Source of the DNA: Parcubacteria bacterium C7867-002
GTDB taxonomy: Bacteria; Patescibacteriota; Minisyncoccia; Phycocordibacterales; PALSA-1337
Assembly: GCA_001189105.1 (NCBI GenBank)
Contig: LFCL01000020.1
Location: 1-45,470, forward strand
Length of the DNA stretch: 45,470 nt
Direction: 5' to 3'
This document shows positions 1 through 45,470 of this stretch, piece by piece (position 1 is the first letter of the stretch; each line of letters starts with the position of its first letter). Below the pieces are notes generated by a model that was not told the origin of the DNA, searched no databases, and saw nothing but the letters and a program-made list of their open reading frames with translations. The position numbers were made by a program, and so were the translations under genes.

Positions 1-129
1 GAACCTGGCACACGGGAAGCCGTTCTCGATTCTCTCCGAAAGTTCGGAGCATGGATTGAGAGTGGAATACCGGGACGCGATCGGGCACTTGCGGAAATTG
101 GCAAGATACGGATGCAATGCAGAGCCTAA
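1..129 (+). CDS. 3' end of an upstream hypothetical gene (partial, runs off window)
   Basis: Frame 1 is open from base 1 to TAA at 127-129 (EPGTREAVLDSLRKFGAWIESGIPGRDRALAEIGKIRMQCRA*). A 7-bp hairpin ggaggaa/ttcctcc follows at 167-191. No family recognised. Confidence 0.3.
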   Translation, partial: EPGTREAVLDSLRKFGAWIESGIPGRDRALAEIGKIRMQCRA

Positions 130-324
130 GGTGAAAGAGTGGCTACCACAAATGTCGCTCAAAAATGGAGGAAACATCAATCACTTCCTCCACTTTATTG
201 GGTTCATCTCAAGTTTTTTGAGAGGTGAACGCCATAGAGTTCAGTTCTTTACAACAAATATTGGCATTTAACCAAACATCTACCGTCAAGTCGCAGATGG
301 CCAACAGCAGTGTTAAGGAGTCCT

Positions 325-1311
325 ATGAAAAAATCCGGATACTGGATAACTCTTCGGCAGAAGCTGGCGTTTCCGTATACGAATACAGAACGTCGTGATG
401 TTCATGACGAGGGGTTGGCGGAGTACGCATATCGATTTTGGAAAGCTAACGGCAGTCTACCTGACAATTACCTACCTATTCCCGAGAAGGAGGAAGGACG
501 TCCGTCTGGTGTCCTTCGCCGGATGTGGGACATCGTCGAGCAGGACCCTTCGTTCAAGGAGGTTGTGCTCGATGTGTATCTACAACACGGATCAAAGGAA
601 GGCTGGTCTGCCATTAAACATCATCCATCGGACATGTGGCGCTCCAGGGTAGTAGCGCCTCAACTCCGGGAAATCGCTCAAAATGCAGTGAAGACTGATC
701 CCGGATATACATTGGGCAAGGACAGTCAGGAGAAAGTCACGGGCCTACTCTTCCTCTGTCTTGAATACGTCGAACTTAAATGGGCGGCAACCAAGCATGG
801 AGATGAAAGCTACTCAGCGGCTTTGTTCAAAAACGTGGACTTAGCTTCTTTAATCTTTGATCATTCCGCATGGAATGTGAAGGAGGTTGAAGAAACATTG
901 GAACGTTTCGAACGAGTTCGCACTTTACACGCCACCAGTCCGACCTCGCCGGAAGGGGAAGATAAGAAGTGCTTCAATGAGGACATCCGACCGATCTTGA
1001 TCGGCAGACTGATGAGTGAAGCAAAAACCTTCGCATCCTGGCAGAAGATCTTCACTCTTACCAAGGATGAGCGGACCAAGACGTTTGCTCTATACCACAT
1101 GTCTGACAAGGCCAAGAGTATCAATCAAGTAGTCCGGCTTCATCAGGATGCTTGCAAGTTCGGCTTTGCGTCGATTATGGAATCAGCAAAGTTGTCATGG
1201 ATGGAGCTGTGCTCCAAGATGTCTCCGGAGGAATTGTTTAAATTACCTCTGGAATTGCAGCTCGATCAACAGTTTGTTGAGGATCAGATTCTCAAGAAGT
1301 GTGAAGATTGA
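325..1311 (+). CDS. hypothetical protein (~328 aa)
   Basis: Long ORF. The ATG at 325 is preceded by aaggag (315-320); the ORF-track start at 310 is GTG. A terminator follows. No recognisable family. Confidence 0.6.
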   Translation: MKKSGYWITLRQKLAFPYTNTERRDVHDEGLAEYAYRFWKANGSLPDNYLPIPEKEEGRPSGVLRRMWDIVEQDPSFKEVVLDVYLQHGSKEGWSAIKHHPSDMWRSRVVAPQLREIAQNAVKTDPGYTLGKDSQEKVTGLLFLCLEYVELKWAATKHGDESYSAALFKNVDLASLIFDHSAWNVKEVEETLERFERVRTLHATSPTSPEGEDKKCFNEDIRPILIGRLMSEAKTFASWQKIFTLTKDERTKTFALYHMSDKAKSINQVVRLHQDACKFGFASIMESAKLSWMELCSKMSPEELFKLPLELQLDQQFVEDQILKKCED

Positions 1312-1329
1312 TTGTTCTGCGAAATTCAA

Positions 1330-1366
1330 GTGGTGTGTAATCGAAAGATTGCACACCACTTTTTCT
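1330..1366 (+). terminator. rho-independent terminator
   Basis: Stem gtggtgtg/cacaccac with inner aatc/gatt pairing, followed by tttttc. Confidence 0.6.
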
Positions 1367-1401
1367 TTACTCTGCTTGTATTTTTATAAAATTTATATAG
1401 G

Positions 1402-1701
1402 ATGAGCTACGGCAGCATAATTCAAAAACAAAGGATTTTCATGAACGAAATTGAATGGCTAGTTGAACAGCTCAAGAAGCGACTTCCTGAAGCACAAACT
1501 CATGTGGATGCGCCGGAGAGGCCAAAGGGTAATCACTGGTTGGACGTCAGGCAAGGTCAGAAACTCATCACAGTTGAATGGCGACCAGAACAAGGTTTCG
1601 GTTTCTATGCCGCAGATGCAGGTTACGGTGAAGGTCCTGCAGAGATCGTATCAAGCAAGGAGGAAGCATTGGAGAAAATAATGATCTCTCTCCAACCCTG
1701 A
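1402..1701 (+). CDS. small hypothetical protein (99 aa; alternative start ATG 1441)
   Basis: ORF followed by a strong terminator. No family recognised. Confidence 0.5.
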   Translation: MSYGSIIQKQRIFMNEIEWLVEQLKKRLPEAQTHVDAPERPKGNHWLDVRQGQKLITVEWRPEQGFGFYAADAGYGEGPAEIVSSKEEALEKIMISLQP

Positions 1702-1723
1702 GAAAGATTCCAAATCCAACCAC

Positions 1724-1752
1724 CGCGATCTGAAATACGATCGCGTTTTTTT
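1724..1752 (+). terminator. rho-independent terminator
   Basis: Stem cgcgatc/gatcgcg plus a T7 run. Confidence 0.7.
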
Positions 1753-1778
1753 AATTATCATAATGCGGCATCAAAATC

Positions 1779-1807
1779 TTGTCATCCCACGGTCCGTATG
1801 GTAAGGT
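1779..1807 (+). promoter_or_regulatory. candidate promoter of rpsL-rpsG-fusA
   Basis: TTGTCA-N17-TAAGGT, with TGG directly upstream of the -10 (extended -10). Leaves a ~115-nt leader. Confidence 0.45.
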
Positions 1808-1928
1808 ACTTCCACTGCCTTTTTTGAGGCCAGTACATTATTAGGCAAGAATGAGTAACTGTTTCGGCCATGTTCTCAAGCCAAAAACAGTGAAGAATTC
1901 AGGATTGCCACGAGGTTTACTAATATAT

Positions 1929-2348
1929 ATGCCAACAATCAATCAACTCACCAAAAGTAATCGCAAGCGTTTTACACGTAAGTCAAAGTCAGTTGCATTG
2001 ACTCGTACATTCAACCATATCAAGAACCGTCCCGTCTTTTTTCCATCACCCTTCAAGCGTGGTGTATGCGTAAAGGTAACAACCAAGACCCCAAAGAAGC
2101 CAAACTCAGCTATCCGCAAGATTGCTCGCGTACGTCTCTCTAATGGTGTCGAAGTAACTGCGTACGTTCCAGGTATGGGTCACAATCTTCAAGAGCACTC
2201 AGTAGTACTCCTCCGTGGAGGTCGTGTAAAGGACGTAGGTCTCCGTTATTCAGTGGTTCGAGGTGTCTTGGACTGCGCAGGTGTAGAAAGTCGTCGTAAA
2301 GGTCGCAGTCAATACGGAAATAAGAAGCCTAAGGCGGCTAAAGTTTAA
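1929..2348 (+). CDS. rpsL: 30S ribosomal protein S12
   Basis: MPTINQL...KRGVC...[11 protein letters not shown]...[15 protein letters not shown]. Start set at the internal ATG 1929 rather than the ORF-track 1851. Confidence 0.96.
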
Positions 2349-2357
2349 TACAATACT

Positions 2358-2828
2358 ATGCGACGTAAACTCAATATAAAACGTGATCTCAGAGCGGATA
2401 GTGTCTACGATTCCCTCAAAGTAGCAAAATTCATCAATTATGTGATGGAATCTGGCAAGAAAAACATTGCCCGTGGTGTTGTGCATGATTGTTTGAATTC
2501 AATCAAAGAAAAGGCCAAAGTCGAAAATCCTATGGAAGTCTTCGAAATGGCACTCAAAAACACAGCTCCTCAAATGGAAGTTCGTTCTCGCCGTGTCGGT
2601 GGAGCAAACTATCAAGTTCCTCGTGAAGTTCGTCCAGAACGCAAGCAAGCTCTCTCTATGAAATGGATTGTAGAAGCAGCTCGTTCTAAAAAGGGTAAGC
2701 CTATCGCAGAGAAGTTGGCTGATGAAATCATTGCAGCTTCCAAGAACGAAGGTGAAGCCGTTAAGAAGCGTGAAAATGTTCACAAGATGGCCGAATCAAA
2801 CAAGGCTTTTGCTCACTTTGCGTGGTAA
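2358..2828 (+). CDS. rpsG: 30S ribosomal protein S7
   Basis: S7 motifs (PQMEVRSRRVGGANYQVP, KKRENVHKMAE..AFAHF) and position after rpsL. Confidence 0.96.
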   Translation: MRRKLNIKRDLRADSVYDSLKVAKFINYVMESGKKNIARGVVHDCLNSIKEKAKVENPMEVFEMALKNTAPQMEVRSRRVGGANYQVPREVRPERKQALSMKWIVEAARSKKGKPIAEKLADEIIAASKNEGEAVKKRENVHKMAESNKAFAHFAW

Positions 2829-2859
2829 GTTTACTATTTACTTTTAATTTTAAGAAAAA

Positions 2860-5007
2860 ATGAATCGAGACAATCCTCTTGAACGTATGCGTAGCTTCGG
2901 CATCATTGCACACATCGATGCCGGTAAAACAACCACTTCAGAACGTATTCTGTACTACACAGGTATGATCCATAAGATCGGTGAGGTGCATGAAGGTGAG
3001 ACAACAACTGACTGGATGGAACAAGAGCGTGAACGTGGTATCACCATCACCGCTGCTGCGATCACTTGTTTCTGGAATCCGACCTACATGCCCGCGACTG
3101 ACGTTTCCAAGAAGGTTCGTTTCAATATTATCGACACTCCTGGACACATCGACTTTACGGTGGAGGTAAAACGTTCATTGCGCGTACTCGACGGGGCAGT
3201 GGTGGTATTCGACGGAGTAGCCGGCGTAGAACCTCAATCAGAAACAAACTGGCGCTATGCTGACGAAAGTAATGTGCCTCGCTTGTGTTTCATTAACAAA
3301 ATGGACCGCACAGGTGCATCTTTTGAACGTTCATATGCTTCTATCCTCGACCGTCTCAATAAAAACGCGGTCAGATTCCAGCTCCCGATCGGTCTCGAAG
3401 GTGATCACAATGGTGTTGTTGACCTTATGCGTATGAAGGCCTATTACTTTGAAGGTGAAAAAGGCATCAACATCATTGAAAAAGAAATTCCTGAAGATAT
3501 GTTGGCTGACGCAAAGAAATACCGCGCTGAAATGATCGAAAAGATCGTTGAAACCGATGAGGTCGCTATGAATCGCTTCCTCGAAGAGGGCACCTTTACT
3601 ATGGATGAACTCAAGACTCTTACCCGTAAGGCGGTGATCGCAAACAAGATTTTCCCTGTGTTCACTGGATCTGCACTCAAGAACGTTGGAGTTCAGTTGG
3701 TACTCGATGCGGTTGTCGATTATCTCCCATCTCCATTGGATATTCCTCCGGTTAAGGGTATTAATCCAAATACCGGTGAAGAAGTTATTCGCACCGCTTC
3801 CGATGCCGAACCATTTTCTGCATTGGCTTTCAAACTCCAAAACGATCCATTCGTTGGGGCGCTCACATTCTTCCGTGTGTATTCAGGAACGATCGAATCA
3901 GGCACATACATATACAACGCTACAACTGGCAAGAAAGAACGTCTTGGTCGTATCGTCCGCCTCCAAGCTGACAAGCGTGAAGAAGTGAAGAAGGTGTTTG
4001 CAGGTGAAATCGCCGCAGCTGTGGGTCTCAAAGATGCGCTGACATCACACACCTTTGCTGACGAAACCAATCCGATCATTCTCGAAACAATTAAGTTCAT
4101 GGAACCGGTGGTTTCTCTCCGTATTGAACCAAAGACAAAGGCTGACCAGGAGAAAATGGGTATGGCCCTCAAAAAACTCGGTAATGAGGATCCGACATTC
4201 CGTATTTCTTCAAACCCTGAAACAGGCGAGACGATCATCTCTGGTATGGGTGAACTCCACCTCGAAATCATGATCGATCGTATGAAGCGTGAATTTGGCG
4301 TCGAAGCAAACGTCGGTGCGCCTCAAGTGGCCTATCGCGAAACCATTCTCGGTACTGCTGAAGCGGAACACAAATATATCAAGCAAACCGGAGGTAAAGG
4401 TCAGTACGGTCACGTCAAAATCACCATCAAGCCACTGGAACCATGGCCAGAAGGAGAAAAGATACCAAAGCACATCAAACGCTATGATGATTTTGAATTC
4501 ATCAACTCTATCAAAGGAGGTGTTATTCCGGGAGAATTTATCCCTGCGGTTGAAAAGGGTGTTCATGAAGCTATGGATCGCGGTATTGTCGCTGGTTTCC
4601 GTTTGGTGAATGTATCCTGTGAATTGACCTATGGTTCGTACCACGACGTTGACTCATCTGAAATTGCGTACAAGATTGCCGCTTCTCAGGCATTCCAAGA
4701 GGCAGCACGACGTGCAAAGCCGGTTATCTTGGAGCCAATCATGAAGCTTGAGGTTATAACACCTGAAAAATACATGGGTGATGTGAACGGTTCTATTGCA
4801 TCTAAGCGTGGCCAAGTCGAAGGTTCTGAACCACGTGGTCAAGCTATTGCCATTCATGCAAAGGTTCCATTGTCAGAAATGTTCGGTTACACAACGGCTC
4901 TTCGTTCTATGACTTCAGGTCAGGGAAGTGCCATGATGGAATTCGATCACTACGAAGTAGTACCTGCAAACGTGGAGAAGGAGATTGCAGAGAAGAGGAA
5001 GGCGTAA
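2860..5007 (+). CDS. fusA: elongation factor G
   Basis: AHIDAGKTTTSERIL, DTPGHIDF, NKMDR G-motifs; 715 aa; str operon order. Confidence 0.98.
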   Translation: MNRDNPLERMRSFGIIAHIDAGKTTTSERILYYTGMIHKIGEVHEGETTTDWMEQERERGITITAAAITCFWNPTYMPATDVSKKVRFNIIDTPGHIDFTVEVKRSLRVLDGAVVVFDGVAGVEPQSETNWRYADESNVPRLCFINKMDRTGASFERSYASILDRLNKNAVRFQLPIGLEGDHNGVVDLMRMKAYYFEGEKGINIIEKEIPEDMLADAKKYRAEMIEKIVETDEVAMNRFLEEGTFTMDELKTLTRKAVIANKIFPVFTGSALKNVGVQLVLDAVVDYLPSPLDIPPVKGINPNTGEEVIRTASDAEPFSALAFKLQNDPFVGALTFFRVYSGTIESGTYIYNATTGKKERLGRIVRLQADKREEVKKVFAGEIAAAVGLKDALTSHTFADETNPIILETIKFMEPVVSLRIEPKTKADQEKMGMALKKLGNEDPTFRISSNPETGETIISGMGELHLEIMIDRMKREFGVEANVGAPQVAYRETILGTAEAEHKYIKQTGGKGQYGHVKITIKPLEPWPEGEKIPKHIKRYDDFEFINSIKGGVIPGEFIPAVEKGVHEAMDRGIVAGFRLVNVSCELTYGSYHDVDSSEIAYKIAASQAFQEAARRAKPVILEPIMKLEVITPEKYMGDVNGSIASKRGQVEGSEPRGQAIAIHAKVPLSEMFGYTTALRSMTSGQGSAMMEFDHYEVVPANVEKEIAEKRKA

Positions 5008-5025
5008 TTCTGAACGTTTTCGAAC

Positions 5026-5056
5026 AAAAAAATCCCCCAATCGGGGGATTTTTTTG
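5026..5056 (+). terminator. rho-independent terminator after fusA
   Basis: aaaaaaatccccc aatc gggggattttttt. Confidence 0.85.
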
Positions 5057-5155
5057 TTATCCACCACAACGGAATTATTTCACAACATATTTTTGTATTT
5101 TGATCTATAATACTACCTATTACATTAGTTATTAATAAGAAATAAGGTTTCTTTC

Positions 5156-7855
5156 ATGAATACATCAATTAAGGTTCACAGGATGTCGCTGCTTACACTC
5201 TTTGTGTTGGCAGCTTCTCTTTTTATGCCAGGGGCAACTGTACAAGCACAGACCCCTATCGGTTCATATCCGTTGACTGTCGCCCCCACACCGACAGTTT
5301 GTTATAACTTCGCTACTAATCTTGGTATCGGTTATACTGGCGCTGATGTAGTGGCGCTTCAGACATGGTTGATCGCTCAAGGTTTCGATATTCCATCTAT
5401 ACGGGCAGGCTTCACTCCAAAAGGATATTTTGGTGTTGAGACAAGTCTTGCAGTTAAGAAATACCAAACCGCTAAAGGTATTGAGGCAACTGGTTTTGTT
5501 GGACCTTTGACACGAGCGAGTATCAATATGTCATGTGAAAGGGGAGGTCCAATAGAAATTGGTTCTCCAATGTTTGAACTTGTCTCGACGAGTATTGAAA
5601 CGAGTGGGTATGATATAGATTCTCCGTATCTCTCAGCACGATTTAAAGTCAAAGTTAGTGCGTTTGGTGATGATGTTCTGGTTTCATCAACGAGTCCGGC
5701 TAGTTTAGTATTGTATCGTGCGGGTGTTGCTATGATTCCAGGAAGATACGCTGCAGTTTCTACTGTAAATGAAACATCTTCCAACCTGACTCCCGAGGGA
5801 TATTATCTCATTGAAGAAGGAACAACAAACACCTTCTCGGTAACTTATTCGTACGTAGCTCCTAGTTCAGTTGTGGTGGCAGGTCAATATATGGTGAAGA
5901 TGGAGTCGTTTAAATGGAAAAATTCCCAAGGTCAAACATATTGGCATGAAGGAGGAGATGACTGGAAGACGAGCTATGCAGTTTTGAATGGAAGGGGAGT
6001 GAGTACGCAAACGTCTATGAACGTGCAACTCATTAGTACGAATGCTGAATCAAATAATAGTGATGTGAGTGATATGCTCACGTTTAAGTTCAAAATGAAG
6101 GTTGCTGCAGTTGATGGGTCAGTAAAAATATCCACAAGTTCTTTAGAGGCTGTGGATGTTACGCTTGATCGCACTGGTGTTGTGGTTAATACACAACCAA
6201 ATCAACCAATGTCACATTCACATGTGACTATTCAGGATAATGATGAATGGCGTCTTACACCTGACGGTTATTACCTTATAGAAGAGGGAGAGTCTCATGA
6301 TTTTACTATTACGTATGTGTACGCGGTCCAATCTTCTGCGCAATATCGTGTCACGTTGAATAAAATCATGTGGAAAGATGAGTCAGGCGTTACTCATTCA
6401 TACAAAGGAGAGGATAACTGGAAAACACTGTATGTTTTTGGAAAAGGTCAAGTTATCACAGCACCTTCCATCACCTCCACATCTGCCAAGGCTGCAGGAA
6501 ATCTTGAAATGAATGCCGGGGGAGATTTGGCAATATCAGGCACCAATTTACTTGGAGGTGATTCTTCAAGCTTGAGGGTTTACATTGGAGGTCAATCTGT
6601 ACCTATCACTCAAAAGGATAATACGCTCCTCTATGTCAATGTGCCTTCAAATCTGACTCTAGGATCCTATTATGATGTGTATGTTAAGAATGATCGGGGA
6701 ACGAGTAATACTGTAAGAGTAAAAGTTGTATTAGTTATCACTAGTGCCAACCGTCCTCCAGTCATCAAAGGTGTTACAGCGCCAACTGTTCTCAAAGTAA
6801 ATGATGTTGGTACGTGGACAGTTATGGCTTCTGACCCAGAAAATGGTTCCCTTAGTTACTCAATTGATTGGGGTGAAGCAACTTGTCCTGCAGGATATGT
6901 TTGTTCAGCTTCAAGTGGCGCTTCATTCTCTCAAACATCGAGCTTTACTCATTCATACGCAACAGCAGGAACATATACGGTTAAGGTTACAGTTACCGAT
7001 GCTGCTGGCTTGAAAGCCCAGACGAGTTCAACGGTGAGAGTGGATACGGCGTCTGATACTCTTTATTCTCTAAATATCAAAAAAGCTGGTACAGGGACTG
7101 GAATTGTAATGTGGAAAGCTCTTGAGTGCGGCATTACTTGCTCGACCAATGTAGTTGCTGGTACAGAAGTGACTTTGACAGTGATACCACAAGTGAATTC
7201 GTTCTTCAGTGGATGGTCAGGAGCTTGCACAGGTACATCTTCGGCATGCACTGTAACAATGAATGAAAACAAAACGGTTGTTGCAAATTTCTCGGCCATG
7301 ACTTCCGTCGCGTGTCCCGCTGGCTACATCTGCACTCCTTCTGGTCAGGTAACTGCTTGTCCCGCCGGTTACACATGTACACCGACAACACTTAGTTGTC
7401 CTTCAGGATACACGTGTTACACAAAAGCACTTACAACACCGACTGTCACAGCAACAACTCCGTATATCACTATCGTCAGTCCTCGCTATGAAAACCTCAA
7501 AATAGGCGTCAAACATCAGATCAAGTGGAAGGATAGTCGTGAAAAAGGAAAGGGATTGCCACCTGTATATTACATCCTAATTACAGGTAGCAATGGAAAA
7601 CAGGTTATTGCTGATAATCTTGCAGCCTCAAAATGGTGTGATGATGTTCAGTGTTATTACGACTGGACTCCAACAACAGCATCAACCAATAATCAGATAT
7701 CGATCTACGATACTGCCAATGATCCAAATGCAGCATTGATTGGAAGAAGTACAATCTTCAACATTGAAGCAGGATCGCCAGTTTCTCAAACATCAACAAA
7801 TCTGAACGCCTCTATCTGGCAAGCGGTAAAAGATTACATGACGGGGATTCGGTAG
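5156..7855 (+). CDS. secreted multidomain cell-surface protein (PG-binding, duplicated module, IPT/TIG-like, PKD, InlB-B-repeat-like, Cys-motif repeats, Ig-like C-terminus)
   Basis: N-terminal signal peptide (LLTLFVLAASLFMPGATVQA). PG_binding_1-like GADVVALQTWL...GYFG..T..AVKKYQ. PKD-like FTHSYATAGTYTVKVTVTDAAG. A ~150-aa internal tandem duplication. Confidence 0.85.
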   Translation: MNTSIKVHRMSLLTLFVLAASLFMPGATVQAQTPIGSYPLTVAPTPTVCYNFATNLGIGYTGADVVALQTWLIAQGFDIPSIRAGFTPKGYFGVETSLAVKKYQTAKGIEATGFVGPLTRASINMSCERGGPIEIGSPMFELVSTSIETSGYDIDSPYLSARFKVKVSAFGDDVLVSSTSPASLVLYRAGVAMIPGRYAAVSTVNETSSNLTPEGYYLIEEGTTNTFSVTYSYVAPSSVVVAGQYMVKMESFKWKNSQGQTYWHEGGDDWKTSYAVLNGRGVSTQTSMNVQLISTNAESNNSDVSDMLTFKFKMKVAAVDGSVKISTSSLEAVDVTLDRTGVVVNTQPNQPMSHSHVTIQDNDEWRLTPDGYYLIEEGESHDFTITYVYAVQSSAQYRVTLNKIMWKDESGVTHSYKGEDNWKTLYVFGKGQVITAPSITSTSAKAAGNLEMNAGGDLAISGTNLLGGDSSSLRVYIGGQSVPITQKDNTLLYVNVPSNLTLGSYYDVYVKNDRGTSNTVRVKVVLVITSANRPPVIKGVTAPTVLKVNDVGTWTVMASDPENGSLSYSIDWGEATCPAGYVCSASSGASFSQTSSFTHSYATAGTYTVKVTVTDAAGLKAQTSSTVRVDTASDTLYSLNIKKAGTGTGIVMWKALECGITCSTNVVAGTEVTLTVIPQVNSFFSGWSGACTGTSSACTVTMNENKTVVANFSAMTSVACPAGYICTPSGQVTACPAGYTCTPTTLSCPSGYTCYTKALTTPTVTATTPYITIVSPRYENLKIGVKHQIKWKDSREKGKGLPPVYYILITGSNGKQVIADNLAASKWCDDVQCYYDWTPTTASTNNQISIYDTANDPNAALIGRSTIFNIEAGSPVSQTSTNLNASIWQAVKDYMTGIR

Positions 7856-7989
7856 GGAATAGTCAAAAAAGAACCAAAGAAGTGTTGATGAACTCAAAAT
7901 TTTTGCTAGAATAGTCAGGTAAGTTGTTCGCGTGCCTTTGGGAGAAATCCCAAGAAGGTGCTATCGGCTAAAGCTGGTGGCGAACACAC

Positions 7990-8015
7990 AAAAGCCTCTT
8001 CGGAGGCTTTTGTTG
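7990..8015 (+). terminator. rho-independent terminator
   Basis: aaagcctc ttcg gaggcttt followed by tgttg. Confidence 0.6.
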
Positions 8016-8191
8016 TCTCTAGAAGACACTAAAGAAATGAGGAGAGCCATTATTTGTTCTGCGAATGATGATGTGGATATTATTCTTACTAATCTTCCAA
8101 AAATCTACGATAGAAACACCATTTTGAATTCTGTGCTGGGATGCAACGTGATCTGTTCGAGATAATATGTGTATCACTTGTGGAAGTAGCT

Positions 8192-8377
8192 TCAGACGTC
8201 TGATCTGATCTTCAAATTTCTAAGCTTCCTTCTTTTTCGTAGAAGGTGATTTAGTCCATGCCTATTGAAATATATGTATTCATTGGGAAAAGCGGGGCAG
8301 ATGACTTTTCCAATCTGACGGTACAATTCTTTATATTTATTGAGAATATCCTCCTGATTTTCTTTAGGCATCGTCAA
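8192..8377 (-). CDS. small hypothetical protein (61 aa), possibly a gene remnant
   Basis: The only plausible ORF in the fusA-tuf spacer apart from the 899-aa gene. No family recognised. Confidence 0.3.
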   Translation of the reverse strand: MTMPKENQEDILNKYKELYRQIGKVICPAFPNEYIYFNRHGLNHLLRKRRKLRNLKIRSDV

Positions 8378-8444
8378 AGAATATCAATTGGAGATGAATT
8401 TCTTGTGAAGTTAGTCTCAAGAAACGATAAAGGTCCTCTAAAAG

Positions 8445-8473
8445 TTGACGACGAAGTTGAGCCATGCTAAGAT
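8445..8473 (+). promoter_or_regulatory. candidate promoter of tuf-rpsJ-rplCDWB
   Basis: TTGACG-N17-TAAGAT, with TGC directly upstream of the -10. Confidence 0.55.
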
Positions 8474-8521
8474 CGTTCTTACGCGCCTAGGTTGGCGTTT
8501 TAAAAACTATTAATAATTTAT

Positions 8522-8594
8522 CCCCGATTGCTTGAACCTTGTCGTTTGAGCGTCACACGTACTCACTCGGACGATACGGTTCAAGTGATCGGGG
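8522..8594 (+). promoter_or_regulatory. long 5'-leader hairpin upstream of tuf
   Basis: A 24-position stem (8522-8545 with 8571-8594) containing 3 G-U pairs and 1 mismatch, and a 25-nt loop. It ends 15 nt before the tuf ATG. Confidence 0.5.
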
Positions 8595-8609
8595 CACTAA
8601 AATAATACT

Positions 8610-9788
8610 ATGGCAGATTTCAATCGTTCAAAGCCTCACGTAAACGTGGGCACAATCGGTCACGTTGACCACGGCAAGACTACTTTGACAGCTTCTATCT
8701 TGGAAGTTCAATCAAAGAAAGGCCTCGCAAATGCAAAGGCATATTCAGATATCGCAAAGGGCGGTACTGTTCGTGATGCATCCAAGATCGTTACTATCTC
8801 TCTTGCTCACGTTGAGTACGAATCAGAAAAGCGTCACTATGCTCACATCGACGCTCCAGGTCACGCTGACTACATCAAGAACATGATTACCGGAGCCGCC
8901 CAAATGGACGGAGCTATCCTCGTAGTTTCAGCACTTGACGGTGTTATGCCACAAACTCGTGAGCACATTTTGCTCGCCTATCAGGTTGGTGTTCCAAAGA
9001 TCGTTGTATTTCTTAACAAATGCGACATGGTTGCCGAAGCAGACCTTCTTGACCTTGTTGAGGAAGAAGTACGTGAACTCCTCACTAAGAACCATTACGA
9101 TGGCAAGAACACTCCAGTTATCCGTGGATCAGGTCTCAAGGCTCTCGAAGGTGATCCAACATGGACAGCAAAGATCGACGAACTCATGAACGCTCTTGAT
9201 ACCTTTATCCCTGAGCCAGTTCGCGAAACAGACAAGCCTTTCCTCATGCCTATCGAAGACATTTTCTCTATCGAAGGTCGTGGAACAGTAGTTACTGGTC
9301 GTATCGAGCGCGGTATGATCAAGGTTGGTGAAGAAGTCGAAATCGTCGGTTTCAAAGACACAACAAAGACTGTTATCACTGGTATCGAAATGTTCAACAA
9401 GCAGCTCAAAGAGGGTATTGCTGGAGACAACGCAGGACTTCTCCTCCGTGGTACAGCCAAGGATGGCGTATCTCGCGGTCAGGTTCTTGCAAAGCCAGGT
9501 TCAGTAAAGCCTCACACAGAGTTCGAGGCAGAAGTATACATCCTCAAGAAGGAAGAAGGTGGTCGCCACACTCCATTCTTTAGTGGATACAAGCCTCAGT
9601 TCTATATTCGTACAACAGACGTTACTGGTGAAGTAACACTCTCTCAAGAGATGGTTATGCCAGGAGATACACTCACATTCAAAGTTAAGCTCGTTGCCCC
9701 AGTCGCTCTCGAAGCGCAACAGCGTTTCGCAGTTCGCGAAGGAGGTAAGACAGTTGGTGCTGGAGTTGTAACAAAGGTTGTTGCCTAA
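8610..9788 (+). CDS. tuf: elongation factor Tu
   Basis: [24 protein letters not shown]; 392 aa. Confidence 0.98.
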
Positions 9789-9798
9789 ATCAGATTTC

Positions 9799-10215
9799 AT
9801 GGTTACTTCAAAAGACACAAAGAAACATGAACCCGCTCAGACTGCAAAATCGGCAGCCCCGAAACCTGCTCGTGCTCGGAAGAGTGCAGCGGTCACGGGT
9901 GCACACAGTGCGCCGCAACTCCGCATCCGCGTTCGAGCCTACGAGCACAAGATTCTTGATGCCTCGCTCCGCCAGATCATGGACACCGCAGCCCGCTACG
10001 ATGCCGAAATACATGGTCCAGTGCCTTTGCCGACAGAGATCAAGAAGTACACGGTCAACCGCTCGTCGTTCATAGATAAGAACTCACGTGAACAGTTCGA
10101 AATGCGTGTTCACAAGAGATTGATCGATATCATCAATCCAAACCCAAAGGTGATCGAGGCTCTCACGAATCTCAGTCTTCCTTCAGGCGTTAATATTGAT
10201 GTAAAAATGATGTAA
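9799..10215 (+). CDS. rpsJ: 30S ribosomal protein S10 with a ~40-aa Lys/Ala/Pro-rich N-terminal extension
   Basis: The core LRIRVRAYEHKILD...GPVPLPT...FEMRVHKRLIDI matches S10. ATG 9799 was chosen; the ORF-track TTG at 9778 overlaps tuf. Confidence 0.93.
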   Translation: MVTSKDTKKHEPAQTAKSAAPKPARARKSAAVTGAHSAPQLRIRVRAYEHKILDASLRQIMDTAARYDAEIHGPVPLPTEIKKYTVNRSSFIDKNSREQFEMRVHKRLIDIINPNPKVIEALTNLSLPSGVNIDVKMM

Positions 10216-10244
10216 TCGAATTCGACTACCTACCACTGACTACC

Positions 10245-10853
10245 ATGAAATTTATCCTTGGACGAAAACTGAATATGACCCAAATCTTCACTCCTGACGG
10301 AGCGGCGATTCCTGTGACTGCGGTTTCTGTACGTACCAACGTCATTACCCAAGTCCGCACAAAAGACAAGGATGGTTACGAAGCTCTCCAGATCGGAGAA
10401 GGTGCTCGTAAGGTTGCACGTATTGCAAAGCCACAAAAAGGTCATTTCAAGGATTTGGGATCTTTTGCTGCAGTTACGGAATTTCGTGTAGATAACCCAG
10501 TTCTCAAAGTAGGGGACAAGATGGAACTTTCCCAGTTCAATGCTGGTGATGTAGTCACTGTCAGTGCTACTTCGAAAGGTAAGGGCTTCCAAGGTGTAGT
10601 CAAGCGTCACGGTTTCGGTGGAGGACCACGTACTCACGGTCAAAAGCACTCCGAACGTGAGCCAGGTTCTATTGGCGGAGGTCTCCGTACACGCGTTCCT
10701 GTCGGTATGCGCATGGCAGGCCGTATGGGATCTGATCGCATTACTGTCCAAAACCTCAAGGTAGTTCATATTGACCCTACCGAGAATATCCTGTATGTTT
10801 CTGGAGCTGTTCCAGGTCGTCGCGGGACATTGGTTGAAATCGTCAGTAAATAA
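10245..10853 (+). CDS. rplC: 50S ribosomal protein L3
   Basis: GRKLNMTQIF...GKGFQGVVKRHGF.GGP.THG; operon order. Confidence 0.96.
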   Translation: MKFILGRKLNMTQIFTPDGAAIPVTAVSVRTNVITQVRTKDKDGYEALQIGEGARKVARIAKPQKGHFKDLGSFAAVTEFRVDNPVLKVGDKMELSQFNAGDVVTVSATSKGKGFQGVVKRHGFGGGPRTHGQKHSEREPGSIGGGLRTRVPVGMRMAGRMGSDRITVQNLKVVHIDPTENILYVSGAVPGRRGTLVEIVSK

Positions 10854-10857
10854 CATC

Positions 10858-11526
10858 ATGGAAACTACTCTATACAACCAGAAAGGTACATCAGCCGGAA
10901 CATTCAAACTTCCAAAGGGTATTTTTGACCTTCCTTGGAATGCTGACCTTGTCCACGAAGTAGTTCGTCTTATGAACTCAAACTCTCGTACCAACATTGC
11001 TCATACAAAGACTCGTGGAGAAGTACGAGGAGGTGGTAAGAAGCCTTGGAAACAAAAGGGTACAGGTCGTGCTCGTCACGGATCTACTCGTTCTCCGATC
11101 TGGGTTGGTGGAGGTGTTGCACATGGTCCTCGCAATACACAGAACTATTCTCGTAAGATCAATAAGAAAACAAAGACAAAGGCTTTGTTTACCGTTCTCT
11201 CTCGCAAGTTCAAAGACGGTGAAATTCTTTTTATCGACAATCTTACATTCCCAGCTCCAAAGGCCAAAGACGCAAAGAACGTCCTCCTTTCTCTCTCAAA
11301 GATCAAAGGTTACGAAAAGTTGGCTACCAAGCCAGAAAACGTTGCTATTTTTGCTCTCGACAAGAGACAAGATGCAGTCACTAAGAGTTTTGGTAATTTT
11401 GGAAACATTTCTATCGAAGAATTCCGTAACATCAACCCTGTTTCGATCATGAACCACAAATATTTGGTCATTTCGAATCCAGCAGAATCTTTGAAGACAT
11501 TAACAGGTAAGACAAAAGAGGATTAA
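10858..11526 (+). CDS. rplD: 50S ribosomal protein L4
   Basis: RGGGKKPWKQKGTGRARHGS.RSPIW.GGG. Start at ATG 10858, just after the rplC stop. Confidence 0.95.
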   Translation: METTLYNQKGTSAGTFKLPKGIFDLPWNADLVHEVVRLMNSNSRTNIAHTKTRGEVRGGGKKPWKQKGTGRARHGSTRSPIWVGGGVAHGPRNTQNYSRKINKKTKTKALFTVLSRKFKDGEILFIDNLTFPAPKAKDAKNVLLSLSKIKGYEKLATKPENVAIFALDKRQDAVTKSFGNFGNISIEEFRNINPVSIMNHKYLVISNPAESLKTLTGKTKED

Positions 11527-11537
11527 TTTTCATTACC

Positions 11538-11888
11538 ATGGCTTTACTCGGCAAAACAAAGAAAGAAGTAAAAAATGTTCCCGCTGTTGTAGCACACAAA
11601 GCGGAGATCACTTCTGGACCTACACACGCTATCCTTCGTCCTCATATTACCGAGAAGTCTGGCATGTTGAGTCAAACAGGTAAGTACACATTTCAGGTCA
11701 TGAAGAATGCAAACAAGCAATCTATTGCTCGTGCTATCCAAGTACTCTACAAGATTACTCCAAAGCACGTCACTCTTCTCAATCAGCCAGCACGCAATGT
11801 GTTTGTTCGTGGACGCCGTGGAGTCGTTCCTGGTCTTCGCAAGGCGATCGTTACGGTGAAGAAAGGCGATAAGATTGACTTTGTATAG
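11538..11888 (+). CDS. rplW: 50S ribosomal protein L23
   Basis: ILRPHITEKS...FQV...ANK..I..A...LY; operon order. Confidence 0.93.
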   Translation: MALLGKTKKEVKNVPAVVAHKAEITSGPTHAILRPHITEKSGMLSQTGKYTFQVMKNANKQSIARAIQVLYKITPKHVTLLNQPARNVFVRGRRGVVPGLRKAIVTVKKGDKIDFV

Positions 11889-11911
11889 ACTGAATTTTTA
11901 CATTTAATATC

Positions 11912-12766
11912 ATGAAATCATACCGACCAACAACAAAATCTCGCCGTCACATGACAACATTGCCATTCAAGCAATATGTCACTACTGACGAGCCATACAA
12001 GCCTCTTACGGTTGGTTTCAAGCGTGATGTGGGACGAAATGCTCATGGTCGCATTACTGTTCGCCACCAAGGTGGAGGACATAAGAAGCTCTATCGTATT
12101 ATCGATTTCATGTATGACAAGAAAGACATTCGTGCAACCGTAAAGACTGTTGAATACGATCCGTTCCGTACAGGCTATATTGCACTTGTTGCATACAAGG
12201 ATGGTGAAAAGCGTTATGTTCTTTTGCCAAAAAGTATGAAAGTAGGAAACTCTTTCATTGTGTCTGAAAATGCACCTATCGAAACCGGTAACCGCCTTCC
12301 ACTCAAAAAGATTCCTGTAGGTGCCTTTATTTACAATATCGAAATCAAGCCAGGTAGTGGATCCAAGCTCGTTCGTTCTGGTGGATCTTTTGCTCAGGTT
12401 ATCGCGAACGACGCAAGTTACACACACATCAAGCTTCCTTCAACCGAGGTTCGTAAGATTCACGAAGATGCATGGGCTTCTATCGGAGCTGTATCAAACG
12501 AAGAAAACCGTCTCGTAAACATCGGTAAGGCAGGACGCAGTCGCTGGATGGGTATTCGTCCTACTGTTCGTGGTACTGCTCAGAACCCTGTGGACCACCC
12601 ATACGGTGGAGGAGAACAACGCCAAGGCCGAGGTCTTCGCCGTCTCAAGACTCGTTGGGGTAAGCCAGCAGGTAAGGGTCAAAAGACTCGTACTCCAAAG
12701 AAGTACTCAAACGTTTTCATTGTTTCTCGTCGTCAGCCAGGTAAGAACATGACAAGTAGTAGTTAA
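11912..12766 (+). CDS. rplB: 50S ribosomal protein L2
   Basis: GRN..GRITVRH.GGGHK..YR, RGTAQNPVDHPYGGGE. Confidence 0.97.
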   Translation: MKSYRPTTKSRRHMTTLPFKQYVTTDEPYKPLTVGFKRDVGRNAHGRITVRHQGGGHKKLYRIIDFMYDKKDIRATVKTVEYDPFRTGYIALVAYKDGEKRYVLLPKSMKVGNSFIVSENAPIETGNRLPLKKIPVGAFIYNIEIKPGSGSKLVRSGGSFAQVIANDASYTHIKLPSTEVRKIHEDAWASIGAVSNEENRLVNIGKAGRSRWMGIRPTVRGTAQNPVDHPYGGGEQRQGRGLRRLKTRWGKPAGKGQKTRTPKKYSNVFIVSRRQPGKNMTSSS

Positions 12767-12846
12767 TCTTTCCATGATTCACAAACTCATTACATTTTGT
12801 AAAAGTGTAATCGAATGGTTGTTAGGGAAAGCATTGCCGGAATAAC

Positions 12847-12874
12847 AAAAAGACCCTTACCGAGGGTCTTTTTG
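12847..12874 (+). terminator. rho-independent terminator after rplB
   Basis: aaaaagaccct taccg agggtcttttt. Confidence 0.85.
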
Positions 12875-12887
12875 TTTGCGGAGTTGA

Positions 12888-12916
12888 TTGTCGAATAGAT
12901 ATAAGAAGAGTATTAT
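12888..12916 (+). promoter_or_regulatory. candidate promoter, leaderless geometry
   Basis: TTGTCG-N17-TATTAT, then 6 nt to the ATG at 12923. Confidence 0.45.
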
Positions 12917-12922
12917 TTACAT

Positions 12923-13450
12923 ATGAAAAATCCAACCACATTCAACACATTCGATAAACTCAGTGCACACAAAGGTTCAGCTTTACCAGTAATCCTCGCT
13001 ATTATTGCACTCATGTTACTCGGTGGAGCGTATTATTATTCAAAAACAATGAAAGGAGATGTTGTTGCACCAAGTATCACCCTCGTTTCGCCGAATGGTG
13101 GGGAGAATTTGATTATCGGTACAAATACCTCAGTTACTTTCAAGACTACTGGCGAAATCAAAGATACGTACAAAGTTGTCATCTGGCTCGACGAAGGTGC
13201 TGCTCCACTTGCAACTATTTCGGCTACCGAAACTACCCATTCTTTGAAGATTCCAGACTCTGTCTTGATTGGTGGTGACGCTGTCGCTCCACTTCAGCCT
13301 GGAATGTATAAGATCCGTGTAGCTCTCTATGACGGAACACCATGTACTGGATTTTGTATGCCTACAGACGTAAAAGAACTTGCTACTGACAGTTCAGATG
13401 GGGAAGTAACGATTGCGACGTCCATAAATCAGGTTATTCCAGGAAATTAA
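12923..13450 (+). CDS. membrane-anchored protein with an Ig-like extracellular domain
   Basis: N-terminal TM helix (ALPVILAIIALMLLGGAYYY). ITLVSPNGGENLIIGT..VTFKT resembles the C-terminal module of the 899-aa protein (ITIVSPRYENLKIGV..IKWK). Confidence 0.7.
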   Translation: MKNPTTFNTFDKLSAHKGSALPVILAIIALMLLGGAYYYSKTMKGDVVAPSITLVSPNGGENLIIGTNTSVTFKTTGEIKDTYKVVIWLDEGAAPLATISATETTHSLKIPDSVLIGGDAVAPLQPGMYKIRVALYDGTPCTGFCMPTDVKELATDSSDGEVTIATSINQVIPGN

Positions 13451-13568
13451 AATCTCGACTATACTTCCGCCACGTTTTTTCTGCGCACGACAGATTGAAA
13501 TTATTTTAAATTTGATAAAATAGAGACGCCTGCCATTCCTCGTATCATCTTTAATTTTATTTCAATCT

Positions 13569-13895
13569 ATGAAAACAAATAGTACTCCTGTTACCAAGAG
13601 TCATTTACTGGATTACGTTACCAAGTTCGAATTCAATGAATTTCGCGACGAGATGAAAGACTTCCGTACCGATACTCAACGACGTTTTGACTTTATAGAC
13701 AAGAGGTTTGATGCTATAGACCAACGTTTTGGGTCTGTAGATAAGCGCCTCGACACTCTCGATAGAAAATTTGATCAGTTACGAGATGAGTTTAGGGTCC
13801 ATACCGGTACAATTCTTCAACAGTTTCGGGAACATATAGATACGGTTATGGAATATGTGAGATATATAGACGAGAAGAAAGTCGACAAAGAATAA
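13569..13895 (+). CDS. coiled-coil protein with heptad RFDxID repeats
   Basis: RRFDFID KRFDAID QRFGSVD KRLDTLD RKFDQLR: five consecutive 7-residue repeats. Confidence 0.65.
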   Translation: MKTNSTPVTKSHLLDYVTKFEFNEFRDEMKDFRTDTQRRFDFIDKRFDAIDQRFGSVDKRLDTLDRKFDQLRDEFRVHTGTILQQFREHIDTVMEYVRYIDEKKVDKE

Positions 13896-13961
13896 TATGG
13901 GTCAAGTTGCTACTTTCACCCAGTAGGCGATTCAGCAGAATCGCTCTTGGAGCCGAAATTG

Positions 13962-14777
13962 CTATTTCACCATTGGTACAATGATCTGAAATGTAGTGCC
14001 TCGATCGATACCTTCTGAGAAAACATTGATTCTTCCGTTGTGGCGGCGAACGATAGCTTGGGCGAGATAGAGTCCAACACCAAAACCTTCGGTGTCAGTC
14101 TTTTGAGCATTGGCAGTTCTAAAGAATTTGGTAAATATTTTGTTGATATCTTTGGGATCAATACCGATACCATTGTCACTGACGGTCACCACAGCCTTTC
14201 TCTTTTCAAATGCGACTGATAATTCGACATTTCGTCCTGGTGGGGAATAGGTCGCAGCGTTTTGTAGGAGAGTCTGCAGAACGAATTCCATGCGAGGTTT
14301 GTCTATATTGGCAAAAATCACCGGCTCGGAACAGCTGACTGCAAGAAACAAGTTTTTTTCATGGAATGTTTTTTTGAATGTTTCAGCGACAGAACGCACC
14401 AATTCGCAGATATTCGTACGTTCAAAGGTATATGAGCTTCGTGTAGCGTTGTCTGAATCAGTCAGTTCAATCAGGGTGCCTGTAAGGTCGATAAGTTGCT
14501 GCGTGGCACGTTGCATATCAGTAAGACCTTGTTTCTTGAGGCTATCTTGTTCGGTCGAAGCCATACCTTCCGTCAGCCATTTCATCTGGGTCAAGGGTGT
14601 ACGAAACTTGTGGGCGATGATGGTGATAAATTCGTATTTGAGATTTTCATTCTCATTGAGTTTATTCCAGATAGCGCCACCCAATCCTTTGACGATCACA
14701 CCGAAAATAATAATGGAGGAAGATATGAGAAGAATAGAGGGAAGGTTTGTAAACATGTAAATCAGTATACCATTCAT
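13962..14777 (-). CDS. sensor histidine kinase (one TM helix, HisKA + HATPase_c, no sensor domain); the start may be ATG 14756
   Basis: H-box IAHKFRTPLT, N-box LLQNAATYS, G-boxes DNGIGI and GFGVGL. Confidence 0.88.
   Translation of the reverse strand: MNGILIYMFTNLPSILLISSSIIIFGVIVKGLGGAIWNKLNENENLKYEFITIIAHKFRTPLTQMKWLTEGMASTEQDSLKKQGLTDMQRATQQLIDLTGTLIELTDSDNATRSSYTFERTNICELVRSVAETFKKTFHEKNLFLAVSCSEPVIFANIDKPRMEFVLQTLLQNAATYSPPGRNVELSVAFEKRKAVVTVSDNGIGIDPKDINKIFTKFFRTANAQKTDTEGFGVGLYLAQAIVRRHNGRINVFSEGIDRGTTFQIIVPMVK
14764..14772 (-). promoter_or_regulatory. extended -10 (TGGTATACT) 7 nt upstream of the internal ATG 14756 of the kinase ORF
   Basis: Read on the minus strand. The first ATG (14777) abuts the upstream terminator T-run. 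Confidence 0.4.
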
Positions 14778-14779
14778 AT

Positions 14780-14810
14780 AAAAAAAGACCGCCCAGTTAT
14801 CCAGGCGGTG
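14780..14810 (-). terminator. rho-independent terminator (minus strand)
   Basis: accgcc/ggcggt stem with a T-run on the minus strand, between the membrane-protein gene and the kinase gene. Confidence 0.6.
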
Positions 14811-14834
14811 TGGTGGTGTAGCAAAGTGAAGAAC

Positions 14835-15287
14835 TTAAGACATCTTCTCGATTATTGAAACCAATGATTTTCCGTCATATCGGTACAAAAAACCAGAGGT
14901 TAAGTTTATTTTCTCAAAGAGCTTCAGGTAACGTATTTCGCCTGATTCGGTTTCGATGAGTGCGCAAGTATAATCTGCTTTGAAGGTAGAAAAAAGTACT
15001 TTTACCACTTCGTGTTTTCGCACACTAAGAAGAGTCATCGGCCGACCTTCTTGGAAAAGTGATCCCATAATGAAGCTGTTCACTATCAGGATAGCAATAG
15101 GTATCCAATATTCAGGGTAGGAACTTACCGGATTGTTCGACTCACGAATAATGAGCGATACATTTACCACGATAATGATACCTATACACATTAACAATAA
15201 GCCAGTATTTTTTTTCACAATACATTTCTTTTTTTCAATGAACGATGTGAACGTTATTCTGTAAATCTCTCTAGGCTTTTCTTTCAC
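14835..15287 (-). CDS. hypothetical membrane protein (2 TM helices plus a soluble C-terminal domain), GTG start
   Basis: Hydrophobic segments LLLMCIGIIIVVNVSLII and WIPIAILIVNSFIMGSLF. No family recognised. Confidence 0.55.
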   Translation of the reverse strand: MKEKPREIYRITFTSFIEKKKCIVKKNTGLLLMCIGIIIVVNVSLIIRESNNPVSSYPEYWIPIAILIVNSFIMGSLFQEGRPMTLLSVRKHEVVKVLFSTFKADYTCALIETESGEIRYLKLFEKINLTSGFLYRYDGKSLVSIIEKMS

Positions 15288-15389
15288 CTACGTATTTACA
15301 GAGTGTCCCAATCGACGGTATTATTTTGTCATATTGTATTTGTTATGTCAATTTATCCGTAATATAAGACATTGAAGCAGAGGAGTTTC

Positions 15390-15418
15390 TTGACTTCTAA
15401 GACCGCTCCTGTTAACAT
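15390..15418 (+). promoter_or_regulatory. candidate promoter of rpsS to rplE
   Basis: TTGACT-N17-TAACAT, with TGT directly upstream of the -10. Confidence 0.55.
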
Positions 15419-15445
15419 GCCTGGACGCTCGTTTGAGCCATTTTT

Positions 15446-15793
15446 ATGTCACGATCCCTCAATAAAGGACCATATGTAGATGAGAATCTTCTCAAGAAGA
15501 TCGCTGGTAAGAAGCCGTCAGAAACCGGTACTATAAAGACGTGGTCACGCCGCTCTCAGATAGCACCAGAAATGGTAGGTTTTACCTTTGGTGTCTACAA
15601 TGGTCGTGTGCATATCGATGTGCTCGCTACAGAAGACATGGTAGGTCATCGCCTTGGTGAATTCTCTCCTACTCGTAAGTTCGTTCGTCACGGAGGTAAG
15701 ATGCAAAAGGACATTGAACTCAAAGCAAAGGAAGCAGAAGTTGCTGCTGCAAAGTCTGCCAAGGAAGCTGCAACATCCGCTGCTAAAAAATAA
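15446..15793 (+). CDS. rpsS: 30S ribosomal protein S19 with a Lys/Ala-rich C-terminal tail
   Basis: [13 protein letters not shown]......[14 protein letters not shown]....VYNG; GHRLGEF.PTR.F..H. Confidence 0.96.
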
Positions 15794-15798
15794 TTTCC

Positions 15799-16167
15799 AT
15801 GATTACCGCATCCCTTAAAAACCACAGAATTGCACCTCGTAAGGTTCGTTTGGTTGCAGATATGATTCGCGGTAAAAAAGTTGTCGATGCACAGGCAATC
15901 TTGGCTTTCGCACTCAAAAAGGCAAAGAGTCCTTTGGGTGACCTTTTGAATTCTGCCATTGCCAATGCTCAGAACAATTTTAAGCTCGACAAGGAGAACC
16001 TCTATGTCAAAGAGATCATGGTCAACCAAGGCTACGTTCTCAAGCGTTCAATGCCGGTATCTCGCGGTTCTGCACACCCGATCAAGAAACGTACCAGTCA
16101 TGTACGATTGGTCCTTGCTGCACGCGAACCAAAGGCCGCAAAAAAGACTAACAAATCTACAAAGTAA
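15799..16167 (+). CDS. rplV: 50S ribosomal protein L22
   Basis: RIAPRKVRLVADMIRGKKV..A..IL.F; operon order. Confidence 0.95.
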   Translation: MITASLKNHRIAPRKVRLVADMIRGKKVVDAQAILAFALKKAKSPLGDLLNSAIANAQNNFKLDKENLYVKEIMVNQGYVLKRSMPVSRGSAHPIKKRTSHVRLVLAAREPKAAKKTNKSTK

Positions 16168-16172
16168 CTACC

Positions 16173-16841
16173 ATGTCCCACACCGTACACCCTTATTCTC
16201 ATAGACTTGGAATCATTCGTGACTGGAGAAGTCGCTGGTTCAGTATGCACAAGACATACCGCACCTCTCTCAAGGCTGATGTGTTGATCCGTGAATATTT
16301 ACAAGAAGCACTCCGTGCAAACTATGTCGGTGGTATCGACATCGAACGTACTCAGAAGGTGCTTCGTGTCATCATCAAGACATCTCGTCCAGGTATGCTC
16401 ATCGGCAAAGCAGGGGATGGTGTGGTCAAGCTCCGCGCAAAACTCCTCGCACTTTTGAAAAAGCACAAAGTTGAACTTGCAGGCCAAGAATTCAAGCTCG
16501 ATGTCGAAGAAATCCGCAACCCAGAATCAAATGCAGCTATTGCGGCTATGATGGTTGCCGAGGCTCTCGAAAAGCGTCTTCCATTCCGTCGTGTCATGAA
16601 ACAGACCATCGAAAAGGTCATGGCAAACAAAGAAGTCCAGGGTGTTCGTATCTATCTCGGTGGCCGATTGGGTGGTGCAGAAATCGCACGTTCCGAATCA
16701 CTCAAGAAGGGTCGTATTCCTTTGCAGACATTGCGTGCTGATATCGATTTTGCTCGTGAACGTGCACACATGACGTACGGTGATATCGGTATCAAAGTCT
16801 GGATTTATAAGGGTGAGATCTTTAAGAAAGATCAAAAATAA
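16173..16841 (+). CDS. rpsC: 30S ribosomal protein S3
   Basis: HTVHPYSHRLGI...W.SRWF; LGGAEIARSE....GRIPLQTLRADIDF. Confidence 0.97.
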   Translation: MSHTVHPYSHRLGIIRDWRSRWFSMHKTYRTSLKADVLIREYLQEALRANYVGGIDIERTQKVLRVIIKTSRPGMLIGKAGDGVVKLRAKLLALLKKHKVELAGQEFKLDVEEIRNPESNAAIAAMMVAEALEKRLPFRRVMKQTIEKVMANKEVQGVRIYLGGRLGGAEIARSESLKKGRIPLQTLRADIDFARERAHMTYGDIGIKVWIYKGEIFKKDQK

Positions 16842-16850
16842 ATTCCTACC

Positions 16851-17276
16851 ATGTTATTTCCTAAGAAAGTAAAATATCGAAAGCGCTTTACCAAGCGTAA
16901 GAATCCGATCAAAGAAGCAGGGAAACACGAAACACGTGGCGTTTCTGTCGCATTCGGATCATACGGTCTCAAAGCTATGGCATACTCTCGTATCACTTCG
17001 AATCAAATCGAAGCAGCACGTAAGGTTATGTCTCGCTACGCTACCAAGTCTGGTAAAGTATGGATCCGCATTTTCCCTGACCATCCGTTTACCCAAAAGC
17101 CTGCCGAAGTAAAAATGGGAAAGGGTAAGGGAGATCCAGTTGGCTTTATCGCCGAAGTTCGCCCAGGTCGTATCATGTTTGAGATCGACGGTGTCGATGC
17201 AACTGTGGCTGCCGAAGCATTGCGCAAGGCGGGTACCAAGTTGCCGGTAAAGACCAAGGTTGTTGGACGCATATAA
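16851..17276 (+). CDS. rplP: 50S ribosomal protein L16
   Basis: MLFPKKVKYRK.F; IEAARKVMSRY; MGKGKG.P.. Confidence 0.97.
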   Translation: MLFPKKVKYRKRFTKRKNPIKEAGKHETRGVSVAFGSYGLKAMAYSRITSNQIEAARKVMSRYATKSGKVWIRIFPDHPFTQKPAEVKMGKGKGDPVGFIAEVRPGRIMFEIDGVDATVAAEALRKAGTKLPVKTKVVGRI

Positions 17277-17287
17277 TACCTACCATC

Positions 17288-17488
17288 ATGAAAATGAAAG
17301 AAATCACAACCAAAACAGTCGCCGATCTCAACAAACTTATTGCTGAGAAACAGGAATCTTTGCGTACATTCCGTTTCGGAACAGCTGGTGCAAAGACCAA
17401 GAACGTCAAAGAAGGACGTACTATCCGCAAGGATATTGCTCGGATGATGACCGCAATTTCAATGAAAAAGAGCGAAACCACGAAATAA
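17288..17488 (+). CDS. rpmC: 50S ribosomal protein L29
   Basis: 66 aa; L..L..L..E...LRF......... pattern; operon order. Confidence 0.9.
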   Translation: MKMKEITTKTVADLNKLIAEKQESLRTFRFGTAGAKTKNVKEGRTIRKDIARMMTAISMKKSETTK

Positions 17489-17529
17489 CCTAGACAAAAG
17501 ATCATATTTCCAGTAGTATCACAAATCAC

Positions 17530-17793
17530 ATGGCAACCCTTAATACACAACCAGTAACAGAAACAAAGAAGCCTCAAACTTTCAGTGGAGAGGTTGTGTC
17601 TGACAAAATGAAGGATACTGCAGTTGTTATGATTGCTCGATACGTTAAGCACAAGAAGTATCAGAAGTTCATGACTCGCCGCACAAAGTTCTTGGCGCAT
17701 GATCCAGGCAATACAAAGAAGATTGGAGACAAGGCAACTATCGAGGCATGCCGTCCAATTTCAAAGAACAAATCATTTAAAATAATCGCATGA
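17530..17793 (+). CDS. rpsQ: 30S ribosomal protein S17
   Basis: G.VVSDKM.DTAVV...R...H..Y.K......KF.AHD; operon order. Confidence 0.94.
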   Translation: MATLNTQPVTETKKPQTFSGEVVSDKMKDTAVVMIARYVKHKKYQKFMTRRTKFLAHDPGNTKKIGDKATIEACRPISKNKSFKIIA

Positions 17794-18161
17794 TACAACC
17801 ACGCTCAATTGTAAATATTGCCGACAATTCCGGAGCAAAGATCGGACGCATTTTTAAAGTGCTCGGTTCATCTCACAAGCGCTATGCAGAGATCGGTGAG
17901 CTTGTGGTTTTGTCAGTACAGAAGGCTGAACCTCGTAAGTCTGTAAAAAAGAAAGACGTTCTCCATGCGGTTGTAGTTCGTCAGACAAAGGCGGTTCGCC
18001 GTAAGGACGGTTCATATATCCGTTTCGATGAGAATGCCGTCGTTATTTTGGAAAAGGGTAAAAAGGAGCCGATGGCTGGTCGTATCTTCGGTCCTATTCC
18101 TCGTGAAGTTGCCGAAGCTGGTTTCAAGACTATCGCTTCAAAGGCGGCCGAGATCGTATAA
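17790..18161 (+). CDS. rplN: 50S ribosomal protein L14
   Basis: MIQPRS...ADNSGAK; ATGA overlap with the rpsQ stop. Confidence 0.97.
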   Translation: MIQPRSIVNIADNSGAKIGRIFKVLGSSHKRYAEIGELVVLSVQKAEPRKSVKKKDVLHAVVVRQTKAVRRKDGSYIRFDENAVVILEKGKKEPMAGRIFGPIPREVAEAGFKTIASKAAEIV

Positions 18162-18184
18162 TGACATTTAATTAATCTACTATT

Positions 18185-18442
18185 ATGCACGTAAAGAAAG
18201 GCGACACAGTTCTCATACTCTCCGGTGATGACAAGGGCAAGACCGGCAAAATCCTCAAGGCATTTCCTCGTGAAGGAAAGGTGGTTGTCGAGGGTATCAA
18301 TACTGTCAAAAAGCACGAACGTCCTCGAAAGCAAGGTCAGAAAGGACAGGTTGTCGAACGTCCAATGCCTATGCATGCATCAAAGGTAGTAAAGGCAGAT
18401 GCCGAAAAGAAGGAAACAAAGAAAAAGGCTGCAAAAAAGTAA
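18185..18442 (+). CDS. rplX: 50S ribosomal protein L24
   Basis: KKGDTV.ILSGDDKGKTGKIL...P....V.VEG.N..KKH (KOW motif). Confidence 0.95.
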   Translation: MHVKKGDTVLILSGDDKGKTGKILKAFPREGKVVVEGINTVKKHERPRKQGQKGQVVERPMPMHASKVVKADAEKKETKKKAAKK

Positions 18443-18457
18443 TTTCCCATAACTACC

Positions 18458-19021
18458 ATGACTTACAAGACTACATACGAACTCAATAAAGATTCATTTA
18501 AAGCCTTGAAGGATACTCTTGCTATCAAGAATCCTATGCAGGCTCCACGCTTGTCAAAGGTGGTTGTCTCCAGTGGTTTCGGTTCAGTTAAGGACAAGAA
18601 AAAGATCGAGCTCATTGCGGACCGTCTCGCTCGTATCACTGGTCAGAAGCCAGCTATGCGTGCAACCAAGAAGGCTATTGCAACATTCAAGACTCGTGTC
18701 GGTGATCCTGTTGGATACCAGGTTACACTCCGTGGTCCACGTATGAATGAATTCTTGGATCGCATGATTCATATTGCTTTCCCTCGCACCAAGGACTTCC
18801 GCGGACTTTCTCGTAACTCTGTCGATGATATGGGTAACTATACGATCGGTATCAAGGAGCACACTATTTTCCCAGAAACAGCTGATGAAGACCTCAAGGA
18901 CGTTTTTGGAATGAGTATCACGATTGTGACTACTTCAAACGACAAAAAGAAGACCTTGGCTTTCCTCGAATATCTCGGTTTGCCTCTCAAGAAAGAAGAA
19001 GACAAAAAAGGAAAGAAATAA
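18458..19021 (+). CDS. rplE: 50S ribosomal protein L5
   Basis: NPMQAPRL.KVV...G......K......D.L..ITGQKP; DFRG......D..GNY..GI.E...FPE. Confidence 0.96.
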   Translation: MTYKTTYELNKDSFKALKDTLAIKNPMQAPRLSKVVVSSGFGSVKDKKKIELIADRLARITGQKPAMRATKKAIATFKTRVGDPVGYQVTLRGPRMNEFLDRMIHIAFPRTKDFRGLSRNSVDDMGNYTIGIKEHTIFPETADEDLKDVFGMSITIVTTSNDKKKTLAFLEYLGLPLKKEEDKKGKK

Positions 19022-19028
19022 AAACAAG

Positions 19029-19056
19029 ACACTCCGATAAGGGGTGTTTTTGTTTG
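19029..19056 (+). terminator. rho-independent terminator after rplE
   Basis: acactcc gataa ggggtgt plus a T-run. Confidence 0.8.
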
Positions 19057-19060
19057 TATT

Positions 19061-19086
19061 AAAAAACTCGCACGGAGAGTGCGAGT
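19061..19086 (-). terminator. rho-independent terminator (minus strand) for the 304-aa gene
   Basis: ctcgcac/gtgcgag stem with T6 on the minus strand. Confidence 0.7.
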
Positions 19087-19112
19087 GTGTTGCGAATAGG
19101 GATGTATCCTGA

Positions 19113-20027
19113 TCAGTGTGTTAAATTCGGAATATAGAGATCCGCTTGGCCAACCAAAGATGCAATCCCTGTTAAGAGAGTGAGTCCTTGGGCAGGCTGA
19201 TCAACATTGTGACAGGTGAATTCGTGTCCCATATTCTGACGCCGTCCGTGATGAGAAGAATGAATGCCACAGGCATCTCCAGGGCATTCCAGCATCAGAT
19301 AACCATCCCGAAGTTCTCCTCGGATCGAATCGGGAAAGTCGTAACGAGATGCTAAACCAGTGTGATTATATGCTTGTCGCATTGCCCGAGTTACTTCGGG
19401 TAGTATGGTATCGATAAGCTCACTCGATTCTGAGGCCAAGTAATTCGAAAGATCAATTCCAAATATTCCGCCGAGGGAACTCCCATGTTGCTCGGGTTCG
19501 GAAAGAATGTATATCCTCAGATGTTGCGATTCTCTTGCTGAAGTATGTTCATGGCACTCAAGAATGTTGAAGAGGATATTGAGGCTGGAAGTAATCATGA
19601 AGGCCTCTTTGTAATTTATTACACTCTTCTTGCCGGTTTCTCCGCAATAGTTACAAGCGGTTTCATGCTCGAACCGTTTGCCTGTACCGCCACATTCCTC
19701 GCATAAAAAATTCGTTTCTATTTTAATGCGAGGGATGTCGACAGAAAATTTAACATAATCACCGATCTCATTTGTTTTCCTAATGAGTCGATTGAATCCA
19801 AAGGAATCTTTTTGAAGATTTCCTTCAAAACTATCAAGGAGGGGATCCTTCATGTGTCTTTCGGTGAGGTGCTTCACTATCGGTAAGTCTGGGGTGAGGA
19901 CTTGAGCATTGCGAATGCAATCCGTGTGGATTGAGATGACGATGGCGGTCTTGTGTGAATTCCACGAGAGTTGATACTTACGGGGAATGCGATCGGAACG
20001 TAATGATTTCATATATTCCTTTTTCAA
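19113..20027 (-). CDS. hypothetical protein with a DnaJ-type CxxCxGxG zinc finger and a Cys/His-rich C-terminus (ORF-track start is TTG; first ATG at 20012)
   Basis: CEECGGTGKRFEHETACNYCGETGKK; C-terminal CPGDACGIHSSHHGRRQNMGHEFTCHN. Confidence 0.6.
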   Translation of the reverse strand: MKKEYMKSLRSDRIPRKYQLSWNSHKTAIVISIHTDCIRNAQVLTPDLPIVKHLTERHMKDPLLDSFEGNLQKDSFGFNRLIRKTNEIGDYVKFSVDIPRIKIETNFLCEECGGTGKRFEHETACNYCGETGKKSVINYKEAFMITSSLNILFNILECHEHTSARESQHLRIYILSEPEQHGSSLGGIFGIDLSNYLASESSELIDTILPEVTRAMRQAYNHTGLASRYDFPDSIRGELRDGYLMLECPGDACGIHSSHHGRRQNMGHEFTCHNVDQPAQGLTLLTGIASLVGQADLYIPNLTH

Positions 20028-20080
20028 GTGGTTTTTCTACTCTATTGGTACGATATACGCACTTACTTGTAGAGTCAATT

Positions 20081-20110
20081 AAAAAACCACCCTAATACTT
20101 ATTGGGGTGG
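20081..20110 (-). terminator. rho-independent terminator (minus strand)
   Basis: ccaccc/ggggtgg stem with T6 on the minus strand, immediately upstream of the 304-aa gene start. Confidence 0.65.
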
Positions 20111-20134
20111 TTTGAAGGTGTAGAGCAATCGTCC

Positions 20135-20278
20135 TTACGAAAGCTGAGCAAGTTGCTCATAAGATTTTTTGCAGTGCCGAAGGATAGCACTACGCAAAGC
20201 TTTTTTGGAAGTTTTCCTGAAACGCGAAGGTGTGTTCATGGCAACATGAAGCGGGGAACAAGCCGGGGATTTTTTCAT
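20135..20278 (-). CDS. possible 47-aa basic small protein (or an sRNA unit)
   Basis: My own translation: MKKSPACSPLHVAMNTPSRFRKTSKKALRSAILRHCKKSYEQLAQLS*. It ends ~25 nt before the minus-strand terminator and is below the ORF-track length cut-off. Confidence 0.25.
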   Translation of the reverse strand: MKKSPACSPLHVAMNTPSRFRKTSKKALRSAILRHCKKSYEQLAQLS

Positions 20279-20426
20279 AGTTTTTAAGAGATCAATTGTT
20301 TATCTCCTTAAACCTTACCACAACCCTCCCATTTCTTCCTCCCTTGTCTTTATACAAAAAATTTGTCATTATATGTTTTTAGAATCAACTCTGTGGGTAA
20401 ACATGGGTCAATAGAGGGAAAGAACT

Positions 20427-20891
20427 ATGACAAAACAAAAAAATCCGGCAACCGCAGTGCTGCCGAGGGTGGAGGATTTCGTGCTGGAAATGCCAGAGGG
20501 GATAGCAGGATGGGTTTTACCTGAAGTGCAGCAAAGCACCCGTGAGCAGGTAAAAGAACACGATCTGCAAGAGGATATGATGTGGATGGAATGTGAACAG
20601 GGTCACACCTTGGGAGAATATTTTGACATCCTTACTCATACACATCGCATCCGCAGGTGCCTCAATGTTGATGAAGGTAGAATACTCATCAACAACAACG
20701 CTCTCGCATCTCCTTTTTTTGAAGGAAAGCAGATTGTGTTGTGGCGTTCTGTTGGTCATGATCATGCAGGAAATTATTTGGTACCCATCATCCAAAACAT
20801 CACCGGCCAGCAACCATTGATGTACTGGCATTACTGTCGGTATCCTTTGTCGAGAAGGCATGCTACGTACACATTTCGTGGACACATGTAA
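20427..20891 (+). CDS. hypothetical protein (154 aa)
   Basis: ORF with a gagggaaag purine tract upstream and a strong terminator downstream. No family recognised. Confidence 0.6.
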   Translation: MTKQKNPATAVLPRVEDFVLEMPEGIAGWVLPEVQQSTREQVKEHDLQEDMMWMECEQGHTLGEYFDILTHTHRIRRCLNVDEGRILINNNALASPFFEGKQIVLWRSVGHDHAGNYLVPIIQNITGQQPLMYWHYCRYPLSRRHATYTFRGHM

Positions 20892-20898
20892 GATCATT

Positions 20899-20924
20899 GT
20901 CCGAGGATAGCCTCGGACTTTTTT
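20899..20924 (+). terminator. rho-independent terminator
   Basis: gtccgagg atag cctcggac plus T6. Confidence 0.85.
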
Positions 20925-20991
20925 AATACATAGACGATAAGGCGCTTTTGGTGTATCGTTTTAGGAAAGAATACTCCTTCTCCATCGTTAT

Positions 20992-21552
20992 ATGTCTACG
21001 AACCCCCACACTATCCAGGCCACTTTTAATACGATATACGCGGAACAATCCGATGCTATATTCCGCTTTTGTCTCGTTCGAGTATCCGATCGTGATCAAG
21101 CACTCGATCTTACTCAAGAGACATTTACTCGATTCTGGCAGAGTTTGGTGCAAGGGAAAGAAATGACACATACACGCGCTTTTTTATTCACTATTGCCAA
21201 TCACTTAATTATCGATTGGTATCGCAAAAAGAAACCCGTTTCGCTCGAAGGTCTCGCGGGACCTGAAGATGAAGAAGGATACGAACCGGTACAAGAGAAT
21301 GCAAAGATGAACATCGAAATGGAGGCAGAAGGAAGATACGTTTTGGATGCCATTCAGAAAATGGGTCCATCGTATCGCCAATCGGTATACCTTCGATATG
21401 TTGAAGGGTTATCTCCTCCGGAAATTGCATCTATATTGAATCTATCGACAAATGCAGTCTCTGTACGAATCAATCGAGGTCTCGAAGAGTTACGAAAATT
21501 AGTCGGGTACGATATCGAGTCAGAGCCAGAATTATCACATGAAAAATCCTAA
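20992..21552 (+). CDS. ECF-type RNA polymerase sigma-70 family factor
   Basis: Region 2 (FRFCLVRVSDRDQALDLTQETF..FW, IANHLIIDWYRKK) and region 4 (YRQSVYLRYVEGLSPPEIASILNLSTNAVSVRINRGL). Confidence 0.9.
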   Translation: MSTNPHTIQATFNTIYAEQSDAIFRFCLVRVSDRDQALDLTQETFTRFWQSLVQGKEMTHTRAFLFTIANHLIIDWYRKKKPVSLEGLAGPEDEEGYEPVQENAKMNIEMEAEGRYVLDAIQKMGPSYRQSVYLRYVEGLSPPEIASILNLSTNAVSVRINRGLEELRKLVGYDIESEPELSHEKS

Positions 21553-22618
21553 GTTTACACACGCAGTTCAACAAATCCGAAACGTCAGGATGACAGATTC
21601 GGAAAAGAAAACAATGCTCGCGCGCATTGCTGCTTCAACAGCCGTGCCAGGATATTCAGAACCAGTTCGTAGTCCGTGGTCACGTTTTTCTTTTGGGTGG
21701 GCAACTCAGCAACCTTGGCTTGTTGCTGCTCTAGTGTGTCTCATCATCGTCGGTTCAGGAGGAGTTAGTTTGAGCGCCGAAAGGGCATTGCCGGGTAGCG
21801 CATTGTATCCGATCAAAGTACGTATCAATGAATCAGTGCGTGATCGATTGGCACAGACCCCGGAATCCCAAGCGTTATGGTCTGCAGCAAAAAGTGAACG
21901 TCGTATCAATGAGGCTGCAGCCTTGGCGGTAACTGATAGGTTAGATCAGGCAACACAAGAACAACTTCAGGTACGTCTCGACACACATACGCAGGAGCTC
22001 GCACAGGTTCTCGATCAAGTACGTCAAACCGATTCTCCGGAGCGTGCAGATGAAATCAAGGTAGTCTTTCAGGCAACACTCGGTGCACAAGCTGATATTT
22101 TGGAAGTTATCTCTCAGGAGGATGTACGCAGCGGACCCACTGCAGATGCACGCATAGTTGTAGCTGGCCTAGCGCGTACCAGTGCCGATTCGCTTGATGG
22201 TGTAAGTGCTGCTGCATCTGGAGCGATGTCTGCAAAAGCGGCTGCTCCCTTGATGATGGCAATGAATGCTGCGACCGAAGCAGATACGTCTCAGTCTCGG
22301 ATGGCAGATCAGTCGTTTCCTCCAGTCCAACCAGCAACCGAAGAGGCGTATATACGCGCTCATAAGGCTACGCAAAAACTGATGTTTGCTGTTTTGGAGC
22401 AATTGGAAACGGCATCTGTAGCACAGGGTTCATTGCAGGAAAAATTACTCACCCGTGCGGCTGAATATCTCGATCAAGCCAAGAATCATTTTGAAGAAGC
22501 AACTAGAATCCATGATGCAGGAGATATCGGCAGTGCGTATTCGTTGATGTTGGAGTCTCAACGAGCCACCATCCAATCACATATTATTCTCCGCGCCGCG
22601 CTCAAGAAAATCCAATGA
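21539..22618 (+). CDS. putative anti-sigma factor / membrane protein with a helical extracytoplasmic domain
   Basis: 14-nt overlap with the sigma gene. Single TM helix (PWLVAALVCLIIVGSGGVSL). Ala/Gln/Glu-rich helical C-terminal region. Confidence 0.55.
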   Translation: MKNPKFTHAVQQIRNVRMTDSEKKTMLARIAASTAVPGYSEPVRSPWSRFSFGWATQQPWLVAALVCLIIVGSGGVSLSAERALPGSALYPIKVRINESVRDRLAQTPESQALWSAAKSERRINEAAALAVTDRLDQATQEQLQVRLDTHTQELAQVLDQVRQTDSPERADEIKVVFQATLGAQADILEVISQEDVRSGPTADARIVVAGLARTSADSLDGVSAAASGAMSAKAAAPLMMAMNAATEADTSQSRMADQSFPPVQPATEEAYIRAHKATQKLMFAVLEQLETASVAQGSLQEKLLTRAAEYLDQAKNHFEEATRIHDAGDIGSAYSLMLESQRATIQSHIILRAALKKIQ

Positions 22619-23157
22619 TACCGTATACGTTGCGTCGAAGTATTCGTACCCGTACGGTGCGTATTACGATTCGTCGAACTGGCGACGTGGTCGTCAGTGC
22701 TCCGATTGGCGTGCCTCAGATTTTTATTACCGCTTACCTGGCACGAATGCAACAGTGGATTGCCTCGAAACTATTGTTAATTAAAGAACGTGCTCCCGAT
22801 ACGCGTGTTTCGAGGTTACCTGGTGGTCGTCGAGATTTTGTGGCACACAAAGATGAAGCATTACGGATTTTGTCAGAACGAACCAAAGAGCTCAATCAAG
22901 CCTATCAATTTTCATATACCAAGATCGTAGTACGTAATCAGAAAACTCGCTGGGGTAGTTGTTCTCGCCACGGAGTAATTAATTTTAATTATCGTTTGGC
23001 CTATATGCCCGATGACGTGCGTGACTATGTCATTGTGCACGAATTGTGTCATTTGAAACAATTCAACCACTCGCGCGCATTTTGGGATTTGGTGAAACAG
23101 GCAGTGCCGAATTATAAAGAGGTCAAAAAGAAATTGAAGGGACTGACGGTAGGGTAA
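22615..23157 (+). CDS. YgjP-like (DUF45/M48-related) zinc metallopeptidase
   Basis: W..C......I..N..L......V.DYVIVHELCHL...NHS..FW (HExxH). ATGA overlap with the upstream gene. Confidence 0.8.
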   Translation: MIPYTLRRSIRTRTVRITIRRTGDVVVSAPIGVPQIFITAYLARMQQWIASKLLLIKERAPDTRVSRLPGGRRDFVAHKDEALRILSERTKELNQAYQFSYTKIVVRNQKTRWGSCSRHGVINFNYRLAYMPDDVRDYVIVHELCHLKQFNHSRAFWDLVKQAVPNYKEVKKKLKGLTVG

Positions 23158-24444
23158 TTACGTTCCTACATTACTTCCTGCTACCCACCCCGTAGTCCAA
23201 CACAGTTGCAAACTGTATCCGCCGGAAGGACGATCAATGTTGAGTACATCACCTATGATGTGAAGGTTAGGAACTTTGCGAGACCGCATAGTTTTCCAGT
23301 CGATCTCAGGAAGGGCGACACCACCAGAAGTCACAATCGCTTTGTCTGTACCCAGAAGACCAGTCGCTTCAATACGAACATCTTTGAGAAGTTGCACCAA
23401 GGCTAAACGCTGTTCACGAGTTACGCTATGACAAAAAGTGTCAGGGTTAATTCCTGAAAGTTCGATAATAACGGGAACGAGTGCGCTTGGGATCAATGAA
23501 CTGAGTCCATTTTTAATTTTCTTATTGATTTCTTTTTTGAAAATATCTTGGAGGGCTGTATTGAGTGTTCCATAGTCGTGCGTAGGGAGAAGATCGAGTG
23601 ATATCCAGGCTTTGCCATAACTGAGTTGTTCACGAATATCGCGACTCATATTTAAAATAGTGGGACCACTGATACCAAAGTGGGTAAACAAAATCTTGCC
23701 CTTGTGAGTCATGATTTTCACTCCATCTTGAAGGAGGGAAATCTTGATATCTTTGAGGGTGACGCCTTGAAGTCTCTTGACCCATGCATCGGCTGTTGTG
23801 ACGGGTACGAGTGCCAATGAGGGTGTGATAACGGTGTGACCGAGCTTGGAGAGCCAGGGAAGGGCATCACCGGTGGAACCAGTCTCTGGACGTGATGTTC
23901 CGCCGGTTGCCAGGATGAAAGAAGTAGCTCGGATCTCTTTGAGGCCGTGAGGATTTTTCTTGAGACGAATACTTTGAATGCGTGTACCGGAAGCGTCTTC
24001 GATCGCAGTAAAACCTCCGACGGGTGTGTTGGAGAGCACAGTTACTTTACCGGATTGCATATATGCCACGAGTACATTCCAGACTGACTGTGCTTTGTTG
24101 CTGATGGGGAAGACACGTTTTTCTGCCTCGGTCTTGGTAGGCATGTCATGGGCATGAAAAAAGTCCAGACTATTTTGTACGCCATGTTGTGAAAAAGCAG
24201 AGAAGAGGAATTTATCGTTACCTTTGAATTTCGACAGGAAGACACGCAGATCAAATTCTGCATTAGTAATGTTTGAACGGCCACCACCGGTAATGAGGAG
24301 TTTCTTGCCGAGGGAATCATTTTTTTCAATGAGGATGACGGAGAGTCCGCGTTCTGCCGCACGACCGGCCGCCATCATGCCAGCTGGTCCACCACCGATC
24401 ACGGCGACATCGTAGAGAGGGAGAGTTTTTGCACCCGAAGTCAT
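23158..24444 (-). CDS. FAD-dependent oxidoreductase, HI0933/YhiN-like family
   Basis: YDVAVIGGGPAGMMAAGRAAE (Rossmann GxGxxG) and GGGRSNITN. Start set at ATG 24444, supported by TGTTATAAT 6 nt upstream. Confidence 0.85.
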   Translation of the reverse strand: MTSGAKTLPLYDVAVIGGGPAGMMAAGRAAERGLSVILIEKNDSLGKKLLITGGGRSNITNAEFDLRVFLSKFKGNDKFLFSAFSQHGVQNSLDFFHAHDMPTKTEAEKRVFPISNKAQSVWNVLVAYMQSGKVTVLSNTPVGGFTAIEDASGTRIQSIRLKKNPHGLKEIRATSFILATGGTSRPETGSTGDALPWLSKLGHTVITPSLALVPVTTADAWVKRLQGVTLKDIKISLLQDGVKIMTHKGKILFTHFGISGPTILNMSRDIREQLSYGKAWISLDLLPTHDYGTLNTALQDIFKKEINKKIKNGLSSLIPSALVPVIIELSGINPDTFCHSVTREQRLALVQLLKDVRIEATGLLGTDKAIVTSGGVALPEIDWKTMRSRKVPNLHIIGDVLNIDRPSGGYSLQLCWTTGWVAGSNVGT

Positions 24445-24450
24445 GGAAAT

Positions 24451-24459
24451 ATTATAACA
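24451..24459 (-). promoter_or_regulatory. extended -10 TGTTATAAT, 6 nt upstream of ATG 24444 (leaderless geometry)
   Basis: Read on the minus strand. Confidence 0.5.
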
Positions 24460-24481
24460 CTTTTTGAGGATATGTGCAAAT

Positions 24482-24509
24482 AAAAACCCCGAACGCATGG
24501 CTCGGGGTT
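24482..24509 (-). terminator. rho-independent terminator (minus strand)
   Basis: ccccga/tcgggg stem with a T-run on the minus strand, downstream of the 167-aa gene. Confidence 0.7.
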
Positions 24510-24528
24510 AAGAAATGTGCGGTGAAAA

Positions 24529-25032
24529 TTACGTTCCTACGGCAATCAGTTCCGGATACAGCAATGTGTGGAACAGTTCATGGCTCCCACTCAGATGGGC
24601 GATGTCACGTAAACTTTCCTCCGTTTGCAGTCCAACTCGAGCTGCGATTGCAAGCACGAGCGCTTCGTCGGTAAGCTCGGCCAATCCTGAGAATGACAAG
24701 ATGTAGCCGCCAGCACAAATACCTCCGCCGTACTGTTCTTCAGCAGGATTTCTGTTCCTCCAGCTGCTCTCGAGCTCGGGATTTGCCTTGAGTCTCCGAG
24801 CTTTTTCCTGAGCGTACCGGATGTAATGAAGACATTTCGGTTGGGGAACATCACCAATGATGTGGGTATTCATTGATCCCGTGGGATCGATGATGCATAA
24901 ATATCCGCCCCACCGTTGTTTTGGTTGAGACTCTTTGGTCTGCAGATAGAGAAGAAAGGCAGGGGAATCGAAGAATGAACGGGCGATCTTATGGATATGA
25001 TCGGTGCTGACAATGTGTGGTTGGGTTTGCAT
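24529..25032 (-). CDS. hypothetical protein (167 aa); weak resemblance to the GlcG/HbpS (DUF336) fold
   Basis: YGGGICAGGYILSFSGLAELTDEALVLAIA loosely resembles the GGG...G.IGVSG....DE motif of DUF336. Not verified. Confidence 0.55.
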   Translation of the reverse strand: MQTQPHIVSTDHIHKIARSFFDSPAFLLYLQTKESQPKQRWGGYLCIIDPTGSMNTHIIGDVPQPKCLHYIRYAQEKARRLKANPELESSWRNRNPAEEQYGGGICAGGYILSFSGLAELTDEALVLAIAARVGLQTEESLRDIAHLSGSHELFHTLLYPELIAVGT

Positions 25033-25123
25033 GCAATGTTCACGTAGTGGTTTTTAGGAGAACTCCGTCCTCGGTGCGCATACGCAAGAAGACGTTCTGT
25101 CGAAAGGGTACCGCTTTGAATAG

Positions 25124-25157
25124 AATTGTCAATAGAGAAGAAATGTTGTGTTCTATA
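25124..25157 (+). repeat. direct repeat copy 1 (26 nt perfect, 34 nt with 2 mismatches)
   Basis: aattgtcaatagagaagaaatgttgt(gt)tctata is identical to 25756-25781. Confidence 0.9.
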
Positions 25158-25195
25158 ACTTGAGCATATCAAAGTCCAACCTTGATTGCGCAAAG

Positions 25196-25217
25196 AAAAA
25201 ACCGCCCTGATGGCGGC
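25196..25217 (-). terminator. rho-independent terminator (minus strand)
   Basis: ccgcc/ggcgg stem with T6 on the minus strand, just after the stop of the 166-aa gene. Confidence 0.65.
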
Positions 25218-25222
25218 TGTGA

Positions 25223-25723
25223 CTAATAGTTATAACGACTCAGGTACTGTGCGTAGAGCGTTGCGTTGATGGGATTTTGAGGACGATGAGGGAGAAGGTT
25301 CCCCCGGGGAAATAGAGTGGTGTACTGAGGTGAAGTTTCTATTGAATCAATCTCGAGTAATCCCGGGTGAATTTCAAAAGGTCCTCTGTAGTGTTGAATC
25401 ATGAAGAACACTTGGTTCCCTTGAGATATTTCGAAAGGTCCTTCAAATTGTTCCCGATAGGTAACAGGGAACAATACGGATCCTGATGCTCCGCGCCGCA
25501 CCCAAAACTCTTGGCGAGATAGCCATGTCCACGTATCGTTGAAGACAATTTTTGAAGGAGTTTTGTTCCGATTCCACTCGATGTGGTCGCATGTGGCTCG
25601 AAAGATACTTCCGGCGATCATGATCTCTATTTTGCCATCGGGAAACCAGGTGTGTTCACGGCTGCGCATACTATCAAAGGTGATCAATTTTCCATCCATA
25701 TATGTGTGATTTTTTTGGAACAA
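25223..25723 (-). CDS. hypothetical protein (166 aa from TTG; first ATG at 25699)
   Basis: ORF bracketed by the 26-bp direct repeats. No family recognised. Confidence 0.55.
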   Translation of the reverse strand: MFQKNHTYMDGKLITFDSMRSREHTWFPDGKIEIMIAGSIFRATCDHIEWNRNKTPSKIVFNDTWTWLSRQEFWVRRGASGSVLFPVTYREQFEGPFEISQGNQVFFMIQHYRGPFEIHPGLLEIDSIETSPQYTTLFPRGNLLPHRPQNPINATLYAQYLSRYNY

Positions 25724-25755
25724 AAAGGCCTCTTCGAATGTACTCTTTTATCATT

Positions 25756-25789
25756 AATTGTCAATAGAGAAGAAATGTTGTACTCTATA
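25756..25789 (+). repeat. direct repeat copy 2; also contains the likely ABC-F promoter
   Basis: Identical 26-mer. TTGTCA (25758-63)-N17-TACTCT (25781-86), then 8 nt to ATG 25795. Confidence 0.9.
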
Positions 25790-25794
25790 CCTTC

Positions 25795-27318
25795 ATGTCA
25801 AAAAGAACTATGCAATCCGAATCTACCTCCAAAGCCTTTGGTGGTGAGACAGTGATCCGTTTCGAAGATGTTTCATTCGAACATGGACACAATAAACCGA
25901 TCCTTGATGAGGTCAACTTTACAGTACGTCGTGGTACCAAGGTTACCATCATGGGTCAGAACGGTGCCGGTAAGACTACTATTTTTGGTTTGATTCTCGG
26001 TGATCATAAACCAGAATCAGGGACGATTCATTTGCCCAATGGAACAACTATTGCTACAGCCCGTCAGGTGATCCCTCGTGATCAACTCGAACTCTCGGTC
26101 CGTGATTTCTTCCAAAATTGTTTTAAGGATAAAAAATACGATATCGATCCACGTATCGATGCAGTTTTGGAAGTCGTCAATCTCCACGCGCATAAAGGAG
26201 GTCAGGACATCAAAGATCGTCCGCTCAAAATGTTTTCTGGCGGTCAGCAAGCGCGACTCCTTTTGGCTTCGGCTCTGATTCAGGATCCTGATATTTTATT
26301 GCTCGACGAGCCAACAAACAATTTGGATAAGGCGGGTATCGAACATCTGACTCAGTTCCTCATCGGCTATCAGAAGACCTGTTTGGTTATTTCCCATGAT
26401 GCTGAATTTTTGAATGCCTTTACCCACGGTGTGTTATATCTCGACGTCTATACGAAAAAAGTTGAGCAATATGTCGGTGACTATTTCGATGTGGTACAGC
26501 AGATCACCACTCGTATCGAAAAGGAAAATATGAAGAATGCACAATTGGCCAAAGAGATTCAAGAGAACAAAGACAAAGCAAACTTCTTTGCGATGAAAGG
26601 AGGTCAGATGCGTCTCGTGGCAAAACGTATGCGTGAACGTGCCGAAGAGCTTGAAGAAGAGAAAGTTGATGTACGTAAAGAAGATCGCACTATCAAACCA
26701 TTTACTATTCCTGCTCAGAACGACCTTGTTGGGGAAGTGATTGGTATTTCTTCCTATTCAGTTATTAGTCCAAAGACGCACAAGCCAGTCACTCGTGAGT
26801 GCAAAATCTCATTACGCAAGAAGACACATTTGCTTCTTTCAGGACCAAATGGGATCGGTAAAAGTACGCTCTTGGAAAAAATCGTAAATGGTGTAGACGG
26901 TACTGTCATTGCTCCCGGTATTCGTGTCGGTTACTATCGTCAGGATTTCTCAATGATGGATTTTAACGACACTGTCTATCAATCTCTTGAGAAAATTATC
27001 CGTTCGGTTGACGGACGTTTGATTGAAACTGAACTGCGAGCTGTGGCTGCCAGTTTCTTGATCAATGCAGATACGATCCATACCAAGATCGGCAGTCTCT
27101 CCGAAGGACAAAAAGGTTTGGTGGCCTTTGCGCGTTTGGTACTCTTGCGTCCAGGACTTTTGATTCTCGATGAACCAACCAACCACATTAACTTCCGTCA
27201 CTTGCCGATCATTGCCAAAGCACTCGATGAATACGAAGGTGCGATGATTCTCGTTTCTCACGTCCTGGAATTTGTACAACAGATTCGCATAGATGAGGTG
27301 TTGGATTTGGGTAAATAA
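25795..27318 (+). CDS. ABC-F family ATPase (two ABC domains, no TM domain)
   Basis: Walker A GQNGAGKTT and GPNGIGKST; signatures FSGGQQARL and LSEGQKGLV; Walker B LLLDEPTN and LILDEPTN; charged linker. Confidence 0.92.
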   Translation: MSKRTMQSESTSKAFGGETVIRFEDVSFEHGHNKPILDEVNFTVRRGTKVTIMGQNGAGKTTIFGLILGDHKPESGTIHLPNGTTIATARQVIPRDQLELSVRDFFQNCFKDKKYDIDPRIDAVLEVVNLHAHKGGQDIKDRPLKMFSGGQQARLLLASALIQDPDILLLDEPTNNLDKAGIEHLTQFLIGYQKTCLVISHDAEFLNAFTHGVLYLDVYTKKVEQYVGDYFDVVQQITTRIEKENMKNAQLAKEIQENKDKANFFAMKGGQMRLVAKRMRERAEELEEEKVDVRKEDRTIKPFTIPAQNDLVGEVIGISSYSVISPKTHKPVTRECKISLRKKTHLLLSGPNGIGKSTLLEKIVNGVDGTVIAPGIRVGYYRQDFSMMDFNDTVYQSLEKIIRSVDGRLIETELRAVAASFLINADTIHTKIGSLSEGQKGLVAFARLVLLRPGLLILDEPTNHINFRHLPIIAKALDEYEGAMILVSHVLEFVQQIRIDEVLDLGK

Positions 27319-27342
27319 AAAATCCAAGGTTCAACCTTGGAT
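27317..27342 (-). terminator. hairpin terminator between convergent genes
   Basis: atccaaggt tca accttggat, with the T-run on the minus strand. Confidence 0.6.
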
Positions 27343-27368
27343 GGGTACTGTGGTGTATAGTGATGCGC

Positions 27369-27716
27369 TTAGTGTGTGGCAGGAGAAGGTGATTTTTGCA
27401 TAAGACGAAAGCGTTGCTCGGTATGGTTCGGGTGAGCTTCCCGTTCAAGGACCCCGTTTTCGACAAACGCCCACATCGTATCTTCCATTGCCTGACTGTG
27501 GTTCATTCCGCGGTGTACGATGAGTTGATCGTACACATCCTGCATCGTGTACCACTGTCCGTCAGAAAAGATGTCCAGGATTTCTTTTTCAAGAGCCGTG
27601 TGGAAGAGCTTGGATGTAAAATAGAAGAAACACATGAGGAGCATGGAGATGGCGATAGTTATACATACACTGATTGGGTTCATAGTGCGCAAGGGGTTGA
27701 GTGTTTGAGGTGTCAC
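27369..27716 (-). CDS. membrane-tethered winged-helix-like protein, paralog 1
   Basis: N-terminal TM helix (ISVCITIAISMLLMCFFYF), then EKEILDIF....W.T..DVY..L.......FVENGVLERE....QRFRL. Confidence 0.6.
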   Translation of the reverse strand: MTPQTLNPLRTMNPISVCITIAISMLLMCFFYFTSKLFHTALEKEILDIFSDGQWYTMQDVYDQLIVHRGMNHSQAMEDTMWAFVENGVLEREAHPNHTEQRFRLMQKSPSPATH

Positions 27717-27721
27717 AGGTG

Positions 27722-28063
27722 CTAACGTTTGAGTGGAGGACTATTGTAGTGTCTTTCGGCAGGTTTTGGAGAAATGGAATACATAACACGTGGCCCATTG
27801 CCACCATTGCTTGTGATGATAGATGCTTCCATGTATCTGTTCATGATGAGGTAGAATTCTCTCTCAGAGAGTCGGAATTTGTTGTCGACAGTGAGTGTCT
27901 GGTAAATATCCCGTCCACTCCTTGGGGTATTGTTGTTGAGTGTGGAAACGATGGCCCAACGTATGGCAAGTTCTTTTTCACGAGCACGTCTGGTGAGGTA
28001 GGACTTCGTCAAAAAGAATCCGAGTATACAAATGGGTAACGAAACCAAAAGTACAGAAGTCAT
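27722..28063 (-). CDS. membrane-tethered winged-helix-like protein, paralog 2
   Basis: Same architecture (TM helix, then IRWAIVSTL...RSGRDIYQTL...YMEASIITSNG...RVMYSI). 5 nt upstream of paralog 1. Confidence 0.6.
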   Translation of the reverse strand: MTSVLLVSLPICILGFFLTKSYLTRRAREKELAIRWAIVSTLNNNTPRSGRDIYQTLTVDNKFRLSEREFYLIMNRYMEASIITSNGGNGPRVMYSISPKPAERHYNSPPLKR

Positions 28064-28179
28064 AAGGGTTGTAAGTTGAGTTGTCGAAGTTCAGAATTCT
28101 GAAAATACTGTAGTATGGACACGGAGAGGTGTCAAACAAACCTTCGCTCAGGGTTATGGTGAGGAAATAAAAACGCCTC

Positions 28180-28572
28180 CTATGAATAGGTGGCGTCTGC
28201 ATGTGAAGCCGCAGTGGCTCGCTTCTTATCGTTGTTGAGTCGATACCAGGCATGTCGTAACTGGTGAGGCTCTACGAGTGAGGTGGAAATATCCCGTTCG
28301 ATTTTATGGCAGGCTACCAATTGCTGCAGAAGTTTTTGGTATTCTGTGTACGAGAGGTCGATCCCTTTGTTCTTGAAGGAATGAAAGAGCTCAACTTCAT
28401 CTTTCCATTCATGCTCGGACATTACTTCCTTGCGCATGAGATGGGCCTGCCACAGTCTGTAGTGTTTGAATGCACGAAGTATGAATAACCCTATTACCAG
28501 CAATCCGAAAGGAAGCAGAATAAGGAACAGGTTGAGTGGTGTCATAAAGAGCGCTGTGGGGAATCGTAGCAT
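28180..28572 (-). CDS. membrane-tethered winged-helix-like protein, paralog 3
   Basis: TM helix (LNLFLILLPFGLLVIGLFIL), then LSYTEYQKLLQQLVACHKIERD....HAWYRL. Confidence 0.55.
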   Translation of the reverse strand: MLRFPTALFMTPLNLFLILLPFGLLVIGLFILRAFKHYRLWQAHLMRKEVMSEHEWKDEVELFHSFKNKGIDLSYTEYQKLLQQLVACHKIERDISTSLVEPHQLRHAWYRLNNDKKRATAASHADATYS

Positions 28573-28601
28573 TAAAGAGGCGAGAAGGGTATGATTTTGT
28601 C

Positions 28602-29120
28602 ATGGCATATTGGTTACTCAAATCCGAAGGCAGTTGTTACTCTATCGACGATTTGGCTCGGGATAAACGCACTGCCTGGACAGGAATTCGCAATTTTCAA
28701 GCCCGTAACTACATGCGTGATGGTATGAATGTGGGTGATCAGGCTTTCTTCTATCACTCGAGTGGTACTCCACGAGATCCTTCAGGTATATATGGTATTG
28801 CACAGATTGTCGGCATGGCACATATCGATGAAACTGCTCTTGATCCGAAAGATGAACACTATGATGCAGAGATGGCGAAAGCATACAAAGAAATAAACCA
28901 GGGGCCTGTCCCGCGAAGTCCTGAGCTTGCGAAGGGCATAGTGGGATGGGTTGCAGTCGATATAGATTTTGTAAAAAAGTTTGATACACCAATCCTGCTG
29001 GCCGATCTCAAAAGAGATGCTGCATTGTCTCAGATGTTGGTTTTGCAGCGAGGTCAGAGGTTGAGTGTGATGCCGGTGACGGAAGAAGAGTGGGGGAGGG
29101 TTTTGGAAATTAAAAAATAA
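28602..29120 (+). CDS. EVE domain protein (PUA-like superfamily, THYN1-like)
   Basis: MAYWLLKSEG..YSIDDL......W.GIRNFQARNYMRD.M..GD.AFFYHS...P..I.GIA.I; C-terminal L.LQRGQRLSVMPVT.EEW..V. Confidence 0.85.
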   Translation: MAYWLLKSEGSCYSIDDLARDKRTAWTGIRNFQARNYMRDGMNVGDQAFFYHSSGTPRDPSGIYGIAQIVGMAHIDETALDPKDEHYDAEMAKAYKEINQGPVPRSPELAKGIVGWVAVDIDFVKKFDTPILLADLKRDAALSQMLVLQRGQRLSVMPVTEEEWGRVLEIKK

Positions 29121-29127
29121 ATAGACC

Positions 29128-29136
29128 TGCTATACT
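29128..29136 (+). promoter_or_regulatory. extended -10 TGCTATACT, 8 nt upstream of the helicase ATG (leaderless geometry)
   Basis: Lies in the 24-nt EVE-helicase spacer. Confidence 0.45.
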
Positions 29137-29144
29137 CCTAGCAT

Positions 29145-30899
29145 ATGACCCAATCTTCCGCTTTGTCGTTGCTCAAAACGGGTGCCAACATGTTCATCAC
29201 CGGACCAGCGGGGAGTGGTAAGACGCATTTGATTAATGAATATATAAAGTACTTGCAGGAACATGGGGTTTCGGTTGGGATCACGGCGTCGACAGGGATT
29301 GCGGCAACACATATGGGCGGGGTGACGATTCATTCATGGTCTGGAATGGGAATTCGTAATAATTTTGATGACCGTGATTTGGAAGAATTGGCGGAAAAGG
29401 GGTATGTGGCGAACCGCATCAAAGATACTGCAGTCCTCATCATCGACGAGGTTTCGATGCTGCACCACTTTCGTTTGGATACACTCAATGCGATTACGAA
29501 ACATATTCGCAAAAACGATATGCCGTTTGGGGGATTGCAGGTAGTGTTATGTGGTGATTTTTTTCAGTTACCACCAGTTTCGAAATATGGAGAGCCGGAT
29601 ACGCATTTTATATATCGTTCAGAAGCATGGAAAGAAGGGAAATTCGCCGTCTGTTATTTGTCCGAGAACTATCGTCAAAAAGATGACGCTCATCTCTCTA
29701 TTCTCAATGAGATTCGTTCAGGTGAAGTCTCCGATGGTGCACGTGAAGAATTAAAAAATCGCTATAACAAACGTACGTTGACCACGATTGTTCCGACACG
29801 TCTTTATACACATAACGCCGATGTTGATGCGGTTAATGATATTGAGTTGGGTAAAGTCAGTGGTCCTGAAACCATATATGAGATGAGTTCCAAAGGGAAA
29901 AAGCCACTAGTCGAGGCCCTGAAGAAATCTTGTTTGGCACCAGAGATGTTGCGCTTACGCAAAGGGGCACACGTAATGTGTGTGAAGAATAATTTTGATA
30001 AAGGATATGTGAATGGAACACTCGGCACAATCGTCTCCTGTGGTTTTGGTGTAGACCCTGTCATTCATACGGCACCGACTCCAGAATTTCCGCAGGGCAG
30101 GAGAGTAACGATCGAATCGGCCAGTTGGAAAATTGAAGACGATGGACGGGTCCTTGCAGAGATTAATCAGTATCCATTACGGTTAGCCTGGGCAATCACC
30201 GTGCACAAAAGTCAGGGTATGAGTTTGGATGCGATCGAAGTCGATCTCTCGAAATCATTTGAACCGGGTATGGGATATGTGGCACTTTCTCGTGTTCGTA
30301 CATTGAATGGCCTTACTATTTTAGGAATAAATGAAGCGGCACTGCAGGTGCATCCTGAGGTGTTGGAATACGATCGTCACTTGCGTCAGTTATCAGAAAA
30401 AGCTGAGGCGGTTTTGGCGGGTACTGATAATTCTGATATTCAAAAAGCCCAGGATGAATTTTTGGCAAAAGTTGCTCCACTGTATTCGATGGGTAAGGGA
30501 AAAAAGAAAAAACGTCTGGGAATAGAAAAGGTTTCAACGTATGCAAAAACTGCCAAGCTTGTTCGTAGTCGCGTTTCACTCGGTGAGATGGCTAATGAAC
30601 GTGAGATGACAGTAGAGACGATCATCGCTCATCTTGAACAGTTGGTAGGAAGTGTGGATGAAAGCGAAAAGCTCTCGACGAAAGACATTGAATATTTAAA
30701 ATATGAAATTTCCTCACAACATTTTGGAAAAATTCAAAAAGCCTTGGAAGAGGTGTCGTTGAAACAGAAAGATGGTAAGCCACCCCTACTTTCATCGGTC
30801 AAAAGTAAGGTTCCGGCTAACATTACGTTTAAAGATATACGACTAGCGCGAGTGTTGTTGGGGTATATAGGGAAAGAACACGCATCTTCAGGGGAGTAG
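29145..30899 (+). CDS. Pif1/RecD-like SF1B DNA helicase with a C-terminal helix-turn-helix module
   Basis: Walker A ITGPAGSGKTHL; Walker B LIIDEVSM; CGDFFQLPPV; AITVHKSQGMSLD; GMGYVALSRVR. Confidence 0.9.
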   Translation: MTQSSALSLLKTGANMFITGPAGSGKTHLINEYIKYLQEHGVSVGITASTGIAATHMGGVTIHSWSGMGIRNNFDDRDLEELAEKGYVANRIKDTAVLIIDEVSMLHHFRLDTLNAITKHIRKNDMPFGGLQVVLCGDFFQLPPVSKYGEPDTHFIYRSEAWKEGKFAVCYLSENYRQKDDAHLSILNEIRSGEVSDGAREELKNRYNKRTLTTIVPTRLYTHNADVDAVNDIELGKVSGPETIYEMSSKGKKPLVEALKKSCLAPEMLRLRKGAHVMCVKNNFDKGYVNGTLGTIVSCGFGVDPVIHTAPTPEFPQGRRVTIESASWKIEDDGRVLAEINQYPLRLAWAITVHKSQGMSLDAIEVDLSKSFEPGMGYVALSRVRTLNGLTILGINEAALQVHPEVLEYDRHLRQLSEKAEAVLAGTDNSDIQKAQDEFLAKVAPLYSMGKGKKKKRLGIEKVSTYAKTAKLVRSRVSLGEMANEREMTVETIIAHLEQLVGSVDESEKLSTKDIEYLKYEISSQHFGKIQKALEEVSLKQKDGKPPLLSSVKSKVPANITFKDIRLARVLLGYIGKEHASSGE

Positions 30900-30906
30900 T
30901 TATAAT

Positions 30907-30931
30907 AAAAAAGCGCAACCGAAGTTGCGCT
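30907..30931 (-). terminator. rho-independent terminator (minus strand) for the Clp_N gene
   Basis: agcgcaac cgaa gttgcgct with T6 on the minus strand. Confidence 0.7.
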
Positions 30932-30953
30932 ATGAATACGTGAATTCTTGTTA

Positions 30954-31315
30954 CTAGGGAGTCTTACTAGACTCTTGAAACCGTGGTAGAAGGTGTTCGT
31001 AGGTGATATCCATGCTGTCCAAAATTTTTGCAGCGTCACTGTGACCTTCTTTGAGGATACCCAATAACAGCGCTTCTGCATTGATGCTGTGGCGTCTCGT
31101 CAGTGGTAGACACTCCTGTGCCAGAGGTCGTGAATTGCTAGAGCGTTAAAACCGAAGAGGTCCTTGAAGTGAGTTTCTGTCTCTGGGTGATGACAGATTG
31201 CCAAGAGCAGGTGCTCAACACCGAAATAATTGAAACCCATTTGCAAAGCAATTTCCTCTGCCATTTCAATGATTCGAGCGCCAGCGGGGGTGTATAATGA
31301 TTTGTCGAAGTCCAT
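30954..31315 (-). pseudogene. stand-alone Clp N-terminal (Clp_N) double-repeat protein, interrupted by a 1-nt frameshift
   Basis: Repeat 1 lies in the 31100-31315 ORF (GARIIEMAEEIALQMGFNYFGVEHLLLAI). Repeat 2 (RRHSINAEALLLGILKEGHSDAAKILDSMDITYEHL) continues in another frame to TAG at 30954-56. Confidence 0.7.
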
Positions 31316-31440
31316 TCGTATATCCTTGTTTTTTTGTTGAGGTTATTCATGTGTCACATTAAAACATTAATTGTATATAGTCAAGTAGTGGTAGGTGAGC
31401 TCCATATCAGGTATCTCCGAAGGTAAGCCTTGGGGGAGAT

Positions 31441-31469
31441 TTGACTCTCAATCCACTATCTGCTACTAT
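31441..31469 (+). promoter_or_regulatory. candidate promoter of rpsN to map
   Basis: TTGACT-N17-TACTAT, with TGC directly upstream of the -10. The ~115-nt leader contains the hairpin tcccggg cgaag ctcggga. Confidence 0.55.
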
Positions 31470-31587
31470 CGTCCTTACCTCTCCAAATACCCAGTATTCG
31501 CGGAGTTATCGATTGGAAGTCGTAGATCCCGGGCGAAGCTCGGGACAAAGACTAACCAATCGTCGTTTCATTGTCCAAATTGCCCAT

Positions 31588-31773
31588 ATGGCGAAAACAT
31601 CAGTTATAGCTCGATCAAAGAAGACACCGAAATTCAAGTCGCGTGTAGTTCGACGCTGTTTCCGTTGCGGTCGTAAGCGTGGTTACATGCGAGATTTTGA
31701 TCTCTGCCGTATCTGTTTCCGCGAATTCGCCAATGAAGGAGTTATTCCAGGCATCAAGAAATCATCATGGTAA
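31588..31773 (+). CDS. rpsN: 30S ribosomal protein S14, zinc-ribbon (type Z, 61 aa)
   Basis: [16 protein letters not shown]...[28 protein letters not shown]. Confidence 0.95.
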
Positions 31774-32159
31774 CCGATCCTATTTCAGATTTGATCATCC
31801 GCATCAAGAACAGCAGTGCTGCTGGTAATCCAACCGTGGAAGTTTCGTATTCCAAGTTTGCGGAGAATATTGTTCATGCATTGAAAAAGGCTGGTTACCT
31901 CGAATCTGTCGAGAAGAAAGGCAAGCCATTCACTCGTAACATGGTTCTTGGTTTGGTCTATTTTGAAACAGGCCCACGTATTCACGGAGTCGAGCGCATT
32001 TCCAAGCCTTCACGCCGTATATACCAAAAGGCCAGTGATATCCGTATGTACCGCAGTGGTTTTGGTAACACATTTCTTTCTACACCAAAAGGCATCATGA
32101 TCGACGCCGAAGCAAAAAAGCACAAGGTCGGTGGCGAAGTTCTCTTCAAAATTTGGTAA
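31767..32159 (+). CDS. rpsH: 30S ribosomal protein S8
   Basis: [12 protein letters not shown]; 7-nt overlap with rpsN. Confidence 0.96.
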
Positions 32160-32174
32160 CTTTTCAATACTTAT

Positions 32175-32708
32175 ATGTCACGACTTGCTAAAAAACCTAT
32201 TACTCTCCCCGAGAAAACCGAAGCAACTTATGTCGGAGGCATTTTTACCGTTAAAGGTCCTTTGGGAACTTTGAACAAGACATTTCGTCCTCACGTCAAC
32301 ATTGTGATCGAAGGTAGTTCAATCCAGCTCACTCCAGCTCGTGCATCTCTCGAAACAAAAGCTCTTATTGGTACATACGCTGCTCATATCAAGAATATGA
32401 TCAACGGTGTTAACAAGCCGTACGAAAAGAAGCTCATCATCGAAGGTATCGGTTTCAAGTCAGAAGTAAAGGGAACAGTCCTCAACATGGCTCTTGGTTT
32501 CTCTCACCCAGTCAATGTTCCGATCCCTTCAGATCTCAAGGTAACTGCTGAAAAGAACAACCTCACTATTTCAGGTATTGATCGCGAAAAGGTCGGTCAA
32601 TTCGCAGCACAGATCCGTGCCTTCAAGAAACCGGAACCATATCTTGGTAAGGGTATCCGTTATTCTGACGAAGTTATCCGCCGTAAGGAAGGCAAGAAAG
32701 CCGCATAA
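32175..32708 (+). CDS. rplF: 50S ribosomal protein L6
   Basis: SRLAKKPI.LP......V.GPLG; PEPY.GKGIRY..E...RKEGK. Confidence 0.96.
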   Translation: MSRLAKKPITLPEKTEATYVGGIFTVKGPLGTLNKTFRPHVNIVIEGSSIQLTPARASLETKALIGTYAAHIKNMINGVNKPYEKKLIIEGIGFKSEVKGTVLNMALGFSHPVNVPIPSDLKVTAEKNNLTISGIDREKVGQFAAQIRAFKKPEPYLGKGIRYSDEVIRRKEGKKAA

Positions 32709-32713
32709 ACTAT

Positions 32714-33064
32714 ATGAGTAATCTTCAGAAAAAACAGTCCATATTTGCTCGCCGAAAGGCTCGTACTCGTGCCAAGATTGCTGGTACAGCAGAACGACCA
32801 CGTTTGTCGATCTTCAAGTCGCACAAATATTTGTACGCACAGATTATCGATGATACAAAGGGTCACACCTTGGTATCTGTAGATTCTCGTACTGCAAAAG
32901 GCAAGACACCTGTCGAAAAGGCACAGGATGTTGGACGCGAGATTGCCAAGAAGGCAAAAGCGGCTAATATAACAAAGATCGTCTTTGATCGCGGTGGTTA
33001 TTTGTACACCGGTAAGATCAAGATGGTTGCCGATGTGGCACGTGAAGGTGGACTCGAATTTTAA
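32714..33064 (+). CDS. rplR: 50S ribosomal protein L18
   Basis: RPRLSIFKS.KYLYAQIIDD..G.TL; FDRGGY.Y.G....A...RE.GL.F. Confidence 0.96.
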   Translation: MSNLQKKQSIFARRKARTRAKIAGTAERPRLSIFKSHKYLYAQIIDDTKGHTLVSVDSRTAKGKTPVEKAQDVGREIAKKAKAANITKIVFDRGGYLYTGKIKMVADVAREGGLEF

Positions 33065-33071
33065 TACACAT

Positions 33072-33827
33072 ATGACAGACAAAGATACACAAAAGAATAT
33101 CGAAAATGAAACTGCAGCACCTATGGTCGATGCAGGTTCAGTTGAAGCCGCTATCGGAGCTGATGCTGCTGCATCGGCTCCACTAACGGCTGCAGCTCCA
33201 AACAAGCTCACGCCAGGACGCAAAATGCGTGGTGATACATCACGTCGCAGTGGTCGTCCAAGTGGTGCCCCAGGTTCAAATCAAGCAGGTAGTACCGGAG
33301 GACGTAATGCTGGCAGCAGACGCAGTGGAGGAGATTCTCGCGAGAGAGTGAAGCCAGAATTCGATTCAAAGATTATCGATATCCGTCGCGTAACTCGTGT
33401 TACATCCGGAGGACGTCGTATGAACTTCAGTGTTTCTGTTGTTGCTGGTGATCGCAAGGGTCGTGTTGGTGTTGGTTTGGGTAAAGGGATTGATACTGCT
33501 GGTGCAGTAGAAAAGGCGACTCGTGAGGCTCGCAAGAACGTCATCCGCGTTCCTTTGTCACCACAAATGACCATTCCTCATGCTGTTGAAGCAAAATACG
33601 CAAGTGCCCGCATTATGATTTTCCCAGCTCGCGGTCGCGGAGTTATTGCTGGATCTTCAGCACGTGCCGTTATCGAATTGGCAGGTATCAAGGATATTTG
33701 TGCCAAATTCCTTTCGGGCAGTAAGAATCCTCTCAACAATGCACGTGTTACCATCGCTGCTCTCAATAATCTCGTAAAGATTCCTCGTTCGTCTCTTCGT
33801 CGTAAAGAAGAGTCAAAAGGCGAATAA
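33072..33827 (+). CDS. rpsE: 30S ribosomal protein S5 with a ~85-aa low-complexity N-terminal extension
   Basis: Core RRVTRVTSGGRRMNFSV.VV.GD..G.VG.G.GK. Start at ATG 33072; the ORF-track 32985 overlaps rplR. Confidence 0.93.
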   Translation: MTDKDTQKNIENETAAPMVDAGSVEAAIGADAAASAPLTAAAPNKLTPGRKMRGDTSRRSGRPSGAPGSNQAGSTGGRNAGSRRSGGDSRERVKPEFDSKIIDIRRVTRVTSGGRRMNFSVSVVAGDRKGRVGVGLGKGIDTAGAVEKATREARKNVIRVPLSPQMTIPHAVEAKYASARIMIFPARGRGVIAGSSARAVIELAGIKDICAKFLSGSKNPLNNARVTIAALNNLVKIPRSSLRRKEESKGE

Positions 33828-33838
33828 TTTCCACTACT

Positions 33839-34345
33839 ATGCAAATCCACCAACTTAAACGAAAGACACCAAATACAAAGCGCATGATCGTTGCTCGTGG
33901 AGGCAAGCGTGGTAAGACTGCTGGTCGCGGAGGCAAGGGTCAAAGTGCTCGTGCTGGTAACAAGCGCCGTCCAGAATGGCGCGATATCATCAAGAGACTT
34001 CCGAAGCTCCGTGGACGCGGTGTTAACCAAAACAAATTCATTACCGAACGTGCAGTCGTTGTTGATTTGAGTGAGATTGAAAAGGTGTTTGCTGCAAAGG
34101 ATTTGGTTACTCCAACAACATTGGTTGAAAAGGGTATTGTCTCTACCATGTCAGGACGTATTCCTCCGATCAAAATTCTCGCAAATGGTGAATTGACCAA
34201 AGCGGTCAATGTGTCAGGTTGTTTTATTTCAGGATCCGCCAAGGCCCTCGTTGAAAAGGCTGGCGGTTCAGTAGAAAGTATCATTCCCGTTATCACTCAA
34301 AAAGCAGCTCCGGTCAAAGTCACAGCAGCCACCAAGAAATCCTAA
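33839..34345 (+). CDS. rplO: 50S ribosomal protein L15
   Basis: RGGKRGKTAGRGGKGQ.AR.G; follows rpsE after an 11-nt gap. Confidence 0.95.
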   Translation: MQIHQLKRKTPNTKRMIVARGGKRGKTAGRGGKGQSARAGNKRRPEWRDIIKRLPKLRGRGVNQNKFITERAVVVDLSEIEKVFAAKDLVTPTTLVEKGIVSTMSGRIPPIKILANGELTKAVNVSGCFISGSAKALVEKAGGSVESIIPVITQKAAPVKVTAATKKS

Positions 34346-34381
34346 TACGTGGTATTATCAATGCTATTAATGTAGCTTCCG

Positions 34382-35653
34382 ATGAACACCTTTATCCAAA
34401 AAGCCATCACTGTCTTTCGAGATCAAACTATGCGCAAGCGCATTGGTTTCACTGTCTTAGCATTGATCCTCTTCCGTGCACTTGCCGCTATTCCAATCCC
34501 TGGTGTTGACTCTGTCAGTCTTCAGGCTCTTTTGAATTCAAGTCAATTTTTCGGTTTTCTGAACATTTTTTCTGGAGGAGGACTTTCAAACCTCTCTATT
34601 GTTATGTTGGGCGTCGGTCCATTTATTACAGCATCTATCGTGATTCAGCTTTTGACTATGATGTTTCCAAAGTGGAAAGCGATGCTTCATGATGAAGGTG
34701 AAGCAGGACGCATGAAACTTTCGAACTATTCACGTCTTTTGTCTGTTCCTTTGGCACTTATTTCGTCTGTTGGATTCCTTTCACTCTTGCAGTCCCAGAA
34801 CGTATTGCCACAAATCACTACCTTCGATTTTGCTTTGAACGTTATTATCGTGTCTGCCGGCTCAATCCTCTTGATGTGGATCGGTGAGCTTATCTCTGAG
34901 TTTGGTATCGGTAACGGCGTATCACTCATCATCTTTGCAGGTATCGTAGCGGTATTACCTTCAAACGTTACTCAATTCTTGGCAGCATACAATCCTACAG
35001 ATATTCCTGTATACCTCATCGCTCTTCTTATCGGTATTATCGTTATTGCAGGGGTAGTCTTTGTCACCGAAGCAGAACGTTCTGTGCCAGTGACCTATGC
35101 CAAACAAGTTCGTGGCAACAAAGTATACGGAGGTGCTTCTACCTATCTTCCATTACGCCTCAACCAAGCTGGAGTTATTCCAATCATCTTCGCACTCTCT
35201 ATTCTTTTGTTTCCTCAAATTATTTCGACCGCCCTTTCGAAGGTTTCTATCGTTTGGCTTGCTGATTTTGCAGCAGCAACGACAGTTTTCCTCAATAACC
35301 CATGGGTACACGGCATTGCATACTTCGTACTCGTTGTGTTGTTTACGTACTTCTACACAGCAGTTACCTTCGATCCAAAGCTCATCTCAGAAAACCTCCA
35401 GCGTGCCGGTGCATTCATCCCTGGTGTTCGTCCAGGTGAGCACACCCGTGATCATCTCGCAGCTATCGTTACACGCATCACGCTCGTAGGTGCACTCTTC
35501 TTGGGTACAATCGCTATTCTTCCGTTGCTTATGCAAGCATTCACCGCCAATCAGAATCTCGCTATCGGTGGAACCGCATTACTCATCGTAGTTTCTGTAG
35601 TTCTCGATCTCCTCAAGAAAATCGATGCGCAAGTAGCAATGAGAGAGTACTAG
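34382..35653 (+). CDS. secY: preprotein translocase subunit SecY
   Basis: 10-TM profile; IFSGGGLSN.SI..LG..P.ITASI..QLL; GNG.SLIIF.GI. Confidence 0.97.
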   Translation: MNTFIQKAITVFRDQTMRKRIGFTVLALILFRALAAIPIPGVDSVSLQALLNSSQFFGFLNIFSGGGLSNLSIVMLGVGPFITASIVIQLLTMMFPKWKAMLHDEGEAGRMKLSNYSRLLSVPLALISSVGFLSLLQSQNVLPQITTFDFALNVIIVSAGSILLMWIGELISEFGIGNGVSLIIFAGIVAVLPSNVTQFLAAYNPTDIPVYLIALLIGIIVIAGVVFVTEAERSVPVTYAKQVRGNKVYGGASTYLPLRLNQAGVIPIIFALSILLFPQIISTALSKVSIVWLADFAAATTVFLNNPWVHGIAYFVLVVLFTYFYTAVTFDPKLISENLQRAGAFIPGVRPGEHTRDHLAAIVTRITLVGALFLGTIAILPLLMQAFTANQNLAIGGTALLIVVSVVLDLLKKIDAQVAMREY

Positions 35654-35673
35654 GTTATTTTCGGTAGATAGAA

Positions 35674-35708
35674 AAAAGCCTCTTCGCAGTCGCGAGGAGG
35701 CTTTTGTG
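35674..35708 (+). terminator. rho-independent terminator after secY
   Basis: aaaagcctcttcgc agt cgcgaggaggctttt. Confidence 0.75.
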
Positions 35709-35723
35709 TATAGATCGTTGATG

Positions 35724-35894
35724 TTACTGGTTCATCAGTTGCCTGATTACCTGGATGACACCAATGAAAAAAAGAAGAGCTGTTGCCCATGAGATGAGCC
35801 CGGCCCATCGTACATTGAGGTAATAAAATAACCAACCTCCTCCTGCAGATATCGCTGCGCATGCAAGGAGACAGACAGGTAACAAGGGTGACAT
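35724..35894 (-). CDS. possible small 2-TM membrane protein (56 aa)
   Basis: MSPLLPVCLLACAAISAGGGWLFYYLNVRWAGLISWATALLFFIGVIQVIRQLMNQ. The longer ORF-track versions overlap adk. Confidence 0.35.
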   Translation of the reverse strand: MSPLLPVCLLACAAISAGGGWLFYYLNVRWAGLISWATALLFFIGVIQVIRQLMNQ

Positions 35895-35973
35895 ATGATC
35901 CTTTGGTTGAGGTGTAGACTGCACATATAGTAGCATGCATGTCTCTGTATTTGTATCGTCGAAAAGTCTATTT

Positions 35974-35982
35974 TGGTATATA
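35974..35982 (+). promoter_or_regulatory. extended -10 TGGTATATA, 8 nt upstream of ATG 35991 (leaderless geometry)
   Basis: Supports 35991 as the adk start. Confidence 0.4.
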
Positions 35983-35990
35983 CTATCGAA

Positions 35991-36590
35991 ATGAAACCTC
36001 ATCCTTTTATTTTTATCGGACGTGCAGGAGCAGGAAAGGGAACCCAGGCAAAACTATTGGAGGTACAACTTAAAAATCTTCACGATCGCGCTGTTCTCCA
36101 TGTAGAGACGGGTGCTGAGTTTAGAAATTTTTTGAAGACCGAAGGGTATACTGCCGGTTTGGCCAAAACCATCATCGAAAGTGGAGGTCTCATGCCCGAG
36201 TTTATGCCGGTCTATATGTGGGGTAAATTATTGACCGAAAAATACACCGGTGAAGAATATCTCATTTTTGACGGTACTCCCCGTAAACTTCTCGAAGCGG
36301 AACTGCTCGGATCTATATTTCCTTTTTATGGTTTACAAAATCCTTTTGTCATATATCTCGATATTGAACATGAGGAATCTTCAAAACGGCTTACTATTCG
36401 TGCCAAAGAGGGTCGTCGTGATGACACTGCCGAAGCTATTGAACGCCGTCGCATCGCCTTTGAAGCCGATGTGAAGCCGGTGGTTGAATGGTACCGCACG
36501 AATCCGAACGTCACTTTTTTGGATATCGATGGTCACGGTACGATCGAAGAGGTTCATGCCCGTATTGTGAAAAATCTGGGGCTGAGCTAG
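35991..36590 (+). CDS. adk: adenylate kinase (short-lid form)
   Basis: P-loop FIGRAGAGKGTQAKLL; position after secY. The ORF-track start at 35973 is non-ATG. Confidence 0.9.
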   Translation: MKPHPFIFIGRAGAGKGTQAKLLEVQLKNLHDRAVLHVETGAEFRNFLKTEGYTAGLAKTIIESGGLMPEFMPVYMWGKLLTEKYTGEEYLIFDGTPRKLLEAELLGSIFPFYGLQNPFVIYLDIEHEESSKRLTIRAKEGRRDDTAEAIERRRIAFEADVKPVVEWYRTNPNVTFLDIDGHGTIEEVHARIVKNLGLS

Positions 36591-36596
36591 TGTGTA

Positions 36597-37370
36597 ATGA
36601 TGATTACGATCAAGACCAAGGAAGATATCGCAATTCTGCGTGAAGGGGGAGCCCGACATGCGGTTATTTTGCGTGAATTGGTCTCGATGGTACGCCCGGG
36701 AATCTCGGCCTCTGAACTCAATGATCGCGCTGCACAGCGTATCGCCGAAGGTGGAGATCGTGCGGCTTTTCTGAATTACCATCCATATGGAGCAAAAAGA
36801 CCGTACCCTGCATCTGTGTGTGTTTCCGTAAATGATGAAATTGTTCACGGTATCCCCAATGAAACAGAAAAGATTTTGAAAGAAGGAGATATTGTAAGTA
36901 TTGATCTGGGGTTGGTGCACAAAGGTTTATTTACTGATATGGCGATTACGGTTGCAGTCGGTGAAGTTTCTCCGGAATTGAAGACGTTGCTTGCTGCGAC
37001 AAAAGAAGCATTGATGGCGGGCATTAAGGCTGCCAAAGGGGGTAAACGTATTGGAGATATCAGTGCTGCGATCGAACGTGTCGGTGTGGCTCATGGATAC
37101 GGTATTGTTCAAGAACTGTCTGGTCACGGTGTTGGTTACGATGTGCATGAAGATCCCTATGTCCCAAATTACGGACCGGCGGGTAAAGGTGAAGTTCTGC
37201 AGCCGGGAATGGTATTGGCGATTGAACCTATTTTTAATTTAGGAACACGGAAAATATATCTGGATAGTGATGGTCATACATATCGTACGGCTGATGGATC
37301 TCCTTCGGCGCATTTTGAGCATACGGTTGTAATTACAAAGGGTGGGGCGGAGATATTGACTCAGGGGTAG
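36597..37370 (+). CDS. map: type I methionine aminopeptidase
   Basis: VNDEIVHGIP, GDIVSIDLG, metal ligands HG.G...HE, and EHTV.IT. Confidence 0.95.
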   Translation: MMITIKTKEDIAILREGGARHAVILRELVSMVRPGISASELNDRAAQRIAEGGDRAAFLNYHPYGAKRPYPASVCVSVNDEIVHGIPNETEKILKEGDIVSIDLGLVHKGLFTDMAITVAVGEVSPELKTLLAATKEALMAGIKAAKGGKRIGDISAAIERVGVAHGYGIVQELSGHGVGYDVHEDPYVPNYGPAGKGEVLQPGMVLAIEPIFNLGTRKIYLDSDGHTYRTADGSPSAHFEHTVVITKGGAEILTQG

Positions 37371-37372
37371 AA

Positions 37373-37522
37373 AGTCCAGCGAATTACATTTCTCAGTATG
37401 ACCGCAAGGTCGCCAACTCCAAATTACTACCCTATGTACTTCCAAGGCTTCAGTACATAGGGGTAATTTGTCGGGACTCGAATCGCATTGCGGTCATACT
37501 GAGAAATGTAATTCGCTGGACT
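37373..37522. repeat. 150-nt nested palindrome (35-bp perfect outer stem, 18-bp inner stem)
   Basis: 37373-37407 is the exact reverse complement of 37488-37522. The inner arms 37421-37440 and 37452-37469 pair with a 2-nt bulge. Internal loops are 13 and 18 nt; the apical loop is 11 nt. Confidence 0.9.
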
Positions 37523-37551
37523 CTGATCGTGGATGATGGGAGCCATGTTGC

Positions 37552-37581
37552 TTGCCTCTTCTCCTTCTTTACCTCTATAAT
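37552..37581 (+). promoter_or_regulatory. candidate ndk promoter, leaderless geometry
   Basis: TTGCCT-N18-TATAAT, then 8 nt to ATG 37590. Confidence 0.45.
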
Positions 37582-37589
37582 CACTTCAT

Positions 37590-38201
37590 ATGAACAAAAC
37601 CCACGCCAAATACGAACGAACTCTCGTCATTATCAAACCTGACGGTATACAGAGAAGTCTGATTGGTGAAGTGATCAAACGATATGAGCGTACAGGTCTC
37701 AAGTTGGTCGGCATCAAGATGGTGGTACCAACACAGGAGATGGTTGAGGCTCACTATACGCTCGATCCTGAATGGAAAAAGAAAACAGGGGAGAAGAACC
37801 TACAAGCATATCGAGACAAAGGTCTGACACCTCCTCATGATGATCCAATCAAGCAGTCAGATATGATCCTGATGAAGCTCAAGAAGTATTTTGCCTCTGG
37901 ACCAGTTATTGCTATGGTGTGGCAAGGAGCCCATGCGGTATCCATTGTGCGTAAAATTACCGGAGGAACAGAGCCGATGCTTTCTGATGTGGGAACAATT
38001 CGCGGTGATTATGTTATCGATTCATACAAAGTTGCTGATGATGATGTTCGTGCTATTCGCAACATTGTCCATGCTTCGGGAACCATCGCAGAGGCTAAGC
38101 TAGAGATTGATTACTGGTTCAAAAAAGAAGAACTCGTTGATTATCGCCTCCTGGTAGATGCTATGTTATACGACACTGATATTGATGATATTTTGGAGTA
38201 A
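37590..38201 (+). CDS. ndk: nucleoside diphosphate kinase (long form, ~30-aa internal insertion plus a C-terminal extension)
   Basis: ERTLVIIKPDG..R.LIGE.I.R.E..GLK; catalytic NIVHASG. Confidence 0.9.
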   Translation: MNKTHAKYERTLVIIKPDGIQRSLIGEVIKRYERTGLKLVGIKMVVPTQEMVEAHYTLDPEWKKKTGEKNLQAYRDKGLTPPHDDPIKQSDMILMKLKKYFASGPVIAMVWQGAHAVSIVRKITGGTEPMLSDVGTIRGDYVIDSYKVADDDVRAIRNIVHASGTIAEAKLEIDYWFKKEELVDYRLLVDAMLYDTDIDDILE

Positions 38202-38303
38202 TCGGAGTAAATTAATACAAAACACTTTTGATTTTTAGACAAAAGAGTGTCGCAACAGTATTGTCCTCTTGCGATATTGGGGAGCGGAGTTACAATGACT
38301 ACA

Positions 38304-38439
38304 GGTTGCAGGAGTAAAAACTACAAAACAATTTTTACGGGATTCCGGAGAACAGGTCATGCTGTTCAGATTCACCTGCATCATTGATGTTGGGTGCAAG
38401 GTCTCCCACCTGAGATAATCAGGTTATACTCCTGCAATC
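38304..38439 (+). ncRNA. unclassified structured RNA (13-bp closing stem enclosing three hairpins)
   Basis: Closing stem 38304-38316 with 38427-38439. Internal hairpins at 38350-38367, 38373-38396 and 38409-38423. Terminator hairpin 5 nt downstream. No coding potential. Confidence 0.4.
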
Positions 38440-38443
38440 CTTA

Positions 38444-38477
38444 GAAAATGCCCCTCAACTACGTTCGGGGCATTTTC
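38444..38477 (+). terminator. hairpin terminator after the structured RNA
   Basis: gaaaatgcccc / ggggcattttc, an 11-bp stem. Confidence 0.6.
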
Positions 38478-38492
38478 TAACCATCTGTTTAC

Positions 38493-38501
38493 TGATAGAA
38501 T
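38493..38501 (+). promoter_or_regulatory. extended -10 TGATAGAAT, 8 nt upstream of ATG 38510 (leaderless geometry)
   Basis: Suggests the membrane-protein gene is transcribed independently of the upstream RNA. Confidence 0.45.
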
Positions 38502-38509
38502 ACATCCTC

Positions 38510-38887
38510 ATGCGAATATACTTCTTTGCCCTGATTGCCGCGCTTACAACCGTTTTTTCTCATTATCCAGGTTTGCGGGGATTGTACATGGAATACTGGT
38601 GGTACGATATTTTTATGCATATGCTCGGAGGTTTGGCGATTGGCTTTGCCTGGGCAGCATTGGCAACCCTTTTTGGACTGTCGAGTCGACGTATGTGGGC
38701 ATATATCATTTTTGGAACACTCGCAGTGGGTGTGGCCTGGGAACTTTTTGAAATGTATTTTCACTTAACAGGCTATCCAGTCGGTACTCCGCTGTATTAT
38801 AACGACACAGCACTCGATGTTATAAATGATATTATTGGCGGTGCAGTTGCTGCGTATATAGCCACTCGAAAGAATCGCCTTGGTTAG
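38510..38887 (+). CDS. small polytopic membrane protein (125 aa, ~4 TM helices)
   Basis: Hydrophobicity pattern; WELFE and D..ND..GG motifs. Family not recognised. Confidence 0.6.
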   Translation: MRIYFFALIAALTTVFSHYPGLRGLYMEYWWYDIFMHMLGGLAIGFAWAALATLFGLSSRRMWAYIIFGTLAVGVAWELFEMYFHLTGYPVGTPLYYNDTALDVINDIIGGAVAAYIATRKNRLG

Positions 38888-38919
38888 GTATTTTGGTTCA
38901 TTCAGGATAAAATAGTCCT

Positions 38920-40209
38920 ATGAATTCTCCGGTCAAAGTCTCATTTCATTCGGGTGTTGGTTCGGTCACGGGAGCAAATTTTCTTTTAGAAACTCAAAAA
39001 GGCACACAAGTTCTGATCGACTGTGGTTTGATCCAGGGTGAGCGTGTAGCCATGCAGGAAAACCATCAGCCATTTGTCTATGATCGTACTTCTATTTCAG
39101 CGCTCATTATTACTCACGCACACCTCGATCACGTTGGCCGTATCCCGAAGCTGGTAAAAGAAGGGTATACCGGACCAATCTATTCAACTCCCGAAACACG
39201 CGAACTGGCGGAATTGGTTCTGACTGATGCGGTGAGTATCTTGGCGATGGAAGCGCGACAACAGAGTATTGATCCTCTGTATGAATTTAAAGATGCGGGA
39301 CATATTCTCGGATCTGCGATGGTTGAAGTTACAGTCAAAGGGGAGACTGATACCAAAGTACTGTTTACCGGTGATTTGGGTAATTCCCCAGCACCACTTC
39401 TGCGTGATTCTGAATCAGTTGGAGATGTTGATTATCTCGTGATCGAAAGTGTATATGGAGACCGCAACCATGAATCACGAGAACAACGTTCTGCGGTATT
39501 TAAAAAAGCAATTACTGATACGATTGCGCGTGGCGGAACGCTCGTCATTCCGGCCTTTTCTTTGGATCGTACCCAAGTCTTGTTATATGAATTAAACAAC
39601 TTGGTTGAACGAAAAGAGATCCCTTCGGTGCCGGTATATATTGATTCGCCCATGGCGACTAAGGCTACAGAGATATATCGTTCAGGTAAAGGTCTTTTTA
39701 ATGATGCGATTCAAGAGCAGATTGCACGAGGTGACGATATTTTCCATTTTCCTCGATTGCAGTACACGATTTCTCAAAATGAATCGCGTGACATCGATCA
39801 TATGAAGGGTGCCAAAATTATCCTGGCCGGATCAGGGATGTCTGTGGGGGGAAGAGTGCTGGCTCATGAAGAAAAATATTTACCACACGCAGAAAACACC
39901 ATCTTATTAGTAGGGTATCAATCTGTCGGTTCCTTTGGACGACGGTTGGCGGACGGTGCCAAGAATGTGAAACTTCATGGGCGTGAACTCGAGATCAAAG
40001 CAAAAGTCATGACATTGTATGGATATTCGGCTCATCGAGATAGTGATCATCTCCTGGAGACTGTTTCTACGGCAACCAAGCGTCTCAAGAAGGTGTTTGT
40101 GGTGATGGGGGAGCCAGGTGCCTCGATGCATTTTGCACAGCGTATCAATGATGAATTGGGAATCAAAGCGTTGATGCCAGAGAAGGATAAGGTATATGAA
40201 TTGAAGTAA
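38920..40209 (+). CDS. MBL-fold beta-CASP nuclease (RNase J/CPSF-like family)
   Basis: HAHLDHVGRIP, GHILGSA, FTGDLG, ESVYG, and beta-CASP motif C GYSAHRD. Confidence 0.82.
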   Translation: MNSPVKVSFHSGVGSVTGANFLLETQKGTQVLIDCGLIQGERVAMQENHQPFVYDRTSISALIITHAHLDHVGRIPKLVKEGYTGPIYSTPETRELAELVLTDAVSILAMEARQQSIDPLYEFKDAGHILGSAMVEVTVKGETDTKVLFTGDLGNSPAPLLRDSESVGDVDYLVIESVYGDRNHESREQRSAVFKKAITDTIARGGTLVIPAFSLDRTQVLLYELNNLVERKEIPSVPVYIDSPMATKATEIYRSGKGLFNDAIQEQIARGDDIFHFPRLQYTISQNESRDIDHMKGAKIILAGSGMSVGGRVLAHEEKYLPHAENTILLVGYQSVGSFGRRLADGAKNVKLHGRELEIKAKVMTLYGYSAHRDSDHLLETVSTATKRLKKVFVVMGEPGASMHFAQRINDELGIKALMPEKDKVYELK

Positions 40210-40210
40210 C

Positions 40211-40238
40211 AAAAAATCCCCGTTAATGGGGATTTTTT
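40211..40238. terminator. bidirectional rho-independent terminator
   Basis: aaaaaatcccc gttaat ggggatttttt, between the convergent MBL gene and rplT. Confidence 0.85.
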
Positions 40239-40253
40239 GAGAGAAAAGAAGCT

Positions 40254-40604
40254 TTATTTTACGGTAACTGAAGTTGCGAGTTTCTTGAACACCTCAGGTT
40301 TGAATTCTGCGAGGTGAGCGAGCATCTTGCGGTCGATCTCGATACCTTTCTTCTTTGCTTCACCAATCCATTTGCTATATGAAAAACCGAGAGGGCGGAG
40401 GGCGGCATTGATCTTTACGTTCCATAAGCGGCGGAAATCACCCTTCTTGTCGCGGCGGTGTGCAAAAGCGTATGCGCCAGCATGGGCAAGTGCGTCATTT
40501 GCTGCGCGTTCGGTCTTTGAACGGCGGAAACGAAAACCTTTTGCTCTCTTGAGTATAGAGCGACGGGACTTAAGTGCATTTACTCCTTTTTTGACTCGAA
40601 CCAT
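40254..40604 (-). CDS. rplT: 50S ribosomal protein L20
   Basis: VRVKKGV.A...R..IL..AKGFR; R.DKK..FR.LW..RINAA. Confidence 0.96.
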   Translation of the reverse strand: MVRVKKGVNALKSRRSILKRAKGFRFRRSKTERAANDALAHAGAYAFAHRRDKKGDFRRLWNVKINAALRPLGFSYSKWIGEAKKKGIEIDRKMLAHLAEFKPEVFKKLATSVTVK

Positions 40605-40625
40605 GATAGTAAAGTTATATGTTAA

Positions 40626-40817
40626 TTATTGATTGGCTAAGAATCGACTACGGGCCTTGTTGTCCATCTTGATCTCGGTCATACGGCCTTTTGTAGAACG
40701 AGTACTACTGTTTTCTTTTGCATTGAAATGGTTTTGACCGGCCTTGCGCGCAAGAATCTTGCCACTTTTGGTGATCTTGAAACGCTTGAGATATGATTTG
40801 TTGGTTTTGATTGACAT
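40626..40817 (-). CDS. rpmI: 50S ribosomal protein L35
   Basis: MSIKTNKSYLKRFKITKSGKILARKAGQNH. Start at ATG 40817, not the extended ORF-track version. Confidence 0.88.
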   Translation of the reverse strand: MSIKTNKSYLKRFKITKSGKILARKAGQNHFNAKENSSTRSTKGRMTEIKMDNKARSRFLANQ

Positions 40818-40824
40818 GGTGGTA

Positions 40825-41331
40825 TTACTTCTTTTCGATGATGATGGTGACTCCTTTTGGTCCTTTGAGGGGAGCTTGGGCGATCTTGTACTCGACGGTG
40901 ATAAGTTTAAGGATTCTTTCGAGGCGTTCCTTGAGGAAATTGAATTCCATGTACTTTGAGCGTCCGGTAAGGAAGAGGTCGATTTTGACGCGATCTCCTG
41001 TTCCAAGCCATTCTGATACCTTTTTGGCTTTGAGTTCGAGATCGTGCTCGCCGGTACCGATCTTGACCTGGACGGTCTTGAGCTCGGTGACTTGCGCGCG
41101 GGTCTTGGCGGTCTTTACCTTCTTTTTTTCATCGTACTGGTACTTGCCATAATCCATAATCTTAGCGACCGGTGGTACTGCTGCGGGGGAGATCTCAATG
41201 AGATCGAATCCGCGTTCTTGTGCCGCCAAAAGCGCCTTGTCGAGAGCAAGAACACCAAGGTTTTCGCCTGCTTCCGTGATAACACGTAATTCGGGCGCCT
41301 TTATATGGTGATTGATGCGTACTTTGATCAA
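40825..41331 (-). CDS. infC: translation initiation factor IF-3, non-ATG (TTG) start
   Basis: RINHHIKAPELRVI...G..LGV......L..A.E.G.DL.EISP.A.PPV.KIMDYGK. There is no in-frame ATG or GTG between the upstream stop (41350-52) and the conserved core. Confidence 0.93.
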   Translation of the reverse strand: MIKVRINHHIKAPELRVITEAGENLGVLALDKALLAAQERGFDLIEISPAAVPPVAKIMDYGKYQYDEKKKVKTAKTRAQVTELKTVQVKIGTGEHDLELKAKKVSEWLGTGDRVKIDLFLTGRSKYMEFNFLKERLERILKLITVEYKIAQAPLKGPKGVTIIIEKK

Positions 41332-41418
41332 GGGATTACAGAGGCTTATTTATAGCATGGCATATGGGTTTATGCAAGGAATCTATTGGTTACGATCCTT
41401 TTTTAAAAGATAGGGTGG

Positions 41419-41427
41419 TGATACTAT
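41419..41427 (+). promoter_or_regulatory. extended -10 TGATACTAT, 7 nt upstream of ATG 41435
   Basis: Overlaps the first ATG (41426), so the true start may be 41435. Confidence 0.4.
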
Positions 41428-42178
41428 GATAAGCATGAAAAACATCGAAAAATATGGCTATATATTTCTTTGTTCTGATGCAACTGAAAGTGAGTGTTTA
41501 GAAAGAAACCTATTAGGTGGTACCACATCGTATCGTAAGAGTGTGGTAGGTCTCCAGAAAGGGGATACGGTTTATCTATATAATTTTAATAGTAAACGGT
41601 TACACGGTCCTTTTATTGCAACAAGCGAAGTAGGTACATTTGTTCCAGAGGCATGGGATGGTGAGTATTCAACACAAGTCTCTTACGATAAAGATCATAC
41701 CTATTTGCCTATTTATCGAGATCAACTCATGTCTATTCTTAGATTTAATAAAAAAGGTTTTCCTATTGCTCGGATATCTTCCGTACAAATTGATCAATTA
41801 GAACAAGTATTTAAGTCGAAAAAACGTCATCACAATTACGATGATAGTGCTGCGCTTGTGACACAGGATGGTCACAAAGTCAGAAGTAAGGGAGAGCAAA
41901 AAATTGATGATTGGTTATTTGCTCATAGGATTAGTCATGGATATGAATATCCTATTCCTGAAACAAAAAGATCTGATTTCTATATCCCAATTGACGATAC
42001 TAATGGGATTTATATCGAATACGTTGGACTTAATAATTCTGAATATCTAAAAAACATGGACGTAAAGCGAGAGATATACAAGAGGCATAATTTGAAATTG
42101 ATAGAGATCTATCCCAAAGATCTGAAGAATCTTGATAATTTTTTACGTGAAAGAATAGCACTCTTTCTGGGTAGGTAA
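41426..42178 (+). CDS. fusion protein: N-terminal DCD/EVE-like PUA-fold domain plus C-terminal PD-(D/E)xK-like nuclease-related module
   Basis: N-terminus: YGYIFLCSDATESECLERNLLGG...GDTVYLYNFNSKRLHGPFIATSE...PEAW. C-terminus: VRSKGEQKIDDWLF...I.HGYEYP....SDFYIP....IYIEYVG...EY......K.EIY......LIEIYP.DL. Confidence 0.65.
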   Translation: MISMKNIEKYGYIFLCSDATESECLERNLLGGTTSYRKSVVGLQKGDTVYLYNFNSKRLHGPFIATSEVGTFVPEAWDGEYSTQVSYDKDHTYLPIYRDQLMSILRFNKKGFPIARISSVQIDQLEQVFKSKKRHHNYDDSAALVTQDGHKVRSKGEQKIDDWLFAHRISHGYEYPIPETKRSDFYIPIDDTNGIYIEYVGLNNSEYLKNMDVKREIYKRHNLKLIEIYPKDLKNLDNFLRERIALFLGR

Positions 42179-43264
42179 TTACAAAAACTTTCTCACTATT
42201 TTAATGAGTTGCTCCGGTATTTTTTCGATGAAGAAGCGGTTTTTCCATTCGGTGAGGGTGACTTCTGTGGCGGAGCCGATATCGGTGGAAAAGTGGGCAG
42301 CGATCTCCTCGGCGAATGTGCGGTTGGTAGTGACGATATTGGCTTCGTAGTTATAGAGCAGACTGACGCTGTCGAAGTTCATGGATCCGACGGCTGCCCA
42401 GTCACCATCAATAACTACGGTTTTACTGTGAACAAGATTGCCTTCATAGAGGAAAATATGGGCACCTGATTCGAGAAGGGTATTGAAATATGATCGTGCA
42501 CCAATATCGAGTGCGGGGTAATGATCTGATTTTTCAGGGAGGAGGATGCGCACATCGACACCGCGGTGTGCAGCAAGCTTGATGACGCGAAGTAAGCGGT
42601 GTGTGGGTACGAAATAGGGCGAAGTGATATAGATGTATTTTCGTGCATCACGGATGGCCGCAACGACGCTGCGATAGAGATGACGTTTGCGAGGGGAAGG
42701 AGAGTTGGTGATATAGGAAAATTCAGGATCGAGAGGTCCTTGGAAAGCAGGTAATGATTGTGTTCGTCCTTGGGCTCTCATCCACATGCGTTCGAATTCA
42801 TAGTGCATTTTGGCAACAACAGGACCTTCGAGACGAACGTTGGTGTCACGCCAGTTCTTCATGGCATCCTGAACACAGATGCTTCCGGTATATCCGATTT
42901 TATTATCTATAATCAGAGCGCGGCGATGATTACGGAGGAACCACGAACGGACACTGGGAACTTTGAAATAACTCGGGATGAGGGTTTTCCAAAAAAGTAA
43001 TTCAATGTTTTGAGTCTTGAGATCCTCGGCAATGCTCGAGCCCCAGAAAGAGAAACTGCCCGCGGCGTCCCAGAGGAAACGAACTTTGACTCCGGCTCGC
43101 GCACGTTCGGCACAGATATCGATGAGGCGTTGGCCAAATTCATCTTTTACAAAAATAAACTGTTCTAAATCGATTGTTTTCGTAGCTTTGGCACAATCGG
43201 CAAGCATCGCTTCCCAAGCTTCTTGATTTGAAGGATACAGTTTCCAGGAGGTTGAGGAGGGCAT
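42179..43264 (-). CDS. phospholipase D superfamily protein, cardiolipin-synthase-like (two HKD motifs, the first degenerate)
   Basis: NHRRALIIDN..GYTGS and VHSKTVVIDGDWAAVGSMNFD. Start at ATG 43264 (TATACT 6 nt upstream); the ORF-track start overlaps smpB. Confidence 0.8.
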   Translation of the reverse strand: MPSSTSWKLYPSNQEAWEAMLADCAKATKTIDLEQFIFVKDEFGQRLIDICAERARAGVKVRFLWDAAGSFSFWGSSIAEDLKTQNIELLFWKTLIPSYFKVPSVRSWFLRNHRRALIIDNKIGYTGSICVQDAMKNWRDTNVRLEGPVVAKMHYEFERMWMRAQGRTQSLPAFQGPLDPEFSYITNSPSPRKRHLYRSVVAAIRDARKYIYITSPYFVPTHRLLRVIKLAAHRGVDVRILLPEKSDHYPALDIGARSYFNTLLESGAHIFLYEGNLVHSKTVVIDGDWAAVGSMNFDSVSLLYNYEANIVTTNRTFAEEIAAHFSTDIGSATEVTLTEWKNRFFIEKIPEQLIKIVRKFL

Positions 43265-43309
43265 AGGAGTAGTATATAAGGAATATATAAATGCGCTAGC
43301 GGTGAAATG

Positions 43310-43318
43310 TGATAGGAT
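43310..43318 (+). promoter_or_regulatory. extended -10 TGATAGGAT, 6 nt upstream of the smpB ATG
   Basis: Same geometry as the other candidate leaderless genes. Confidence 0.45.
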
Positions 43319-43324
43319 ATTTCC

Positions 43325-43771
43325 ATGACTACCCTGGTAGACAATAAAAAGGTTCACTTTAATTATGAAATCGGCGACACATTCGAAGCGGGTGTGGAGC
43401 TTCTTGGACATGAAGTAAAGTCACTCAAGAAGAATCAGGGCTCTCTTGACGGTTCATATATGATTGTACGTGGAGGTGAGGCGTATATGGTGAATACGTT
43501 TATTCCTCCATATCAGGAAAATAACACACCGGATGGGTATGATCCGCGTCGTAACCGTAAGCTTATTTTGAACAAAAAGGAGATCGCCGAGCTTGCTTCT
43601 ATCGAAGGGGATCGGGGTTTGACAATAGTGCCAATTTCGATATATAATAAAGGTAATCTCATCAAGGTCAAACTCGGAGTCGCTCGCGGCAAGAAGAAGT
43701 ATGACAAACGCGAGTCGATTCAAAAACGTGAGGTTGACCGAAATGTGAGAAGGGAGTTTAGGGATAGGTAG
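43325..43771 (+). CDS. smpB: SsrA-binding protein SmpB
   Basis: NKK..FNYEI...FEAG.EL.G.EVKS......SL..SY; R.RKLLL.K.EI; adjacent to ssrA. Confidence 0.95.
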   Translation: MTTLVDNKKVHFNYEIGDTFEAGVELLGHEVKSLKKNQGSLDGSYMIVRGGEAYMVNTFIPPYQENNTPDGYDPRRNRKLILNKKEIAELASIEGDRGLTIVPISIYNKGNLIKVKLGVARGKKKYDKRESIQKREVDRNVRREFRDR

Positions 43772-43919
43772 TTTTGTGTCATTCCTGCCCAGTAGGTGAT
43801 TGTACTCAATCACGAAGGCAGGAATCCAGGGTTAGAACTCGTAAGGAATCTGGTCGAAAATTTCTCGTGACTATGTCACTCGAAATCTTTCGATCCGAAT
43901 TCCCTTAGGAGGGGAATTC

Positions 43920-44285
43920 GGGGATGATCGGTATCGACAATTGCCGTCTCCCGTTCGTGCGGTGCGAGCGCTGCTATCTCGTAAATCTGGCAGAAACCAC
44001 AAATGCTAAAAACACCGTTTCTCCGTATTTCGGAGCCAAGGATTTTGCATTCGCACTCGCTTAAGTAGTGCGCGTTCGTCTAAGGGGATCCATACCTTAG
44101 TTGCGGATGTCATAACCCGGACGTAGGAATAGAGAACTTCTCACTCTGTATTCCGAAACCTAGAGATCGTGAATGTGTGTTTCGTAGACTTTTTCATCGC
44201 ATTCATTAAACATCAATTTCTACTATCACCGTAGAATCGTTCGGCGAGATTCAGTTGCACGTGGGTTCGATTCCCACCATCTCCA
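43920..44285 (+). ncRNA. ssrA: tmRNA (366 nt, one-piece)
   Basis: 5' GGGGAUGAUCGGUAUCGAC. 3' GUGGGUUCGAUUCCCAC-CAUCUCC-A. The acceptor stem has G3-U70. Tag ORF 44005-44064 encodes AKNTVSPYFGAKDFAFALA*. CCA is not fully encoded (ACAA). Confidence 0.92.
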
Positions 44286-44334
44286 CAAATAAAAAAGACC
44301 AGCCTTGCGCTGGGATTTTTTATTTGTGGAGATG
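44278..44334 (+). terminator. long hairpin/terminator that includes the tmRNA 3' acceptor strand
   Basis: catctccacaaataaaaaa (44278-96) pairs perfectly with ttttttatttgtggagatg (44316-34). Inner stem ccagc/gctgg. Confidence 0.7.
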
Positions 44335-44430
44335 AGCGAGCCAACTGCTTGGCTCGCGTCTGGGAATCGAAAAGGTTGAGCCTGTCGCGCGACCCGAAGG
44401 GGAGTACGACGCGAAACCTGTACTGAAGCT

Positions 44431-44460
44431 GTAGGCTTCAATTCCCACCATCTCCACAAA
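44431..44460 (+). repeat. second copy of the tmRNA 3' end (att-like)
   Basis: attcccaccatctccacaaa (44441-60) is identical to 44270-89. Weaker similarity extends ~35 nt upstream. Confidence 0.85.
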
Positions 44461-44461
44461 A

Positions 44462-44490
44462 TTGACAGAATAGTATATTAGTGCTACTGT
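44462..44490 (+). promoter_or_regulatory. candidate promoter
   Basis: TTGACA-N17-TACTGT, with TGC directly upstream of the -10. It starts 2 nt after repeat copy 2. Confidence 0.5.
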
Positions 44491-44561
44491 TTTTAGTAGC
44501 AGTTTTTGAGGTATTCCTGCCTAACCACAGGACGAAGGTGGAACGCCTTCTTTTGAAAAAT

Positions 44562-44816
44562 ATGGAAAAAGTTTCAATCGATAAGTGGCTACAAAAGATG
44601 TTGGCTGAATCAGAAAACAAGCCAATGTCTGCTGCGGTCTACAACTGCATGCGCGCTCTGCTTCATCAGGGTTTGCATATCCCTGAATGCGGGTTATCTG
44701 TTATCGCTGATGCTGCACGACAATTGTGCGAAGCTAAGCAAATAGTGGCAATTAATTGGCTGGGAGTTACAACCCTTTGCGCCAACATCGTTACTCTTTG
44801 CAATCAGAAGGATTGA
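44562..44816 (+). CDS. small hypothetical protein (84 aa) between tmRNA 3'-end copies
   Basis: ATG 44562 (the ORF-track start 44481 is GTG and lies inside the promoter). Terminator downstream. No family recognised. Confidence 0.5.
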   Translation: MEKVSIDKWLQKMLAESENKPMSAAVYNCMRALLHQGLHIPECGLSVIADAARQLCEAKQIVAINWLGVTTLCANIVTLCNQKD

Positions 44817-44824
44817 TTTGGGCT

Positions 44825-44856
44825 CCCCACTTGAAGTTCTACTTCGGTGGGGCTTC
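44825..44856 (+). terminator. hairpin terminator
   Basis: ccccac...gtgggg with inner gaagt/acttc pairing, followed by cttcttgttt. Confidence 0.55.
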
Positions 44857-44983
44857 TTGTTTATATATTCCACTCCCATTATGTGACCTCTTGCACACGA
44901 GATATAAGTCGTTTATTTACTCAAAAGGGAACTCCTCGTCCCCATAATCGCCTCAGACGCTTCAAAAACCCAAGGATATAGTT

Positions 44984-45021
44984 GGTTCCAACTTTGGCTC
45001 ACCAAGTCCACAAATAAAAAA
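44984..45021 (+). repeat. third, degenerate copy of the tmRNA 3' end plus flank
   Basis: tccacaaataaaaaa (45007-21) is identical to 44282-96, preceded by ggttcca...caccaag, which resembles the T-arm and acceptor. Confidence 0.7.
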
Positions 45022-45045
45022 ACCGGCATGAGGCCGGTTTTTTCT
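45016..45045. terminator. bidirectional rho-independent terminator
   Basis: aaaaaaaccggc atgag gccggtttttt. Confidence 0.8.
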
Positions 45046-45060
45046 TCACTATATTAGTTT

Positions 45061-45423
45061 CTACTTCTTCGAAACTTTTTTCGCAACTTTCTTTTTTGGA
45101 GTCGCAACACTCTTGAGAATATTCTTCCATTGACCCTTGAGTGTATCGGCAAACATTTGTAACTCGGCAGGAGCGACTTTGCCTGCGGTGACGTATGAGG
45201 CAAGGACTGAATCTATGATGTTGTGATACGCAGCTTCACTGACTTCTCCGGCTTCTTCGAGACGTTCGACAATTTCACCCTTCATCTTTATCATCCATCC
45301 CGCTGCTTTTTGACGATGAATCTTGCCAGCAGGACCAAAGAAATAATAGGTACTTGCAGCCAAGGCAGCAGCACCAGCTCCCAAGGCCATGAGTTTTGTA
45401 GTGGAAAATTCTTTTTTCTTCAT
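45061..45423 (-). CDS. hypothetical membrane-anchored helical protein with a Lys-rich tail (possibly YtxH-like)
   Basis: N-terminal hydrophobic segment LMALGAGAAALAASTYYFFGPAG, then a helical domain and KKKVAKKVSKK. The family assignment is tentative. Confidence 0.6.
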   Translation of the reverse strand: MKKKEFSTTKLMALGAGAAALAASTYYFFGPAGKIHRQKAAGWMIKMKGEIVERLEEAGEVSEAAYHNIIDSVLASYVTAGKVAPAELQMFADTLKGQWKNILKSVATPKKKVAKKVSKK

Positions 45424-45470
45424 AGAGGTTAGTAGGTTATTCGTTCTGATAATTATCGCCCTTTCTAGTA

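Follow-up and report, generated by a model that had tools for sequence, protein, structure and literature searches.

The window, by which we mean the entire stretch of 45,470 nucleotides analysed here from Parcubacteria bacterium C7867-002, carries at positions 41426–42178 (+) an open reading frame of 250 amino acids. The initial annotation had proposed that this frame encodes a DCD (PUA-like) reader and a nuclease of the restriction endonuclease fold joined in one polypeptide. Its boundaries proved exact, all motif strings quoted from the translation were present, and both halves could be assigned by profiles and by AF2/Foldseek. The flanking genes were found as described, with infC (-) on the upstream side and, on the other, a PLD-family gene (-) that abuts with its stop codon at 42179. 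This latter gene is a homologue of cardiolipin synthase (TIGR04265, 2e-70) and is referred to as cls. The features of the locus are as follows:

41379–42178, no strand assigned: cassette inserted relative to the empty sites of relatives, comprising a leader of ~37–47 bp and the ORF
41426–42178, (+) strand: DCD-nuclease ORF, with the stop codon TAA at 42176–42178 abutting the stop codon of the convergent cls
41456–41812, (+) strand: DCD domain (PUA-like reader), residues 11–129, assigned by Pfam PF10539, AF2 with Foldseek and a conservation table
41813–41854, (+) strand: interdomain linker, residues 130–143, from the AF2 model
41855–42160, (+) strand: PD-(D/E)xK-fold nuclease module (Bax1-like / PDC-S69-type), residues ~144–245, assigned by profiles, AF2 and conservation
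41894–41896, (+) strand: codon of E157, the glutamate of helix alpha-1, 100% conserved in 142 modules
41975–41977, (+) strand: codon of D184 where beta-2 begins, 99% conserved in 142 modules and aligned with AfBax1 D305
42017–42019, (+) strand: codon of E198 in beta-3, 100% conserved in 142 modules and aligned with AfBax1 E318
42065–42067, (+) strand: codon of K214 in helix alpha-2, 99% conserved in 142 modules

An alternative in-frame ATG at 41435 (M4) would yield a protein of 247 amino acids, which is also the length of the gene call on the public contig. Thirteen orthologues share 48–62% identity with the encoded protein (E down to 1e-99) and an exhaustive search returned 2363 matches at E≤1e-3; judged by these homologues, the coding reality of the ORF is far beyond chance. 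Decay to a pseudogene was considered and ruled out, as the ORF is intact and all near-invariant polar residues are kept. The only departures from the family consensus are W200V and K211M, both of which also occur in the closest orthologue (P0002).

Both neighbouring genes are encoded on the opposite strand, and the DCD-nuclease gene is therefore necessarily its own transcription unit, in agreement with the earlier description as monocistronic. The proposed -10 element TGATACTAT (41419–41427) runs into the first ATG. Promoter-like matches around the gene are no more frequent than in shuffled sequences (3 observed, 4.0±1.9 in shuffles), so that a sigma-70 promoter of its own is at most putative. 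Looking through the sequence at the locus, we found no terminator between the gene and the convergent cls. The second PUA-like gene, an EVE gene, was located at 28602–29120 adjoining a PIF1-like helicase gene, as previously annotated.

The N-terminal half of the protein matches Pfam family PF10539 over model positions 2–126 of 126 (E=7.2e-19; 68.3 bits with a cutoff of 27.8), and the same annotation is precomputed for 13 of the 13 orthologues. In the full-length AF2 model (pLDDT 88), the DCD stretch reaches values of ~87–96. Foldseek placed YTH, EVE (PH1033, MJECL36 and VcaM4I) and ASCH structures at the top of the matches with a probability of 1.00, which yields the PUA-like beta-barrel fold anticipated for this half. 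The bacterial domain is 30–40% identical to eukaryote-type DCD repeats, which occur together with CCCH zinc fingers. Positions common to both are I13, F14, C16, T20, C24, G31, G46 and L51 as well as N53, G61, F63, A65, P74, A76, W77, Q84 and V85; the FGLP-like motif is degenerate in the window protein (LLGG). Residues 11–129 were thereby confirmed, by profile and model, as a bona fide DCD domain. A literature search found no experimentally demonstrated ligand for any DCD domain. The linker that follows is modelled with a pLDDT below 50 at residues 135–142, and the pTM of 0.54 indicates that the arrangement of the two domains in the model is flexible.

The C-terminal half carries the signature DGHxVRSxxExxIDxWL ... 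HxYE ... DF ... IEY(W/V)G ... YxxxxxxKxxxY. A profile of the module matched the Bax1 nuclease domain in the PDB (E=1.3e-3), while a PDB search with the single sequence of the window protein returned noise only. The domain-only AF2 model (pLDDT 93) contains the elements H17–28, E47–50, E56–61, H67–82 and E86–90, and its confident Foldseek matches all possess the PD-(D/E)xK fold (I-Bth0305I with TMq 0.63, Bax1, TnsA, Hjc, NucS and McrC), with modest E-values of at best 7e-3. Together with the Bax1 profile match, these models provide the endonuclease fold expected for this half, here of the PD-(D/E)xK type. The nearest solved relatives, Bax1 and I-Bth0305I, act in repair and homing, respectively, and are not restriction enzymes, an observation which counts against a restriction reading.

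The archaeal Bax1 nuclease domain (DUF790; PDB 6P66, 6P4F) is the only solved structure reached by a sequence profile. It shares with the window module the motif PDF...YIExxG...EYLxxKxxK, and the (D/E)xK lysine is absent in both. Bax1 is a multi-domain repair nuclease of ~370–470 amino acids which works with XPB helicase, whereas the window protein comprises 250 amino acids and is fused to a DCD domain; in addition, an invariant DGHxVRS hairpin and the HxYE motif of the window module lie outside the Bax1 alignment. DUF790 (PF05626) did not match the window protein at E≤1, and weak matches were obtained for 2 of 54 related modules (best 0.0029). By sequence comparison, the window module is a distant relative of Bax1/DUF790 and not a member of that family.

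Mapping of the candidate catalytic residues showed that an acidic triad, E157/D184/E198, is intact and that the next helix carries the invariant K214. In AfBax1, D305 and E318 are active-site residues, and the D305A substitution lowers or abolishes the nuclease domain's activity (PMC7293015). E157 would correspond by position to E275 of Bax1 (PMC7293015), and in the alignment K214 falls on a lysine of the Bax1 helix EYLRKKAEK. H150 and H171 are likewise 99% conserved among the 142 homologous modules. The position of the ExK lysine, two residues after the beta-3 acid, is occupied by V200 in the window protein, by tryptophan in 92% of the family and by alanine in Bax1 (EIAG). The initial annotation had pointed to the sequence IEYVG as a caveat: the canonical ExK lysine is indeed absent, but as an objection to catalysis the caveat falls away, because active Bax1 deviates in the same manner. 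From the alignment, K214 may be a relocated catalytic lysine that replaces the ExK lysine.

The earlier suggestion that the module resembles the accessory domains of HelD/helicase-IV-type proteins is weakly and only indirectly supported. A homologue of 154 amino acids is named 'DNA helicase-4' in JGI, one plasmid match lies inside a RecD-like helicase, and the PDC-S68 models which share the module are ~1200 positions long; no HelD structure appeared among the matches of the PDB profile search. Searches of NCBIfam gave no match to the window protein, and PHROGs gave weak matches to the C-terminal part only.

Among the PADLOC models, the C-terminal half matches PDC-S69 (1.4e-27), HEAT_CxxC_PD-DEXK (1e-10) and PDC-S68, and 110 of 110 family members tested match these models through the shared C-terminal nuclease module. 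Window residues 130–245 cover positions 165–282 of the 289 in the PDC-S69 model, for which true members score 3.8e-109. Since only the C-terminal 40% of this model is matched, PADLOC would not call the window protein. The families share the nuclease module with the window protein and differ in their N-terminal halves, which are KilAC/ANT-like, HEAT or long and helicase-sized in the PADLOC candidates and a DCD domain here. Our literature search found no paper on PDC-S69 and no published validation for any of the three candidates. Overall, KilAC/ANT, winged-helix, Myb and HEAT domains were found in front of the module; such varied N-termini before a common module are the pattern of a DNA-directed effector. 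The architecture of the window protein is not rare; representatives at the 50%-identity level number at least 78 for DCD-nuclease and 16 for DCD-DCD-nuclease. The nearest named homologue belongs to a Saccharibacteria MAG, whereas the host of the window is a Paceibacterota-like Patescibacterium; other homologues are found in Gammaproteobacteria, Persephonella, Acidobacteriota, Planctomycetota and further groups.

The structural kinship of the reader invites the question whether RNA could be the target. The DCD domain would then read a modified base in tRNA, rRNA or phage transcripts, a role put forward for DCD and YTH proteins of eukaryotes, and the nuclease would cut RNA, as a toxin or as a defence at the RNA level. 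YTH-RNA complexes lead the fold matches of the reader, the identity to eukaryote-type repeats associated with CCCH zinc fingers points in the same direction, and Bell et al. predict RNA binding for eukaryotic DCD domains (PMC7641849). Furthermore, some PD-(D/E)xK enzymes cut RNA, and the cap-snatching endonucleases of arenaviruses and bunyaviruses are among the weak fold hits. However, these RNA endonuclease matches have low probabilities (0.1–0.4), and the nearest relatives and fusion partners of the nuclease (KilAC/ANT, wH, Myb, helicases) are DNA-directed. The contexts of prokaryotic DCD domains, as given in PMC7641849, are also of the RM type. We consider an RNA target improbable.

Six syntenic relatives lack the DCD-nuclease gene and retain the order smpB-cls-infC-rplT, with identities to the window of up to 90% for cls, 96% for infC and 97% for rplT and with a spacing between cls and infC of only 70–340 bp. 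Homology to L088/L089 reaches the cls stop codon and picks up again at ~41378–41388 on the infC side. The intervening cassette of ~790 bp forms a GC trough (0.34 vs 0.46; 0.33–0.35 compared to 0.43–0.49 in the flanks) that is limited to the gene. The DCD-nuclease gene is an accessory, recently inserted and horizontally acquired single-gene cassette. Its ends showed no flanking direct or inverted repeats and no target-site duplication. The 50,697 cultured GenBank phage records contained no homologue and plasmids gave matches to the C-terminal module only, so that support for mobility on known elements is thin. One IMG/VR contig carries a full-length homologue with 29% identity.

These insertion data also bear on the idea of a selfish cassette resembling a homing endonuclease, which would spread by cutting and inserting intergenically without benefit to the host and would use the DCD domain for DNA targeting. 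Structurally, the nuclease matches the catalytic domain of I-Bth0305I best (TMq 0.63), the insertion is minimal (~790 bp) with sharp boundaries between essential genes, and the location of the gene differs in every genome. Nevertheless, we regard such an element as very improbable: neither repeats nor an intron or intein context nor a conserved target site were seen, the insertion sites are unrelated across loci, and a PUA-type reader is not known in homing endonucleases. Moreover, the orthologues are 48–62% identical and share an invariant active site, from which sustained selection on function follows.

The gene neighbourhood was compared across 21 loci. The initial annotation had suggested a link to the adjacent PLD gene, which did not hold: this gene is a housekeeping cls that is not conserved beside the DCD-nuclease gene. 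As a partner of the nuclease it was rejected, because it occupies the same place in the six relatives without the DCD gene and does not occur at the other DCD-nuclease loci. A conserved operon partner was likewise discarded, as an all-versus-all comparison of neighbours detected no family in more than two of the 21 loci, and the gene lies at a different location in every genome. In ~4 of 21 loci the neighbours belong to defence, RM or mobile-element genes, namely a MmeI-type RM enzyme 32 bp upstream (L009), an N6/N4 DNA methylase 16 bp upstream (L006), CBASS and a methylase nearby (L084) and an ISL3 transposase (L014); the contexts of ~17 of 21 loci are housekeeping or unknown. That most loci (~17/21) are not defence islands counts against a defence reading. 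Neither the ~790 bp cassette of the window nor its flanking genes contain a methylase. The methylase directly upstream at L006 is awkward for pure modification dependence unless the two specificities differ.

Some orthologues adjoin NUDIX, Ham1/ITPase, glyoxalase/Ble-like or GST genes, i.e. house-cleaning and stress functions, and this raises the option of a lesion- or structure-specific repair nuclease, in which the DCD domain would recognise a damaged base and the Bax1-like domain would nick nearby, as a compact analogue of XPB-Bax1. Bax1, the only solved relative detectable by sequence, is itself a repair nuclease, and the fold matches include NucS/EndoMS, Hjc and Vsr-like enzymes. On the other hand, an XPB-like or other repair partner is not conserved in the 21 loci, and the module is common to defence-candidate families. 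The absence of the gene from six near-identical syntenic relatives, its foreign GC content and its scatter over unrelated phyla also argue against repair, which we therefore hold to be improbable.

The methylases found at L006 and L084 would fit a signal derived from the cell's own methylome better than restriction of methylated DNA. They are thus compatible with a nucleotide-sensing effector of abortive infection, whose DCD domain would bind a free modified nucleotide or a short oligonucleotide released from host nucleic acid degraded by a phage. The nuclease would then be allosterically activated or oligomerised, followed by indiscriminate degradation of DNA and death or arrest of the cell. 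A precedent is PUA-Cal-HAD, in which a PUA-like domain senses free m6-dAMP and switches the fused effector on (PMC12871103). Like the window protein, this system fuses a PUA-like sensor to an effector, and it defends via recognition of modified nucleobases (PMC12871103); binding of m6-dAMP drives filament assembly of the phosphoesterase together with the HAD partner (PMC12871103). The flexible linker and the low pTM of our model would also be compatible with allosteric control. In contrast to PUA-Cal-HAD, the window protein has a nuclease as effector, no partner gene and no sign of higher-order assembly, and its DCD domain is of a PUA family other than the PUA-Cal sensor. An adjacent methylase is absent at most loci including the window, and the DNA-binding fusion partners of the module suggest targeted rather than triggered action. 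Such a sensor is accordingly unlikely in our view, if slightly less so than a repair or an RNA nuclease.

The reading we prefer, with a probability of about 0.55, is that the horizontally acquired gene encodes a DNA endonuclease which stands alone, depends on modification and is type IV-like. The earlier suggestion of a type IV-like or defence gene is reasonable in so far as reader and nuclease reside in one polypeptide. The DCD domain, whose PUA-superfamily beta-barrel is akin to EVE, YTH and SRA, would dock on DNA and accommodate a modified base in its pocket, with the flexible linker of ~14 residues tethering the Bax1-like PD-(D/E)xK nuclease to it. E157, D184 and E198 would form the metal site, and K214 on the following helix would stand in place of the ExK lysine. 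Cleavage of the DNA backbone by the nuclease would then fall close to the base that was read, probably once two protomers have come together on the DNA as in other reader-nuclease fusions. Self-DNA would presumably be spared, as the mark is absent from it, and marked phage or plasmid DNA would be cleaved. We infer modified-base binding by the DCD domain, the DNA substrate, dimerisation, the cut geometry and an anti-phage phenotype. It is conceivable, if not expected, that the ligand is an unusual one such as a hypermodified base, a lesion or a signal in the form of a free nucleotide instead of the usual 5mC, 5hmC or 6mA marks, in which case the protein, be it a type IV-like enzyme or a triggered nuclease, would define a new specificity class.

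Reader-nuclease enzymes of similar layout are known. The solved VcaM4I (EVE-HNH), which has no methyltransferase partner, is likewise a single polypeptide in which a linker connects an N-terminal PUA-superfamily reader to a C-terminal nuclease; its reader is EVE and its nuclease HNH, while the window protein combines a DCD reader with a Bax1-like PD-(D/E)xK nuclease lacking the ExK lysine. TagI (SRA-HNH) and MspJI (an SRA-like reader with a PD-(D/E)xK nuclease) are type IV enzymes with PUA readers and are alike in layout. They read by an SRA-type domain and carry an HNH or MspJI-type nuclease, in contrast to the DCD and Bax1-like domains found here.

DCD-PD(D/E)xK fusions in prokaryotes were already described by Bell, Wolf and Koonin 2020 (PMC7641849). 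Prokaryotic DCD domains were inferred there to read modified DNA for restriction, on the basis of fusions and contexts with type I RM, McrB, PD(D/E)xK and methyltransferases, and eukaryotic ones were predicted to bind RNA (PMC7641849). Our reading follows the same logic and the same restriction interpretation, and both are computational predictions. That study calls DCD rare and mostly archaeal or hyperthermophilic, whereas we find it in Patescibacteria, Gammaproteobacteria, Acidobacteriota, Planctomycetota and others. Here the nuclease is specifically identified as Bax1-like / PDC-S69-type, and the examples of PMC7641849 may or may not be of exactly this family; the supplements of the paper contain no accessions for DCD-nuclease fusions. 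The novelty claimed by the initial annotation must be qualified accordingly: the family is uncharacterised so far, but its novelty was overstated, given the prediction of 2020 and the dozens of representatives at 50% identity. A specialist would not be surprised, because the architecture was predicted in 2020 and the logic of reader-nuclease fusions is well known. Profiles and models taken together, the window protein is a real and sensible new member of a predicted, uncharacterised kind, most likely with a function in modification-dependent restriction.

If this prediction is true, the protein would be a minimal, easily expressed DCD-nuclease whose cutting pattern would disclose what its DCD domain binds. 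The domain was defined in cell-death proteins of plants, DCD proteins are a subject of research on programmed cell death there, and comparative genomics ties them to the origin of eukaryotic readers of RNA and DNA modifications; the window protein could become the first experimentally tractable DCD protein and a prokaryotic anchor for eukaryotic DCD function. Modification-dependent nucleases are also useful as reagents for epigenomic mapping. Since the nuclease module is common to three PADLOC candidate families, its characterisation in one case would extend to thousands of proteins (2363 matches at E≤1e-3). Finally, the locus represents a natural "knock-in": near-identical Patescibacteria with and without the cassette show the movement of a single-gene defence module, as which the gene is predicted here, into very small genomes.

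The ORF at 41426–42178, proposed in the initial annotation to join a DCD/EVE-like reader to a nuclease-like module as a candidate modification-dependent restriction or defence gene, encodes a protein whose translation contains all motifs quoted at that stage. The gene, hereafter DCD-nuclease, and relevant features of the window are as follows.

28602–29120, plus strand: stand-alone EVE-domain protein (PF01878, 3.5e-44)
29145–30899, plus strand: PIF1-like helicase with C-terminal HTH_40, starting 25 bp after the EVE gene
38920–40209, plus strand: beta-CASP/RMMBL RNase, listed with 429 aa
40825–41331, minus strand: infC, upstream neighbour
41426–42178, plus strand: DCD-nuclease, 250 aa
42179–43411, minus strand: cls (the "PLD" gene), downstream neighbour
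43920–44288, plus strand: tmRNA gene (Rfam RF00023, 116.9 bits)

As both flanking genes are located on the minus strand, the geometry agrees with the monocistronic organisation assumed earlier and indicates an own transcription unit for DCD-nuclease. The stops of the convergent DCD-nuclease and cls genes abut (TAA/TTA). Sequence inspection revealed an SD-like GGGTGGTG 6 nt 5′ of the first ATG; an alternative in-frame ATG is found at 41435, and the public gene call on the contig comprises 247 aa. The −10 element proposed previously shares bases with the first ATG. Matches to the promoter consensus around the gene were not above those in shuffled sequence, and a scan of the region found no terminator-like site.

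Residues 11–129 were identified by Pfam as a DCD domain (PF10539, E = 7.2e-19, whole model covered), with no other family at E ≤ 1. The AlphaFold2 model computed with 14 orthologues as input (mean pLDDT 88) predicts two well-folded domains connected by a disordered linker (residues 135–142); with a pTM of 0.54, their relative orientation is not fixed in the model. Foldseek comparison of the modelled N-terminal domain with the PDB retrieved YTH, the EVE proteins PH1033 and MJECL36, ASCH and VcaM4I, an EVE-HNH restriction enzyme, all with probability 1.00. Together with PF10539, these matches bear out the PUA-like fold anticipated for this half. When 81 DCD domains of nuclease fusions were aligned to 8 repeats of eukaryote type, taken from proteins that bear CCCH zinc fingers or Torus as well, both groups had in common IFxC, T20, C24, G31, LFLxN/D, GxFxA, PxA(W/F) and PxQV. 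Because these family-defining positions are shared, we assign the N-terminal half to the canonical DCD domains. The kinship of DCD to YTH and eukaryotic DCD has suggested an RNA-directed nuclease as one alternative function.

Several proteins (P0049, P0060, P0088, P0090 and others) carry two to four DCD repeats without nuclease and match the bacterial DCD of the window with E values of about 1e-15 to 1e-30 and 23–40% identity. They look eukaryote-type, as one of them also carries CCCH zinc-finger and Torus domains, and bear on a prokaryotic origin of eukaryotic DCD.

Residues 130–250 were covered by no model in Pfam or NCBIfam. Among the PADLOC phage-defence candidate models, PDC-S69 (1.4e-27, model positions 165–282 of 289), HEAT_CxxC_PD-DEXK (1e-10) and the C-terminus of PDC-S68 (~1200 model positions) matched this half. 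A profile of 45 diverse copies of the module matched the archaeal Bax1 nuclease domain in the PDB (E = 1.3e-3; module-side block cDFyip...vYiEywg...eYekrkeekk). All Foldseek matches of the modelled domain were PD-(D/E)xK enzymes, namely the I-Bth0305I catalytic domain (TMq 0.63, rmsd 3.0 Å), Bax1, TnsA, Hjc, NucS, McrC and the DdmD nuclease domain, with modest E-values (best 7e-3). PADLOC, profile and Foldseek thus agree on the endonuclease fold predicted for this half. The kinship to Bax1 also suggests, as an alternative function, a lesion-specific repair nuclease.

The XPB-Bax1 structural paper names E275, D305 and E318 as acidic active-site residues of Bax1, of which D305 substituted by alanine lowered nuclease-domain activity (PMC7293015). 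D184 and E198 of the window protein align with D305 and E318 in the profile alignment. The initial annotation correctly noted that an ExK lysine is missing (IEYVG); where the family reads E-Y-(W/V)-G, active Bax1 reads E-I-A-G and lacks the lysine as well. Its absence is therefore no sign of inactivity and, judged from the alignment, is shared within an active lineage of nucleases. Among 142 nuclease modules, E157 and E198 never vary, and conservation is 99% at D184, K214, H150, H171, S154, D148 and Y218; the window protein retains every one of these residues and departs from the consensus solely at W200 (V) and K211 (M). The proposed mapping of D/E/K candidates thereby yielded E157, D184, E198 and K214, and we infer a putative metal site of E157, D184 and E198 with K214, located in the next helix, taking the place of the lysine. 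An invariant DGHxVRS hairpin and an HxYE motif are family-specific features.

When 1.84 billion representatives were scanned exhaustively with HMMER, 2363 matches at E ≤ 1e-3 resulted. Among the best 150 of these and 13 close orthologues, 78 proteins showed the DCD-nuclease architecture, 54 the nuclease module with another N-terminus (including KilAC/ANT, winged-helix, Myb and HEAT), 16 DCD-DCD-nuclease and 15 DCD only, nearly all of the latter multi-repeat proteins without nuclease. All 110 tested proteins matched PDC-S69, PDC-S68 or HEAT_CxxC_PD-DEXK via the nuclease module, which is thus a portable effector usually joined to DNA-binding or DNA-tracking domains. The proposed kinship of the module to a helicase accessory domain is supported in part and indirectly: one plasmid copy lies within an annotated RecD-like helicase, and one short homologue is labelled "DNA helicase-4" by JGI.

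The 16 tandem-DCD representatives (P0021, P0023, P0032, P0035 and others) comprise ~380–435 aa (one 561 aa), and their organisation suggests that two marks are recognised or that the readers form an intramolecular dimer. In more than 20 Vibrio species (L028–L082; plasmid-collection matches H2–H5 and H7) the module occurs alone with a ~100-aa non-DCD N-terminus; on replicons of ~1.7–2.1 Mb no annotated gene lies beneath the match, and these copies may be unannotated small cassettes. A predicted viral contig (L099, IMG/VR UViG_3300028920_002854) carries a full-length homologue with 29% identity at 5828–6547, within a longer 438-aa ORF (5240–6556); this contig looks GC-rich, with numerous long ORFs in all six frames.

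The GC content is 0.33–0.35 exactly over the DCD-nuclease gene and 0.43–0.49 on both sides. A metagenome search with the window cls protein as query recovered eleven loci, six of which (L088, L089, L090, L091, L092, L094) showed both cls and infC and mostly also smpB, rplT and the beta-CASP RNase, arranged as they are in the window, with protein identities to the window of up to 90% (cls), 96% (infC) and 97% (rplT). DCD-nuclease was absent from all six, and the cls-infC spacer measured 70–340 bp compared to 847 bp in the window. Filled and empty sites aligned through the cls stop codon and again from about 37–47 bp 5′ of the ATG, which defines an insert of about 790–800 bp consisting of a short leader and the ORF, flanked by neither direct nor inverted repeats. 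DCD-nuclease is thus a recent single-gene insertion. This minimal insertion and the I-Bth0305I fold match suggest, as a further alternative, a selfish homing-type cassette. Named relatives of the flanking RNase were all Patescibacteria (Paceibacterota, Parcubacteria, Taylorbacteria), while the nearest named DCD-nuclease belongs to a Saccharibacteria MAG (57% identity) and others to Gammaproteobacteria, Persephonella, Pyrinomonadaceae, Omnitrophota, Ignavibacteria, Planctomycetota and deltaproteobacterial MAGs.

The "PLD" neighbour best matched TIGR04265 (2e-70, yet under that model's trusted cutoff), with far weaker matches to DrmC and NucT, and is by sequence a cardiolipin-synthase homologue. 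As cls stays in place at empty sites, it was rejected as a partner of DCD-nuclease. When the ORFs lying within ±5 kb in 21 loci were compared all-versus-all, no family was common to more than two of the loci. Neighbours of a defence or mobile type occur at some loci. Distant homologues follow an MmeI-type RM enzyme (L009, 7159–9969, ending 32 bp upstream) and an N6/N4 DNA methylase (L006, 9245–9985, 16 bp upstream); L084 contains a CD-NTase/Cap15 CBASS pair and a methylase, L014 an ISL3 transposase, and the remaining neighbours are mostly housekeeping or unannotated.

The analysis shows the architecture, the conservation of the active site, the accessory status of the gene and the modularity of the effector. 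The simplest reading, to which we give a probability slightly above one half (about 0.55), is a stand-alone type IV-like enzyme, for which we infer ligand, DNA substrate, dimerisation and defence phenotype. The DCD domain would recognise a base modification in DNA, with the tethered Bax1-like nuclease cutting nearby, and the host, lacking the mark, would be spared; by analogy, VcaM4I and other PUA-reader nucleases follow the same logic. Bell, Wolf and Koonin read prokaryotic DCD likewise, including "a fusion to PD(D/E)XK phosphodiesterases" (PMC7641849). The methylase directly upstream in L006 fits least well, being hard to square with simple modification-dependent restriction. A nucleotide-triggered abortive-infection nuclease is conceivable if PUA-Cal-HAD is taken as a model, a system in which a PUA-like domain senses free m6-dAMP (PMC12871103).

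In the literature we found neither a demonstrated ligand for any DCD protein nor an experimental test of any DCD-nuclease family member. The DCD-PD(D/E)xK architecture class has been described since 2020, its design is familiar and the family not rare; DCD-nuclease is of a predicted kind and unsurprising to a specialist. New here are the identification of the nuclease as a Bax1-like module common to the three PADLOC models, the answer to the ExK question at the level of sequence, a broader phyletic range that takes in Patescibacteria, the tandem-DCD variant and a clean comparison of filled and empty sites. The protein provides a compact, testable handle on DCD-domain specificity.

In L084, a further helicase of the PIF1+HTH_40 type is located about 5 kb away from the DCD-nuclease orthologue. 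The listed cls ORF has 87 bp in common with the start of smpB (43325–43771, plus strand), which is divergent. For most relatives with about 80% identity or less, the alignment begins only at about residue 40–54, and cls therefore probably starts further downstream than listed. The tmRNA gene directly 3′ of smpB represents an ordinary housekeeping layout. Homologues of the beta-CASP/RMMBL RNase comprise about 453–470 aa, and the gene may in fact begin upstream of the start codon listed first.
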